A stretch of 56,851 nucleotides of DNA from an uncultured virus (IMG/VR IMGVR_UViG_3300023105_001655) (IMGVR_UViG_3300023105_001655), one strand, 5' to 3'; shown: positions 1 through 56,851, counted from the first letter of the stretch. Notes: generated from the sequence alone by a model not told the origin. A program made the numbers and translations.

Positions 1-630
1 ATTGCTACTGATCTTGCCAAAGAATTCAAAGACCGCAATCGTGTCGAAGTGCTTAACACCATTGTTCTTTCCGATGGCGGTAACACTGATGAGTATGAAA
101 TTTGGGGTGACAATATCAGAGATGATGGCTGGAGAAATCGCAAATCAGTTTTCGCCACTAAACTCATTCTAAAACGTGGCACTACTTCTGTTGTGGTTAA
201 ACAACCCGCCGCAGTTTATCAGTCACGTTACCGTATTGGCAAAGAGATGTCTCTTCTCGCTGGTATTGCCATGTTCAAAAAAGTTACGGGTTCCCGCATG
301 GTAAACTTCTGGATCACCAGTAAAAAACGTGGCGATGTCAAAAATGCTTACAATTGGGTAACCCTCAATCCGTATCAATGGGATACCGCTGAGTTTGATG
401 CCGTATACAAAAGTACTTGGTTGAAAAAAGATTACCTGCCACTTGATAGTGCATGGGGATATGATCAGGCTTTCCTTATCAAAGGTGGTTCTGATCTCAA
501 AATTGATGATGCTGAATTGGAAGTAAAGTCCGAAAAGAAGTCAGATATTCTGCGTGGATTCCGCCAATTTCAGTCCAAAAAGACCAATTCCCGCCACTTT
601 ATCAATCGATTTATTGATATGGTTGCGTAA
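1..630 (+). CDS. vWA-domain / CobT-like protein, C-terminal part (5' truncated by window edge)
   Basis: Frame 1 is open from base 1 (IATDLAKEF...). It contains the vWA-type IVLSDG motif and lies directly upstream of a CobS/MoxR ATPase, the usual pairing in T4-like phages. Confidence 0.65.
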   Translation: MATDLAKEFKDRNRVEVLNTIVLSDGGNTDEYEIWGDNIRDDGWRNRKSVFATKLILKRGTTSVVVKQPAAVYQSRYRIGKEMSLLAGIAMFKKVTGSRMVNFWITSKKRGDVKNAYNWVTLNPYQWDTAEFDAVYKSTWLKKDYLPLDSAWGYDQAFLIKGGSDLKIDDAELEVKSEKKSDILRGFRQFQSKKTNSRHFINRFIDMVA

Positions 631-708
631 GTTGTTGATTTCAAAGGGAAAGAAAATTCAATTATTTTCGCCAAGCCCCTTGACTTCTGCTTCGGGATGT
701 AGTAAGCT
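627..708 (+). promoter_or_regulatory. Early sigma70-type promoter with upstream IHF-consensus box
   Basis: TTGACT 680-685, 17 bp, TAAGCT 703-708. GTAAGTTGTTGATTT 627-641 reads AAATCAACAACTTAC on the - strand (WATCAANNNNTTR). Confidence 0.65.
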
Positions 709-749
709 AGTAGTATGTTGAGTGATTGAGTTAATAGAGAGAGTAAATT

Positions 750-1934
750 ATGAGTATTAAACAGAAAGATCAACTGATGGCCGCCCTTGCTGAGTCTAAC
801 AACCAGACGGGTATTTTCTCAAAATCTGAAGTTATGGATATCGCCCGTGAGGCTGGTCTCAAAAACCCGATGTGGTTTTTCAAAGAGGCCAAGGTTGGCC
901 GCAATCAGTTTAACCCCGAGATGGTTGGCCAAGTTGTGTCAATGCCCAAACCAACCAAACCAGTGGCGGTTATTCAAACCCAACCCGAACCAGTGGCCGC
1001 TGCTGCTTCTAGGGTTCTAACTCAGGCGAAACTTGCTGTGGAAATTGAAAACCTAGTTCCTGCCGCTGACAAAACATATGTTCCTTTTGGTTTCTATCGT
1101 GACCTAGTGAACATTGTCAAGTCTGGTATGTTCTATCCTACATTCATTTGTGGTTTGTCGGGTAACGGTAAAACCATGATGGTTGAACAGGTTTGTGCCA
1201 AACTCAAACGTGAGGCAATCCGTGTCAACATTTCGATTGAGACCGATGAAGATGATCTGATCGGTGGCAATACGTTGGTTGATGGTAACGTAGTTTACCG
1301 TGAAGGCCCTGTGCTGACTGCCATGAAACGTGGCGCTGTCTTGATCCTTGATGAGATTGATCGTGGATCAAACAAGTTGATGTGTCTACAGGCAATCCTT
1401 GAAGGCAAACCCTACTTCAACAAAAAGACTGGCGAAGTTGTTACTCCCGCCTCTGGTTTCAATGTGATCGCTACTGCGAACACCAAGGGCCGTGGTTCTG
1501 ATGACGGTAAGTTCATGGGTGCTCAGGTTCTTGATGAGGCATTCCTCGAACGATTCGCAATCACGGTTGAACAGGAATACCCGTCTTCCGCTCAAGAGAA
1601 AAAAATTGTTCTCAACAAGATGGAAGTCGCTGACTGCGTTGATGATGAATTCGCCGACAAGTTGGTACTGTGGGCTGATGTGATCCGAAAGACTTTCTAT
1701 GAGGGTGGCATTGATGAGTTGGTTTCAACCCGCCGTCTAGAACACATTGTCAAGGCATACGCCATGTTCAAAGATCGCCTCAAGGCAATTCAGTTGTGTG
1801 TCAACCGTTTCGACACTGACACCAAGTCTGCCTTCATCGATCTTTACACCAAGGTTGATGCTGGTGTTGATCTTGATGCCCCTGCTGAAGACCAGAATGA
1901 TGACAACCCAGAGGCAGATAACTATGACTTCTAA
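750..1934 (+). CDS. cobS: CobS/MoxR-family AAA+ ATPase
   Basis: Walker A GLSGNGKT, Walker B LILDEID, TANTKGRG, AFLERF and STRRL motifs typical of T4-like phage CobS. Confidence 0.85.
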   Translation: MSIKQKDQLMAALAESNNQTGIFSKSEVMDIAREAGLKNPMWFFKEAKVGRNQFNPEMVGQVVSMPKPTKPVAVIQTQPEPVAAAASRVLTQAKLAVEIENLVPAADKTYVPFGFYRDLVNIVKSGMFYPTFICGLSGNGKTMMVEQVCAKLKREAIRVNISIETDEDDLIGGNTLVDGNVVYREGPVLTAMKRGAVLILDEIDRGSNKLMCLQAILEGKPYFNKKTGEVVTPASGFNVIATANTKGRGSDDGKFMGAQVLDEAFLERFAITVEQEYPSSAQEKKIVLNKMEVADCVDDEFADKLVLWADVIRKTFYEGGIDELVSTRRLEHIVKAYAMFKDRLKAIQLCVNRFDTDTKSAFIDLYTKVDAGVDLDAPAEDQNDDNPEADNYDF

Positions 1935-2199
1935 GAAAGATTACAAATACAATGAGGGTCAGCTGATCGCTGACCTTCAAGCATATGTTGATAGTACATA
2001 TGATGAACACTATGCTCAGAACAAAGTACAAACCACCGAGTTTGTTATAGATACTGGACATGGCGAAGGATTTTGCCTTGGTAATATTATCAAATATACG
2101 CAAAGGTATGGTAAAAAAGAGGGCAAGAACCGTAAAGACTTGCTAAAAGTACTGCACTATGCGTTAATTGCACTACATGTTCATGACTTAGAACAGTAG
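1924..2199 (+). CDS. DUF3310-like conserved phage protein
   Basis: HY...GFCLGNIIKYxxRYGKK...DLLK..HY signature. ATG at 1924 overlaps the cobS end. Confidence 0.7.
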   Translation: MTSKKDYKYNEGQLIADLQAYVDSTYDEHYAQNKVQTTEFVIDTGHGEGFCLGNIIKYTQRYGKKEGKNRKDLLKVLHYALIALHVHDLEQ

Positions 2200-2206
2200 T
2201 AAAGGT

Positions 2207-2278
2207 TCCGCCTTAGGGCGGATCGGGGACTGGCGGCCTCTCTCACTCTCTCTCAATTCGCCAGTCCCCGATTTTTTT
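2207..2278 (+). terminator. Double hairpin; Rho-independent terminator with a 21-nt CU-rich loop (candidate antisense RNA)
   Basis: TCCGCC-TTAG-GGCGGA 2207-2222, then a 14-bp stem 2222-2235/2259-2272 with loop CCTCTCTCACTCTCTCTCAAT, followed by T7. Confidence 0.85.
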
Positions 2279-2280
2279 GT

Positions 2281-2288
2281 TATAAATA
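2281..2288 (+). promoter_or_regulatory. T4-type late promoter
   Basis: Intergenic TATAAATA (gp55 consensus). Confidence 0.75.
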
Positions 2289-2324
2289 AGAGAGTAAATT
2301 ACCATTTAACTTTTGGAGAGAATA

Positions 2325-2660
2325 ATGGCTTATCGAATTAGAATTACATTTACCCGTCAATCTGAGAGTGTAGAGTGGCCTTTTTGGGCAGCTGACCTCT
2401 TAGGATCAACCTATGAAACCAAGGCGTCTGCATTTCAAGATTGGTTGACTGGTAGAGACGAAGCTGATGTGGTGTTTGATGCAGAACCAGACGGCAATAC
2501 CGTTTATTGTGATATCATGTTTGCTAATGAAGATGCATACGATGATTATACTTCTGCTTGGACATCAGCTGGTCTTGAAGACCAATTCCAAGATCAGGCT
2601 TTCCTAGATTATTGTACGACAAATAACGTCACCATTGCTCATACTACGGAAAATGTATAA
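2325..2660 (+). CDS. Hypothetical protein (paralog of next gene)
   Basis: GGAG SD before ATG 2325. Shares F.DWL and DG.T...F..E..Y.DY motifs with 2653-3021. Confidence 0.7.
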   Translation: MAYRIRITFTRQSESVEWPFWAADLLGSTYETKASAFQDWLTGRDEADVVFDAEPDGNTVYCDIMFANEDAYDDYTSAWTSAGLEDQFQDQAFLDYCTTNNVTIAHTTENV

Positions 2661-3021
2661 ACTTGAGTATGTTTTAAAAAGACCTACACTTAGTACAAAA
2701 TGGTATCAACAATCAGAAGAAAGAACTGTTGAACACAAAAAAGCATCACAGATATTTCATGATTGGTTAAGACAACAAGAAAGAGTTGAGGCCCATAGTA
2801 CGTTTTCATCTGATGGATTGACTTATAAGTGGACAATGGTTTTTGATGATGAAGAACACTACAATGATTATGAAAGGCAGTTTAAAGAATTGATCAGTGA
2901 TGAACCGTTTAACGGAATTCCAATTACCTCTTTCCCATGTCTTCTAGAATATCACAAGAAGCATGGGATTGAGTGTAGTTTGCCAGAAAATGAAATTTTG
3001 GAAAAACCTTTTGAAATTTGA
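2653..3021 (+). CDS. Hypothetical protein (paralog of previous gene)
   Basis: ATG 2653 overlaps the upstream gene end; shared motifs as above. Confidence 0.7.
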   Translation: MYKLEYVLKRPTLSTKWYQQSEERTVEHKKASQIFHDWLRQQERVEAHSTFSSDGLTYKWTMVFDDEEHYNDYERQFKELISDEPFNGIPITSFPCLLEYHKKHGIECSLPENEILEKPFEI

Positions 3022-3023
3022 TC

Positions 3024-3052
3024 TTGACTTTTCCTTTTTTATTTGTTATTAT
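3024..3052 (+). promoter_or_regulatory. Sigma70-type promoter for gp45 operon
   Basis: TTGACT-17 bp-TATTAT with extended -10 TG. Confidence 0.7.
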
Positions 3053-3077
3053 GTAATTTGTTTGATCGGAGTATATT

Positions 3078-3734
3078 ATGATGAAAGTTTCCAAACCAAC
3101 CCTCGACACATTTAAGAACTTTGCCTCTATCAATACGAATCTTTTGGTTCGTGAGGGACAAACTCTTGCTACTGTGTCAAACTCAATGAACATTTTGTGC
3201 CGTGCCACGGTAACAGAAAGTTTCCCCAAAGAATTTGCCATCTATGATTTGAATCAGTTCTTGTCTTTGTTGACTATGGATGAGAATGCTGATCTCCAGT
3301 TTGGAGATGAATCTGTCACGGTACAAACTAATGCTGGCAAGTTTGAATTCTACTATGCTGAACCGTCTGTGATTAAAGCTGCACCAGATCGCTCGATTGA
3401 AGTAGAACCACTCTACACATTTCATATCGCCAAAGAAAATATTCAGACAATTTATCGTGCTGCATCTGCCATCTCTGCTCCATTCTTGCGAGTAGTTGGC
3501 AATGGACAACAGGTATTAATGTCTGTTGGTGATCCAAATACCCCCAAGAGTAATTCTTTTACGACAGTTCTTGGTGATAGTGATTTGGAATTTGATGCTA
3601 GGTTGTCAATTGAATCATTGAAGATCATTCCAGACACATACGATGTGACCATTGGCACAAAACCAGTAATGATGTTTTCCAATAGTGAAAGAACCTATTG
3701 GTTGGCACTTGACCCAAGTTCAAAAACTCAGTAA
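3078..3734 (+). CDS. gp45: Sliding clamp DNA polymerase accessory protein
   Basis: KNFASIN and FAIYDLNQFL motifs, 218 aa, upstream of the clamp loader. Confidence 0.9.
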   Translation: MMKVSKPTLDTFKNFASINTNLLVREGQTLATVSNSMNILCRATVTESFPKEFAIYDLNQFLSLLTMDENADLQFGDESVTVQTNAGKFEFYYAEPSVIKAAPDRSIEVEPLYTFHIAKENIQTIYRAASAISAPFLRVVGNGQQVLMSVGDPNTPKSNSFTTVLGDSDLEFDARLSIESLKIIPDTYDVTIGTKPVMMFSNSERTYWLALDPSSKTQ

Positions 3735-3745
3735 GGTGAATTAAA

Positions 3746-4351
3746 ATGATTGAAGTAGGACAGCGATTTCCAATGGATGTCGTTTTTAAAACACGGGTTC
3801 GTGATGAATCCGTTGGTGGTACTAATCCATATCGATGGCAAGATGTAGTTTCTGGTGATTTGTTTAGGGACAAGAGGGTAATTATCTTTGCATTGCCTGG
3901 GGCATTTACTCCAACTTGTTCTGCTTTCCAGTTGCCTGGATATGAAGAAAACTATGAAGTGTTTAGGTCAAAAGGTATTGACGAAATCTATTGTTTATCT
4001 GTAAATGATTCGTTTGTTATGAACATGTGGTTCCGATATCAACAGATCAATGGAGTTAAACCTATTCCAGATGGTTCTGGTATGTTTACTTCTGAGATAG
4101 GGATGTTGGTTGACAAAGATAATCTTGGATTTGGCCAAAGATCATGGAGATACTCGGTACTTTTGAATGATGGTGTTGTTGAAAAAGCCTTTGTTGAAGA
4201 TGGTTTTGGAGACAACGTTGAAAATGATCCGTATGAAGTTTCTGATCCAGCTACGATGTTTGAATACATTATGAACGAGAGTCCAGTTGGCGGCAGTCAA
4301 TTAGAACTCAATCTGGAAGAGTCTCTTGGTACAAAGGATAAAATTGGATAA
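3746..4351 (+). CDS. Peroxiredoxin (Prx5/type II)
   Basis: PGAFTPTCS active site, SVNDSFVM and RSWRYS motifs. Confidence 0.9.
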   Translation: MIEVGQRFPMDVVFKTRVRDESVGGTNPYRWQDVVSGDLFRDKRVIIFALPGAFTPTCSAFQLPGYEENYEVFRSKGIDEIYCLSVNDSFVMNMWFRYQQINGVKPIPDGSGMFTSEIGMLVDKDNLGFGQRSWRYSVLLNDGVVEKAFVEDGFGDNVENDPYEVSDPATMFEYIMNESPVGGSQLELNLEESLGTKDKIG

Positions 4352-4359
4352 GGAGTATT

Positions 4360-4521
4360 ATGGCTTCTGCATGGAGAAGTAAGAACGCTCGTGGTCGGCG
4401 TATGGTGGCACTTGAAAACCTCAAGAGTGCCAAGTTTTTCCCCAAAGGTGATCGCACCGAAGAGAAGTGGGAAGAGAAACGACAACAACAGATTGAGGTT
4501 CTTGAAAAAAGGATACGGTGA
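4360..4521 (+). CDS. Small basic hypothetical protein (53 aa)
   Basis: AAGGAG SD, ATG 4360, MASAWRSKNARGRR...; stop overlaps the gp44 start. Below the ORF track cut-off. Confidence 0.6.
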   Translation: MASAWRSKNARGRRMVALENLKSAKFFPKGDRTEEKWEEKRQQQIEVLEKRIR

Positions 4522-5450
4522 TGAATGAATTTCTCTGGGTGGAGAAGTACAGACCCCAAACTATTTCGGAGTGTGTTCTCCCAAATAGACTGAAGGATGT
4601 ATTTCAATCTTTTGTTGACCAGAAAGAAATTCCTAACATGTTGCTCTGTGGTACTGCCGGTACAGGCAAGACCACAGTGGCACGTGCTCTTTGTAATGAA
4701 TTAGAATGTGACTACATCATTATCAATGGATCGGATGAGTCCGGCATTGATGTTCTCAGAACAAAGATTAGGGACTTTGCAAGTACGGTCAGTTTCGGCG
4801 GTAAGACCAAGGTAGTTATCCTTGACGAGGCGGACTATCTAAACCCCAACTCTACGCAACCAGCGTTGCGTGCCTTTATCGAAGAGTTCTCCAAGAACTG
4901 TCGATTTATTTTTACATGTAACTTCAAGAATCGAATCATCGAACCGCTTCATAGTCGGACAACGGTGGTAGAATTCAAACTCAAGAAAGAAGAGAAACCT
5001 CAGATGGCATCTGCCTTCATGAATCGTATCTCTGACATCCTTGATCAAGAAAGTATTCAGTATTCAGAAAAAGTTCTTGCTGAACTTCTGATGAAATATT
5101 TCCCAGACTATCGTAGGACGCTAAACGAACTACAACGGTACTCAAAGTCTGGTGCAATTGATGAAGGTATTCTGAGTAACATTGCTGAAGTCAACATGAA
5201 GGGATTGTGTGATAGTCTCAAGGACAAAGACTTCAAGAAGATGCGCCAGTGGGTTGCTAACAATGTAGACACCGACCCACAAGGGTTGTATCGTAAAATC
5301 TATGATACTCTGATGGACAAAGTGGTACAGGTTCCTCACTTGGTGTTGTTGATTGCTGACTACCAGTACAAGTCGGCATTTGTTGCTGACCAAGAAATTA
5401 ATCTTACAGCATGTCTTGTTGATATTATGGCCAACGTGGATATGAAATGA
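4521..5450 (+). CDS. gp44: Clamp loader large subunit (AAA+)
   Basis: LWVEKYRP, GTAGTGKT, ILDEAD and PLHSR motifs. Confidence 0.95.
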   Translation: MNEFLWVEKYRPQTISECVLPNRLKDVFQSFVDQKEIPNMLLCGTAGTGKTTVARALCNELECDYIIINGSDESGIDVLRTKIRDFASTVSFGGKTKVVILDEADYLNPNSTQPALRAFIEEFSKNCRFIFTCNFKNRIIEPLHSRTTVVEFKLKKEEKPQMASAFMNRISDILDQESIQYSEKVLAELLMKYFPDYRRTLNELQRYSKSGAIDEGILSNIAEVNMKGLCDSLKDKDFKKMRQWVANNVDTDPQGLYRKIYDTLMDKVVQVPHLVLLIADYQYKSAFVADQEINLTACLVDIMANVDMK

Positions 5451-6244
5451 GATTTGCAAAATACGATTTAACAAAAGCAACCGAATCAGTAGCACATGCA
5501 ATTGCAGAAGAAGTTCTTGATCACGGTGTGATTGTCTTTCGTAATCAGAATCTAACCCCAGATGATGAGGTTAGGTTTTGCCAAATGATTGGTGAGTGTC
5601 AGCAGTTGCAGAACAAGCCAGGCGAACGTGGTGAGCATATTGCAGTCAATGATCATATCATTCGGGTCACTGGTGAGAAGAATCAACACGGCGAGCCTGG
5701 GTTGTTTGGTCACACCTCTGCTCTTGACTGGCATGCCAATCAGGCAAGCAGTTATGATCGTGCTCCACTTATTTGGTTGCATGGTGTCAAGGATACTGTT
5801 GGTAGTTGTACCAGTTGGATTGACATGCGACAGGCATATGAAGACCTTTCCGACAAAGATAAAAAAAGAATCAACAAACTTCATATTACCTTGGGATATA
5901 AAACTGGTTCGTATTCTGAAAGTGATTTTTTTATTGAACATCATGCTACAGATAAACCATTCCCATTAGTCTATACCAATGAAGCAGGAAAAACTGGACT
6001 TTACTTTCCTTTCCTACAGATATTTGGTATAGTAGAATATGAACAACCTCAGTTTGAAGAAACTATGGATTGGTTGAAGGAACATGTATTGCAAGATAAG
6101 TATAGGTACGATCATCACTGGCAAGATGGTGATGTTGTTATTAGTGAACAGTGGTTGACTATTCACAAGAGGTGGGAGTGCGACAACATGGAGAATAGAG
6201 TGTTGCATCGCATCGCATTTGATTATTCCAAGGTGAAGTTATGA
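5447..6244 (+). CDS. TauD/TfdA-family 2OG-Fe(II) dioxygenase-like protein
   Basis: HGVIVFRNQ.L, WHAN, W.DMRQAYE.L and H.WQDGDVVI...H.R motifs of the TauD fold. Confidence 0.8.
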   Translation: MRFAKYDLTKATESVAHAIAEEVLDHGVIVFRNQNLTPDDEVRFCQMIGECQQLQNKPGERGEHIAVNDHIIRVTGEKNQHGEPGLFGHTSALDWHANQASSYDRAPLIWLHGVKDTVGSCTSWIDMRQAYEDLSDKDKKRINKLHITLGYKTGSYSESDFFIEHHATDKPFPLVYTNEAGKTGLYFPFLQIFGIVEYEQPQFEETMDWLKEHVLQDKYRYDHHWQDGDVVISEQWLTIHKRWECDNMENRVLHRIAFDYSKVKL

Positions 6245-6390
6245 GTAAAAAGTTGGCGATACAAAGAATAAAAAATTGTCTGGAAGCTAGTAAACGTACC
6301 ATTGATCCACAGTGGCGTGCTTACTGGATAGACACTGCAAAGAAACTATCAGTCAAATACAAAGTGAGTGTTGTAGATAAAAATGCTTGA
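6241..6390 (+). CDS. Small hypothetical protein (49 aa)
   Basis: ATGA overlap with the TauD stop; MSKKLAIQRIKNCLEAS...; fills the gap to gp62. Confidence 0.5.
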   Translation: MSKKLAIQRIKNCLEASKRTIDPQWRAYWIDTAKKLSVKYKVSVVDKNA

Positions 6391-6829
6391 AGATTTAGGA
6401 ACACCCAAACCAACTTACAATCCAGAGGACTATCAGACAAAGAAGAAGTCTATTAGTCCATTTGATTTTACAAACAGCATTACTTATACCAAAGAGAATC
6501 TGATTGTAGATGATTGGTCAGAGAAACAGTATAATCCATTTTTGGTAAACAAGTCTCTGTCTCATGGTAATGATACTGTACATGTGGCAAATGAAATGAA
6601 TTCTAGACCACACATAGATAAGAAGATGCAGTACGATTTCCTGATCGGTATAGTTCGTAAGAAAAAACGATTTAACAAGTGGATCAAACCCGAGCGGGAA
6701 AGTAATGTTGAGATCGTGAAAGAATATTTTGGGTACACTGATACCAAGGCGATTGAGGCTCTGAGAATATTATCCGATGATGACCTCCAGTCTATTATTA
6801 AACTATTAAATAAGGGTGGGAAAAATTAG
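6383..6829 (+). CDS. gp62: Clamp loader small subunit
   Basis: YNPFLVNKSLS, ANEMN, QYDFL, RKKKRF.KW and EYFGY...KA motifs. Confidence 0.9.
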   Translation: MLEDLGTPKPTYNPEDYQTKKKSISPFDFTNSITYTKENLIVDDWSEKQYNPFLVNKSLSHGNDTVHVANEMNSRPHIDKKMQYDFLIGIVRKKKRFNKWIKPERESNVEIVKEYFGYTDTKAIEALRILSDDDLQSIIKLLNKGGKN

Positions 6830-6834
6830 CATTT

Positions 6835-6874
6835 TATAAATAATCTTCATAAACAATAATAATAATTATGAAGG
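6835..6874 (+). promoter_or_regulatory. Late promoter plus leader hairpin before regA
   Basis: TATAAATA 6835-6842; stem CTTCATAA 6845-6852 / TTATGAAG 6866-6873. Confidence 0.6.
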
Positions 6875-6884
6875 TAACTTTAAA

Positions 6885-7301
6885 ATGAGTGAAGATTTTT
6901 TTGCTATTAATTTTCCAGATTATACTCCAGTGGAAATAAAATTAAAAAATGATGATGACTTTTTGAAAGTGAGAGAAACCCTATCTAGAATAGGTGTTGC
7001 ATCCAAAAAAGAAAAAGTCTTATATCAATCTTGTCATATCTTGCACAAGCAGGGTAGGTATTTTATCACCCATTTCAAAGAGCTCTTTGCTCTTGATGGT
7101 AAGTCTGCTGAACTCAGTGACAATGATTTGATGAGAAGAAACTCGATTGCCAAACTGTTGAGTGATTGGGGTCTGATTGAACTTTGCAGTCCTATTGCAG
7201 AGGAAAAATTAGCACCAATGAGTCAGATCAAGATTCTGCCTTACAAGGAGAAAAACGATTGGACTCTGGTCACTAAATACAATATTGGTAGGAAAAAATA
7301 A
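6885..7301 (+). CDS. regA: Translational repressor RegA
   Basis: DDFLKVRETLSRIG, LYQSCHILHKQGRYFI.HFKELF. Confidence 0.95.
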   Translation: MSEDFFAINFPDYTPVEIKLKNDDDFLKVRETLSRIGVASKKEKVLYQSCHILHKQGRYFITHFKELFALDGKSAELSDNDLMRRNSIAKLLSDWGLIELCSPIAEEKLAPMSQIKILPYKEKNDWTLVTKYNIGRKK

Positions 7302-7333
7302 TTATATAAGGCAAGAAGTCTTATATATATTAT

Positions 7334-7384
7334 CGTATCGCCGTAAGGGATACGCAATTTAAACTCGCTGAAAAGGAGACTATT
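7334..7384 (+). promoter_or_regulatory. ROSE-like RNA thermometer candidate in hsp20 5' UTR
   Basis: Two hairpins. The second, CTC-G-CT-GAAA-AG-GAG (7364-7378), pairs a UCGCU motif with the SD and leaves a bulged G. Confidence 0.55.
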
Positions 7385-7864
7385 ATGGTCACACGCAAAT
7401 TTGGTGTCGCCGACATCGACAAAATTATGGATCAGTATCGCCCATTCACTATTGGTTTTGACTCGGTATTTGATAACCTTGTAACCTGTAGTGAAGTTGC
7501 CAACAATTATCCCCCCTACAATATCGTTCGGGTAGATGATGAAAATTTCATCATAGAAATTGCCGGCGCTGGTTTTACTGAAGATGAATTCAATATCCAC
7601 GTTGTCCCCACCGGCAACAAACTCATTGTTCAAGGTGTTCAAGATCGTGGAGAAGACAAGAGAGAATATCTCCACAAAGGAATTGGCGCAAGAAACTTCA
7701 CTCGCACTTTCGCACTAGCGGAAGATGTAGAAGTACTTGGTGCTGACTTTGTAGATGGTATGTTGAATATCACTCTACAAAAAATTATTCCCGAAGAGAA
7801 AAAGGCTCGTGAAATCCTAGTAAACAAAAAGTCTAACCCAAAATTTCTCAAAGAGGAAAAATGA
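7385..7864 (+). CDS. hsp20: Small heat shock protein Hsp20 (IbpA-like)
   Basis: NYPPYNI, YLHKGIGARNFTRTF.LA and DGML.I.L motifs. Confidence 0.95.
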   Translation: MVTRKFGVADIDKIMDQYRPFTIGFDSVFDNLVTCSEVANNYPPYNIVRVDDENFIIEIAGAGFTEDEFNIHVVPTGNKLIVQGVQDRGEDKREYLHKGIGARNFTRTFALAEDVEVLGADFVDGMLNITLQKIIPEEKKAREILVNKKSNPKFLKEEK

Positions 7865-7992
7865 AAACTTTAATCCAAATGGCCAAGGATTGTGATGGAC
7901 GATTCTGTGAACAGGTAACCGAAACAGTATTTGTTTTGGGAACTCTAGCAGTAATGATTTATTCAGTTGTTGGTCTACAAACTGTAGCTTAA
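7861..7992 (+). CDS. Small membrane protein (43 aa)
   Basis: GAGG SD, ATGA overlap with hsp20, hydrophobic C-terminal half (VFVLGTLAVMIYSVVGL). Confidence 0.5.
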   Translation: MKTLIQMAKDCDGRFCEQVTETVFVLGTLAVMIYSVVGLQTVA

Positions 7993-8008
7993 TGGAGACT
8001 ATATTGTT

Positions 8009-8395
8009 ATGAGTGAAGAAATTGTAGATGCAAATTTGAATGAAGAAGTGGTGGAAACCCCACAACCTCCTAGTAAACCAGTTAGTATTGGTATTAAACT
8101 TCAGGGTTGTACGCAAGATATCATTGGATATCTTTCCGATGATAAAGAGGGTAACCGATGGATGGTTCAGAACCCAGCTGAAATTCACTATAAATCTGAC
8201 GAGAAGAATAGGGAGGGAGTATTTAGAATAGTCTTTGTTCCTTGTTCTCCTGCTAGTGAAGGGGTTTTGTTTGTCCCCTACGGTCAAATAAATTATGTCT
8301 TTGAACCAAAGGCAGATATTAAGTTGGAATACGAAGCAAAGTTCCAACACACTGCTACTTCTACTAGTTCTAGGACACCAAAATTTGAAGGATAG
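8009..8395 (+). CDS. Hypothetical protein (small beta-rich domain)
   Basis: GGAG SD, clean ORF between hsp20 and gp43. Confidence 0.7.
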   Translation: MSEEIVDANLNEEVVETPQPPSKPVSIGIKLQGCTQDIIGYLSDDKEGNRWMVQNPAEIHYKSDEKNREGVFRIVFVPCSPASEGVLFVPYGQINYVFEPKADIKLEYEAKFQHTATSTSSRTPKFEG

Positions 8396-8398
8396 GGA

Positions 8399-8427
8399 TT
8401 GACATTAACCATCTGTTGTGATACTAT
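8399..8427 (+). promoter_or_regulatory. Sigma70-type promoter for gp43
   Basis: TTGACA-17 bp-TACTAT with extended TG. Confidence 0.75.
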
Positions 8428-8459
8428 GTTACTTTGATTTATTATTTTGGTTATGATTG

Positions 8460-10967
8460 ATGTCTCAAAACTTCTACACTTATGCATGGCAATACGGTAA
8501 CTCCATTTTAGTTAGGGGCGTGAGGAATGGTAAGCGTTTTACGGAACGTCATCCCTTCGCCCCTACACTTTATGTAAAGTCTGCCGAACCATCTCAATTT
8601 AAATCTATTGACGGTCAAAGTCTGAAAGAAATTACTTTCGGAGACAATGCTGACTGTAAAGAATTCTTAGATAATTATTCTAAGATCGAAAACTATCCTA
8701 TCTACGGTCAGACCGATCTGACCTATCAATACCTTTCTTCAATGTATCCAAGTGCGATTGAATTTGACATGAGTCAAATGAAAATCTTGTCCATCGATAT
8801 TGAGACAACCGCCGAACACGGATTCCCAGATGTAGAGAACCCCATCGAAGAGGTTCTTCTTATCTCTGTCATTGACAATGCCACCAAAGAAATCCATACA
8901 TGGGGTTCTGGTGAATGGAAGTGTGTGTCAGAAGAAGTCGAAGGACTGCCCGTGACCTATCACTATTGCAGTGATGAATATGATTTGCTAGAACAATTCA
9001 TGCAGTGGTGGGCAAGTGATTATCCAGACATTGTTACTGGATGGAACATGGAACAGTTTGATATGCCATACTTAGTCAACAGGATTGACCGAGTGTTTGG
9101 CAATGATGCCAAGAACAATCTCAGTCCGTACAACATGACTCGTAAACGTATGGTGCGAGGACACAACCGAGAGATCATGAAGATTGATATCAAGGGTGTG
9201 ATCCAACTGGACTACATGGATTTGTACAAAAAGTTTACTTACACTTTCCAAGAGTCCTACCGACTCGACTACATTGCCGAAGTAGAACTTGGGAAGAACA
9301 AACTTGACACGGGGTTTGAAACTTTCCGTGAGTTTTATGAGAATGATTGGAACAGGTTCATCGACTACAACATCATCGATACCAAACTCGTTGACGAACT
9401 TGATGATAAGATGAAGTTCCTTGAGTTGATTATCACGATGGCATATGACTGTAAGTGTAATTACAACGACATCTTTTCTTCAGTGCGTACATGGGATTGC
9501 CTGTTGTATAACCATCTGCTAGAAAAAAATATCATGATCCCCCAGAAGAAAGAACACTTCTCCAAGGGATTTCCAGGCGGTTATGTGCAAGAACCCAAGA
9601 CAGGAAAATACAAGTGGGTTGTGTCTGTTGATGCTACAAGTCTGTATCCTTCTATCATCATGCAACACAATCTATCTCCCGAGATGCTTGCAGAAAACCA
9701 CAAACCAATTGACTGTACCGTGGACAGTATCTTGGAACGGAAACATCAGTTGAAACTGGCAGATAGCGGGTTGTCCATGGCTGCTAATGGATATCTCTAT
9801 CGAAAAGACAAACAGGGTTTCATGGCAGAGATTACTCAGAAGTTTTTTGATGACCGACAACGGTATAAGAAACTGATGAAACAGGCAGAACAAGAGTATG
9901 AGGATACAAAGAATCCTAAACTCAAGAATGACATTGCCAAGTATCACAACTTTCAGATGGCAAGAAAAATTCAGTTGAACTCTCTCTTTGGTGCGATTGG
10001 TAACAAGTGGTTCCGATACTTTGATGAGCGAATCGCAGAGTCAATTACTTTGACGGGTCAGTTGATTATCCGTGACACTGCCAAGGTAATTGATGAATTC
10101 ATGAACAAGTTTCTTGGCACAGATAATGAAGTGTACTCTTTCTACACCGACACCGACTCTTGTTATTTGACACTGGATACGATGGTGGAGAAACATCTGA
10201 AGGACAAACCATTCGATGAGATTATTGACATCCTCGACAAGTTTGTTGACCAGAAACTTGAACCAGTTATCAATGGCCGGATGCAGGAACTTGGTGATTA
10301 CATGAATGTATTTGACAAGAAGATTGTGTTCAAACGTGAAGGTATTGCTGACACTGGCATTTGGGTTGCGAAGAAAAGATATGCAATGAATGTGTGGGAC
10401 AACGAAGGTGTCCGATACAAGGAACCCAAACTAAAAGTGATGGGGTTGGAGATTGTTCGATCATCTACTCCCGCACCAGTCCGTAGTTGGTTGAAGGAGG
10501 CAGTCAGTCTGTGTCTCAGTGCTGATGAAAAAGAGTTGCAGGACTACGTTGAAGAGACATGGCAGAAGTTTAAGAGTATGCCTCCCGAAGACATTGCCTT
10601 TCCTCGTGGATGCAATAACATTGATAAGTATGTTTCCCGTGAAACAGTTTACACTAAAGGAACTCCGATGCATGTTCGTGGTGCTTTGGTGTATAATCAC
10701 CTTGTTCGCACCCAGAAGATTGAAAAGAAGTATCAGTTGATTCAAGATGGTGACAAGATTAAGTATCTGTATCTCAAGGAACCAAATCATGTCCGAGAAA
10801 ATTGTGTCGGTTTCAATGGTCTGATGCCGAAGGAGTTCGATCTCCATCGATACATCGATTATGATACCCAGTTTCAGAAAGCATTTCTTGACCCACTAAA
10901 TACAATTGTTGAAAGTTTGAACTGGAATACAAAACCAGTTGCTACATTAGAAGGATTATTTTTATGA
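8460..10967 (+). CDS. gp43: Family B DNA polymerase
   Basis: Exo I DIET, DATSLYPSII, KIQLNSLFG, YTDTDS and KKRY motifs. No intein or intron visible. Confidence 0.97.
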   Translation: MSQNFYTYAWQYGNSILVRGVRNGKRFTERHPFAPTLYVKSAEPSQFKSIDGQSLKEITFGDNADCKEFLDNYSKIENYPIYGQTDLTYQYLSSMYPSAIEFDMSQMKILSIDIETTAEHGFPDVENPIEEVLLISVIDNATKEIHTWGSGEWKCVSEEVEGLPVTYHYCSDEYDLLEQFMQWWASDYPDIVTGWNMEQFDMPYLVNRIDRVFGNDAKNNLSPYNMTRKRMVRGHNREIMKIDIKGVIQLDYMDLYKKFTYTFQESYRLDYIAEVELGKNKLDTGFETFREFYENDWNRFIDYNIIDTKLVDELDDKMKFLELIITMAYDCKCNYNDIFSSVRTWDCLLYNHLLEKNIMIPQKKEHFSKGFPGGYVQEPKTGKYKWVVSVDATSLYPSIIMQHNLSPEMLAENHKPIDCTVDSILERKHQLKLADSGLSMAANGYLYRKDKQGFMAEITQKFFDDRQRYKKLMKQAEQEYEDTKNPKLKNDIAKYHNFQMARKIQLNSLFGAIGNKWFRYFDERIAESITLTGQLIIRDTAKVIDEFMNKFLGTDNEVYSFYTDTDSCYLTLDTMVEKHLKDKPFDEIIDILDKFVDQKLEPVINGRMQELGDYMNVFDKKIVFKREGIADTGIWVAKKRYAMNVWDNEGVRYKEPKLKVMGLEIVRSSTPAPVRSWLKEAVSLCLSADEKELQDYVEETWQKFKSMPPEDIAFPRGCNNIDKYVSRETVYTKGTPMHVRGALVYNHLVRTQKIEKKYQLIQDGDKIKYLYLKEPNHVRENCVGFNGLMPKEFDLHRYIDYDTQFQKAFLDPLNTIVESLNWNTKPVATLEGLFL

Positions 10968-12025
10968 GTTTGATTGATAAGTTAAAAAAGAATTCCACAA
11001 TTAAAGAGTCATCTGTATTGACTGACTCCAAGTTTTTCAACACGAAAGATTTGATCCAGACATCTGTGCCTGCTTTGAATGTGGCACTCTCTGGTAAACT
11101 TGATGGTGGACTTACGCCAGGATTGACGGTGTTCGCTGGGCCTTCCAAACACTTCAAGACTGCCTTTGCTATGCTTCTTGCCAAGTCTTATCTAGACAAG
11201 TATGATGATGCGGTGATTCTGTTCTATGATTCAGAGTTTGGTGCGCCTCAGGGTTACTTCCAATCTTTTGGTATTGATACTGACCGAGTTGTACATACTC
11301 CAATCACAGACATCGAACAGTTGAAACATGACTCCATGTCTCAGTTGAATAACATCGAACGGGGTGACCGTGTGATGATTATCGTTGACTCTGTTGGTAA
11401 CTTGGCATCTAAAAAGGAAGTGGAAGATGCACTTGATGGCAAGTCAGTGGCTGATATGACTCGTGCTAAACAGATGAAGTCTCTGTTCCGTATGATCACT
11501 CCTCACTTGACACTGAAAGATATCCCTGCTGTAGTTGTCAATCATACTTACAAAGAGATTGGTATGTTCCCAAAAGATATCGTCTCTGGTGGTACAGGTA
11601 TCTACTACTCTGCCGACAACATCTATATTATTGGCCGTCAACAAGAAAAGACGGGCACAGATTTGACGGGATACAACTTTATTATTAATGTTGAGAAGTC
11701 TCGTTATGTCAGAGAGAAGTCTAAGATTCCAATCGAAGTTTCTTTTGAAGGTGGTATCAGCAAGTGGTCTGGTCTACTGGACATGGCACTTGAATCTGGT
11801 CATGTTGTGAAACCCAGTAACGGATGGTATCAAGTTGCGGCAAATGGCGATGACAGTAAGAAGTATCGCACCAAAGAAACATATCAGAAAGAATTCTGGT
11901 TACCAATTTTGAAAGACGATACGTTTGTCGAATGGATTTCTCAGAGATACCTAATCTCTTCTGATTCTATCATGCAAGCAGAGGTAACCGAGGAGGATAT
12001 TAAAGATGCCTACAGTGAATTGTGA
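10964..12025 (+). CDS. uvsX: RecA-like recombinase UvsX
   Basis: GPSKHFKT Walker A variant, FYDSEFG and DSVGNLAS motifs. Confidence 0.95.
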   Translation: MSLIDKLKKNSTIKESSVLTDSKFFNTKDLIQTSVPALNVALSGKLDGGLTPGLTVFAGPSKHFKTAFAMLLAKSYLDKYDDAVILFYDSEFGAPQGYFQSFGIDTDRVVHTPITDIEQLKHDSMSQLNNIERGDRVMIIVDSVGNLASKKEVEDALDGKSVADMTRAKQMKSLFRMITPHLTLKDIPAVVVNHTYKEIGMFPKDIVSGGTGIYYSADNIYIIGRQQEKTGTDLTGYNFIINVEKSRYVREKSKIPIEVSFEGGISKWSGLLDMALESGHVVKPSNGWYQVAANGDDSKKYRTKETYQKEFWLPILKDDTFVEWISQRYLISSDSIMQAEVTEEDIKDAYSEL

Positions 12026-12182
12026 TCGTTGTGAAACTGCGATAGACCTTGACAATGATCCTGCAATATGTTTTAATAGTGCAGATGATAAGGTTTACTT
12101 ATGTGAACCATGTGTGGAAGATGTAAAGAGAGAATTTATTGATGAGATTAGAGACAGAAATATTATCGAATCTGATATTTGA
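12006..12182 (+). CDS. Small zinc-finger protein (58 aa)
   Basis: GGAGG SD upstream of ATG 12006; MPTVNCDRC...YLCEPC (two CxxC pairs). Not in the ORF track. Confidence 0.6.
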   Translation: MPTVNCDRCETAIDLDNDPAICFNSADDKVYLCEPCVEDVKREFIDEIRDRNIIESDI

Positions 12183-13527
12183 TGAGGAATATGCACGAAA
12201 GGTTATTGCATTTCTAAGAGAGGATTACTTTCTTGATGTAGAACATAGAACAGTGTTTGCATCAATTGCCGAACATTTTCAAAAGTACAATGCATGTCCA
12301 TCAAAAAATGCTCTACTAATCTCTTTACAAAACAATAGAAAAATTACTGAAGACTTGTATGCCAAGTCGGAAGAACTTATCAATGGATTGTCTAATGTCT
12401 CTTCTGATCTGAATTGGTTAGTTGATCAGTCAGAAAAGTTTTGCAAGGATAAGGCAGTTTACAATGCCATCATGCAGTCTATTCAAATCATCGATGGTCA
12501 AGACAAACTACACACCGTAGATTCTTTGCCTAGTATATTGTCAGATGCACTCAGCGTAGGATTTGATAACCACGTTGGTCATGATTATGTTGCTGATGCT
12601 GACATGCGATATGATTTTTACCACCGAGAAGAAGAGAAATTGCCATTTGATCTTGACTACTTCAACAGGATCACCGAGGGTGGACTGAGTAACAAGACTC
12701 TCAATGTGGCACTTGCTGGTACTGGTGTTGGTAAGTCTCTGTTCATGTGTCACTGTGCCGCAGCCTGTATCGAACAGAGTAAGAATGTTTTGTATATCAC
12801 ACTGGAAATGGCAGAGGAACGCATCGCAGAACGTATCGATGCCAACATGATGAATGTGCCAATCACAGACTTGCGTGATCTGTCTAAGAAAATGTTTGAT
12901 GATCGGGTCGAAAAGATCAAGAACAAGATCGATGGACGTTTGATTATCAAAGAGTATCCGACTGCCTCTGCTCACGTTGGACACTTCCGTACACTACTTG
13001 AAGAACTGAAAGTCAAACAGAACTTCATCCCAGACATCATCTATGTTGACTACCTAAATATCTGTGTGAGTCAAAGACTCCGTGGAAATGTTGGTGCGAA
13101 TTCCTACACCATTGTCAAGAGCATTGCAGAAGAAATGCGTGGACTTGCTGTTGAGTTTGATGTGCCGATTGTCACTGCAACACAGACAACCCGTGGTGGA
13201 TACAACAACAGTGATGTTGATCTGACAGATACTTCAGAATCTTTTGGTCTCCCCGCAACCGCAGACTTGATGTTTGCCCTAATTTCCACCGAAGAGTTGG
13301 AACAACAGGGTCATATCATGGTGAAACAGTTGAAGAATCGTTACAGTGATCCTACTCGCAACAAACGATTCATGATTGGTGTTGATCGTGCTAAAATGAG
13401 ATTGTATGATCTCGATGAAGCGGCACAAGATGGTATCCACGACTCTGGACAATCCATTCCAGACGAACCAATCTTTGATAAAACCGATTTCGGTTCTCGT
13501 GCTAACTTAGGTTCAATTAAATTATAA
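12142..13527 (+). CDS. gp41: Replicative DnaB-like helicase
   Basis: AGTGVGKS, YITLEMAEE, VDYLN, TATQTTR, SESFGLPATAD and QLKNRY motifs. Confidence 0.96.
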   Translation: MRLETEILSNLIFDEEYARKVIAFLREDYFLDVEHRTVFASIAEHFQKYNACPSKNALLISLQNNRKITEDLYAKSEELINGLSNVSSDLNWLVDQSEKFCKDKAVYNAIMQSIQIIDGQDKLHTVDSLPSILSDALSVGFDNHVGHDYVADADMRYDFYHREEEKLPFDLDYFNRITEGGLSNKTLNVALAGTGVGKSLFMCHCAAACIEQSKNVLYITLEMAEERIAERIDANMMNVPITDLRDLSKKMFDDRVEKIKNKIDGRLIIKEYPTASAHVGHFRTLLEELKVKQNFIPDIIYVDYLNICVSQRLRGNVGANSYTIVKSIAEEMRGLAVEFDVPIVTATQTTRGGYNNSDVDLTDTSESFGLPATADLMFALISTEELEQQGHIMVKQLKNRYSDPTRNKRFMIGVDRAKMRLYDLDEAAQDGIHDSGQSIPDEPIFDKTDFGSRANLGSIKL

Positions 13528-13530
13528 ATA
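13523..13530 (+). promoter_or_regulatory. T4-type late promoter
   Basis: TATAAATA 5 nt before ATG 13536. Confidence 0.75.
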
Positions 13531-13535
13531 TAATT

Positions 13536-13919
13536 ATGTTTAGTAAAATACTATTTGGTGTCATTCTTGCTGGCGGTGCGGTAGGGTATCTCTACTACAC
13601 CCAGACCCAAGCTGAGCTCATTGAGTTGAGAGAATACAACATGGCGTTGGAACTCAAGACTCAAACCCAAGATGAAACCATAGATAAAATGAATAGTCAG
13701 TACCAATTGCAAGCACAGGCTCTCATGGATTTGACATCCAAAAATGCAGAGATTATTGCTGAAAGAGATCGGTATTTGGATATTTTTCGTAGACATGATT
13801 TGTCTAAACTGGCCGCTGCAAAACCAGGCTTAATAGAACCGAGAGTTAATAATGCTACCAAAGAAGTTTTCGACAGTTTGGAAAGCGACAGTAATTACGA
13901 CTTCGATCCTGATCCTTAG
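13536..13919 (+). CDS. Putative inner-membrane spanin (Rz-like)
   Basis: N-terminal TM helix then a long coiled coil; overlaps a lipoprotein gene; late promoter. Confidence 0.65.
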   Translation: MFSKILFGVILAGGAVGYLYYTQTQAELIELREYNMALELKTQTQDETIDKMNSQYQLQAQALMDLTSKNAEIIAERDRYLDIFRRHDLSKLAAAKPGLIEPRVNNATKEVFDSLESDSNYDFDPDP

Positions 13920-14271
13920 TGGATGTGCGCTGATGAAACAGGCGCCCAGAGAAGTTGAAATTAGAACTGTCGAGATGAAGATTCCAATTCAGCATCCCGT
14001 CATGCCGAGACCCATCGACATGAAAGACCCCAATTGGTATGTGGTGTCTGAAAAGAATATCGAAGAGTTCATGCAGCGAATTCAAAAAGAAACTGGCGGT
14101 GTATTCTTTGCAATGACCCCAGGCGATTACGAACTAATGGCTTACAACCTCCAAGAAATCAAGAGGTTTGTAAAAGAAACTAGAGAAGTGATTATATATT
14201 ATCGTACTGTGACTTCAAATGATGAAGAACCTAAAGAGGAAGTTACAGATGACGGAAGAAACAACGAGTAA
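13852..14271 (+). CDS. Putative outer-membrane lipoprotein spanin (Rz1-like)
   Basis: Lipobox LSGC, Pro-rich segment (IPIQHPVMPRP), overlaps the 3' end of the previous gene. Confidence 0.65.
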   Translation: MLPKKFSTVWKATVITTSILILSGCALMKQAPREVEIRTVEMKIPIQHPVMPRPIDMKDPNWYVVSEKNIEEFMQRIQKETGGVFFAMTPGDYELMAYNLQEIKRFVKETREVIIYYRTVTSNDEEPKEEVTDDGRNNE

Positions 14272-14575
14272 AGAATTTCATCCAGCCGACACCAACGGTG
14301 ATGGTAAAGTAAGCGCAGAAGAACATGCGATGTACATGGAATTCAAGAGGAAAGAACTTGAAGATCAGGATGCCATGCGAGACAGTCAACGAAAGATGGC
14401 TTGGTTTGCCCTCTTTGGAATGTTGCTTTACCCGTTTGCAGTGGTTATTGCTTCTCTCGCCGGTCTTGATCAAGCACAAGGTACTCTTGGCGACATGGCA
14501 CCTACTTATTTTGTTGCTGTTGCTGGTATTGTTGCCGCTTTCTTTGGCGCACAGGCTTTTAGTAAAGGTAAATAA
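14249..14575 (+). CDS. EF-hand plus two-TM membrane protein (holin candidate)
   Basis: DTNGDGKVSAEE EF-hand loop, two hydrophobic helices, basic C-terminus; follows the spanins. Confidence 0.55.
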   Translation: MTEETTSKEFHPADTNGDGKVSAEEHAMYMEFKRKELEDQDAMRDSQRKMAWFALFGMLLYPFAVVIASLAGLDQAQGTLGDMAPTYFVAVAGIVAAFFGAQAFSKGK

Positions 14576-15076
14576 TTGTTATATTTTGATATTGAAGACT
14601 CTTTGACACAAAGACAAAAACACCTTTTCCTTGAACTTGGCAGACACTCCTTTTTCGACCACACTACTGGTGGTGACGATACTCACTTAGATATTGCTGT
14701 GATTTGGGATTACGATTTTGTGCAAGAGATTTCTGCCAAGTATCAAGTCAAACCAACAATGATTTCTCTAATGAGAATCAAGTCTGGTGATGAAGTTGTC
14801 CCTCATGTGGACAATCCATCCCACAAAAGACCAACCAGCGTTGTCTTTCCTTTGATGCCCAAGTCAGACAACTATGCTCCTTGCACCATGTATGACCCCG
14901 ATGATCACCGTACAATCAATATATCATGGAGAGACTGTTATGCCTTTGATACTACAAAATTGCATGGTGTCAATAATAATACCGATTATGACCGATATCA
15001 GGCCCAAATCTGGTTTGATCTGCCTCTAGAAGAGGTTTTTTCCCTCTACAAAAGCAAAAAATTTCTAAGTGTTTGA
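14576..15076 (+). CDS. 2OG-Fe(II)/cupin-fold oxygenase-like protein
   Basis: PHVD...FPL...FDTTKLHGV.N...R motif (HxD...H); TTG start. Confidence 0.6.
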   Translation: MLYFDIEDSLTQRQKHLFLELGRHSFFDHTTGGDDTHLDIAVIWDYDFVQEISAKYQVKPTMISLMRIKSGDEVVPHVDNPSHKRPTSVVFPLMPKSDNYAPCTMYDPDDHRTINISWRDCYAFDTTKLHGVNNNTDYDRYQAQIWFDLPLEEVFSLYKSKKFLSV

Positions 15077-15205
15077 TTTGTAAGGATATTTTTTTCCTTT
15101 AAAATCAATGACTTACATTTTTTTTAATTTTTTTTGCTTTTCCTTTTAAATCAATGGCTTACAGATGTTTAAAAACTTGACATCTGCCCCAATAGCTGTC
15201 ATAAT
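15066..15205 (+). promoter_or_regulatory. Early sigma70 promoter with three IHF-consensus boxes
   Basis: Boxes at 15066-15079 (-), 15102-15116 (+) and 15148-15162 (+) among T-tracts; TTGACA 15177-15182, 17 bp, TG.CATAAT 15200-15205. Confidence 0.75.
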
Positions 15206-15239
15206 ATATGTGTAAATTGAGTTGAGAGAGGTTTTTTTG

Positions 15240-15626
15240 ATGTTTAGATTGTTTCAGTTAGATGTTCCCCGTTCCGAGTTTGATGCCGTCAATGAGATGG
15301 GTTGGACGGAGGCGATGGAAAAGTTTCCCCGAGTTGAGGCTCACATGGCACTGACCATGCGTGGTTCCGAGGCCTATGTGACCGAGTATGATCAATACTT
15401 CCAACATGTCGCTGACATCGATGTAAACGATTGTGAACAGGCATTTTTGGTTCACAATAATCCGCATGGCAATGAGGATTACGAAAAGTTGATCACTCGC
15501 CATGCTCAACAACATTCGATGTCAGTTGGTGACATTCTCGTTGGAGAATATGGTGAAGTCCTAATGGTTGATCCAATGGGTTTCACTCAGTTGATGAGTT
15601 CTTTTGTTGGTGCGGAGGCTGCCTAA
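15240..15626 (+). CDS. YodL-like domain protein
   Basis: C-terminal HSMSVGDI...VDPMGF matches the YodL-type (S.SV.D...VD..GF) signature. Confidence 0.6.
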   Translation: MFRLFQLDVPRSEFDAVNEMGWTEAMEKFPRVEAHMALTMRGSEAYVTEYDQYFQHVADIDVNDCEQAFLVHNNPHGNEDYEKLITRHAQQHSMSVGDILVGEYGEVLMVDPMGFTQLMSSFVGAEAA

Positions 15627-15835
15627 TGCATACTGATAATTATCCCGTTACTGTTGCTATGACCAAGTATCATTTGAAAGGTACTTTGGAAGGTATAAAA
15701 ACCAAAGAACGCATGGGTTTCATGTCTTGGGCTGATGCATGTGCGTGGGCTGGTGAAGTTACCATGTCTGTTCGGGTTCCCTATGTTATTCTTGAGATGA
15801 CCAACGAAAAGACTGGTCAGATGGAGGCTTTTTAA
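15626..15835 (+). CDS. Hypothetical early protein
   Basis: TAATG overlap, GGAGG SD. Confidence 0.65.
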   Translation: MHTDNYPVTVAMTKYHLKGTLEGIKTKERMGFMSWADACAWAGEVTMSVRVPYVILEMTNEKTGQMEAF

Positions 15836-15981
15836 TGACTCTAAGTAAAGCAGGACGTATTATCAACGCTGAGGCCGAGTTCCTTGGCAAGACATGGGAT
15901 TGGGTGATGAATGCTGTCGCCACTAATCCCATGATGTTCCCCAACCGTGTCATCGAGGCACACAAGGTTTTGACATCATGA
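15835..15981 (+). CDS. Small hypothetical early protein (48 aa)
   Basis: TAATG overlap, GGAGG SD, MTLSKAGRIINAEAEFLG...; stop overlaps the next ATG. Confidence 0.6.
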   Translation: MTLSKAGRIINAEAEFLGKTWDWVMNAVATNPMMFPNRVIEAHKVLTS

Positions 15982-16175
15982 TAGATTGGAAGACCGAGTG
16001 GCCCGTGAGGGTGTTCGATGAAGAGCGTAATCGTATTTTAGATGATCCATACTGGTTTGTGGATCGCCATGTAACGATTCGTAAAGACGGCACACAAGTG
16101 TTAGTCTTTGGAGTCGAGCAGATGGAGACCGAGTTGAGAGCTTTGTTGAACGCTGTAAGAAGAGGTGAAAGATGA
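15978..16175 (+). CDS. Hypothetical protein
   Basis: ATGA-coupled ORF in the early operon. Confidence 0.6.
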   Translation: MIDWKTEWPVRVFDEERNRILDDPYWFVDRHVTIRKDGTQVLVFGVEQMETELRALLNAVRRGER

Positions 16176-16399
16176 AACTGGTATTTGCTTTGGTTGTTTT
16201 GATCAATAATTTGCCCAACAATACTGATGGTATGTATTTCCAAAATGCCGCTGACTGTAATCGCAAGGCCTTTGAGACCGAGACGGGTTTCGCTGGTTCT
16301 GGCCCAGACGGTGCTGTAAAAAGTTGGAAGTCGAATGGAGTAAACATTCGTGCGTATTGTGAACCCCGACTAGTTGATAAAGATGCGAGGGCATTTTGA
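16172..16399 (+). CDS. Small exported/membrane protein
   Basis: GAGG SD, hydrophobic N-terminus, two Cys. Confidence 0.6.
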   Translation: MKLVFALVVLINNLPNNTDGMYFQNAADCNRKAFETETGFAGSGPDGAVKSWKSNGVNIRAYCEPRLVDKDARAF

Positions 16400-16587
16400 A
16401 AAGATACTTCAAAGAAATAACCAAGTGGGACAAAGTTGAACACACTGTCCCCAATCACACATATATATTTGAAGACTCAAAGTGTGTGGGATACATCAAG
16501 ACTGGCACTAAAGAAGAAATCATTTTTTCAAAACCTTCCCGCCAGTTTTCAAAAAGTTATCGAAAATTTGTTGAAATATTTCCTTGA
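16396..16587 (+). CDS. Hypothetical protein
   Basis: TTGA overlap; E.T.W...PNHTY...F..S.RKF pattern seen in small myophage proteins. Confidence 0.6.
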   Translation: MKRYFKEITKWDKVEHTVPNHTYIFEDSKCVGYIKTGTKEEIIFSKPSRQFSKSYRKFVEIFP

Positions 16588-16612
16588 CTTTAGTTGATAC
16601 TTTTGTTAGTAT
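16584..16612 (+). promoter_or_regulatory. Sigma70-type promoter
   Basis: TTGACT-17 bp-TAGTAT with extended TG. Confidence 0.65.
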
Positions 16613-16646
16613 AGTAAATTGAAATTGATAAAAAAGGTATTTCATA

Positions 16647-16925
16647 ATGAGTTCTAGTTCAAAAGAACATTTAAACAAAATTGCGGATGGCATCAAAGAG
16701 ATGTCAAACCCAGAAGTTGCACAGAATATTCTTGAAGCATATACATTTATCTGGTCTCTTTTAGACCCAGATAAATTTGGTTTTTCTTGTTCTGCTGAAG
16801 TTCGTGATGAAGCTAGACATGTTTTGGGTTTGAAAAAAGTTGAGACAAATCAGTTAAACTATGCAAAATCTCTTGGTTTGGATGAAAATACTCCAGAAAT
16901 TAAAACCATTGTAGATAAGTTATAA
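16647..16925 (+). CDS. Hypothetical protein
   Basis: AAGGT SD, clean ORF after the promoter. Confidence 0.65.
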   Translation: MSSSSKEHLNKIADGIKEMSNPEVAQNILEAYTFIWSLLDPDKFGFSCSAEVRDEARHVLGLKKVETNQLNYAKSLGLDENTPEIKTIVDKL

Positions 16926-16930
16926 TTTTT

Positions 16931-17007
<77 letters not shown>

Positions 17008-17021
17008 ATTTAGGAAAGTAA

Positions 17022-17324
17022 ATGCCAACTTATAATTTTAGAAACAAAGAAACTGGTGAAGAGTGGGAAGAGTTCATGGGAATTTCTGCTTCCGAAGAGT
17101 TTCTTAAAGAGAATCCACACGTTGAAAAAGTTTTCAACGGTAAGGCGCCTGGTTTGGTTGGCGGCCATGGAGATAGAACAAAACCAGACGGCGGGTTCAA
17201 GGAAGTCCTGTCTAGAATTGCAGAAGCTAATCCAACATCAGCTCTTGCAAATGATTACGGCAAAAAGGACGCCAAGTCGGTTGCAGTGAGAAATCTATCA
17301 CAAAAATATCGCTCATCTGATTAA
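17022..17324 (+). CDS. FmdB-like conserved T4-like phage protein
   Basis: MPTY.F.N..TGE..E...and GFKEVL.RI motif. Confidence 0.65.
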   Translation: MPTYNFRNKETGEEWEEFMGISASEEFLKENPHVEKVFNGKAPGLVGGHGDRTKPDGGFKEVLSRIAEANPTSALANDYGKKDAKSVAVRNLSQKYRSSD

Positions 17325-17387
17325 TTTTGTGTTTCTTTCTGCTATATATATTTAGAACCGTTTAGTAAGCAACAAGAGGGATTTTTT

Positions 17388-18329
17388 ATGACACGGTTAT
17401 TGACGGTTGCATTGGCTTTTATAGTCATGGCAACAAATGTGGGGTGTGCTTCAGCCTCAGGAAGTGAATATTACGAAGCAATTCGCAAGACCGCAGAAGC
17501 CCAGGCTCTTGCATCCGAAGCGAAGTATCGTGCGCTCGCACAAGTCGCTGCAAGTGGTGATGGTCAGGCTGCATCCGCAGCTGTTATGGCTATCGCACTG
17601 TCTCAAGACAAAACCGTTACCCCGCAGTACGTTGAGTCTTCCGCTCTGAAATGGGCGCAAGTTCTTACGCCTACTGTTGGTACTTTGGGTCTTGGTTTGA
17701 TCCAGGCCGGTGTATCGAAAAATGCATCTAATAACGCTGCTAAAGTCCAGATGGCAAGTATGGCTAGTAACGAAGCCATTCAACTTGGTCAACAGGAAAT
17801 GGTTGGTGGTTTGGTCGGTGATCTGAGTACTGGTTGGTCTACTACCGCAGCTGCTGGTGGTGCCGCTACTGCTGAGATTGCAATCGCAGGATTCAATGCA
17901 CTGAATACTGCTGGTGGTCAAACTGTTGATGTCGCAGTCGCTGGTTTGAATACTGCGGATAGTATCGCAACCACTGGCATGACTACCCTTGGTGATGTTG
18001 CTACCGCCGGTTTCACTCAGATTGGTGCTACTGCTGAAGACGGTATCAATGCAACGGGTGCAGTCGGTCTTGCTGGTATGACTAGTCTTGTGACTTTGGG
18101 TACTACTGGAATTGCCGCTACTGAGAACACTGGTATTAGTCTTGGTACTACGGGAATGACTAGTCTCGTGACTCAGAATGATGCTTGGTTGGACTACTCT
18201 ACAACAAGAGATGCTAACATTCAATCAATTCTTGCAGACTTCAATTCCACGATTCAACAGTTAGGTACTGATCTTGCAACACCGATCACATGTGCTGATG
18301 ATGGAACAGGTACTATTGTTTGTAACTAA
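17388..18329 (+). CDS. Ala/Gly/Thr-rich lipoprotein with 11-residue repeats
   Basis: Signal peptide ending NVGC; hendecad repeats in the C-terminal half; own terminator. Confidence 0.7.
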   Translation: MTRLLTVALAFIVMATNVGCASASGSEYYEAIRKTAEAQALASEAKYRALAQVAASGDGQAASAAVMAIALSQDKTVTPQYVESSALKWAQVLTPTVGTLGLGLIQAGVSKNASNNAAKVQMASMASNEAIQLGQQEMVGGLVGDLSTGWSTTAAAGGAATAEIAIAGFNALNTAGGQTVDVAVAGLNTADSIATTGMTTLGDVATAGFTQIGATAEDGINATGAVGLAGMTSLVTLGTTGIAATENTGISLGTTGMTSLVTQNDAWLDYSTTRDANIQSILADFNSTIQQLGTDLATPITCADDGTGTIVCN

Positions 18330-18351
18330 TTACATCAAAAGTGTGATAAAT

Positions 18352-18377
18352 AAGGGGGGTAACACCCCCTTTTTTTA
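18352..18377 (+). terminator. Rho-independent terminator
   Basis: GGGGGT-AAC-ACCCCC stem followed by a T run. Confidence 0.8.
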
Positions 18378-18383
18378 TGGAGA

Positions 18384-18815
18384 ATGATAATGAAAGAAGA
18401 AGATATCAAAATACTTGAAGAGAAAGTAGAAAAAGAATTTTTAAAAAGTCAAGAACTCTTAGATAATAACCTAGAACAGGCTGAAGTAGATTCTTTATCT
18501 GAGGCTCTTGCTATAGACTATGTGGAAAAGTGGAAGGTTTATGCGAGGATGAAACTTGCAGAAAGCAATTTGGAAAAATCTGAAAATCTTCGCAAAAGTC
18601 TGACGCAAAAATTAGTCCATGTGAATGCGAACCTTGAAGTGACTCTAAAAGCATTAGAAGATAAGAAAATCGCTGTTGCATTTGAGATCAATGAGAAAGA
18701 GAAACTCAAGGAAGAGATGAAGGTATTGAAGGCAGAACTAAGGTCGCTCAAAAAACCTAAAGAGGTTTCAAAGCGTTCGGCCCCCGAAAAAAAGTCCGTG
18801 GCCAAAAACGCTTGA
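18384..18815 (+). CDS. Coiled-coil hypothetical protein
   Basis: E/K/L-rich heptads, GGAG SD. Confidence 0.7.
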   Translation: MIMKEEDIKILEEKVEKEFLKSQELLDNNLEQAEVDSLSEALAIDYVEKWKVYARMKLAESNLEKSENLRKSLTQKLVHVNANLEVTLKALEDKKIAVAFEINEKEKLKEEMKVLKAELRSLKKPKEVSKRSAPEKKSVAKNA

Positions 18816-18824
18816 GAGGTTTTT

Positions 18825-18832
18825 TATAAATA
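18825..18832 (+). promoter_or_regulatory. T4-type late promoter
   Basis: TATAAATA 5 nt before ATG 18838. Confidence 0.75.
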
Positions 18833-18837
18833 GTGGT

Positions 18838-20097
18838 ATGTATAGTTTTTCATCCTATTTAAATGAAGATGCCCAAGGGAAGAATCTTCACCTAGAACAC
18901 CTAGAAGACGAAATTATTAATTTCGGAATTGGTGGGGCTAGGGGCGCAATTAATTTTTTACAGTCTTTGCGTGATATGCTTTCTGGTAGTTCTCGTTCCT
19001 CTGTTCACATGACAGTGAAGTGGGATGGGGCCCCTGCTATCTTTGCTGGTGTAGACCCCTCGGATGGGAAGTTTTTTGTCGCAAAGAAGTCTGTGTTCAA
19101 CAAAACACCGCTACTATATAAGACAAAAAAAGAAATACAAGACGATGCTAAACTACCACAAGCATTGAAAATTCCTTTTAGTATCGCATTAGAAGAATTT
19201 AGCAAACTCGGTATCAGGGGAGTTCTACAGGGTGATTTGATGTTTACCTCTGGTTCCCTTGAAACCGAGACCATTGATAATGTTAGGTATACAACATTTC
19301 AACCAAATACAATCGTTTATGCAGTTCCCCGTGGTTCTGATCTTGACAATCAGATAAGGGCTGCGAGAATTGGTGTTGTATGGCATACCACATATACTGG
19401 CAACAGTTTGCAAAATATGCAAGCGTCTTTTGGTGCAAATATCAGTGGTCTCAAAAAAATAAAAAGTGTGTGGATGGATGATGCTAGTTATCGTGATGAA
19501 AGTGGCACTGCTACCTTTACAAAATCTGAAACTGCATCGGTAACTGCAAAACTTTCCGAGGCAGGAAAGTTATTTCGCAAAATCGATGCTGTACAGTTAA
19601 AGAATTTTATGAGATTGCAGTCTGCTTTGGAAGCTGATAGTAAAACTACTGGCGCTACACTCAAAACATACAATAACTCCAAAGTTAGGGTTGGAGAGAA
19701 AATTGCCAATGTTTCCACCCATGTTTCTGGTTATGAAACTTGGGTGTCGGAAAAGTTTGACCTTGCTGCTAATAAACTAAAGACCCCCGATGCAAAGAAG
19801 AGAGTGGAGAAAAAGAAAGTAGAAACTCTCAGAGAAATAAAAAAACATAGGGTTTTACTTGGAAATATTGTTGCTTTTCAAAATGCTCTGGTAGATGCGA
19901 AGATGATTATTGTGAGGAAACTAAATTCTATCAAACAGTTGATGGATACTTTTGTTCGCACCAAACAGGGATTCAAGGTTGTCAATCCAGAAGGTTATGT
20001 TGCTATCGATAGAGTTGGTGGTAATGCAGTTAAACTTGTTGACCGCATGGAATTCAGTTACAATAATTTCACTGCAATCAAGGCGTGGGACAGATGA
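18838..20097 (+). CDS. Conserved T4-like protein with ligase-type nucleotidyltransferase motifs (DUF6267-like)
   Basis: KNLHLEHLED, TVKWDG (KxDG motif I), QGD, EGYV and KLVDR. Confidence 0.65.
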   Translation: MYSFSSYLNEDAQGKNLHLEHLEDEIINFGIGGARGAINFLQSLRDMLSGSSRSSVHMTVKWDGAPAIFAGVDPSDGKFFVAKKSVFNKTPLLYKTKKEIQDDAKLPQALKIPFSIALEEFSKLGIRGVLQGDLMFTSGSLETETIDNVRYTTFQPNTIVYAVPRGSDLDNQIRAARIGVVWHTTYTGNSLQNMQASFGANISGLKKIKSVWMDDASYRDESGTATFTKSETASVTAKLSEAGKLFRKIDAVQLKNFMRLQSALEADSKTTGATLKTYNNSKVRVGEKIANVSTHVSGYETWVSEKFDLAANKLKTPDAKKRVEKKKVETLREIKKHRVLLGNIVAFQNALVDAKMIIVRKLNSIKQLMDTFVRTKQGFKVVNPEGYVAIDRVGGNAVKLVDRMEFSYNNFTAIKAWDR

Positions 20098-20738
20098 GAA
20101 TAAAAGAAGAAAAAGAAAAACATATCGTGTTTGCATTTGGAAGAATGAATCCGCCTACTGCTGGTCACAGTAAATTGGTAGACAAGGTTCATGCAGAAGC
20201 AAAATCGAGGAATGCTGATCATAGAGTTATAGTTAGTCACTCTCAGGACAAACACAAAAACCCGCTCTCAGCAAAACAAAAATTGAGGTATCTCAAACAT
20301 GTTCATCCCCACGGAAAGTTTGAAGCATCTTCGCAATCCCATCCTCACTTTTTTGCACACCTCAGTAAAATGCACCAAGAGGGTCACACCCATGTCACAA
20401 TGGTGGCAGGATCAGATCGTGTTCATGAATTCCAGAAACTTGCAGACAAGTATAATGGCAAAAAGGGTTCTCACGGATATTATAAGTTTAAGCACCTCAA
20501 AGTTGTATCTGCTGGTGCTCGTGATCCTGATGCTTCGGGTGTTGCTGGAATAAGTGGAACAAAGATGCGATCTCACGCATCTAACAATGATTATAAATCT
20601 TTTAAGTCTGGTTTGCATAAGAACACCTCTCATGAAGAGGCAAAAAAATTGTTCCATGCTACCAGAAAAGGTATGGGTCTTCATGAAGACCAAGTGAGAA
20701 TGTCCTTTTCAATGTTTCTGAAGGAGTCAAATAAATGA
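20094..20738 (+). CDS. Cytidylyltransferase-family (HxGH) nucleotidyltransferase
   Basis: FGRMNPPTAGH, AGSDR, SAG.RDPD and SGTKMR motifs. Confidence 0.85.
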   Translation: MRIKEEKEKHIVFAFGRMNPPTAGHSKLVDKVHAEAKSRNADHRVIVSHSQDKHKNPLSAKQKLRYLKHVHPHGKFEASSQSHPHFFAHLSKMHQEGHTHVTMVAGSDRVHEFQKLADKYNGKKGSHGYYKFKHLKVVSAGARDPDASGVAGISGTKMRSHASNNDYKSFKSGLHKNTSHEEAKKLFHATRKGMGLHEDQVRMSFSMFLKESNK

Positions 20739-21181
20739 ACAGAGAGGCAGTATACGAACAATTAAAGATAGACGAGGGTGTAGTGTATGAAATCTACAAT
20801 GATCACCTTGGATATCCTACTTTCGGAGTCGGACACCTCATCGTTGAGGGTGACGAGGAGATCGGAAAACCAATTGGAACTCCAGTGGACGAAGAAAGAG
20901 TCAGAGAGGTATTTGATAGAGATTTGGAGACAGCAATCCGAGAATGTGATGCTTTATACGGGGAGGGGTGTTTTCGAGATTTTCCCGATGAAGTCCAGCA
21001 GATATTGGTCAACATGATGTTTAATATGGGACGTACCCGATTATCCAAGTTTAAAAAAATGAATGAAGCTCTCTTAGAGGGTGATTGGAAAAATGCCGCA
21101 GTAGAGGGAAGAGATTCTTTGTGGTATAAACAGGTCACCAACAGAGCAGAGAGGTTGATGAGTCGTTTGGAGTCAGTATGA
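20735..21181 (+). CDS. T4-type lysozyme (GH24) endolysin
   Basis: DEG...YNDHLGYPTFGVGH catalytic E/D/T, NMMFNMG, W..Q...RA.R. Confidence 0.9.
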   Translation: MNREAVYEQLKIDEGVVYEIYNDHLGYPTFGVGHLIVEGDEEIGKPIGTPVDEERVREVFDRDLETAIRECDALYGEGCFRDFPDEVQQILVNMMFNMGRTRLSKFKKMNEALLEGDWKNAAVEGRDSLWYKQVTNRAERLMSRLESV

Positions 21182-21549
21182 AAGGTTTTTTAGTTGGTGT
21201 TTTAACAACGGTATTGGTTGGGTGTTCTAGCCTTAGCAATTTAATACCAGATAAGTTTGATAATGTGGAATATGGTAATTTGGTACACTTGGGTGTAATT
21301 TCAGAAAACACAAAGGATTGTTCCTCAGACCAGATTCAACTGGCATGGTCTTATTCTGCTTTCTTGGAAAAGTATTCAGAACATACCATGAACGAAACAA
21401 ATCAAAAAATCTATACACAGATTCATGATCTAACCACTGAGTTGAGAAACAGACAAGACCCGTCTGAGGGTTATTGTAGAATCAAGTGGGGAAATATTTC
21501 CTCTATAGTAGAAGAGGCACTTGCCGTAGCTGGGAGTAGAATGAAATGA
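21178..21549 (+). CDS. Lipoprotein of unknown function
   Basis: Lipobox LVGC; ATGA-coupled to the lysozyme. Confidence 0.7.
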   Translation: MKGFLVGVLTTVLVGCSSLSNLIPDKFDNVEYGNLVHLGVISENTKDCSSDQIQLAWSYSAFLEKYSEHTMNETNQKIYTQIHDLTTELRNRQDPSEGYCRIKWGNISSIVEEALAVAGSRMK

Positions 21550-21761
21550 GCGAAGACGCATTAATTAAGAAGTACGAACAAAAAGTCAGAGAACTCAATG
21601 AACTCTTAGACGGTGGTATGATTTCCCAAGATGAATACGAAGAACTTGTTCAAGACTTTACTGATATCGAATCAATCAGAGAAGATATTAAAGATGAGAG
21701 TATGAAAATTCTTGCTGCTAAGGTTGTTGATGCTATCTCTAAGTTAGTTAAGGTATTATAA
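21546..21761 (+). CDS. Small acidic protein, SHOCT-like motif
   Basis: L.ELLDGGMISQDEY motif. Confidence 0.6.
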   Translation: MSEDALIKKYEQKVRELNELLDGGMISQDEYEELVQDFTDIESIREDIKDESMKILAAKVVDAISKLVKVL

Positions 21762-21764
21762 ATA
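21757..21764 (+). promoter_or_regulatory. T4-type late promoter
   Basis: TATAAATA 6 nt before ATG 21771. Confidence 0.75.
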
Positions 21765-21770
21765 GTCCTT

Positions 21771-24083
21771 ATGGATAAGACTTTCAAAGATTTTCTACCT
21801 CTAGAAGAAGGTGTCAATGACCCTGCCATCTTCAAAGCGGTTTTCTTAGCCGGCGGGCCTGGTAGCGGTAAGTCATTTGTCGTTGGACAAACTGCACTGT
21901 CTACTTTTGGGTTAAAGACTGTCAACTCTGATGATGCGTTTGAGAATGCATTAAAGAAAGCTGGAGTTATGCAATCATACTCTTCTAGAAGAGACCCGGC
22001 GAAAAAAGCAATTACTGACTTCATCTCTAGCCCAAAAGGTCAGGCGATGCGTGACCGAGCAAAATACATAACTAATAAAAGGCAAGACCAATATATTGAA
22101 GGGCGTCTTGGTCTTGTCATTGACGGTACTGGTAAAGATTACGCTAAGATAGAAAAACAGAAAAACGCACTTGAGACTCTAGGTTACCAGACAATGATGA
22201 TTTTTGTCAATGCTGACAGAGAGACTGCTAGAAAAAGAAATGCAAATCGATCCAGAACTATTGACAATGTTTCACTGGGTTTCATGTGGAAAGAAACACA
22301 AAAGAATATTGGTAAGTTTCAGAACTTGTTTGGAAACGATTTTGTTATTATTGATAACTCAGAGGGTTCAGACTATCAAAGTGGAATTATGCACGCCTAT
22401 CGCAAGGTTGGTCGGTGGGTAAAAACTTCCCATAATTATATCGCTCAACGATGGATTCGTGACCAAAAACAACAGAGGGGCATAAGAGAAGACCTCCGTA
22501 ATTGGTTTAGTAAAGATCATCCCAAAGGTGATTGGGTTCGTGTAGGTACGGATGGAGAAATCAAAGGTCAATGTGCAAGAGAGCCTGGCGAAGGTAAACC
22601 CAAGTGTATGCCGAGACAAAAGGCACACAGTATGGACAAGGACGATAGGGCGACTTCTGCCAGACGCAAGAGAAGAAAAGACCCCGTTGCCGATAGAAAG
22701 GGCAAGGGTGGTAAACCCATCATGGTCAAGACGGATGTCAAAGAGGCAGCAAAACTTTCTGCAGCAGAACGTCTCAATAGACGACTCAAAACTCACCACG
22801 GTATAGATTTGGAAGCCCGTCAAAAGTTTTATACGGATATGATCAAGAAAATGAAGGATACTTCTGCAAAAGCAGTTGATTCCTCAAAAACTCAAAAAGA
22901 AACATTTCAGTGGATGAAAGACCCACTTGCCAAAACTGTTCATAGAGTTCACTATAACACCGCACTCAAAACTCTGAAACCTATTATTGATAGAAAGAAG
23001 AGAGAAGGTGGCGGCAAACTCAAACACGGTATTGAATACTATGCTGCACAAGTAGCAAGAACGATTTCCGACAAGGTTGATGCTAGAACTCTGGCAAAAA
23101 TGTATCAGAAGGAAGACAAACAGATTAGTCGATACGAGTGGGGAAGACCAGAAGGTACACAATACTTCAAGGCCTTGACTCCAGGCGAACCAGGCTCTAC
23201 TACCAAGAAAAATCAAACCACCAACAAATATCACTACAAAACAAAGATCGAAGAAGGTGAGAATCATTCGTGGAAAACCGATGGTCACTATAAGAAAGAT
23301 GGTACTGAATGGAAGGGTGATCAACACGCCCACGATGGACAAGTTATGACTGGTAAGAAACACACAAAGGATAGTGAAAACCTATATCACTTCAAAGACC
23401 TTGGCCAAAAAGCTAGACAGATGGTTCTTGATAAACTAAAAATAAAAGAACACTGTGGATGTGAAGAAGAGATGGAAGTTTTGGAAATGGATGTTGATTC
23501 TATCTTCACATCGGAAGATATTGCCGACATGGAAGTTCAAATTGACAATATGGATTTTGATGAGATGATAGGTCTGGGTATGTACGATTCAGAAGAATTA
23601 GAAGACTTTGATTCAGCAGAAGAAGATGACGATGAAGAATCAGATATTCACGACAACGTGGACATTCTTGAAGCCCTGTCTATTCAAGGTAGAATGAAGA
23701 GGCGTTTTAACGCTAGAAGAAACAGACAGAAACTCAAAGTTGCTAGAATGAGAGCATCTAGGAGAGCCGCCGATCCTGCTAGGGTTAAGAGAAGGGCAAC
23801 TCGTGGTGCAAGAAACATGATTAAGTCCAGACTTGCTAGAGGGAGAGACATGTCTTCCATGCCTCCTGCCGAAAAGGCTAGAATTGAGGCTATGTCAAAA
23901 CGATTTACAGGACTGATCTCTAGACTTGCACAGAGAATGGTTCCAATCATTAGAAAGAATGAATTGAAACGACTTACATCTACCAACAAAAAACCACAGA
24001 AGGCGAAGAAGTATAAAGCTTCATCCGCAAAGTCTTCTGCTTCGGCACAAAAGGCTAAGAAATTTAAGGTGAAAAAGAAATGA
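21771..24083 (+). CDS. Multidomain late protein: N-terminal P-loop kinase (zeta toxin/Pnk-like) plus several small modules; probable internal head protein
   Basis: MDKTFKDFLPLEE leader, LAGGPGSGKS, VIDGTG, RN..R.R lid; then basic modules, an acidic tract and an Arg-rich tail. Confidence 0.75.
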   Translation: MDKTFKDFLPLEEGVNDPAIFKAVFLAGGPGSGKSFVVGQTALSTFGLKTVNSDDAFENALKKAGVMQSYSSRRDPAKKAITDFISSPKGQAMRDRAKYITNKRQDQYIEGRLGLVIDGTGKDYAKIEKQKNALETLGYQTMMIFVNADRETARKRNANRSRTIDNVSLGFMWKETQKNIGKFQNLFGNDFVIIDNSEGSDYQSGIMHAYRKVGRWVKTSHNYIAQRWIRDQKQQRGIREDLRNWFSKDHPKGDWVRVGTDGEIKGQCAREPGEGKPKCMPRQKAHSMDKDDRATSARRKRRKDPVADRKGKGGKPIMVKTDVKEAAKLSAAERLNRRLKTHHGIDLEARQKFYTDMIKKMKDTSAKAVDSSKTQKETFQWMKDPLAKTVHRVHYNTALKTLKPIIDRKKREGGGKLKHGIEYYAAQVARTISDKVDARTLAKMYQKEDKQISRYEWGRPEGTQYFKALTPGEPGSTTKKNQTTNKYHYKTKIEEGENHSWKTDGHYKKDGTEWKGDQHAHDGQVMTGKKHTKDSENLYHFKDLGQKARQMVLDKLKIKEHCGCEEEMEVLEMDVDSIFTSEDIADMEVQIDNMDFDEMIGLGMYDSEELEDFDSAEEDDDEESDIHDNVDILEALSIQGRMKRRFNARRNRQKLKVARMRASRRAADPARVKRRATRGARNMIKSRLARGRDMSSMPPAEKARIEAMSKRFTGLISRLAQRMVPIIRKNELKRLTSTNKKPQKAKKYKASSAKSSASAQKAKKFKVKKK

Positions 24084-24364
24084 AAACTTTCCTAGAATTT
24101 TTGGGCGAAGAAGGTATGAAGGGTATGACCGTCAAGGGTGGTCATAAACTTCCTGTTAGCAAAGGTGCTGGCTTAACCAAAAAAGGTGTCGAAAAGTATC
24201 GCCGCCAAAACCCAGGCTCTAAATTGCAAACCGCAGTTACTACTCCGCCCAGTAAACTAAAGCCTGGTAGCAAAGACGCAAAGAGACGCAAATCATTCTG
24301 CGCTCGATCTCGTAGTTGGACAGGCGAAAGAGGTAAGGCCGCAAGAAGAAGGTGGAACTGCTAG
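24080..24364 (+). CDS. Small basic protein with capsid-targeting-like N-terminus
   Basis: MKTFLEFLGEE start; GLT.KG..KYRR.NPGSKL and RRKSFCAR motifs. Confidence 0.75.
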   Translation: MKTFLEFLGEEGMKGMTVKGGHKLPVSKGAGLTKKGVEKYRRQNPGSKLQTAVTTPPSKLKPGSKDAKRRKSFCARSRSWTGERGKAARRRWNC

Positions 24365-24882
24365 TGACTACTGTATTTAGAAATTTCGTAGAACAATTGG
24401 GTGGGTCTGACGCAACCACCTTTGTGGGTTCTGCTGGAGAAATTTTCTATGATCCCACCACCACTACTCTCAGAATTTCTGATGGTTCTACTCCAGGCGG
24501 TGTTATTATAAACACTGGTGGGGGTGGTTCCTCACAAACAATTTCTTGGGATTCTGGGACAAATACTCTATCCATTTCTGGTGGCAATAGTGCTGATCTA
24601 AGTTCTTTGTCAGGACAGAATACTGATTCGCAGACACTTAGTATTGCTGGTACTGATTTAACTATAAGTAATGGTAATACAGTTGACTTATCTGCATTTT
24701 TACAGACCGCAAACTTGGATACAGAGTTGGCCACCGCTACCACAATTACAGAACTGCAAGATGGTTCTGGTTGGAATCTGCCTGGCCCATATACAAATGA
24801 ATCATCTGCTGCTTCTGCTGGCATTGCAATCGGCCAAGCATACTACGATAACGGTGGAACTGTTCGTGTTAGGTTGACATAA
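24364..24882 (+). CDS. Virion structural/fibre-like protein
   Basis: GEIFYD.TT.TLRISDG.TPGG (fibre N-terminal type) and repeated QTLS..G..L.IS.GN..DLS. GTG start uncertain (24352 or 24364). Confidence 0.6.
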   Translation: MTTVFRNFVEQLGGSDATTFVGSAGEIFYDPTTTTLRISDGSTPGGVIINTGGGGSSQTISWDSGTNTLSISGGNSADLSSLSGQNTDSQTLSIAGTDLTISNGNTVDLSAFLQTANLDTELATATTITELQDGSGWNLPGPYTNESSAASAGIAIGQAYYDNGGTVRVRLT

Positions 24883-24898
24883 GGTTATTTAATTTATT

Positions 24899-25855
24899 AT
24901 GAAAGTTGATAAAGTTTTAGAATATGTAAGAACTTATTTGGGACGAGGCCTCGGGTGGGAACATAGTATATGTCTACCGCAAGAAGAACTGGTGAACCTA
25001 AGAAGGTCTATTGGTGGTGTCAATTTACAGTTTGCTGAAACAGAATATCAAGAAAACAGAGATCATCTTGTTCACTGGATGTCAACTGATAATTTAGACG
25101 CATTTAAAAAAAACAAAAAAGATAAAGTAAGGTTAAAGTGTTTGGAACACTTTGGGTGGATAACCGAGAAAGGTGTTCCAGTAGCAATCAATTATAATTT
25201 AAACTCGGATGGGTTTAGAATTGATGATAGTTATGATAAAGAGGGGATTGTGTTTTATGGATGCAGTCACACTTTTGGTGTCGGATTGCCAAAAGAAAAA
25301 ACTTTCTCACACATAGTATCTAAATACTTTGATTGTGCGGATTTCAACTTTGGTGTTCCTGGCACTGGATTGGATTTAGCAGTTTTACATGCTATGTTTA
25401 TGTTAAGAACCGATGTAAAAAATCCAAAAGCAATTGTTGTGTTGAATCCCCCTCCTAGACGATGGAATTTTTTTTCTGGTTTTAATATAAGGTCTTGTTC
25501 TGCAAATACAATAAAGAAAAACCCAACGAAAGAAGAAATGTACAGTATGGAATATTGTTCTATCTTAAACGATATGAACAACCTTGTCCAAACATCAAAA
25601 AACATTGTTATGCTTCAAACAATAGCAAAAGAAATGAAAATTCCAGTTTTTATTGTTGATTCTGCACATGAATTTCGTAAAGAGTATAGAGCATGGGGCC
25701 ACTATGAATGGCAGCTGGCTAGAGGAAATGATTCTTTTGATGGTATAAGTATGGCAAGAGATTTGATACACCCAGGCGCTGAAACTCATAAAATCTGGGC
25801 GGATGATATTATTGGTTTGATAGGCCCGTCTATGAATACCCTTAACTTTGCTTGA
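24899..25855 (+). CDS. SGNH/GDSL-like protein
   Basis: GCSHTFG, NFGVPG and terminal RDLIHPG blocks. Confidence 0.55.
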   Translation: MKVDKVLEYVRTYLGRGLGWEHSICLPQEELVNLRRSIGGVNLQFAETEYQENRDHLVHWMSTDNLDAFKKNKKDKVRLKCLEHFGWITEKGVPVAINYNLNSDGFRIDDSYDKEGIVFYGCSHTFGVGLPKEKTFSHIVSKYFDCADFNFGVPGTGLDLAVLHAMFMLRTDVKNPKAIVVLNPPPRRWNFFSGFNIRSCSANTIKKNPTKEEMYSMEYCSILNDMNNLVQTSKNIVMLQTIAKEMKIPVFIVDSAHEFRKEYRAWGHYEWQLARGNDSFDGISMARDLIHPGAETHKIWADDIIGLIGPSMNTLNFA

Positions 25856-25864
25856 GGAAATCAA

Positions 25865-26113
25865 ATGAAATGGTTAATAGAAAAAATCAAACTATGGTTC
25901 ACAGAAGAATATGAACTTACTGTATTCTTCCCAGGCCCAGCGCAAGTTATGCCGGATGGTTCACGAATTGAGTCTGGGGCCCCAAAGACATATCATTGTA
26001 AAAAAATAGTAAAACTTACTACCAAACATATTATTTTTGTTGATATGGAAGGAAAGAGACACGAAATAAAAATGGTGGGTGATGTTGGGTACGATTTGAA
26101 AAAAATTTATTAA
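25865..26113 (+). CDS. Hypothetical protein
   Basis: GAGG SD, clean ORF. Confidence 0.65.
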   Translation: MKWLIEKIKLWFTEEYELTVFFPGPAQVMPDGSRIESGAPKTYHCKKIVKLTTKHIIFVDMEGKRHEIKMVGDVGYDLKKIY

Positions 26114-26135
26114 TATCTTTATGAATGGATAAAAA

Positions 26136-27746
26136 ATGTCAAAAGTTGATGTGTTACTTTTTACTGGAATGGCGGGATATGCAAATACAGTAAAAGAGTT
26201 TGGTGATGAACCAGTGTATGAAACCAGAAGTAGAACTTCTGGAACATATAGAATTGCTACCTACATAAGAGATGAGTTTGATCTTGATGTTGAGGTGGTA
26301 GATTTTATCTTTTCTTGGACAATTGAAGAACTAAAAGAACTTTGTAAAAGTAGGATTGGGCCAGATACCAGACTTGTTGGTATTGGCGGAATCTTTTTTC
26401 TTAGCGCCCCAGTAGTTCTTGAATTGTTCAAACACATCAAAGAAACTTATCCACATGTCACCACATGCGCTGGTAGTCAAGATGTGTGGTCTATTGTACA
26501 GATACCAAACATAGATTACTACGTCTCTGGATACGGAGAACTTGGTATCAAAGCAGTATTAGAAGGAAACCCCAAGTGTGTCGATCTTCAGATGTTTCCA
26601 CATATGCCAGTTGTGAAACATGTTGATTGTTGGAGAACAAAAGAATACAACGCATGGCCATGGCCAATACTCTCCATCAAATACGAGGAAAGAGATTTTA
26701 TCAAACCTTATGAAGTTGTTTCTATGGAGACATCTCGTGGTTGCCGTTTCAAGTGTTCTTATTGCAACTTCCCGATTCTAGGGGTTAAAGAAGACTACAC
26801 TCGTAGCAAAGAAGACTTTGAAACAAACATCAAAGAAAATTACGACAAGTGGGGTCTTACAGAATACATTATTACAGATGACACATTCAATGATTATGTT
26901 GAAAAAATAAGAAAGTACGGTGATGTTGTTCAATCATTGGACTTCAAACCAAATTTCACTGGATATGTTCGTGCTGATCTAATGACCATGAGGGAAGGTG
27001 ATCTGGAAGAACTGGCAAGGATGAGATTTAACAGTCACTTGTATGGCATCGAATCTACGAATCATGCATCTGCTAAAGCAATTGGTAAAGGGGGAGACCC
27101 AGAAAAAATCCTGCCTGGTATATTAGAAGCAAAGAAATATTTCCTCAAACACAATGATTTTTATCGTGGCGAAATGAGTTTTATTTGGGGACTACCTCAC
27201 GAAACCAGAGAAACACTGGACAAAACATTCAAATGGATTGACGAAAATTGGTATGGTGAGGCAGTATCAATGTTTCCTCTACACATCATTAGGGATAGCG
27301 GGTTTTCGAGACCCAATGATATGTCCAACAATATGGATAAATATGGATATACAACCTTGCAACCAATAGAAATTAAACCAGTTGGGGATAGACTGGATCA
27401 TATTTACAACAACCCAAATATTGCTGACTATTTTAAGTGGAGAATTAAGAAAATGGTTCCAGATGTAAACTCACCACAGTTTCAAATGGGTAGTTACCTC
27501 TGGAAAAACGAACACTTTGACTATATTGAAGCATTCATTGGCGTGCAGGAAGAAATATTTGGACACGAAAGATACTGGGATCGTGGTGTACCTATCTTTA
27601 ATCAGTCAAATTGGCAGGGAGTTGGATTTACAAAGAATGATATGTTGACCAAAACATTTAGAGAACTGCCTAGTATGATGAATCCACCCAGAGAAATGGT
27701 CAAAGATTCTATAGAAGAGTACAAACAGAAGAAGTTATCTTTATAA
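26136..27746 (+). CDS. B12-binding-domain radical SAM enzyme
   Basis: ETSRGCRFKCSYC (CxxxCxxC), DDTFN, GIES and GLPHET motifs, with an N-terminal Rossmann-like region ending GYGE. Confidence 0.85.
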   Translation: MSKVDVLLFTGMAGYANTVKEFGDEPVYETRSRTSGTYRIATYIRDEFDLDVEVVDFIFSWTIEELKELCKSRIGPDTRLVGIGGIFFLSAPVVLELFKHIKETYPHVTTCAGSQDVWSIVQIPNIDYYVSGYGELGIKAVLEGNPKCVDLQMFPHMPVVKHVDCWRTKEYNAWPWPILSIKYEERDFIKPYEVVSMETSRGCRFKCSYCNFPILGVKEDYTRSKEDFETNIKENYDKWGLTEYIITDDTFNDYVEKIRKYGDVVQSLDFKPNFTGYVRADLMTMREGDLEELARMRFNSHLYGIESTNHASAKAIGKGGDPEKILPGILEAKKYFLKHNDFYRGEMSFIWGLPHETRETLDKTFKWIDENWYGEAVSMFPLHIIRDSGFSRPNDMSNNMDKYGYTTLQPIEIKPVGDRLDHIYNNPNIADYFKWRIKKMVPDVNSPQFQMGSYLWKNEHFDYIEAFIGVQEEIFGHERYWDRGVPIFNQSNWQGVGFTKNDMLTKTFRELPSMMNPPREMVKDSIEEYKQKKLSL

Positions 27747-27749
27747 ATA
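27742..27749 (+). promoter_or_regulatory. T4-type late promoter
   Basis: TATAAATA at a gene junction. Confidence 0.7.
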
Positions 27750-27784
27750 TATTGAAACATTAAATATTATTTTGGAGAATTTAC

Positions 27785-29905
27785 ATGCCAGTTGAAAGAA
27801 ATATCAGGGATATTCTTGCTTCTGGACAGACAGACCTATTGGAAGCAGATATGTCAAGAAGACTTGATATGTTGGTCAGACAGGGTTTGATGTCAACAGG
27901 CAAACTTCCCATCCTAAAACGTGGTTTAGAAAAACTACAAATGGGAAAAGTTGGAACGCCACAGGAAAGAGATGCAGTAAACACTCTGTTGAATTCTATG
28001 ATGTATATCGTTCTTGGTGACGATACGGTATTTCAACGGGCAAGACAACACACCCAAAAGAATCGCTATCAGACCGAAGAGAGTGAGATCAACTCGGCCG
28101 ATGAAAGTGATGATGTAGAACTGAATGAATGGGAAACATTTTTGTTGGACATTGAAACTCTTGAAGAGAAGAATGTCCCAACAAACCCAAAATTGTGGTC
28201 TAAGTATAAGTCGCAGGCAAAATCAAAGTTTGATGTCTACCCTTCTGCTTACGCCAATGGTTGGGCCGCCAAGATGTATAAAAAGGCCGGTGGTAGTTGG
28301 AAGACTGTCAGTGAAGAAGTTGACACTGGACAGTATGATGCAAGAAAGAAACCGCAGTCCAGTGAAAAGGAAAAACAAGCTGTTTTCGACAAGCATCGTG
28401 AAAGGATGAAAAAACTAAAGAAAGAAGAAGTCGAACTTGACGAAAAGTTAGAAACAGAACGCATTAAACATCCAGTTGGCAAAAGACCCCCAGGCATAGG
28501 GTGGACTCTTAAACAGGCGGGTGAACAAACTGGAAAAGACCATAGTGTGTGGGAACGCAAATTCAAAAGAGTAAAACCCACAAACGAAGAAACAGAACTT
28601 GACGAAAAGATCGAAGACATGGACATGGGTGAAGTTATCAAAGACTTCCAAAAGTCTGATGCCCCTCAGTTTAAAGGTAAGTCAAAAGAAAAAAGAAGAG
28701 AGATGGCAATTGCCGCTAAACTCTCCAAAGAAGAGACCGAAGAGGAAACTACTGTGAACACGAACAACCCCTTTGCTGCAGCTAAGAAGGCAAAATTAGA
28801 CGAGTATAGAACTAAGAACCCTGCCGCCGATGCAGAAGATTCTCGCCAACGTGCCAAGAAGGCTGCTGAGAGACTTTCTCGTAAAGTTGCAAAGACCGAG
28901 AAGGAAACAGACCCAGGCATCAAGGAAGAAGTCGAAATTGAAGAGGGTATGACTGCAAAAGATATTAAGATGGGCGTGGGTATTGCTCGTGATAAGAGAT
29001 ATGCTGGTGGAAACATGACAGGTGCATCTAAGGCGATGGAAAAGGTCAAGAAAGGTCTCTCTGATCATCCTCGTGTTAGGAAAGAATTGCAGAAACAGAA
29101 CGAAGAGTCTCAAGAAGATTCTGTTGATGAAATCGCAGAAATGTCCTACAAAGAAAAGTTTCAGGCCATGTTGAAGAAAACTGGCAAGTCTCTTGCATCA
29201 ATGTCTGACGAAGAGAAGAAGAAGTTTTTCAACAGTGTAGATGACGCACACAAGGCGAAGAACGAAAACTACACCATGAAGAACTCTTACGCTAAGTCTG
29301 GCAAGATGTCAAAGGATAAGGAATCACATGACACGGGTGGTTTCCGTATTTCTAACAAAGATGCCGCTGCTGCAAAGGATAGACTCAAGGCGAAGAAGGG
29401 TATCAGTGAAGTTGCAATCGCTGGTATCAACGCACCTTCACAGGGTGGTACTCGCAAAGAACTTCTCGACAAACTTAGAAAAAATCCAAAAGACACTAAA
29501 CTTGCAAACTCTGCTTGGAAGGCTGGTGCAACTAGCAAAGAGATCAAAGGTGCCATTGCCAACGAAGAGATTGAAGAGAGCGCTGCTAACAGGGCTTTTG
29601 CTCAGGCAAAAAGAGATTACGATGCGGATGACAAGAAAGGTCTTGCTCCTACCAAGAAAGACTCTAAACCCGCAAAAGTCAGTGACGCATCTAATGCAAA
29701 AGAAATCGAACACATTGTACCTCAGATGCGAAAAGCAATTACTGTTGGTAAAGAGGTTCAGTTTCAAGATGGGAAGACGCACAAGATCAGCAAGGGCCAT
29801 GCTGCCAAATTTTTGAACAAGTATATGAACAGTAAACCTGCTGACAAACATAAGATGCAAACGTCTGCCCATAAGAGTCACGATCACTTTATGAAGCATG
29901 TATAA
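27785..29905 (+). CDS. Large K/E-rich modular late protein, probable internal head polyprotein
   Basis: Short basic modules separated by repeated (I/L/V)xE(E) linkers; late promoter; GGAG SD. Confidence 0.7.
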   Translation: MPVERNIRDILASGQTDLLEADMSRRLDMLVRQGLMSTGKLPILKRGLEKLQMGKVGTPQERDAVNTLLNSMMYIVLGDDTVFQRARQHTQKNRYQTEESEINSADESDDVELNEWETFLLDIETLEEKNVPTNPKLWSKYKSQAKSKFDVYPSAYANGWAAKMYKKAGGSWKTVSEEVDTGQYDARKKPQSSEKEKQAVFDKHRERMKKLKKEEVELDEKLETERIKHPVGKRPPGIGWTLKQAGEQTGKDHSVWERKFKRVKPTNEETELDEKIEDMDMGEVIKDFQKSDAPQFKGKSKEKRREMAIAAKLSKEETEEETTVNTNNPFAAAKKAKLDEYRTKNPAADAEDSRQRAKKAAERLSRKVAKTEKETDPGIKEEVEIEEGMTAKDIKMGVGIARDKRYAGGNMTGASKAMEKVKKGLSDHPRVRKELQKQNEESQEDSVDEIAEMSYKEKFQAMLKKTGKSLASMSDEEKKKFFNSVDDAHKAKNENYTMKNSYAKSGKMSKDKESHDTGGFRISNKDAAAAKDRLKAKKGISEVAIAGINAPSQGGTRKELLDKLRKNPKDTKLANSAWKAGATSKEIKGAIANEEIEESAANRAFAQAKRDYDADDKKGLAPTKKDSKPAKVSDASNAKEIEHIVPQMRKAITVGKEVQFQDGKTHKISKGHAAKFLNKYMNSKPADKHKMQTSAHKSHDHFMKHV

Positions 29906-29908
29906 ATA
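29901..29908 (+). promoter_or_regulatory. T4-type late promoter
   Basis: TATAAATA overlapping a stop codon. Confidence 0.7.
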
Positions 29909-29939
29909 TCAAAACAAAAACCTCTAAAGGAGAATAACA

Positions 29940-30341
29940 ATGTCCGCTTGGTCTAAGTCCACAAAACCCGTAGTTACGGGTATTCCTGCTTCAGAAATCT
30001 TCATGGTTGACGAAGCAGAAGTTGCCGCAACCCCAGGCATCGCACAGCCTGGTTGGGTTCGCCGTAAAGTACAGGGTTCTAGAGTTGTCTATGAAACTCT
30101 TGTTGCAATGGCAGATGCCGCTACTGATGCTGAATACGAAGCCGCAGTTGGTGTTGTTGCTACAGCACTTGTTAATGGTACAGAGTACAAAATTCTTACT
30201 ACAGGTGACACCGACTTCACATTGGTTGGCGCCACAGACTCTAACCCAGGCACAGTCTTCACCGCTACTGGTGCTGGCGTAGGAACTGGTACTGCTGTTG
30301 CAACTGCCGATGATGACGATGACGAGTTCCCAGACTCCTAA
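29940..30341 (+). CDS. Probable virion structural protein
   Basis: AGGAG SD; PGW...RV..ETLVAM motif; A/T/G-rich C-terminal domain. Confidence 0.65.
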   Translation: MSAWSKSTKPVVTGIPASEIFMVDEAEVAATPGIAQPGWVRRKVQGSRVVYETLVAMADAATDAEYEAAVGVVATALVNGTEYKILTTGDTDFTLVGATDSNPGTVFTATGAGVGTGTAVATADDDDDEFPDS

Positions 30342-30368
30342 TAAATACTTTTAGATTAGGAGTATTTC

Positions 30369-30812
30369 ATGGCTGATGCAAAACTTTCAGAACTAAATGC
30401 GGCTACTTCTGTAGCCGCTGATGACACACTTTATGTGGTTCAGAGTTCGGATAGCAAAAAGGTAACTGTTGCCAATGTTTTTGGTCAGGTTCCGACACCT
30501 ACTGTTTTTGCCGATAAAGTTTCTATTGGCGATCATGAAACAATTACTGGTGCAGGTGCGTTGTCTAACCTTGTCAACGTACATCTTATCAATAGTCCAG
30601 GCGCAAGCGGAACACTCACAATGTCCGCTGGTGTAGAAGGACAAATGAAAATAATTATAATGACATCCAATTCTAGTCAGATTAATATGATATTGGATGA
30701 CAGTGATCTTGGTCATGACACCATCACCTTCTCTAATGTTGGTGATACTGCTACTCTAATTTTTGCAGGGTCAAAATGGTGGATGATTGGGGGAACGGCT
30801 GTAGTAACATAA
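30369..30812 (+). CDS. Probable virion structural protein
   Basis: MADAKLSEL.AAT....D.L.VV....KKVT N-terminus typical of fibre/decoration proteins; AATAAATA late-like box upstream. Confidence 0.65.
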   Translation: MADAKLSELNAATSVAADDTLYVVQSSDSKKVTVANVFGQVPTPTVFADKVSIGDHETITGAGALSNLVNVHLINSPGASGTLTMSAGVEGQMKIIIMTSNSSQINMILDDSDLGHDTITFSNVGDTATLIFAGSKWWMIGGTAVVT

Positions 30813-30827
30813 GATAAGAATAATAAT

Positions 30828-31205
30828 ATGGTAGAATTGAGTGAAGATAATTATCTTGTTTATGCTTTAAAACACTACAATAGTCCAGAATGTTCTGGCA
30901 TGGAAGATTTTGAAGAAGACATAAAAAGATTTAAATATTTGAAGAGATTGTTCAGAAGGTATGAAAGAACTGGAGTACTGAACGATAGATTAATTTTGAA
31001 TCACTTAATTGTGTTGTATAATGTCCTTGACGGTGCTGCGACACCACTATTGTTTTTTAAGATTGATAAAAAACATTGGCCAATTTTAAAAACTTTTTTA
31101 GTATTCATTAATAGAATGCCTATAGAATCAATAGTTAGTGGTGGAGTAAGGGGTGATGAGATACCACTCGACTTTCATGTTATAAACATACTTAGGAATA
31201 TTTAA
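30828..31205 (+). CDS. Conserved T4-like hypothetical protein
   Basis: A.K.Y..P.C...EDF.ED.KRFKY.KRL...RLILNH motif. Confidence 0.75.
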   Translation: MVELSEDNYLVYALKHYNSPECSGMEDFEEDIKRFKYLKRLFRRYERTGVLNDRLILNHLIVLYNVLDGAATPLLFFKIDKKHWPILKTFLVFINRMPIESIVSGGVRGDEIPLDFHVINILRNI

Positions 31206-31750
31206 TGTCAAGAGTAGTAGACACGCTAATTGCTTACAGAATATTGAGAATGTTTTCTCAACCTATTACTCAGCACCCAGCATATATTCAAGGTATTGTT
31301 GATAAAGACGGTAACAAGATCAAAGAACCTAGTACTTCATCCGAACTAGATTCTTATACAATGCTCGATAGATTAGCCTTCAAAATTAAAAGATCATTGA
31401 TGAAATCTCCAGATAGAAATGCAAAGAGACTGTTGACATTTGCTGCTGCCATCGCTATTTTGAGAGAACAGAGTGATGTAGATGAAATGTCAGAAGAAGA
31501 CTTTGATATTTTAATTGATATGTATTCTCAAGATGAAAACATTATCAGCGAGGCAAAAATATTAGAATCGGGAAAACTCCCATTTAGATATTTTGCAATG
31601 GGAGAGGAAATAGCCAACGCTGCTGGGCCTATGGTAGGTGGAAACATCGCCGGATTAGGAACAGACGCTCAGGGCGAACCAGGCCGCAATCCATCTCTAA
31701 TGCCTCTTCAACGTAGAAAAAAGAAGAAGAGGCATCTCAATGTCAACTAG
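31205..31750 (+). CDS. Conserved T4-like hypothetical protein
   Basis: D.LIAYR.L...P....AY..GI.D..G motif; C-terminal EEIANA.G...IAG. Confidence 0.7.
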   Translation: MSRVVDTLIAYRILRMFSQPITQHPAYIQGIVDKDGNKIKEPSTSSELDSYTMLDRLAFKIKRSLMKSPDRNAKRLLTFAAAIAILREQSDVDEMSEEDFDILIDMYSQDENIISEAKILESGKLPFRYFAMGEEIANAAGPMVGGNIAGLGTDAQGEPGRNPSLMPLQRRKKKKRHLNVN

Positions 31751-32201
31751 ACAACCAGCAAAAACAAATGATTCAAGAATAGCTGTACTGGAATCCGAAA
31801 TGCACAAACTGGACGGATTCTTTAGTAGACTAGATTTATCTATTGAGAAAATCACCGAACTAAACGTGTCCATCCGTGAAGTTTTGTCCTCCCATGAAAC
31901 AAGACTAAACGCCACAGAAGTAGAATTGGAGCAACAGTTTTCCATGTTTGATCAAAGATATGAACAACTGCATTCTCGCATTTCTACTGTTCAGAGAGAA
32001 CTAGCGGATGAAATGAAGGATGAGACGAAAAGTATTATGACCGCAATCAATGATTTGCGTTCTGATATGAACAGACATCAGGCGAAAGAAGAGGATCGCA
32101 TTAGGCACATTGAGAGACGCCAATGGTTAATTATGGGCGCAGCTGCCACTCTTGGATTTATAATTGGGAATTCCCAATTTTTATCTGGATTTTTATCTTG
32201 A
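31740..32201 (+). CDS. Coiled-coil protein with C-terminal TM helix
   Basis: Heptad repeats then RI..IER.QWLIMGAAATLGFII. Confidence 0.7.
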   Translation: MSTRQPAKTNDSRIAVLESEMHKLDGFFSRLDLSIEKITELNVSIREVLSSHETRLNATEVELEQQFSMFDQRYEQLHSRISTVQRELADEMKDETKSIMTAINDLRSDMNRHQAKEEDRIRHIERRQWLIMGAAATLGFIIGNSQFLSGFLS

Positions 32202-32227
32202 CAAATCCCCTCCCCTAGTGATATTAT
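32198..32227 (+). promoter_or_regulatory. Sigma70-type promoter (likely leaderless transcript)
   Basis: TTGACA-18 bp-TATTAT with TG; ATG 6 nt downstream. Confidence 0.6.
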
Positions 32228-32233
32228 TTTGTA

Positions 32234-33166
32234 ATGATTCTACTTGATAGTAACGAAAAAATACAAAAGCTTCTGGACGGAAATTACGCAGAAGAAGATA
32301 TTCTTTATTATAACGCAAATGAAGCAGAAATAAGACCAGACTACGACTATTCTAAATTACAAGCAAAATCCTATATAGAAGTTACTGGATGTCTTGATCC
32401 ACCGCAAAATTTAAAACCAAATCACCAAAAAATAATTTATCCTTGGTTTTGGCTAGTCGATACTATTCGCATGGTGTGGGACAATGACGCAACCGACCCC
32501 AAAAGATACTGGCAAACCACAAGACCCCCCGCTCAATTCTACACATGCATGTTGGGTCAACTAAGACCCCACCGAGAAATGATTTTCGATCTTTTGTTGT
32601 GGAACAAATGTGTAAGTCAATACTTGACCTTTGCTGGAAAGGGTATTTACAGAGATGTCGTTGAACCTATTCGGCAAGACGTAGGAAGAGTTGTTTGGTC
32701 TGGTTCAAATCAACAAAAAACTCACAGGTTTCCGCCTTGGTATGATCTTTGTCTAATTGACTTGGTGGTAGAGACGCACGAAGACCACACATTCTACACG
32801 GAGAAGACTTGGAAACCTTTTCTTGGAATGCGCCTCCCAATGATCTTTGGAAATTGCTTTATGATGAAACCCCTTATGGAATGGGGATTTCGTTTTCCAC
32901 TCAATATCGTTGATTATTCCTATGACAACGAACCAAATCCATATCTAAGAGCTCGTGCTTTGGTGATGGAACTAAAAAGACTCAGGGAAGAAGTTGGTAT
33001 GGAGAAAATACACAAAGAAACCCTTACTATTAGAAAACAAAATCAAAGACTTTGTTTTAAATTATTAGACACCATCGAACTTCCTTCTGAAGTGCCAGAA
33101 TTTCCAGCATATCTAGAGCATTTAGAAATATCTAAAAAATTAGGAAAACGTTTCTTATCCTATTGA
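32234..33166 (+). CDS. Glycosyltransferase-like protein (TEKTWKP family)
   Basis: R.HR...LVVET...FYTEKTWKPF...GF...DYSYD resembles the GT10-type donor-binding motif. Confidence 0.45.
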   Translation: MILLDSNEKIQKLLDGNYAEEDILYYNANEAEIRPDYDYSKLQAKSYIEVTGCLDPPQNLKPNHQKIIYPWFWLVDTIRMVWDNDATDPKRYWQTTRPPAQFYTCMLGQLRPHREMIFDLLLWNKCVSQYLTFAGKGIYRDVVEPIRQDVGRVVWSGSNQQKTHRFPPWYDLCLIDLVVETHEDHTFYTEKTWKPFLGMRLPMIFGNCFMMKPLMEWGFRFPLNIVDYSYDNEPNPYLRARALVMELKRLREEVGMEKIHKETLTIRKQNQRLCFKLLDTIELPSEVPEFPAYLEHLEISKKLGKRFLSY

Positions 33167-33191
33167 CATTTGACTCTATCTGTAGTAGTAT
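33163..33191 (+). promoter_or_regulatory. Sigma70-type promoter for primase (likely leaderless)
   Basis: TTGACA-17 bp-TAGTAT; ATG 6 nt downstream, no SD. Confidence 0.7.
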
Positions 33192-33197
33192 ACTCCT

Positions 33198-34235
33198 ATG
33201 TTATACGTTGATGTCAAATACTTAAACTATATCTCTCATCGTTTTGAGAAATTCAAGCGCAAGAATGATTATCTCTTTAATGTGAGGTGTCCTTTTTGTG
33301 GGGATTCCAAGCGCAAACTAAATAAGATGCGTGGATACTTCTTTCGTAAAGAAAACAACATGATCTATAAGTGCCACAAGTGTGGATATGGCGCATCCTT
33401 TGGTAACGTGTTGAAACAACTTGATCCAGTGTCCTACAAAGAATACTGTCTTGAAAAATATACGGAAGGCGAGAAAAAACAGTGGCAACCATCTGGATCA
33501 AACTGGACACCAAACGGACACAAACTCTTTGATACTGCTGCCGAACCACCAGAGCCAAAGGTTGTAAATCTTATAGATAATATAATGGACAGGGTGAGTA
33601 CTCTTCCATATGATCATGAGGTTGTCGAGTATGTTGAAAGTAGGTCAATTCCAAAAACTGCATGGGACAGACTTTACTTCATTGACAACATAAAAAATAT
33701 CGTACAACTTAATGACAAATATGCGGCGAGTATCGTCACGGAGGAACCAAGATTAGCAATACCGTTCTTTGACAGACACGGCAGACTCACTGCTGTGTCT
33801 TTGCGTGCCATGCGTGGCGAAACGTTAAGATATATCCTAGTCAAAGTAAGAGAAGAAGCTCCAACTGTATTCGGTTTAGAACAAGTTTGTGAGGATAAAA
33901 TGATCACGGTTGTTGAAGGCCCGTTGGATTCTCTATTTTTAGATAACTGTATTGCTTGTGCTGGTACTTCATTTGGCAAGATTGGGGATTTTGGATTTGA
34001 TCCCGAAAAGATTCGGATTGTGTTTGATAACCAACCGAAAAACAAGGAAGTTTGTAAATTGATCGAAAAATATGTAGATCAAAATTACAATATTGTAATT
34101 TGGCCAGAAAGTATATCTCAAAAAGATATAAATGATATGGCAAGAGATGGTTTGGACGTACAGGAAATAGTGAACAACAATACTCACCGTGGACTGTCTG
34201 CCAAATTTAAATTCAATCAATGGAAAAAGTGTTAG
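33198..34235 (+). CDS. gp61: DNA primase
   Basis: CPFCGDS...CHKCG zinc finger, EGPLDSLF, FDNQP and KDINDM TOPRIM motifs. Confidence 0.95.
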   Translation: MLYVDVKYLNYISHRFEKFKRKNDYLFNVRCPFCGDSKRKLNKMRGYFFRKENNMIYKCHKCGYGASFGNVLKQLDPVSYKEYCLEKYTEGEKKQWQPSGSNWTPNGHKLFDTAAEPPEPKVVNLIDNIMDRVSTLPYDHEVVEYVESRSIPKTAWDRLYFIDNIKNIVQLNDKYAASIVTEEPRLAIPFFDRHGRLTAVSLRAMRGETLRYILVKVREEAPTVFGLEQVCEDKMITVVEGPLDSLFLDNCIACAGTSFGKIGDFGFDPEKIRIVFDNQPKNKEVCKLIEKYVDQNYNIVIWPESISQKDINDMARDGLDVQEIVNNNTHRGLSAKFKFNQWKKC

Positions 34236-34243
34236 GAGATAAC

Positions 34244-34576
34244 ATGAAAGAGTTTTGGAATAAAGTAAAAGCTTGGTGGATGGGTTTCGACTACAACCAA
34301 GATGGGAAGGTTGATGGAACGGATGTCAAAAACAAGGTTGATGATGTCGTTGCAGAAGCCAAGGAAACTGTTGCTGAAGTAAAAGCAGAAGTTGCAAATC
34401 GTGTTGATCGAGTCAAGGAAGAACTCGCAGACGTTAAAGATGCCGCAGCTGCTGTTGTAGATCAGGCGGGTGATGTGGTTGACGCTGCTAAAGGTAAACC
34501 TCGCCGTGGTCGCAAACCAGGCGCCAAGAAAAAGACCGCACCCAAAAAGAAGGCTGCACCCAAGTCTAAAAACTAA
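34244..34576 (+). CDS. Hypothetical protein: EF-hand-like loop, A/V/K/D-rich helix, basic tail
   Basis: AGGAG SD; DYNQDGKVDGTD; tail KPRRGRKPGAKKKTAPKKKAAPK. Confidence 0.7.
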   Translation: MKEFWNKVKAWWMGFDYNQDGKVDGTDVKNKVDDVVAEAKETVAEVKAEVANRVDRVKEELADVKDAAAAVVDQAGDVVDAAKGKPRRGRKPGAKKKTAPKKKAAPKSKN

Positions 34577-34593
34577 GTCAAGGATAGTATATT

Positions 34594-35280
34594 ATGTCGC
34601 ATGTGAGTCTAGTCAGTCTCTCTAAACCTTCTGCAATTACTGGATGTGAAACAGCAGGACAATTGGTTTCCTATGTTGCACGAGTAAGTAATCCAGAAAA
34701 TCAAAACAATCAGGAAACTGCTCCTAGATTGTTGAGATACCTTGCAAAAAACAATCACTGGTCTCCATTTGAAATGGTACACATTACTATGGAAATCAAA
34801 ACTACCCGTGATATTGCACGACAAATCTTGAGACATAGAAGTTTTAGTTTTCAAGAATTTAGTCAAAGGTATGCCGTGAGCGAGAGTTTTATAACTCGTC
34901 CAGCAAGATTGCAAGACCCCAAGAACAGGCAGAATAGTATTCCGATTGAAAAGACTCTGACCAAACACGGGGAATCAACCCCAGAACAACGAATGGCAGA
35001 AGCTTGGAATATGAAACAACATGAATTGGTGAACAAGATCAAAGAAGTTTATCAGTGGGCTCTGAATCAGGGTATTGCAAAGGAACAGGCTAGGGCAGTT
35101 TTGCCCGAGGGTCTTACTGAAACAACACTCTATATGGCGGGTTCACTGCGATCTTGGATTCATTACTGTGAACTCCGCCGTGCAAACGGAACACAGAAAG
35201 AACACATGGATGTTGCTGATAAGTGTTGGGATATTATTGGTCTTCATTTTCCAGAAGTGGTTGAGGCACTAAATGAGTAG
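34594..35280 (+). CDS. thyX: Flavin-dependent thymidylate synthase
   Basis: RHRSFSFQEFSQRY ThyX motif, HWSPFEM, ARAVLP. Confidence 0.96.
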   Translation: MSHVSLVSLSKPSAITGCETAGQLVSYVARVSNPENQNNQETAPRLLRYLAKNNHWSPFEMVHITMEIKTTRDIARQILRHRSFSFQEFSQRYAVSESFITRPARLQDPKNRQNSIPIEKTLTKHGESTPEQRMAEAWNMKQHELVNKIKEVYQWALNQGIAKEQARAVLPEGLTETTLYMAGSLRSWIHYCELRRANGTQKEHMDVADKCWDIIGLHFPEVVEALNE

Positions 35281-36091
35281 AAAATTTTTTCGGTACAAAG
35301 CTTTTGAAAGAATTTTTAAATCTACTGAGGATAATCAGGATACCATTAGTCGAGTAGAAGATAAAATAAAATATCACAACCCCCAATCATATAATCGAAA
35401 AAGTCCGATTACATTGAACTGGGTTTCTACTGACAGTGAGGAAGAGTACAATAAAAACTTTGAAAAACGAAAAAACGAACTAGAAAAATATGGGTGGTTG
35501 GGAACAACCATTAATTATGATCTGAATAGTTACGGATTTCGTGATGAAGAGTTTTATGAATCTCCAAACAGTATTGTAGCAACTGGAGAGTGTTTTACGT
35601 TTGGCACTGGTTTACACGAAACTCAAATATGGCCTTCCATGTTGGAGTGGGAAACTAAAACAAAAGTGTGGAATTTGGGACTGCCAACTGCACCAATGGA
35701 TGTCACTTTTAGAGCTCTATATTCTTGGCTCCCGATTATAAAACCCAAAATGGTTTTACTTTTGGAGAACAGCCAATTAGGAAGGGAAGTGTTCACCAAT
35801 GAAAATGCTGAACCCATTGGATTTTGGTCACCAGAATCTTGGAAACAAGATTTAGCTGCCGATAAAGTAGAGAGATATATATCAAGACAGAAGAACCTAA
35901 TGGCAATCAGTGAACTGTGTCACCAACACAACATAGAATTGAGAACCATATCTGCTGTTGAAAGGCATCATATTGGTATGAATGCTTGGAAAAACAACGA
36001 GAATGAAAAATTTGCGGCATCAAGAGATTTGATGCATCCAGGCTTGCACTTTCAGCAAGACCTAACAACGAGATGGTTAAGGGAAATTTAA
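35273..36091 (+). CDS. SGNH/GDSL-like protein (paralog of 24899-25855)
   Basis: INY.LNS.GFR, GECFTFG, WNLG and RDLMHPG. Confidence 0.55.
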   Translation: MSRKFFRYKAFERIFKSTEDNQDTISRVEDKIKYHNPQSYNRKSPITLNWVSTDSEEEYNKNFEKRKNELEKYGWLGTTINYDLNSYGFRDEEFYESPNSIVATGECFTFGTGLHETQIWPSMLEWETKTKVWNLGLPTAPMDVTFRALYSWLPIIKPKMVLLLENSQLGREVFTNENAEPIGFWSPESWKQDLAADKVERYISRQKNLMAISELCHQHNIELRTISAVERHHIGMNAWKNNENEKFAASRDLMHPGLHFQQDLTTRWLREI

Positions 36092-37891
36092 ATGGCAAAA
36101 CAAGACTGCATGGGTATTCAGATAGATTTATCTCGGGATGAACTTTTTGACAAACTTGGAATACAAAGACTCAAAGAAAGTTACATGCGAGATGACGAAG
36201 TATCTCCCCAAGAGAGATTTGCTTTTGTCAGTAAGACGTTTGGTTCTAATCTAGAACATGCACAAAGACTGTATGAGTATTCTAGTAAACACTGGCTGTC
36301 ATACTCTACCCCCATTCTGTCTTTCGGTAGATCGAAGAAGGGTATGCCTATCTCTTGTTTTCTCAATTATATTAATGATACAGCAGAAGGACTGGTGGAG
36401 AATTTAAGTGAGACTAATTGGTTGTCTATGCTCGGTGGTGGGGTTGGTATTGGATTCGGTATCCGTGCTAGTGATGACAAGTCTGTTGGTGTCATGCCTC
36501 ATCTTAAAACCTATGACGCCTCTTGTTTGGCTTACAGGCAAGGTCGTACCCGCCGTGGTTCTTATGCTACATATCTCGACATCTCTCATCCCGATGTAGT
36601 TGTATTTTTGGAGATGCGTAAACCCACTGGTGATCAGAACTGGCGGTGCCTAAATCTGCATCACGGTATTAATATCAGTGACCGATTTATGGAACTGATT
36701 GAACGTTGCATGACAGACCCAGAGGCGGATGACGGGTGGAACTTGATTGACCCGCACTCGGGTGAAGTGCGTGACACGGTTTCAGCGAAGGCACTGTGGC
36801 AAAAGATTCTTGAACTACGCATGGAGACAGGTGAACCATATCTACACTTTGTTGATACCAGTAATAGGAATTTGCCAGAGTTTCAAAAGGCATTGGGTCT
36901 AAAGATTCACCAGTCTAATCTCTGTTCAGAAATTATTCTTCCCACCAATAAAGAAAGAACTGCGGTTTGTTGTCTATCTTCAGTCAATCTGGAGTACTAT
37001 GATGCATGGTCTAAGGATAACAATTTTCTAAAAGATATTGCAGAGATGTTGGACAATGTGTTACAATACTTTATTGATAATGCACCCAAAGAAGTTGGTA
37101 GAGCAAAATTTTCTGCAATGCGTGAAAGAAGTATTGGTGTTGGGGCGTTGGGATTCCATGCATATTTGCAGAAAAAGAATATCCCTTGGGAAAGTCCCAC
37201 TGCAAAGGGGACAAACCTAAGAATATTCAGACTGATTAGGAGTAAGTTAGATGACGCAAATTTGGAACTCGGTAAAGACCGAGGTGAAGCGCCTGATGCA
37301 ACAGGCACAGGACGAAGATTTAGCCACGTTATGGCTATCGCTCCCAATGCTAGTAGTAGTATTATCATGGGTAACACTTCACCGTCTATTGAACCTTATA
37401 GGGCTAACGCCTACCGTCAGGACACACTTAGCGGTGCGTATCTCAACAAAAATAAGCATTTGGACAATCTCATTAAAAATAAAATTGAAGAAAATCCAAA
37501 AATCGATTATGACGAAACTTGGTCGTCAATAATTGCAAACGATGGGTCTGTACAACATCTAAACTTTCTAAGTGATTGGGAGAAAGATGTTTACAAAACA
37601 TCGATGGAGATTGACCAGAGATGGGTAATCGAACATGCGGCAGATAGACAGTCATTTATTGACCAAGCACAGTCACTTAATTTATTTTTCCGTCCAGATG
37701 TAAACATCAAGTATCTACATGCTGTACATTTCTTGGCATGGAAACACGGTTTGAAAACACTTTACTACTGCCGATCAGAAAAACTAGGTAAGGCAGACAG
37801 AGTATCAAAGAGGATTGAACGAGAAGTAATCAAGGAGATTGATATGCAATCTCTGATTGATGAAAACTCATGTTTAGCATGTGAGGGTTGA
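36092..37891 (+). CDS. nrdA: Ribonucleotide reductase class I alpha subunit (no ATP cone)
   Basis: PISCF, SNLCSE, APNASSS, LKTLYY and C-terminal CLACEG. Confidence 0.95.
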   Translation: MAKQDCMGIQIDLSRDELFDKLGIQRLKESYMRDDEVSPQERFAFVSKTFGSNLEHAQRLYEYSSKHWLSYSTPILSFGRSKKGMPISCFLNYINDTAEGLVENLSETNWLSMLGGGVGIGFGIRASDDKSVGVMPHLKTYDASCLAYRQGRTRRGSYATYLDISHPDVVVFLEMRKPTGDQNWRCLNLHHGINISDRFMELIERCMTDPEADDGWNLIDPHSGEVRDTVSAKALWQKILELRMETGEPYLHFVDTSNRNLPEFQKALGLKIHQSNLCSEIILPTNKERTAVCCLSSVNLEYYDAWSKDNNFLKDIAEMLDNVLQYFIDNAPKEVGRAKFSAMRERSIGVGALGFHAYLQKKNIPWESPTAKGTNLRIFRLIRSKLDDANLELGKDRGEAPDATGTGRRFSHVMAIAPNASSSIIMGNTSPSIEPYRANAYRQDTLSGAYLNKNKHLDNLIKNKIEENPKIDYDETWSSIIANDGSVQHLNFLSDWEKDVYKTSMEIDQRWVIEHAADRQSFIDQAQSLNLFFRPDVNIKYLHAVHFLAWKHGLKTLYYCRSEKLGKADRVSKRIEREVIKEIDMQSLIDENSCLACEG

Positions 37892-38532
37892 TGATGTCAT
37901 CACTGAAAGGCGTGTTTGGTATAAGTAATCTTATCCCAAGAGACAAAAGAATTGCTGTACTTGTTTCTGGGGGGTGGGATAGTGCTTGTCTATGGACTAT
38001 CGCAAAAGCTACATGTAATACACGGGGACAGGAGTGCATTCCTTTTACCGTACCAAAGTTAGATGGCGCAGTTTATTATGCCAACAAGGTACTTGATGCA
38101 ACTTGTAAATTCCTAAATACTCCTGTTATGGAAACTACCATAGTTGGTAGTATCGATAGTGAAAACCCTTCTGATTATGTGACAAGTGGAGCTTATGAAA
38201 TAATAGAGGGCGGCCACGCCGATTTTATTTTAAACGCTAAAAACGCATATCCTCCGAATCAAAGAGATATGTTGCCAGACGGATACCCATTACCAAACGA
38301 TAGATTTGAACCAACAGAAGAAGAGAAAAAATATGTAGCACATCCTTTTGCAACGTGGACAAAGGATAGAACTATTAAGCTGGGATTTGATTTAGGAATT
38401 GCTGATATTATAATGCCCATAACACATAGTTGTACGGAACGTGACAGAGGTAGATGTAATAGTTGTTGGTGGTGTAAAGAGAGGGAATGGGGTTTTAAAG
38501 AAATAGGAGAGGTAGATACCGGCAATGAGTAA
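37891..38532 (+). CDS. QueC-like PP-loop ATPase
   Basis: SGGWDS PP-loop; THSC...CNSCWWCKER metal cluster. Confidence 0.7.
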   Translation: MMSSLKGVFGISNLIPRDKRIAVLVSGGWDSACLWTIAKATCNTRGQECIPFTVPKLDGAVYYANKVLDATCKFLNTPVMETTIVGSIDSENPSDYVTSGAYEIIEGGHADFILNAKNAYPPNQRDMLPDGYPLPNDRFEPTEEEKKYVAHPFATWTKDRTIKLGFDLGIADIIMPITHSCTERDRGRCNSCWWCKEREWGFKEIGEVDTGNE

Positions 38533-38731
38533 AGTAAGAATTTTATCAAGAGACGACTGTAAATTTTGTTCTGATGCTAAAGGATTTTTAATGGGGATGG
38601 AAGTGGATTTTGTCGAAGAGCATCAACCCGAGGGCCGTGTGCCGCAAATATATATCGATGACTATCATGTTGGTGGTTACGAAGAATTAATTAAATTTTC
38701 TATGTCCCCAGAGTGGGACAGATACTTCTAA
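38525..38731 (+). CDS. nrdC: Glutaredoxin
   Basis: CKFC, VPQI and GGY motifs between nrdA and nrdB. Confidence 0.85.
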   Translation: MSKVRILSRDDCKFCSDAKGFLMGMEVDFVEEHQPEGRVPQIYIDDYHVGGYEELIKFSMSPEWDRYF

Positions 38732-38740
38732 GGAGAGAGT

Positions 38741-39721
38741 GTGAAAACCGATTTAACACAAGAAAGAACTTACTTCAAACCATTCAACTATCCTTGGGCA
38801 TACGAGGCGTGGTTGAAACATGAACAGTCTCATTGGTTGCACACTGAAGTTCCCATGGCAGAAGATGTAAAAGACTGGAAAAACAAATTATCAAAAGAAG
38901 AACAGGCGTTTCTTACTAACATCTTTCGTTTCTTTACGCAGGGTGACATTGATGTTGCCGGTGGTTATGTAACAAACTATCTGCCATATTTTCCACAACC
39001 AGAAGTACGCATGATGCTCGCAGGATTTGCTGCAAGAGAGGCATTACATGTTGCGGCTTATTCTCACCTCATTGAAACACTCGGAATGCCAGAGTCAACA
39101 TACAATGAATTCCTTGAGTATGAAGCAATGCGTGATAAGCATGATTACTTTACAGACCTATCAAATCAGAATGGCACCAAGGAATCAGTAGCAACAAACA
39201 TTGCCGCATTCTCTGCGTTTACTGAGGGTATGCAGTTGTTCTCCTCTTTCATTATGTTGTTGAACTTTCCACGACACGGTAAGATGAAGGGCATGGGCCA
39301 GATTGTTACTTGGTCTATTGTAGACGAAACAATGCACGCCGAGTCTATGATCAAACTGTTCCGCACATATGTAGAAGAGAATCTTGAACTGTGGAACGAC
39401 AAATTGAAGTCATCTATTTACACCATTGCAGAAAAGATGGTTGCACTGGAAGACAAGTTTATTGATCTCGCATTTGCCATGGGCCCAATGGAGGGACTAT
39501 CAAACGAAGATGTTAAAAAATATATTCGTTACATTGCAGACCGCAGATTGATCTCTCTTGGTATGAAGGGTATCTTCAAGGTGAAGAAGAATCCTCTGCT
39601 TTGGGTCGAGGAAATGATTAATGCTCCTACTCACACAAACTTCTTTGAGAACAGAGCAACAGACTATGCCCGTGGTGCATTGTCTGGTGACTGGGGAGAT
39701 GTATGGGGGTCAGCAGCATGA
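38741..39721 (+). CDS. nrdB: Ribonucleotide reductase class I beta subunit
   Basis: W...E, EALH..AY, EG..LFSSF, DE.MH and NFFE.RATDY motifs. Confidence 0.96.
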   Translation: MKTDLTQERTYFKPFNYPWAYEAWLKHEQSHWLHTEVPMAEDVKDWKNKLSKEEQAFLTNIFRFFTQGDIDVAGGYVTNYLPYFPQPEVRMMLAGFAAREALHVAAYSHLIETLGMPESTYNEFLEYEAMRDKHDYFTDLSNQNGTKESVATNIAAFSAFTEGMQLFSSFIMLLNFPRHGKMKGMGQIVTWSIVDETMHAESMIKLFRTYVEENLELWNDKLKSSIYTIAEKMVALEDKFIDLAFAMGPMEGLSNEDVKKYIRYIADRRLISLGMKGIFKVKKNPLLWVEEMINAPTHTNFFENRATDYARGALSGDWGDVWGSAA

Positions 39722-39900
39722 GACCGATATACATTGAGTGCGACAGATGCGAAGCAACATACCATGTAAAACATGATATGTCAGAAGATCACTACCAAGT
39801 AACTTATTGTACTTTTTGTGGCGATGGATTGGACGACTATTATGATCCCAATCAACGTGAACTTGAATTTGAAGATGAAGAGGATTATATAGACTGGTGA
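39718..39900 (+). CDS. Small zinc-ribbon protein
   Basis: CDRC...CTFCG, acidic tail. Confidence 0.7.
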   Translation: MRPIYIECDRCEATYHVKHDMSEDHYQVTYCTFCGDGLDDYYDPNQRELEFEDEEDYIDW

Positions 39901-40313
39901 TGAATAAATTTGATTATGCACACATGGAAGCAGCAGAAGTATACGCTAAACTGTCTTCCGCTGAAAGACTGCAAGTTGGGTGTATCATTGTAAAAGACAA
40001 TCGCATTATTAGTATCGGATACAATGGTATGCCCAGCGGGTGGGACAACATATGTGAAATTGATAACGTAACCAAACCAGAAGTACTTCATGCAGAAACA
40101 AATGCAATCGCAAAGGTTGCTAGATCAAATGAAAGTTGTGTTGGTGCTTCTTTATATACTACGCACGAACCATGCATTGACTGCGCCAAGTTGATCTATC
40201 AGTCTGGTGTATCAAATGTATTTTGGAGACATCCTTATCCGAAAGGTTCTGCTGGTCTAGATTTTTTGAGAAAGTGTAATATAGAATGTTCTTGTATAGA
40301 ATCAAAAACTTAG
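39900..40313 (+). CDS. cd: dCMP deaminase
   Basis: GYNG, HAE.NAI and PCIDC zinc motif. Confidence 0.93.
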   Translation: MNKFDYAHMEAAEVYAKLSSAERLQVGCIIVKDNRIISIGYNGMPSGWDNICEIDNVTKPEVLHAETNAIAKVARSNESCVGASLYTTHEPCIDCAKLIYQSGVSNVFWRHPYPKGSAGLDFLRKCNIECSCIESKT

Positions 40314-40798
40314 TAACCGAAGAAGAATTAGAAACTTATCGAAATATAGCATTATCCTCTGAGTGGTACGATCACGAGATAGACGAAAACGGTGTTGTAC
40401 GCAAAGGTGGAAAAGAAGGAAAAAATTATAATCTCTTGGTTTTACCTAGACACCATAGAACTTCTGTACAGATTGCTTCTAGGTATGGATTCAAACCGTC
40501 TCATGTTGCCATGATAAAGTCTCCCCCAAACAGTAAAACAGATTTGCATGTCGATAATAAGTTAAGACATGTGAACTTTACTTTTCCTCTTTTTTTGGAT
40601 GCCAGAGATATTTGGCATCAGGTAGATGAAGAAACATATGAACACATAACATACCATTATCCTTGTTTAATAAATGCTTCTGTGCCGCACAAGGCATCAT
40701 ATCATGGGGATAAAGATTCTTACGTTTTACAAATATCTACAACGATGTCATGGTCTGACACGATACATCATTTAAACAAGAGACAATTGATCCTATGA
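40286..40798 (+). CDS. 2OG-Fe(II)/cupin-fold oxygenase-like protein (paralog of 14576-15076)
   Basis: LHVD..R...FPL...LIN...PH. Confidence 0.55.
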   Translation: MFLYRIKNLVTEEELETYRNIALSSEWYDHEIDENGVVRKGGKEGKNYNLLVLPRHHRTSVQIASRYGFKPSHVAMIKSPPNSKTDLHVDNKLRHVNFTFPLFLDARDIWHQVDEETYEHITYHYPCLINASVPHKASYHGDKDSYVLQISTTMSWSDTIHHLNKRQLIL

Positions 40799-41394
40799 AT
40801 GATATCCGTGGTTTTATGTTACCGGCTGATTCTGCCGCTATATATAATATATGTTCTAAATTTAAAGACAGTGAATATGTTTTTGTCTACGAGATTGGGA
40901 CATTGTACGGAAAGAGTGCAGTAACCTTTGATGATGCACTGAAGGGAGTGGAACATCACATCGTAACAGTAGATGTGTGTGAAGGTTGGCAAGGCCCAAC
41001 GGAAGAGATGATTGAAGAACTGGGTCTAGATGATAATTTTAAAGAAGAGGTTATTAGAAACAGAAGCACTCCACAAGAACAGTTTGAAGAAATACACAAG
41101 AATATTCTGAATAGGGATATTACATTTATGGTACATAGGTGGAGTAAATGGGACACCCCGCCGGATAGATCACCCAACATAGTTTTCTATGATGGTTCTC
41201 ATTCGTATGAAGAAACAAAAGATGTTCTTGATTATTGGTCTAAGTGTATGCGATCTGGTGGTGTAATTGCTATCGATGATTACAACTGTGGTCAGTGGCA
41301 TGATTTAAAAAGGGCGGTTGATGAGTTTTGTGAACAAAATAATTACGAAATAACATCTTACCAAGATTCAAAAATAGTTTCTATAACACTTTAA
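40795..41394 (+). CDS. Class I SAM methyltransferase (Methyltransf_24-like)
   Basis: EIGTLYGKS, FYDGSHSYE and GGVIAIDDY. Confidence 0.8.
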   Translation: MNDIRGFMLPADSAAIYNICSKFKDSEYVFVYEIGTLYGKSAVTFDDALKGVEHHIVTVDVCEGWQGPTEEMIEELGLDDNFKEEVIRNRSTPQEQFEEIHKNILNRDITFMVHRWSKWDTPPDRSPNIVFYDGSHSYEETKDVLDYWSKCMRSGGVIAIDDYNCGQWHDLKRAVDEFCEQNNYEITSYQDSKIVSITL

Positions 41395-41404
41395 GGGAAA
41401 GACA

Positions 41405-42070
41405 ATGATTATAGATTTTTTTGATAATGAATTGGAGTGGAATGAAAATGCATTTCGTCCAACAACTACTAGCAAAGAGTTTGCTAAGTTTGTTCCAGTT
41501 GAAGGAAAGGATGTCTTGGATGTTGGATGTGGGATTGGTGCTATCGGTATCGAGTTTTCCAAACGTGGTGCTAACTCTGTTGTGGGCATTGACATCAGCG
41601 AAGAACATATTAGGTTGTCAGAAGAAAACATTGCAAGGAATGATGTCGAGAATATGACAGTAATCAAGAGTGATATGTTTGAAGAGGTGCCGTTGGACTC
41701 TTCATACGATGTTATTGCTAGTGATGTTAGTGGCATAGACCAACCAATTGTTGACGTAACCAATTGGTTTCCAGATGGTGTTCCCAGTCATTCCAGTCAG
41801 TATATTGTTGAAGCAATAAGACGATCTAAGTATTTTTTGAAACCTGGCGGAGAATTTTATTTCACATACTGTACTTTCAGTGACCAAGATACAATAGAAA
41901 GAGTTTGTGATGCGATGTATCCTAATTCTTGGGAAGTGGTATACGAGAAGTTAGTACCATTCTCTCCAGAACTTAACGACAATCTAGAGTTGGCAAAACA
42001 GTATGAACCACTTTCCAAAAAGGGTAGCCGACATCTTTGGTATTTGTGGATAGTAAAATGTCAAAACTAA
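41405..42070 (+). CDS. Class I SAM methyltransferase
   Basis: VLDVGCGIG, GIDIS, SDMF and LKPGG. Confidence 0.85.
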   Translation: MIIDFFDNELEWNENAFRPTTTSKEFAKFVPVEGKDVLDVGCGIGAIGIEFSKRGANSVVGIDISEEHIRLSEENIARNDVENMTVIKSDMFEEVPLDSSYDVIASDVSGIDQPIVDVTNWFPDGVPSHSSQYIVEAIRRSKYFLKPGGEFYFTYCTFSDQDTIERVCDAMYPNSWEVVYEKLVPFSPELNDNLELAKQYEPLSKKGSRHLWYLWIVKCQN

Positions 42071-42240
42071 AAAACTATACAAAGAAACCTAAGATCAAAG
42101 AAGTGCCAAGAGAAGAGGCCTTTGAAAGATTGTGGGGTGATGGCAAGACCATAAATAGTAACTCAACAGTGCAAGAGTTACCAGATGGTTATGACTACGA
42201 AGAAGAGAAAGAGAAAGCCTTCCTTAAAGAAGACACATAG
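42058..42240 (+). CDS. Hypothetical protein
   Basis: ATG 42058, overlaps both neighbours. Confidence 0.5.
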   Translation: MSKLKNYTKKPKIKEVPREEAFERLWGDGKTINSNSTVQELPDGYDYEEEKEKAFLKEDT

Positions 42241-42532
42241 AGTTTACTGCACATACTTTCCCGATGGCAGATATTATATCGGGTACTCATGCAAACCACA
42301 AAACTTGTATGAAAAATATTATGGCAGTTCTACAATAGTAAAAGAGTATGAAGGTGAGTTGACGAAAGAGACTATCGCCGAGTTTGATCAGAAGTCCCAC
42401 GCAAAGATGCAGGAATTCCTGTTACAGTGGCAACAACGTGAAGACGATAAATGTCTAAACGACATGTTGAACATTAGATTGAGGCGAAGTCACTTAACAT
42501 CATTTACACCAGTGGAGTGGAAACCAAAGTGA
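42185..42532 (+). CDS. Stand-alone GIY-YIG-like nuclease domain
   Basis: VY......YYIG, YYGSS, later E and N residues. Confidence 0.65.
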   Translation: MVMTTKKRKRKPSLKKTHRVYCTYFPDGRYYIGYSCKPQNLYEKYYGSSTIVKEYEGELTKETIAEFDQKSHAKMQEFLLQWQQREDDKCLNDMLNIRLRRSHLTSFTPVEWKPK

Positions 42533-43260
42533 CAAATCATGTTTTTATATTCGGTGGCCCAAGAAACGGTTCTTGGCACTATCATTATTCTAGGTGCAAA
42601 TCTGATCCATTGCTATATGGTGGAACGGAGAACTTAGATTGGTCGGGAAGTAATACAAGAAAATTTGGTGACACGGTTTACAGTGGAACCAGTTTTAGAC
42701 AACAAAAAGATGATATATTTCCTCTACTCCAGTTTGAAGAAGTGACTTTGCCTGGAGTATTCTTTGAAAATTGTTTTTTGCAGTCTCCAGAAAACTTTAT
42801 GCACAATATTGATATCATCGAAAGACACGGCAGGAAAGCAATATGTAAAGGGTATGAACATACATATGGACTTTCTGACATCTATGATCACGAAAAAGTT
42901 TATATAAAGAGACCCCTTGTTGATCAATGGAAGTCCTATGCTATTTGTCATATCACAAAGAAGTGGCAATGGGAAGAAGGTGACAAGATGCCAGACTCGG
43001 AAATCTCTATGGCAGACACAAACAAAGAAAGTGTGAGAGAACTTTTTCTCAATAGAATGACAACCGTTTATAATTTTTATGGGTTGCATAAAGACTTATC
43101 CGAATTTACAGTTTTGGATTACTCTGATGTCGTATCAATGCCCAATGACAGTCCTTTGATACCAACGCCAAAACCAAAACTATCATCTGAAGTGAATGAC
43201 TACATACATGACTTGAGTAAGTTTGATAATCTTTTAGAATTAGAGGCGAAATTCTTTTAA
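42529..43260 (+). CDS. Sulfotransferase-like protein
   Basis: N-terminal GGPRNGS (PAPS-loop-like) and R...DQWKS motif. Start 42517 or 42529. Confidence 0.45.
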   Translation: MTNHVFIFGGPRNGSWHYHYSRCKSDPLLYGGTENLDWSGSNTRKFGDTVYSGTSFRQQKDDIFPLLQFEEVTLPGVFFENCFLQSPENFMHNIDIIERHGRKAICKGYEHTYGLSDIYDHEKVYIKRPLVDQWKSYAICHITKKWQWEEGDKMPDSEISMADTNKESVRELFLNRMTTVYNFYGLHKDLSEFTVLDYSDVVSMPNDSPLIPTPKPKLSSEVNDYIHDLSKFDNLLELEAKFF

Positions 43261-44195
43261 TGGCATTTCTACTACTATTAGTTTTTTCTGCGTTATCCGT
43301 TTCCGCAGTTGCTGGTTACTTCTCAATAATTGGATTAACGGCTATATTCCCCGCAGTTTTTGCGGAGATTGTGACTATGGGTGCAGTACTAGAGGTAGCA
43401 AAACTGGTCACTGCATCTTGGTTGTATAGAAACTGGAGTACCGCCGGAGTTTTACTCAAAAGTTACTTTACTGTTGCGGTGGTAGTACTATCCATTGTAA
43501 CTAGTATAGGAATCTTTGGATTCTTATCAAAGGCTCACATTGAACAGACCGTGAATGCGGGAGGAAATAATGAATTACAGATCGAGACCTTGGAACGCCG
43601 CATTGCGTATCAGCAAACGATTATCAAAGACGCAGAAACAGTACTGGAACAACTTGACTCCACAGTTGCAACGCTCATTGAATATGACAGAATTAGAGGT
43701 GATACGGGTGCGATTGCGACACGGAATTCGCAAAAAGAGGAAAGGGACAGTCTCAACCAGCAGATCACTGCTGCGTACTCTGCTATTGAAGAATCACAAA
43801 CTGCCCTCTTACCACTTCAGAAAGAACAGTTATCACTTGAGGCGGAAGTTGGGCCTCTAAAATACATTGCGGAGTTAATTTATGGAGACGAAGCACAAGA
43901 TCATTTTGATGCAGCTGTCCGCTGGATTATTATCCTTATTGTTTTGGTATTCGATCCTCTCGCTATTCTTCTGGTTGTTTCAGCAAACATGACATTCATG
44001 CAAAGGAGGGGTGAGAGTATAACTTTTATGAAAGAGGAAGATTTGATCAAAGATATACCAGACTACGGCATGGAAATGTCTGATAAAGAGGAAGTAGAAC
44101 TGACCAACTCCGAAGTAGATCAATTTAGAAGACTAGATAAAGGACTAAGGAAAAAACTCGGTTGGTTAATCGATAAGGCTAAAACTGATGAGTAA
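43260..44195 (+). CDS. Membrane protein with coiled coil (conserved in T4-like phages)
   Basis: Three N-terminal TMs, GIFGFLSKAH, EVGPLKYIAE, C-terminal TM with FDPLA. Confidence 0.75.
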   Translation: MAFLLLLVFSALSVSAVAGYFSIIGLTAIFPAVFAEIVTMGAVLEVAKLVTASWLYRNWSTAGVLLKSYFTVAVVVLSIVTSIGIFGFLSKAHIEQTVNAGGNNELQIETLERRIAYQQTIIKDAETVLEQLDSTVATLIEYDRIRGDTGAIATRNSQKEERDSLNQQITAAYSAIEESQTALLPLQKEQLSLEAEVGPLKYIAELIYGDEAQDHFDAAVRWIIILIVLVFDPLAILLVVSANMTFMQRRGESITFMKEEDLIKDIPDYGMEMSDKEEVELTNSEVDQFRRLDKGLRKKLGWLIDKAKTDE

Positions 44196-45270
44196 ATTAT
44201 TTGTCAATGGATGTTCCATTAGTCTGGGAGCAGAGTTGGGAGAAGAGACACGATATTATGACACGGAAAAAAAGGAACCGTATCAGTGGGTAGACACGAA
44301 GTATAGAAGAGAGAAGAGATGGTCAACTCTTTTGTCTCAAAAATTAAACACTGGTGTAGTAAATATTTCAAGGGGAGCAGGATCAAATCCAAGAACTTGG
44401 AGAACGACTCTTGATTTTTTCAACAAACCACAAAACATTGAATACGATGGGATAGCAGTTATTCAATTGACTGGCCCAGAGAGATTTCAAATTCCTATCA
44501 ATGAAAGATTTTTAAATTTGTGGGAACCAACATACCCATGTGAAGAATGTGATGGGGTCAGGGGTCACCACACCGATGGGGATTTCAATGAGTGGGCAAA
44601 GGGTGGTGTCTACAGTCCAGACGATGATGACCTTGATCCAGTCATAGAGGAGTATTCACACTGGAATCAACATAGCATACAAAGTTTGTTTTCAGAAAAC
44701 ATAGAACAAAGACATTTTGTGAATATGAAAACAGAAGTGATTGGCAATCACAAATTCAATTCTCCAATACATCAAGTTTTAGATACTTTGAGATATGTTG
44801 AATCGCTCGTTTATTTTTTCCGTGCTAAAAGAATTCCTTGTTACATGTGGGATGCTTTAGGTAACTTGCGTCTAATGAACGTGGTTTTGGATGGATTGAA
44901 AGTAGTAGAAGAATCAGAAACATGTGGGGCACTCTCTAGGTATATAAGAGAAGGCAACAGGTATATGCAGATCATCGATCTATTTTGTGATGGAGAAGAG
45001 TTTTGGGGCATGGATAAAAAAATCCAAGAAAAATACTATTTGTTCTTGCGTGAAACTAAATTATATGATAAAATATACAATAAGATTAATTCGGTCAAGT
45101 CTATGCCGGAGATGTCTCAAACAGACTTTGGTGATATGTTCCTCAACAAAACTCATCCATCGTTTGTTGGAAAAATGCCTGGTGGCCACCCAGATGAAAA
45201 GTGCCACGAGGCAATAGCTACTAAACTATATGATGAAATCATGGAGAAAAAACTATGGAGTTTGCGATGA
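44188..45270 (+). CDS. SGNH/GDSL-like protein
   Basis: NGCSISLG, NISRGAGSN and terminal GHP...H. Confidence 0.55.
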   Translation: MSKLFVNGCSISLGAELGEETRYYDTEKKEPYQWVDTKYRREKRWSTLLSQKLNTGVVNISRGAGSNPRTWRTTLDFFNKPQNIEYDGIAVIQLTGPERFQIPINERFLNLWEPTYPCEECDGVRGHHTDGDFNEWAKGGVYSPDDDDLDPVIEEYSHWNQHSIQSLFSENIEQRHFVNMKTEVIGNHKFNSPIHQVLDTLRYVESLVYFFRAKRIPCYMWDALGNLRLMNVVLDGLKVVEESETCGALSRYIREGNRYMQIIDLFCDGEEFWGMDKKIQEKYYLFLRETKLYDKIYNKINSVKSMPEMSQTDFGDMFLNKTHPSFVGKMPGGHPDEKCHEAIATKLYDEIMEKKLWSLR

Positions 45271-45494
45271 ATAAACAAGAGGTGATTGATGTGCTGGTCA
45301 ACGGTACTGCTAATATTCTCTACAAAAAGAAGGATGGTACGGAACGTGTTGTGAAGGCCACTCTACAGGAGTCGGTTGTTCCTGCTACTAGTGGCACTAG
45401 CACTCAAAAAGATACCCACGTTACCGTATTCGATGTGGAAAAGTCCCAGTGGCGATCACTAATCATTGACAATATTATTCATTTTGTTAAGTAA
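45267..45494 (+). CDS. SH3/Sm-like (WYL_2-type) small protein
   Basis: YKKKDGTER...ATL...VFDVEK..WRS motif. Confidence 0.7.
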   Translation: MNKQEVIDVLVNGTANILYKKKDGTERVVKATLQESVVPATSGTSTQKDTHVTVFDVEKSQWRSLIIDNIIHFVK

Positions 45495-45500
45495 AACCTA

Positions 45501-45530
45501 TTGACATATGCGGCTCCTCTGTGGTACTAT
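45501..45530 (+). promoter_or_regulatory. Sigma70-type promoter
   Basis: TTGACA-18 bp-TACTAT with TG. Confidence 0.65.
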
Positions 45531-45556
45531 ATAATAGTAATACAAAGGAGTCCATT

Positions 45557-46045
45557 ATGGCCACCCAAACTAAACCAAAAACCAGACGTAGGCGCAAACC
45601 TATGTCAGAAGAACAACGTGCCGCTGCTGCGGAACGTCTCAAAATGGCACGAGAGAAACGTGCCAAAACCAACCCACCAACGTACAAAAATGTACACCCA
45701 GACGTACTGGCCAAACCAGATGACGATCCGTTATCATTTGCCAAAGTGAAGTCGTGGATAAAGGCTAACAAAGAGAAGTTGCCTGCCCTACGACAACAGG
45801 TAAGACAAGGTGTCAAGGGTTCCATATCTGAGGAATGCGTGATTAAGTCTTACATTGCATACATGGAGGCATACCTAAAGAACGGTGATTGGATCGCTGA
45901 CTACTATGGTGAGAACATGGAAAAAAGAATGGTTCGCACTTGTGTAGCAATGGCATACGACAAAGATGGTAATCCAAAACGGGACAGAGGAACTTACTAT
46001 CCCGATCTTGGAATAGTGTGGGGAATGGAAGATGATATTAGTTGA
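45557..46045 (+). CDS. Conserved T4-like hypothetical protein
   Basis: AAGGAG SD; RKPMSEEQR.AAAERL..AREKR, YL..GDW and MAY..DG.PKR..G. Confidence 0.75.
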   Translation: MATQTKPKTRRRRKPMSEEQRAAAAERLKMAREKRAKTNPPTYKNVHPDVLAKPDDDPLSFAKVKSWIKANKEKLPALRQQVRQGVKGSISEECVIKSYIAYMEAYLKNGDWIADYYGENMEKRMVRTCVAMAYDKDGNPKRDRGTYYPDLGIVWGMEDDIS

Positions 46046-46910
46046 TTATAATCAAATCAGTATCAGTAATCTGATGGCTGAGTTGAACAAACGACAAACC
46101 GAAGAGATTGATTTTGATTTGGTGCGTCACATGATCCTCAATACGATTCGCAGTTATAGAACACGTTGGGGCAAAGAGTATGGTGAAGTTGTTATCGCAT
46201 GTGATAACCGCCGATACTGGCGCAGAAAAGTATTTCCAAACTACAAAGCAAGCCGCAAAAAAGTGAGAGAAGATAGTGGATATGATTGGTCTACTATCTT
46301 TGAGTGTCTCGGCCAAGTCAAACAAGAACTGGCAGAGTATATGCCCTATCCAGTCATTGATGTCAATGGTGCAGAGGCAGACGATGTGATCGGCACACTC
46401 GCTGAGTATAGTCAGACATCTGACAAGTCTGGTTTGTTTGAGTCTGCTGAACCATTCTTGATTGTGTCTGCTGACCACGACTTCCAACAATTACAAAAGT
46501 GGGAGAACGTATCACAGTGGAGTCCTATCCGCAAGAAGTTTGTGAAGATTGATAAACCTGCCAGTGAAATACTCATGGAACACATTATCACTGGCGACAA
46601 GGGTGATGGTGTGCCAAACATTCTCAGTGATGACGATGTTTTTACCAATAACAAACGACAAAGACCGATCCGCAAAACTCTTATTGCTGAATGGAAGACA
46701 ATGAAACCAGAAGAGTGGGTTACTGGTGACATGGTAGAAGGATACATTCGTAACAAGACGATGGTTGATCTGTCACAGACGCCACAAGAAATAAAAGATG
46801 ACATCATCTCACAATATGAACTCCAAAAGAACAAGGGGCGTGATGATGTGTATAAGTATTTTAGTAAATTTAATTTGCATCGTTTAATTGAAAACGTAAA
46901 GGATTTTTAA
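46032..46910 (+). CDS. rnh: T4-type RNase H (5'-3' exonuclease)
   Basis: ILVD, YWRR..FP.YKA.R, EADD, S.D.DF.QL and GDKGDGVPN. Confidence 0.94.
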   Translation: MILVDYNQISISNLMAELNKRQTEEIDFDLVRHMILNTIRSYRTRWGKEYGEVVIACDNRRYWRRKVFPNYKASRKKVREDSGYDWSTIFECLGQVKQELAEYMPYPVIDVNGAEADDVIGTLAEYSQTSDKSGLFESAEPFLIVSADHDFQQLQKWENVSQWSPIRKKFVKIDKPASEILMEHIITGDKGDGVPNILSDDDVFTNNKRQRPIRKTLIAEWKTMKPEEWVTGDMVEGYIRNKTMVDLSQTPQEIKDDIISQYELQKNKGRDDVYKYFSKFNLHRLIENVKDF

Positions 46911-46911
46911 A

Positions 46912-47406
46912 ATGAAGTTTAGACAAACAAACGAAGGTTTTGAGTGGGTATTCAAGGGCGAATCTGTCGAGGATCAAGTTGCCAGACTGAAGTCTTGGGC
47001 TAAAACCAATCAAACCCTTGTGCCACTTGTACGCATTGGGGTTGGTGCTCAGAAAGTAGAGTGGAATCTACCAGAAGGACAACCAGAGACACTTAAAATC
47101 AAAGAAGATATTCCAGATGGTATGGGTGAAACAACCATTCAGTTGGAGTGGCGCAGAGTGTCGCAGTTTTTCACTGAAGGCAGTAACATGAATAAACTGA
47201 GAGATTGGAAACGTGAGACCCAGTGGTTGCAGATTCTTGAGGGTGTACACCACAAAGAAGCAAAGATACTTACAGCAGTGAAAGATGGAAAACTGCTAGA
47301 GTTGTATCCCGATCTAGAAAAATTAATGGAACCGCTTGGTATTACAGAATATAACAAACCAACACCGGCCAAGAAGAAGAGAGCTCCCCGCAAGAAAAAG
47401 TCATGA
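46912..47406 (+). CDS. Conserved T4-like hypothetical protein
   Basis: W.LPEG.P and KRE....Q.LEG.H..EA..L..VKD motifs. Confidence 0.7.
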   Translation: MKFRQTNEGFEWVFKGESVEDQVARLKSWAKTNQTLVPLVRIGVGAQKVEWNLPEGQPETLKIKEDIPDGMGETTIQLEWRRVSQFFTEGSNMNKLRDWKRETQWLQILEGVHHKEAKILTAVKDGKLLELYPDLEKLMEPLGITEYNKPTPAKKKRAPRKKKS

Positions 47407-47816
47407 TAGATTCTAATTATGTAAAGAAGAGAGTGTCGAGGGGCATTCTCCACATTGAGAAGGCTTTACTACTATTCATTGTTGCTGGTACGGTGTGGGC
47501 TGCTGGGTATGATATTGTTGGCATGTTTGGTCAACAAGGCAAAATGGCTCTCGCTGATCTTTTCTTGTTGTTCATTTATGCTGAGATACTTGGCATGGTG
47601 GGTGCATTCTATAATGACCACAGAATACCAGTCACGCTTCCTATCATTATCGCAATTACCGCATTGACTCGTATGATTGTATTGACCACGAAGGGAACCG
47701 AACCAGTGAACATAATTTACGAAAGTCTCGGCATTTTTGTGTTGGCAATATCTGCATTCATACTCAGTTATAAAGACAAACTATCACTAGAAAAAGTAAA
47801 TTTGAGGAAATCCTAA
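47403..47816 (+). CDS. psiE: Phosphate-starvation-inducible PsiE-family membrane protein
   Basis: Four TMs; LLFIY.E...M....Y...RIP...P..IAITAL.R.. Confidence 0.8.
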   Translation: MIDSNYVKKRVSRGILHIEKALLLFIVAGTVWAAGYDIVGMFGQQGKMALADLFLLFIYAEILGMVGAFYNDHRIPVTLPIIIAITALTRMIVLTTKGTEPVNIIYESLGIFVLAISAFILSYKDKLSLEKVNLRKS

Positions 47817-47818
47817 AA

Positions 47819-48013
47819 ATGAAAGAACAGATTAAAACAACATTGAGCTCTTTCTTTGTTGCTATGCGTGATCGTCATATGACTAATGCTAGAATTCTGA
47901 CAGAAAAATCTGTTGGTGTTGCTGAACACCCAGATGTCATGCAGACCATTGAAGAAGAACTTGGTAGGGCAGCAGAGTATCAAGACAAACTAGAAATGTT
48001 AGAAAAACTCTAA
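47819..48013 (+). CDS. Small hypothetical protein
   Basis: VGVAEHPD....IE.EL...AEY.DKLE motif common in marine phages. Confidence 0.7.
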   Translation: MKEQIKTTLSSFFVAMRDRHMTNARILTEKSVGVAEHPDVMQTIEEELGRAAEYQDKLEMLEKL

Positions 48014-48534
48014 TGTCTAGAGCATCAAGATTCTTTTTGTTTCAAACCAGAAATGAATTTTGGATTGTAGACGAAAACTCTCTGCAACTTGTACCCAAAC
48101 CCAGAGAATTGATTATTAAACAATCAACGGTGGAGGGTGTGCGAGAGTATGTTATTACTTACAACAAAAAGGATTGGCCCATAGTTGATAAATGCAGAGA
48201 CAGAACTGCATGGCACACACCAGAGGGCAGAGAACGGATTCGCCAAGCAAAACTAGGTGACAAACACCCCCACAAAAATGGTTTGAGTGAAGACCACAAA
48301 AAGAAAATATCCGAGACAATGAAGGGCACACGGCAGGGAGAGTTTAATCCCATGTATGGGCGTAAACACTCACTAGAAACACTCGCCAAGATTCGCCAGA
48401 AGGCGTATGAGAGACCCAAGATGCGCTGGTGTGTCGAACCCACGGGAAAAATGCATCTTGTCAGGGCGGATTCCGACATCCCAGAAGACTGGCAATGGGG
48501 CCGATTTTACGACAAATACCGCCCAGTATCGTAA
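48013..48534 (+). CDS. NUMOD3-repeat DNA-binding protein (homing endonuclease-like, no clear catalytic domain)
   Basis: HTPEGRERIRQAKLG, SEDHKKKISETMKG and NPMYGRKHSLETLAKI repeats. Confidence 0.7.
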   Translation: MSRASRFFLFQTRNEFWIVDENSLQLVPKPRELIIKQSTVEGVREYVITYNKKDWPIVDKCRDRTAWHTPEGRERIRQAKLGDKHPHKNGLSEDHKKKISETMKGTRQGEFNPMYGRKHSLETLAKIRQKAYERPKMRWCVEPTGKMHLVRADSDIPEDWQWGRFYDKYRPVS

Positions 48535-48645
48535 GCCCTTGATTTTATTGAAGAAAATAATTTCAACTTTTTTGCTTTATCCTTTTGAATCAATGGCTTA
48601 CAGAGGCAGCTTTTTCTTGACTTCTGCTTCCAGATGGCTTATAAT
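48531..48645 (+). promoter_or_regulatory. Early sigma70 promoter with two inverted IHF-consensus boxes
   Basis: GTAAGCCCTTGATTT 48531-48545, GAATCAATGGCTTAC 48587-48601, TTGACT 48617-48622, 17 bp, TATAAT 48640-48645. Confidence 0.8.
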
Positions 48646-48677
48646 GGCCACATAAGATGATGAAAGAGAGAGTGAAT

Positions 48678-48914
48678 ATGGTTATTGATTTTGTTGGTGC
48701 TCAGGATGGTGGTCTGGTCTTCTTTGGCGATGCTGCTGATCCTATTGGTTATGGTTCTACTGTCGAAGAATGTGCAGAGATCATCGCAAAAAATGGTCTC
48801 GCTTCTCAGGTATCAGGATCGTCTTCAATGGACTTTGCCAGTGAAGAGGGTTTTGAAAATGATGATGATGCCATGATCATGTTCCGCAACGCAATCAAAT
48901 TGTCAGGGGTTTAA
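48678..48914 (+). CDS. Hypothetical early protein
   Basis: ATG after the (GA)n leader; SSSMDF..E.GF motif. Confidence 0.65.
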   Translation: MVIDFVGAQDGGLVFFGDAADPIGYGSTVEECAEIIAKNGLASQVSGSSSMDFASEEGFENDDDAMIMFRNAIKLSGV

Positions 48915-48917
48915 TTT

Positions 48918-49346
48918 ATGAAAGTTGTTATCTACACTCAGTTTATGGAAAACTATGGCGCCCACGATTGGGACGGTAAGGGTGAGTGCCCGCAGTACTG
49001 GAAGTCTAAGGGCGGCTCTTGCTTTGTTGTAGAGGCTTCGTTGGAGCAGGCCATGTCTGGCCAGTTTTTCACTGATGTGGCTAAGTGCATCGAGTATCGC
49101 AATGATTATGCTGAAGAGTATATTGTTGGCGAAAACCTAGTCGATGATATCGACTTTGACCCCGCTACAGTTGTAGAAGAGTGGGATACCGCTATCTACG
49201 CTGAACTCGTTGATGGCAAGTTGTCTTGCCGTGAGGATGTAAAGGACTATACTATGGCTCGCAATATCGTTGGTGAGCGCACATGGTCGCAGGATGAAAA
49301 CGGCCGATATGATGTGGCCCTAGAAAAATTTGAGGAGGCCGCTTGA
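48918..49346 (+). CDS. Hypothetical early protein
   Basis: TQ..ENYGAHDWDG.GECPQYWK.KGG motif. Confidence 0.7.
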   Translation: MKVVIYTQFMENYGAHDWDGKGECPQYWKSKGGSCFVVEASLEQAMSGQFFTDVAKCIEYRNDYAEEYIVGENLVDDIDFDPATVVEEWDTAIYAELVDGKLSCREDVKDYTMARNIVGERTWSQDENGRYDVALEKFEEAA

Positions 49347-49927
49347 AAAACAAATTTATTTTAACCGACTGTGATGGGGTTTGCCTTGATTGGGAGACCG
49401 CATTCATGGGATGGTGTAGGCACAATGGAATGGTTCCCGTGGAGGGATACCAGTTGATGTACAAAATCAACGAAAGGTTTAACATTACCCCAGAAGAGGG
49501 GAAGAGACTTACCAACCAATTCAACAGCAGTGCCGCTATTGGTTTTCTGCCACCTTTGCGTGATGCCCAATGGTTCATTCGCAAATTGTTTGAACAACAT
49601 GGATACCTATTTGTTGCCGTGACTAGTCTTCATAGTGATCCGTATGCACAGGAATTGCGAACTCAAAACCTACGAAAATTATTTGGTGATGCCTTTGTTG
49701 GGTTTCATTATCTAGACTGTGGTGCTGATAAAGATGAAATCCTTGAACGATTGTCGCATAAATATTATGGAGCACCGTGGATTGAAGACAAACCAGTAAA
49801 CGCAGATGTTGGTGCTGAGTTTGGATTCAATTCATTCCTAATGGAACACGGCCATAATATGGATTATCAGGGGCCGGCAACGATTGTCAAAAGTTGGGAG
49901 CAACTATATGACATTCTGAAAGGATAA
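49343..49927 (+). CDS. HAD-superfamily phosphatase (T4 gp30.2-like)
   Basis: DCDGV motif I, VTS and WIED. Confidence 0.8.
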   Translation: MKNKFILTDCDGVCLDWETAFMGWCRHNGMVPVEGYQLMYKINERFNITPEEGKRLTNQFNSSAAIGFLPPLRDAQWFIRKLFEQHGYLFVAVTSLHSDPYAQELRTQNLRKLFGDAFVGFHYLDCGADKDEILERLSHKYYGAPWIEDKPVNADVGAEFGFNSFLMEHGHNMDYQGPATIVKSWEQLYDILKG

Positions 49928-49930
49928 CAA

Positions 49931-50164
49931 ATGATCACACTTGAACAGGTTATTATCATACTAGTTTGTATGGGAGGTTGCTCCTATACTAGCTACAAGG
50001 CTGGATTTAAACAGGGCGGTATGATTCATGGTGCGGTCTATATGGCTGTAGTGGAAGAATTTCTTTCTCGTAAAATGGGCAAGGAATGGTTTGCAACTAC
50101 ATTTGGAAAGGATAATAAAATCTTTACAAGGTTTTTGGAAAGAGAATTGTCGGAAGATGATTGA
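49931..50164 (+). CDS. Small membrane-anchored protein
   Basis: AAGGA SD, hydrophobic N-terminus. Confidence 0.6.
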   Translation: MITLEQVIIILVCMGGCSYTSYKAGFKQGGMIHGAVYMAVVEEFLSRKMGKEWFATTFGKDNKIFTRFLERELSEDD

Positions 50165-50229
50165 GTTTTTATTATATGTTGCTGGTGGGATTGTTTTTGT
50201 CCTTTGGTGGCACATAAAAGGGGAAGAAG

Positions 50230-50595
50230 ATGTATGAGTACAAAGTAATCATTGACAGATGGGTTGATGGTGATACCGTTGATGTGCATATCGATCTAGG
50301 TTTTGGAGTCTGGCTCAATGATCAAAGAGTCAGACTTTATGGTATTAACACGCCAGAAAGTCGTACCAGAGATTTGGAAGAAAAGAAATTGGGTCTTGCT
50401 GCAAAAGATTACTGTGTGAACTTTTGCCCAGAAGGCGAGACTGCCGTTCTTAAAACAAAAACATATGATGCCAAGGGCAAGTATGGTCGTATCCTTGGTG
50501 AGATTTGGTCAGACAAAGAATACGCTGATCAGTCATTGAATGAATACTTGGTGGAAAAGGGACATGCAGTCAGATACTTCGGCGGAAAAAGATAA
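50230..50595 (+). CDS. Thermonuclease (SNase-like)
   Basis: VDGDT, RVRLYGINTPE, GKYGRILG and LVE.G.A. Confidence 0.9.
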   Translation: MYEYKVIIDRWVDGDTVDVHIDLGFGVWLNDQRVRLYGINTPESRTRDLEEKKLGLAAKDYCVNFCPEGETAVLKTKTYDAKGKYGRILGEIWSDKEYADQSLNEYLVEKGHAVRYFGGKR

Positions 50596-51562
50596 TTATA
50601 TTATTACTGGTGGATGTTCTTTTACGGCACACACAGACAAAAAAACTTTATCATGGGCCAGACAACTAGAATCTGAATTAGGAAGAGATTCTGTTATCCA
50701 TGCTGCACAGATGGGTTCTGGAAATCAGATCATCTGTGATCGTTTATGTTATGAACTATCAAAACCAGAGAGAAGAAAAAATGCTGCTGGTGTGGTAGTG
50801 ATGTGGTCATCGCCATTTAGAAAAGAATTCTTGTTCACTCACGAAGACCCAGACTGGAGAGATATCTACAATGGGTTAAGGAAAGAACAGCAGACTACTT
50901 TTACCAATTATTTCCTCACCGAAAATAATGAGAAAATAAAACACCCGATGTCGAATTGGTTGATCATTGGGGGTGGTTATGGTATATGGGATTTTGGTAT
51001 ACCGTCATTAGATAGACGCATTAGGTCTTATTTCGATAACAATTTTAGCAAAGCACAATGTTATGTTGACACATGTCGTGCCATAATTACTCTACAGTCT
51101 TTGTGCAAATCCTATGGCGTACCTTTGATGAACATGTGTTGGCAGAATATATTTCACGATGTACACGTTAGACCAACAGATGAAATTCATGGCAACGGCG
51201 ATAGAAACTTAATCTCTGGACAAGCAACTATGGGTTGGTTGGCTAGAAGACTGTGGGACAACACAGAAAAAACTACAACGCCGTTGCCAGAAAATATGAA
51301 GGCAGAATTCAAAAACAAAAGAATTGAAAAGATGTATCCAGACTGTAAACATTGGATGGATATGATTGATTGGGACACTTGGTTTTTTTATGAGAACGAC
51401 AGCGTTGTTCAAGGTGGACTACAAGAATTTAGATATTGGGAGTGTGGTGATTTTGCAGAAAATCTGATGTATCACCCGCCTACTGATGTCCAAAATGCAT
51501 GGATGAAATTGGTTAAAAAGGAACTGATTAAACGTGGCATGATAGGAGATAATAATGAATAA
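50564..51562 (+). CDS. SGNH/GDSL-like protein
   Basis: GGCSFT, GSGN..I, VMWS and terminal YHP. Confidence 0.55.
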   Translation: MQSDTSAEKDNYIITGGCSFTAHTDKKTLSWARQLESELGRDSVIHAAQMGSGNQIICDRLCYELSKPERRKNAAGVVVMWSSPFRKEFLFTHEDPDWRDIYNGLRKEQQTTFTNYFLTENNEKIKHPMSNWLIIGGGYGIWDFGIPSLDRRIRSYFDNNFSKAQCYVDTCRAIITLQSLCKSYGVPLMNMCWQNIFHDVHVRPTDEIHGNGDRNLISGQATMGWLARRLWDNTEKTTTPLPENMKAEFKNKRIEKMYPDCKHWMDMIDWDTWFFYENDSVVQGGLQEFRYWECGDFAENLMYHPPTDVQNAWMKLVKKELIKRGMIGDNNE

Positions 51563-51671
51563 GACTGTCACTGGTCAAATGTGTATGGGCGCATTGTGCG
51601 TTATGGGTGCTTGGGTATTTTATAAACTTGGGTTAGAATTGTGGTGTCTAGCATATGGGATGTTCATGTGA
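51555..51671 (+). CDS. Small membrane protein (38 aa)
   Basis: AGGAG SD, hydrophobic; stop overlaps the GTG of the next gene. Confidence 0.55.
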   Translation: MNKTVTGQMCMGALCVMGAWVFYKLGLELWCLAYGMFM

Positions 51672-53167
51672 TTAAAATTAGATGGTATGTTTTTGTGGTA
51701 TTTCTGTTCATGGCATGGTTTGCTGGTGCAGCGTATGCCGAAGAACTTTATGAGATTGTCGTGGAGGCGGCACCTCGCCAGACATTTGAACCCAAACCAA
51801 ACTTAGATTTCACTGTCGCTGAGATTCTTGATCCTAGTCAATCATTCACTCAAGGTGGGTATGGTGGTTTCGCTGGATATCGTGAACGAGGGCAACAGAC
51901 TATTCACTCGCAGATATATCGCAACGGAATCCCAGTCAACGATTCTGGTACGGGTTGGTATGACTTTGCTCACGATATCCCCACAGGCGGCGAGAGAATC
52001 ACGCTGGTGCAGGGTTCTAACTCTACAATCTATGGTTCTGGTTCACTCGCTGGAACTGTTTTTATCAACGATACGTTTGATAATCGTTTTATGATTCGTG
52101 CCGGATCAAAGAGTGCCATGACACACATATCAAGTGACTTGGGTTTTTCTTTCACGGCATTTGGTGCTAACAATGATTCGGTCAGGTCTGACAATGACGA
52201 AGACGACATGTACAAAAATTATACGGTGCGTGGAGAGTACGGCAATTTCAATTTAGTTTATACTGACTATTCCTATGACTACGATAGGTGCTACCAGCCT
52301 ACCTTTGATGAGAATTTTGTCATGACACTATTTTCTGATGAGTGTAAACAGGAAGGCAACCGTGGCACAGTATCGTACAATGATGAGAATATAACAGTTG
52401 GCTACAGTTGGAACAATGCTGACTTCCCCAATGAGGGCAGTGGTTATGAAAGTAAGTCGCAACGATTCTACACTGATGCTAGACAGATGTTTTATGATGT
52501 GTTGATCGGTGCGACAATCAACGCAGAAAGATTCGCAGGACAAACCAGAGAACGGGTCGAGGCGTATGCTGAGTACGGTGGTTTTTCTGTTAGAACTGAC
52601 GGTGACAATGTAGTTGCCAGAGTTGGGTTTTCGGTTCCCCTGCTCACTGGTATTAATGTCGCCATAGGATCATCTTATCGGGAACCAACACTATATGAAG
52701 AGAACGGAGACGCTTACGTTATGTCGAACAACAATCTAAATCCAGAAGAATCTGCCGGTATTGATATCTCACTGGGCCCAGTAACGGCATTCGCATATAA
52801 TTTTGATGAGGGTATTACCTACAATTTTGAAAACAATCAGTTTCAGAATACGGGCGACTACTCTACCAGTGGTGTGCGATTCCAAGACAATTACACTTTT
52901 GGTGATGTGAACTTTTCGGTATTCGCTGGGTACACTGACAGTGATCAGCCATTTGTATCGGAGTGGAAAGGTTCTGTGACCGCTGAGTGGAAAGACTTCA
53001 CGACTCAGATCAATAGCAATCAGTGGGCAACCACAATTGACTTTACCTATGAGAACAGTGGATTTTTTGCTACGGTGAGCAATCTCACTGATGAAGTCTA
53101 TGAAATCCAGTACGGGTATCCCGTTGGGGGTGTCGAGTTTCATGTTGGGTATCAGCATGGATACTGA
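51668..53167 (+). CDS. TonB-dependent outer-membrane receptor (BtuB-like, compact)
   Basis: Signal peptide ending AYA, TonB-box-like EIVVEA, plug motifs RG...NGIP.ND and ERI..V.GS.S..YGSG...G, YREPTL.E, L.PE, NL.DE.Y, aromatic C-terminus. Confidence 0.85.
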   Translation: MIKIRWYVFVVFLFMAWFAGAAYAEELYEIVVEAAPRQTFEPKPNLDFTVAEILDPSQSFTQGGYGGFAGYRERGQQTIHSQIYRNGIPVNDSGTGWYDFAHDIPTGGERITLVQGSNSTIYGSGSLAGTVFINDTFDNRFMIRAGSKSAMTHISSDLGFSFTAFGANNDSVRSDNDEDDMYKNYTVRGEYGNFNLVYTDYSYDYDRCYQPTFDENFVMTLFSDECKQEGNRGTVSYNDENITVGYSWNNADFPNEGSGYESKSQRFYTDARQMFYDVLIGATINAERFAGQTRERVEAYAEYGGFSVRTDGDNVVARVGFSVPLLTGINVAIGSSYREPTLYEENGDAYVMSNNNLNPEESAGIDISLGPVTAFAYNFDEGITYNFENNQFQNTGDYSTSGVRFQDNYTFGDVNFSVFAGYTDSDQPFVSEWKGSVTAEWKDFTTQINSNQWATTIDFTYENSGFFATVSNLTDEVYEIQYGYPVGGVEFHVGYQHGY

Positions 53168-53345
53168 CAAAGTTTTGCGTGCCATGTACCATGCTGATCT
53201 TGCCGTGATGGAAGGTGCTAATAAACCTCTGATCACTTATGAAGAGTGGTACGCAAAAAGACCGTGGATATACGAAAGTCCAGATAAGGGCGAAACCGTG
53301 TATCGCCGTAAGTTTGGTGACAAAAAGAGAGAACAAATTAGGTGA
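53157..53345 (+). CDS. Small hypothetical protein
   Basis: IYESPD.G.TVYRR.FG motif common in marine myophages. Confidence 0.65.
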   Translation: MDTDKVLRAMYHADLAVMEGANKPLITYEEWYAKRPWIYESPDKGETVYRRKFGDKKREQIR

Positions 53346-54334
53346 ACGTAGTTTCTTCTGATGATAAAAATGTTTACATATCATGCCTATTAGCAAGGGA
53401 TGCTGATGGCCACCGAACTGTAGATAATGATGCTCTCAAAGAGATAGTATCCGAACACGGCAAGGACAAAAAATATACTTTGTTCAATTTGTGGGAAGAG
53501 ATAGTGCGATTTGTTGACATTTCTTTCGTGGAAGAGAATTCTGATATATCTTTTTGCATCGAAGACAATTCTTTTCGTGATATGAATCATACTCTGCCTA
53601 GAAATATGTATCACGGCAAAAACCCTTACTATTTTTTGTATCTAACAATATCTCATGGCAAGACACATGTAAATCAAGAGATCACTATTCCGTTTTGTTT
53701 TCTTAACGGCAAATCTAGACCCTTTAGACAGAAATTATGGGACAAGGTGGAGAAAGATGGACTGATCAATCAGTATTGTTCTTTTTTACGGAACGGGGTG
53801 TTCGCTGATATAGAATTCAATATTGCCGATAGTTTGAAACAACCAGACATGGTAACGAAAATTGCTTTCAATCCTGCTGAATTTTATGATAGAGTATTGA
53901 TAGATGTTTATGTTGAACCAGAGGTAAATACGTTGAGGTTTACCGAAAAAACATGGAAACCTCTGCTACATGAAAAGATTGCATTCGGATTTTCGGCACA
54001 GAACTATTATCGCAATTTGAAGTGGTTGGGGTTCAAGATGCACGATAACGTTATTGACTATTCTTTTGACAGTATAGAAGATAATGAAGAAAGACTTGAA
54101 GGATTTTATGAACAGTTTAAAAAATTGCTAAATATTAAACTGTCCGATTTGGTAGAGATAACAGATACGGAGAGAATGCATAATCGAAAGAGATGTTTAA
54201 CATTAATTCAGAATGCTGAGGTTCCAGAGTTACCAATATTTGAAACCAAGGATTTTTTTGAATTACAAAAGCGTGATGCTAGAGGAATGATTGATTGGCC
54301 TAGAGGAAAAGTATATGAGTGGCAAGGGAAGTAG
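53342..54334 (+). CDS. Glycosyltransferase-like protein (paralog of 32234-33166)
   Basis: FLNG..RPFR...FTEKTWKP...GF...IDYSFD...R.HN. Confidence 0.45.
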   Translation: MNVVSSDDKNVYISCLLARDADGHRTVDNDALKEIVSEHGKDKKYTLFNLWEEIVRFVDISFVEENSDISFCIEDNSFRDMNHTLPRNMYHGKNPYYFLYLTISHGKTHVNQEITIPFCFLNGKSRPFRQKLWDKVEKDGLINQYCSFLRNGVFADIEFNIADSLKQPDMVTKIAFNPAEFYDRVLIDVYVEPEVNTLRFTEKTWKPLLHEKIAFGFSAQNYYRNLKWLGFKMHDNVIDYSFDSIEDNEERLEGFYEQFKKLLNIKLSDLVEITDTERMHNRKRCLTLIQNAEVPELPIFETKDFFELQKRDARGMIDWPRGKVYEWQGK

Positions 54335-54602
54335 ACCGAGACCCTATTCGGTAGACAATGAAACGTTTGCTAGTAATTGGGATCGGATTTTTAGTAAGAA
54401 ATCTGGTATGGTAGGCAGAATGAAGTACGCCATCAAAGTATCGACCAATGACTCTTTTTATTATATCACTGAAGACACGGGTTCCTGTGCTGATTTGGTG
54501 GTAGAATTGTTCGAAACAAGAGAAGAAGCAGAGGAAACAGCCAACACTATTCGTGCTGCTGGATGTGGTGGTACAGTAGAAATCATACAGTGGTTAGATT
54601 AA
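54315..54602 (+). CDS. Hypothetical protein
   Basis: GAGG SD; GKGSRPRP.SV...F..NWDRIF N-terminal motif. Confidence 0.6.
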   Translation: MSGKGSRPRPYSVDNETFASNWDRIFSKKSGMVGRMKYAIKVSTNDSFYYITEDTGSCADLVVELFETREEAEETANTIRAAGCGGTVEIIQWLD

Positions 54603-54609
54603 TTTTGTA

Positions 54610-54638
54610 TTGACTTCCGATACAAAAGATGATAAGAT
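54610..54638 (+). promoter_or_regulatory. Sigma70-type promoter
   Basis: TTGACT-17 bp-TAAGAT with extended TG. Confidence 0.65.
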
Positions 54639-54671
54639 TTAATCTTAGATTGTTCAAGTAAGGAATTTATC

Positions 54672-55130
54672 ATGAAAATTGAAGTAGGAAAAGAGTACAC
54701 CATTCACCCGATGTACAAAAAGAGTTTTGACCAGTGGGAAGTATGGAAAGATAACGAGAGCGGTGACCGTTGCCGAGTTGAGTCTAACTTTCGATCTGGT
54801 GCATATATCGTAAAGATCACCAACGAAGAAGAGAAAGAACTGCTCGAGTCTTATCTTGATGAGAGTGCTAGTGGTCAATGTGAACCAGAGTGCGAATTCT
54901 CCGAGTTTGAAATGGTAGATTATTTCGATGAGTGCGCCTGTTTCTACTATCCCATACTGACCGAGAATTCTCCTCTGTCTGATGAATGGTTAGATGAAGA
55001 ACTGTGCGAAAATGGAACCAGTTGGTTCTTTGACAACAATTGGGATCACGAATATACAGAGGTGTTTATGGGTTTGCCCTTGACTGCCGATGAGGTTGAC
55101 CCCGACAACCGATATCAAACGAGGTTTTGA
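54672..55130 (+). CDS. Acidic hypothetical protein
   Basis: AAGGA SD, clean ORF after the promoter. Confidence 0.7.
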   Translation: MKIEVGKEYTIHPMYKKSFDQWEVWKDNESGDRCRVESNFRSGAYIVKITNEEEKELLESYLDESASGQCEPECEFSEFEMVDYFDECACFYYPILTENSPLSDEWLDEELCENGTSWFFDNNWDHEYTEVFMGLPLTADEVDPDNRYQTRF

Positions 55131-55132
55131 TC

Positions 55133-55396
55133 ATGAGTGAAGAAAAGTATGTGTGGCATCGCCCTCACAAGTCCGAAGAGTATTATGAAAGCCAAATCTG
55201 TGACCAAGTATGGGAACAGATCACTGAGCATTTTGGTGTTGGAGAGATTACTGAAATCACTCCAGACCAAGTGAAAGAGATTGAAGAGTGGCGTGAAGAG
55301 AATCTGAGCGAGTACAGTGTACTTCAAGTAGGATTCTCAAACTTCATTCAGCAGTGGGAATCAGAACGATGGGAAGCTGGTCTAGACGATGGGTGA
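55133..55396 (+). CDS. Acidic hypothetical protein
   Basis: GAGG SD, operon context. Confidence 0.65.
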   Translation: MSEEKYVWHRPHKSEEYYESQICDQVWEQITEHFGVGEITEITPDQVKEIEEWREENLSEYSVLQVGFSNFIQQWESERWEAGLDDG

Positions 55397-55413
55397 AACA
55401 TGGGTGAAACATG
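55389..55413 (+). repeat. 11-bp tandem duplication ATGGGTGAAAC x2 followed by ATG
   Basis: Direct reading of the sequence. Confidence 0.85.
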
Positions 55414-55689
55414 AGTAAAAACTTTGTTGAAATTGACGCAGACCCTTGGTTGACTGCCGAGGGCAATATCGCAACCGAAGTGTACTTTGGGACGGCTTGT
55501 GAAGCGGCTTATACCAAATCCGTGACACTAAAAGATTTAATCGACAAGGAACTGGAATCTTTTATCAGTCCCAGAACTCTTAAAATCGATGAGTATCACG
55601 CCGATGATACAAAAAACCTTATTAAATCTTTAAAAAGTGCTGTTAAGTATGCTGAGAAACGTGCGAAGGAACTGGGCTATGAAAAATAG
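55411..55689 (+). CDS. Hypothetical protein
   Basis: Clean ORF in the operon. Confidence 0.65.
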   Translation: MSKNFVEIDADPWLTAEGNIATEVYFGTACEAAYTKSVTLKDLIDKELESFISPRTLKIDEYHADDTKNLIKSLKSAVKYAEKRAKELGYEK

Positions 55690-55957
55690 ATATGGTGATG
55701 AGTATCATTGGGAAAAACTCAATGACAAAGAATACCAGTTTCACATGACTGGTACTTCAATGAACCACTGTCGTTTTGGTGGTAAAAAGGGTCAGGAAGG
55801 CCTTGATCCGAATGATCTCGGTATGTTTGACCCCAGCGGCGGCCCGTATGTTGCAGTTGGTTCTAAGATTTACTTTGATGAGAAAGGTGATGAACCTTTG
55901 ATTGTGGAACGTATTCGTAGTACCGATGAAGGTATCTTCGTAGAGGTGAAGTTATGA
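55679..55957 (+). CDS. Hypothetical protein
   Basis: MKNRYG...R.G...DPSGGPY..VG motif. Confidence 0.65.
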   Translation: MKNRYGDEYHWEKLNDKEYQFHMTGTSMNHCRFGGKKGQEGLDPNDLGMFDPSGGPYVAVGSKIYFDEKGDEPLIVERIRSTDEGIFVEVKL

Positions 55958-56208
55958 GTCAGTCAATATTCGATCTAGAACAACAAATAATGGAATGCTG
56001 GAATGTTACCAGAGACATTGAGTTGGTAACACAACATCTCGTAGATCATTCAGATGGATATAGTGATGATGATATCATGAACAAATACATGGCTATCAAG
56101 GATTTATATGAGATCAAATTTGATGCTATGTGGAGAACATTTGAGACCGTCTGCGAGGAATATCATGAAGGACAACGTAAAGCGAGCGCTGTACGAAGCA
56201 ACGACTGA
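55954..56208 (+). CDS. Hypothetical protein
   Basis: FDLEQQIM.CW.VT.D...LY..KF..MW.TFE motif; GAGG SD. Confidence 0.65.
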   Translation: MSQSIFDLEQQIMECWNVTRDIELVTQHLVDHSDGYSDDDIMNKYMAIKDLYEIKFDAMWRTFETVCEEYHEGQRKASAVRSND

Positions 56209-56392
56209 TACGGGAATTGCCGCAATGGTAAACATTCCGTTGAACTTTGTCCTATTGTATGTGTGCATTGATCTGTACAATCTGCCAACCGTGTGGACTT
56301 CTGTGATTATGACAACACTATTCACAATGTATGCCATAACGAGAAAAACATTTATCAGACTTTATTTCCAAAGGAAACACGATGTCCTATGA
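56165..56392 (+). CDS. Small two-TM membrane protein
   Basis: GAGG SD before ATG 56165; two hydrophobic helices, then R...IR..F. Confidence 0.6.
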   Translation: MKDNVKRALYEATTDTGIAAMVNIPLNFVLLYVCIDLYNLPTVWTSVIMTTLFTMYAITRKTFIRLYFQRKHDVL

Positions 56393-56851
56393 TCAAAGCA
56401 TAGGTGATAATCATAGAAGAGTCGCATGGTATAAAGAACATTTCACTGGATTTGACGTTATCGTTGAATTGGGAGTTGCCACGGGATATACTTCCAAGGT
56501 TCTTATTGAGTGCGCCAGAAAGAAAGTTTACGGTGTAGACTTCTCCCCTGATTTAGATGTTGAACATTTATATTCTTATGCTTCAGAACGTGGAATAGAA
56601 TATGAGTTTATAAACAAAGGCACTGAAAACACTAATCCCATTGAATGTGATGTGCTGTATATAGATGCTGATCACACAGAAGAAGCCGCATATTCAGATT
56701 TAACTCGCTTTGCCCCTAAGACAAAAACGTATATAGGATTACATGACACCAGCCCCGCATTGAGAAACATGGGATTTGGTGTAGACTTAGCAATAATCAG
56801 ATTCCTAAAAGAGAATCCACAATGGGAAATATTTTATGAAGACACAAAAAC
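56382..56851 (+). CDS. Class I SAM methyltransferase (Methyltransf_24-like), 3' truncated
   Basis: AAGGA SD, ATG 56382, VELGVATGYTS, YIDADH and LHDT; open to the window end, so absent from the ORF track. Confidence 0.75.
   Translation, partial: MSYDQSIGDNHRRVAWYKEHFTGFDVIVELGVATGYTSKVLIECARKKVYGVDFSPDLDVEHLYSYASERGIEYEFINKGTENTNPIECDVLYIDADHTEEAAYSDLTRFAPKTKTYIGLHDTSPALRNMGFGVDLAIIRFLKENPQWEIFYEDTK

Follow-up and report, generated by a model that had tools for sequence, protein, structure and literature searches.

The Gram-positive small RNAs RNAIII and RsaE pair with the Shine-Dalgarno (SD) regions of several mRNAs through unpaired C-rich hairpin loops. CpxQ and SdhX of enterobacteria are Hfq-dependent small RNAs derived from 3′ UTRs; they share the terminator of their parental mRNA and carry the seed upstream of it. 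The phage RNA c4, ~77 nt in length, derives from the operon of its target, exposes in loops the sequences that occlude a ribosome-binding site, and controls a single downstream gene in the immunity system of temperate phages. Phage T4 sequesters early ribosome-binding sites (gene e, soc) in a local hairpin and carries out early shutoff with the protein factors RegB and RegA, RegB being an endonuclease that acts at GGAG and inactivates early mRNA. To our knowledge, early-gene timing in T4-like marine phages is poorly understood, and we know of no recognisable middle promoters or known T4 early-shutoff factors in them. The icaR mRNA of Staphylococcus aureus has in its 3′ UTR a pyrimidine-rich anti-SD motif complementary to its own SD region (PMC3868564); the P1/P7 c4 antisense RNA is mentioned in PMC12197685.

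The locus described here is the terminator hairpin of an early operon that starts with a cobS-type gene. It lies in a 56,851-nt stretch of DNA (the window; IMGVR_UViG_3300023105_001655), which is a piece of the genome of an uncultured T4-like marine myovirus. The loop of the hairpin is unpaired, pyrimidine-rich and complementary to the SD regions of six early genes and of nrdB. The hairpin and the matching leaders suggest, without proving, a small RNA that controls early-gene translation. With icaR it has in common that an mRNA carries, in its 3′ end, an anti-SD motif complementary to its own SD; the motif of the cobS operon differs in lying in the loop of a terminator hairpin, in belonging to a phage early operon, in being known from sequence alone, and in matching several early leaders besides its own no less well than that one. 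Compared with RNAIII and RsaE, the phage loop is much longer (21-32 nt) and CU-alternating instead of CCC-based, its complements are lineage-specific and 9-14 nt long, and it sits at an mRNA 3′ end and not in a free-standing gene. Like the 3′ UTR-derived small RNAs, the hairpin shares its terminator with the parental mRNA and its pairing region is conserved; the putative regulator would arise from an mRNA 3′ end, its level would follow operon transcription, and a candidate processing site precedes it. Unlike CpxQ and SdhX, the phage element has its pairing region in the terminator loop, not upstream of the terminator. It differs from c4 in having no Rfam match and in pointing to a group of early genes, in a phage that is lytic and T4-like. 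With T4 gene e, soc and RegB it would share the task, phase-dependent translational silencing of particular messages, but here a remote RNA loop is proposed to perform it.

A search of the whole window at the gathering threshold against Rfam 15, which covers C4 antisense RNA and cyanophage motifs, returned only a tRNA gene at 16931-17004 (65.7 bits with the tRNA model). Relaxed searches, at E-values up to 10 for positions 600-2400 of the window and up to 1 for six relatives, gave only chance matches of snoRNA type. The element is not described in the article text searched; the supplementary table of IMG/VR candidate structured RNAs belonging to PMC10690425 may list the hairpin with its terminator-like candidates. 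It would represent a new RNA family that applies a known principle where it is new, both in its location within a terminator loop and in its use for the early regulon of marine phages of T4 type.

The cobS operon and its terminator hairpin

CobS of the window matches phages of the Kyanoviridae, and its top full-length matches among isolates are Pelagibacter phages at 51% identity. One complete record, G001 (165,637 bp; 165.6 kb), has 97% of sampled words in common with the window and, being near-identical, served as a whole-genome stand-in for the window phage in the target tests. The photosystem gene psbA (PF00124) was not found in the four records searched (G001, G002, G003 and G006). Since G001 lacks psbA, the host need not be a cyanobacterium, and this absence and the Pelagibacter phage matches at 51% indicate that the clade may infect heterotrophs rather than cyanobacteria. 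The cultured phages S-CAM9, S-RIM2, P-SSM7, HTVC008M and Mosig have neither the hairpin nor the leader type, and no cultured phage with the hairpin was found among the isolates examined. The features of the operon and its surroundings are as follows.

679..708, + strand: sigma70-like early promoter of cobS, with extended -35 element CTTGACTTCTGC at 679-690, 17-nt spacer and -10 element TAAGCT at 703-708
716..749, + strand: cobS leader, with loop-complementary segments ATTGAG at 725-730 and AGAGAGAGT at 736-744
750-1934, + strand: cobS-type AAA ATPase gene (Pfam AAA_5, CbbQ_C), in the early operon 750..2199
1924-2199, + strand: DUF3310 gene (Pfam DUF3310), second gene of the cobS operon
2207..2222, + strand: hp1, a small hairpin on the 5′ side with 5-6 stem pairs and a 4-nt loop (RNAfold)
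2223..2271, + strand: main hairpin hp2, 14-pair stem (2223-2236 with 2258-2271) with a closing G-U pair
2273..2279, + strand: run of seven T, forming with hp2 an intrinsic-terminator-like 3′ end
2281-2288, + strand: T4-type late-promoter motif TATAAATA, followed by AGAGAGTAAATTA at 2289-2301
2325..2660, + strand: downstream gene of 111 aa and no known family, SD GGAGAGA at 2314-2320

The two genes of the operon match PHROG 249 and 480. The hairpin begins 8 nt past the stop codon of the DUF3310 gene, and no promoter of its own was seen. In RNAfold predictions the 21-nt loop of hp2 (2237-2257) is pyrimidine-rich and unpaired in both the minimum free energy (MFE) and centroid structures, 10 of the 14 stem pairs are G-C, and the MFE of -38.7 kcal/mol (z = -4.84) was equalled by none of 200 shuffles. 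The 14-bp stem and 21-nt loop that the earlier note had placed at the end of the cobS operon were thereby confirmed, and all strings and coordinates that it quoted for the loop and the leaders proved correct when the sequence was read again. Among 75 candidates in the window with stems of at least 9 pairs, this is the sole strong intergenic hairpin with a large pyrimidine-rich loop; the loop 22-mer occurs once in the window even with 3 mismatches allowed.

As in intrinsic terminators, the G+C-rich stem of hp2 leads directly into a U-run. Its loop, however, is 21 nt long (19-32 nt in relatives) instead of the typical 3-8 nt, and a consensus terminator scan restricted to loops of 3-8 nt did not list the hairpin. 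Just 5′ of hp1 and past the stop codon, the motif (C/A)(A/G)GTT is kept in nearly all relatives (2200-2206 in the window). We take it to resemble the RNase E preference RN|WUU, and the conserved motif could be a putative processing site.

Beyond the terminator, TATAAATA is over-represented in the window (7 sites against 2.43 expected). The 13-mer AGAGAGTAAATTA forms a direct repeat, at 738-750 in the cobS leader and at 2289-2301 past the late promoter, that brackets the operon. For the 111-aa downstream gene, isolate phages yielded no relative.

Complementarity between the loop and early leaders

The cobS promoter shares the exact 12-mer CTTGACWTYTGC with two other early promoters of the window (positions 679, 15176 and 48616). 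With at most one mismatch the 12-mer has 7 matches against 1.58 expected, a number reached in none of 100 shuffles. The leaders behind these promoters and the start region of nrdB carry complements of the loop.

15176..15239, + strand: promoter and leader of a 128-aa gene at 15240, with CTTGACATCTGC and -10 element CATAAT
48616..48677, + strand: promoter and leader of a 78-aa gene at 48678, with CTTGACTTCTGC and -10 element TATAAT
38733..38741, + strand: nrdB start region, with the 9-nt complement GAGAGAGTG at the GTG start

In the cobS leader the complement stops 5 nt short of the ATG at 750. The 15240 leader contains AATTGAG (15215-15221) and TGAGAGAGG (15223-15231), so that its complement comprises 15215-15221 and 15222-15231 and ends 8 nt before the ATG, and the 48678 leader has the 11-nt complement AGAGAGAGTGA at 48665-48675, ending 2 nt before the ATG. 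The matches that the earlier note had reported for these three leaders and for nrdB are thus all present. Its label "YodL-like" for the 15240 gene (15240-15626) finds no support, as the gene has no Pfam or PHROG match. The nrdB gene sits inside an operon and not behind a class-A promoter. In the window as in G001, other sigma70-like early promoters, 3023 and L115 among them, are followed by ordinary leaders that contain no loop complement. Early promoters of G002, a 137-kb relative, fall into two classes, those with GA leaders (4) and those with ordinary leaders. Long GA leaders, which the earlier note had set against GA tracts elsewhere, cluster at a single class of early first genes.

A conserved box of ~30 nt, TCCTTTTnAATCAATGGCTTACAGA, lies upstream of class-A early promoters (15140-15165 and 48580-48604 in the window), also at a third G001 promoter (L116) and in G002 (L090, L101). 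By eye, the cobS promoter seems to have this box inverted, at about 618-652. The box presumably fits the IHF-type consensus WATCAANNNNTTR.

The loop was said in the earlier note to be antisense to the ribosome-binding regions of three IHF-boxed early operons, and part of this claim has to be recast. Ranked by RNAduplex energy over all 40-nt windows of the + strand, the three leaders come merely 8th to 10th, and stronger duplexes are predicted inside ORFs (for example 47425 at -27.1), so the claim does not stand on duplex energy alone. The specificity of the loop emerges only when translation-initiation regions are compared with each other. Among 207 initiation regions of G001, the top 4 duplexes belong to first genes behind CTTGACWTYTGC-type early promoters; the 48678 gene ranks 2nd (-21.4), the 15240 gene 3rd (-21.0), nrdB 5th (-19.0) and cobS 7th. 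Against 200 composition-preserving shuffles of the loop on the same regions, 27 regions reach -14 kcal/mol or better (12.2 ± 4.5 for shuffled loops; 27 reached by 0/200), and the mean energy of the top 6 is -20.8 (-17.1 ± 1.1 for shuffled loops; matched by 0/200). At initiation regions, then, the antisense relation stands, as it does in the co-variation described below. An unbiased scan of all 31 large-loop hairpins of G001 placed the cobS-operon hairpin first in complementarity to initiation regions, and by covariance-model search it is single-copy in that genome.

On the gene strand of G001, perfect complements of the loop measuring 9 nt or more occur at 17 sites, and at 7 of these a start codon follows within 10 nt. 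The 7 were read from sequence flanks; the automatic count is 4, the crude gene calls in G001 having missed three start codons. The loop-complementary starts are:

DUF7717 gene: perfect complement of at least 9 nt
PHROG 10415 gene: 12 nt, perfect
cobT-like "peptidase" gene closely preceding cobS: 11 nt
cobS: 9 nt
15240 gene: 10 nt
nrdB: 9 nt
48678 gene: 11 nt

Further targets of the loop are therefore seen in G001 outside the window, and the cobS operon, which carries the hairpin, is itself a target by complementarity. With at least six early first genes and nrdB complementary in G001, the restriction to three operons falls, and what remains of it is that three promoters of the window share CTTGACWTYTGC. 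The complements lie 2-8 nt from the ATG and 9-27 nt from the -10 element; this spacing indicates that they are anchored to translation and not to the promoter, as expected of an element acting in RNA. Composition nonetheless contributes a background. (GA)3 tracts number 96 on the G001 gene strand and are ~5-fold enriched at ribosome-binding sites generally (15/207 regions against 3.0 expected). Since ribosome-binding sites as a whole are enriched in GA-rich, SD-like sequence, any CU-rich loop will be somewhat complementary to them.

Hairpins, loops and leaders in relatives

In IMG/VR, 80 loci encode relatives of CobS (64-100% identity), and the DUF3310 gene comes next in 80/80. Of the 76 assessable loci, 36 have a pyrimidine-rich hairpin with a large loop no more than 200 nt downstream, a count that includes L038, probably a coding false positive; 40 have none, and 4 further loci are too short. 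The hairpin lies ~1.1 kb further downstream in the L020 lineage, and a T-run follows it in most relatives. A CU-rich sequence that follows the DUF3310 gene in L038, L046, L048, L049 and L066 was considered as a larger structured RNA and dropped; by eye, its frame reads like a glycosyltransferase-type start.

The stems are unalike between lineages, with 18 distinct 5′ arms in 21 hairpins and a mean arm identity of 38%. Hairpin alignments made with MAFFT did not follow the structure; a covariance-model alignment and a loop-anchored count took their place. Among 24 distinct sequences, compensatory changes occur in 18/19 pairs of the two hairpins: all 5 pairs of hp1 show changes on both sides, and 13/14 pairs of hp2 are compensatory. 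Paired cells amount to 89.2% (58.5% in shuffles). The covariation score, counted on the covariance-model alignment and hence on an alignment fitted to the structure model, is 0.725, against 0.215 in shuffles (0/500 reach 0.725) and at most 0.118 for slid partners. The loop retains a pyrimidine run of 7-11 nt and is 19-32 nt long. Judged from these substitutions, the hairpin structure is under selection. The relatives have the covarying stem and kept CU loop that the earlier note had proposed to look for. Relatives that keep the stem and lose the loop would, according to that note, speak against its reading; the relatives show the opposite, a loop that is kept on a stem that changes.

Loop and leaders also change together: where early leaders are not (GA)n, the loop sequence shifts in step with them. 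In the following loci the leader is a perfect complement of the loop of the same lineage.

L005, cobS leader: 14 nt
L040, cobS leader: 13 nt
L026, cobS leader: 11-12 nt of non-GA sequence, TATAGTTAGGA(A)
L068, cobS leader: 10 nt
L020, cobS leader: 10 nt
G006 (contig of L068), peptidase leader: 14 nt, immediately preceding the ATG
G006, two other early leaders: 8-9 nt
L025, peptidase leader: 11 nt
L028, peptidase leader: 10 nt

The perfect complements of 12-14 nt in L026 and G006 are neither (GA)n nor low-complexity sequence. Over 9 loop classes, the longest perfect complements between each loop and its own cobS leader add up to 84, compared with a permutation mean of 62.4 (p = 5e-5), and in a subset of 6 classes the true assignment of loops to leaders is the best of 720; the lineages being related, these tests are independent only in part. 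The own complement measures 7-11 nt in these 9 classes in the window from -45 to +3, and up to 13-14 nt in a scan of the whole locus. Some lineages fit less well. In L010-L017 the cobS leader has a perfect complement of just 7 nt (own ranks 5 and 12 of 16), and the best loop match, of 11 nt, comes right after the downstream late promoter. L029 and L035 also have just 7 nt at cobS. No second start-adjacent target of at least 8 nt was found in the 3 kb examined for L026, L029, L035 and L040.

A possible regulator of early translation

Whether the 3′-end RNA of the cobS operon exposes an extended loop directed against ribosome-binding sites, pairs with early leaders including its own, and represses them is, in our estimate, an even question. 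The proposed mechanism would run as follows. Transcription of the operon would end in a module of ~75 nt comprising hp1, hp2 with its 21-nt loop, and a U-tail. Whether still attached to the 3′ end of the terminated mRNA or released as a small RNA, the hp2 loop would pair over 9-14 nt with the SD or leader of early mRNAs, ending 2-8 nt before the start codon. The proposed targets are the cobT-like peptidase gene, cobS, the 15240 and 48678 genes, two more early genes outside the window, and possibly nrdB. Pairing would block binding of the 30S subunit and damp early-gene translation as the operon transcript accumulates, and the result would be a delayed negative feedback that rises with early transcription. 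From the sequence we infer each element of such trans-acting repression, namely a stable 3′-end species, pairing in vivo, repression, and action in trans. A wider version, to which we give somewhat less than even odds, would see a "master anti-leader" RNA of an uncultured marine T4-like clade, the loop being a composite complement of the leaders of the whole early regulon and co-evolving with them, and the accumulating RNA switching off early translation as an early-shutoff timer, the part played in T4 by proteins such as RegB and RegA. If true, this would be a compact, protein-free timing device for an early regulon and a new RNA family for which the comparative support, from stem covariation and from covariation of loop and target, is unusually clear. 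It would also mean that regulatory information can be hidden in terminator loops, which standard terminator and small RNA finders ignore.

The loop might instead pair only with the leader of the same cobS mRNA, in the manner of icaR, and tune its translation or decay with no role in a regulon. The own cobS leader is complementary in 9/9 loop classes, by a mean of 9.3 nt (6.6 nt for cross pairs), and in G007, described below, the complementary SD again belongs to the gene that precedes the hairpin. Pairing confined to cis is nevertheless unlikely, because the longest complements in G001, G006, L025 and L028 lie at other early genes and not at cobS (12, 11 and 11 nt against 9; 14 against 10; 11 against 9) and the loop resembles the union of several leader variants. 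Should only this 5′-3′ interaction hold, it would remain the first case of the mechanism in a phage that the literature searched has yielded. The sign of the effect is not readable from sequence, and an activating or protective loop that stabilises, opens or organises early leaders would draw on the same complementarity and covariation. Such a loop would, however, cover the SD 2-8 nt before the ATG, and pairing of a small RNA with an SD normally blocks initiation; an activator is for us a slim prospect. A similarly slim one is that the main partner of the loop is the GA-rich region and SD of the downstream gene, so that early read-through transcripts would be silent, while late transcripts from TATAAATA do not contain the loop, a logic like that of T4 gene e in early transcripts. 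The module of terminator, TATAAATA and GA-rich sequence is conserved in relatives, a perfect complement comes right after TATAAATA in L010-L017 (11 nt) and L007 (10 nt), and the downstream region prefers its own loop (sum 64, against 52.7 for cross pairs; p = 0.0019). But this complement is weaker than that of the leaders and not universal: it is missing in 4/9 loop classes and just 4-7 nt long in L001, L018, L025, L026, L040 and L068. In the L010 lineage it lies 25-30 nt upstream of the downstream SD, and masking would leave the matches to distant early leaders unexplained.

Two further readings dispense with RNA pairing as the function of the loop. An ordinary terminator with a low-complexity loop would owe its complementarity to composition, as a by-product of CU-rich sequence facing purine-rich SD sequences. 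The frequency of (GA)3 tracts and their enrichment at ribosome-binding sites generally are in keeping with this, as are the stronger duplex energies of intragenic sites. It is disfavoured, and we hold it improbable, by the failure of all 200 composition-preserving shuffles to match the real loop, the complements of 12-14 nt in L026 and G006 that are not low-complexity, the preference of loops for their own leaders (p = 5e-5), and the retention of a 21-32-nt loop through complete turnover of the stem. Alternatively, the leader motif and the inverted copy in the loop could act at the DNA level, as duplex sites for a protein of the phage or its host or as recombination repeats flanking the operon; the complementary segments do form an inverted repeat ~1.5 kb apart, and the 13-mer direct repeat flanks the operon (738-750 and 2289-2301). 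Stem covariation that keeps the site single-stranded in a loop, motif spacing tied to the ATG and not to the promoter, and an antisense orientation in every loop class make a DNA element very improbable.

Low-depth contigs from four metatranscriptome runs, which cannot show transcript ends or levels, included none over 2172-2275. Contigs start at 741-747 in the GA leader of cobS (X1, X2) and, in X1, at 2299, 11 nt past TATAAATA; contig ends are not transcript ends.

Similar loops occur in other settings. In the IMG/VR contigs L138, L142, L152 and L158, of an unrelated type, the 19-mer of the loop is part of a long CT-rich low-complexity tract with no hairpin. G011, which is without the cobS hairpin, has an intergenic hairpin at 59815-59850 on the minus strand with a CU-rich loop of 14 nt, followed by a second terminator hairpin. 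This loop has 9-nt complements to SD-like sequences, including that of the peptidase-gene leader; it is a weak candidate and could reflect chance. G007 (L163 and L164), an unrelated contig, offers an independent context: the same 19-nt loop is borne there by a hairpin whose stem is unrelated and which comes directly behind a gene for a DnaB-like helicase on the reverse strand (hairpin at ~4890-4960). The SD region of that helicase gene contains a 10-nt complement of the loop, and a second, ordinary terminator hairpin follows.
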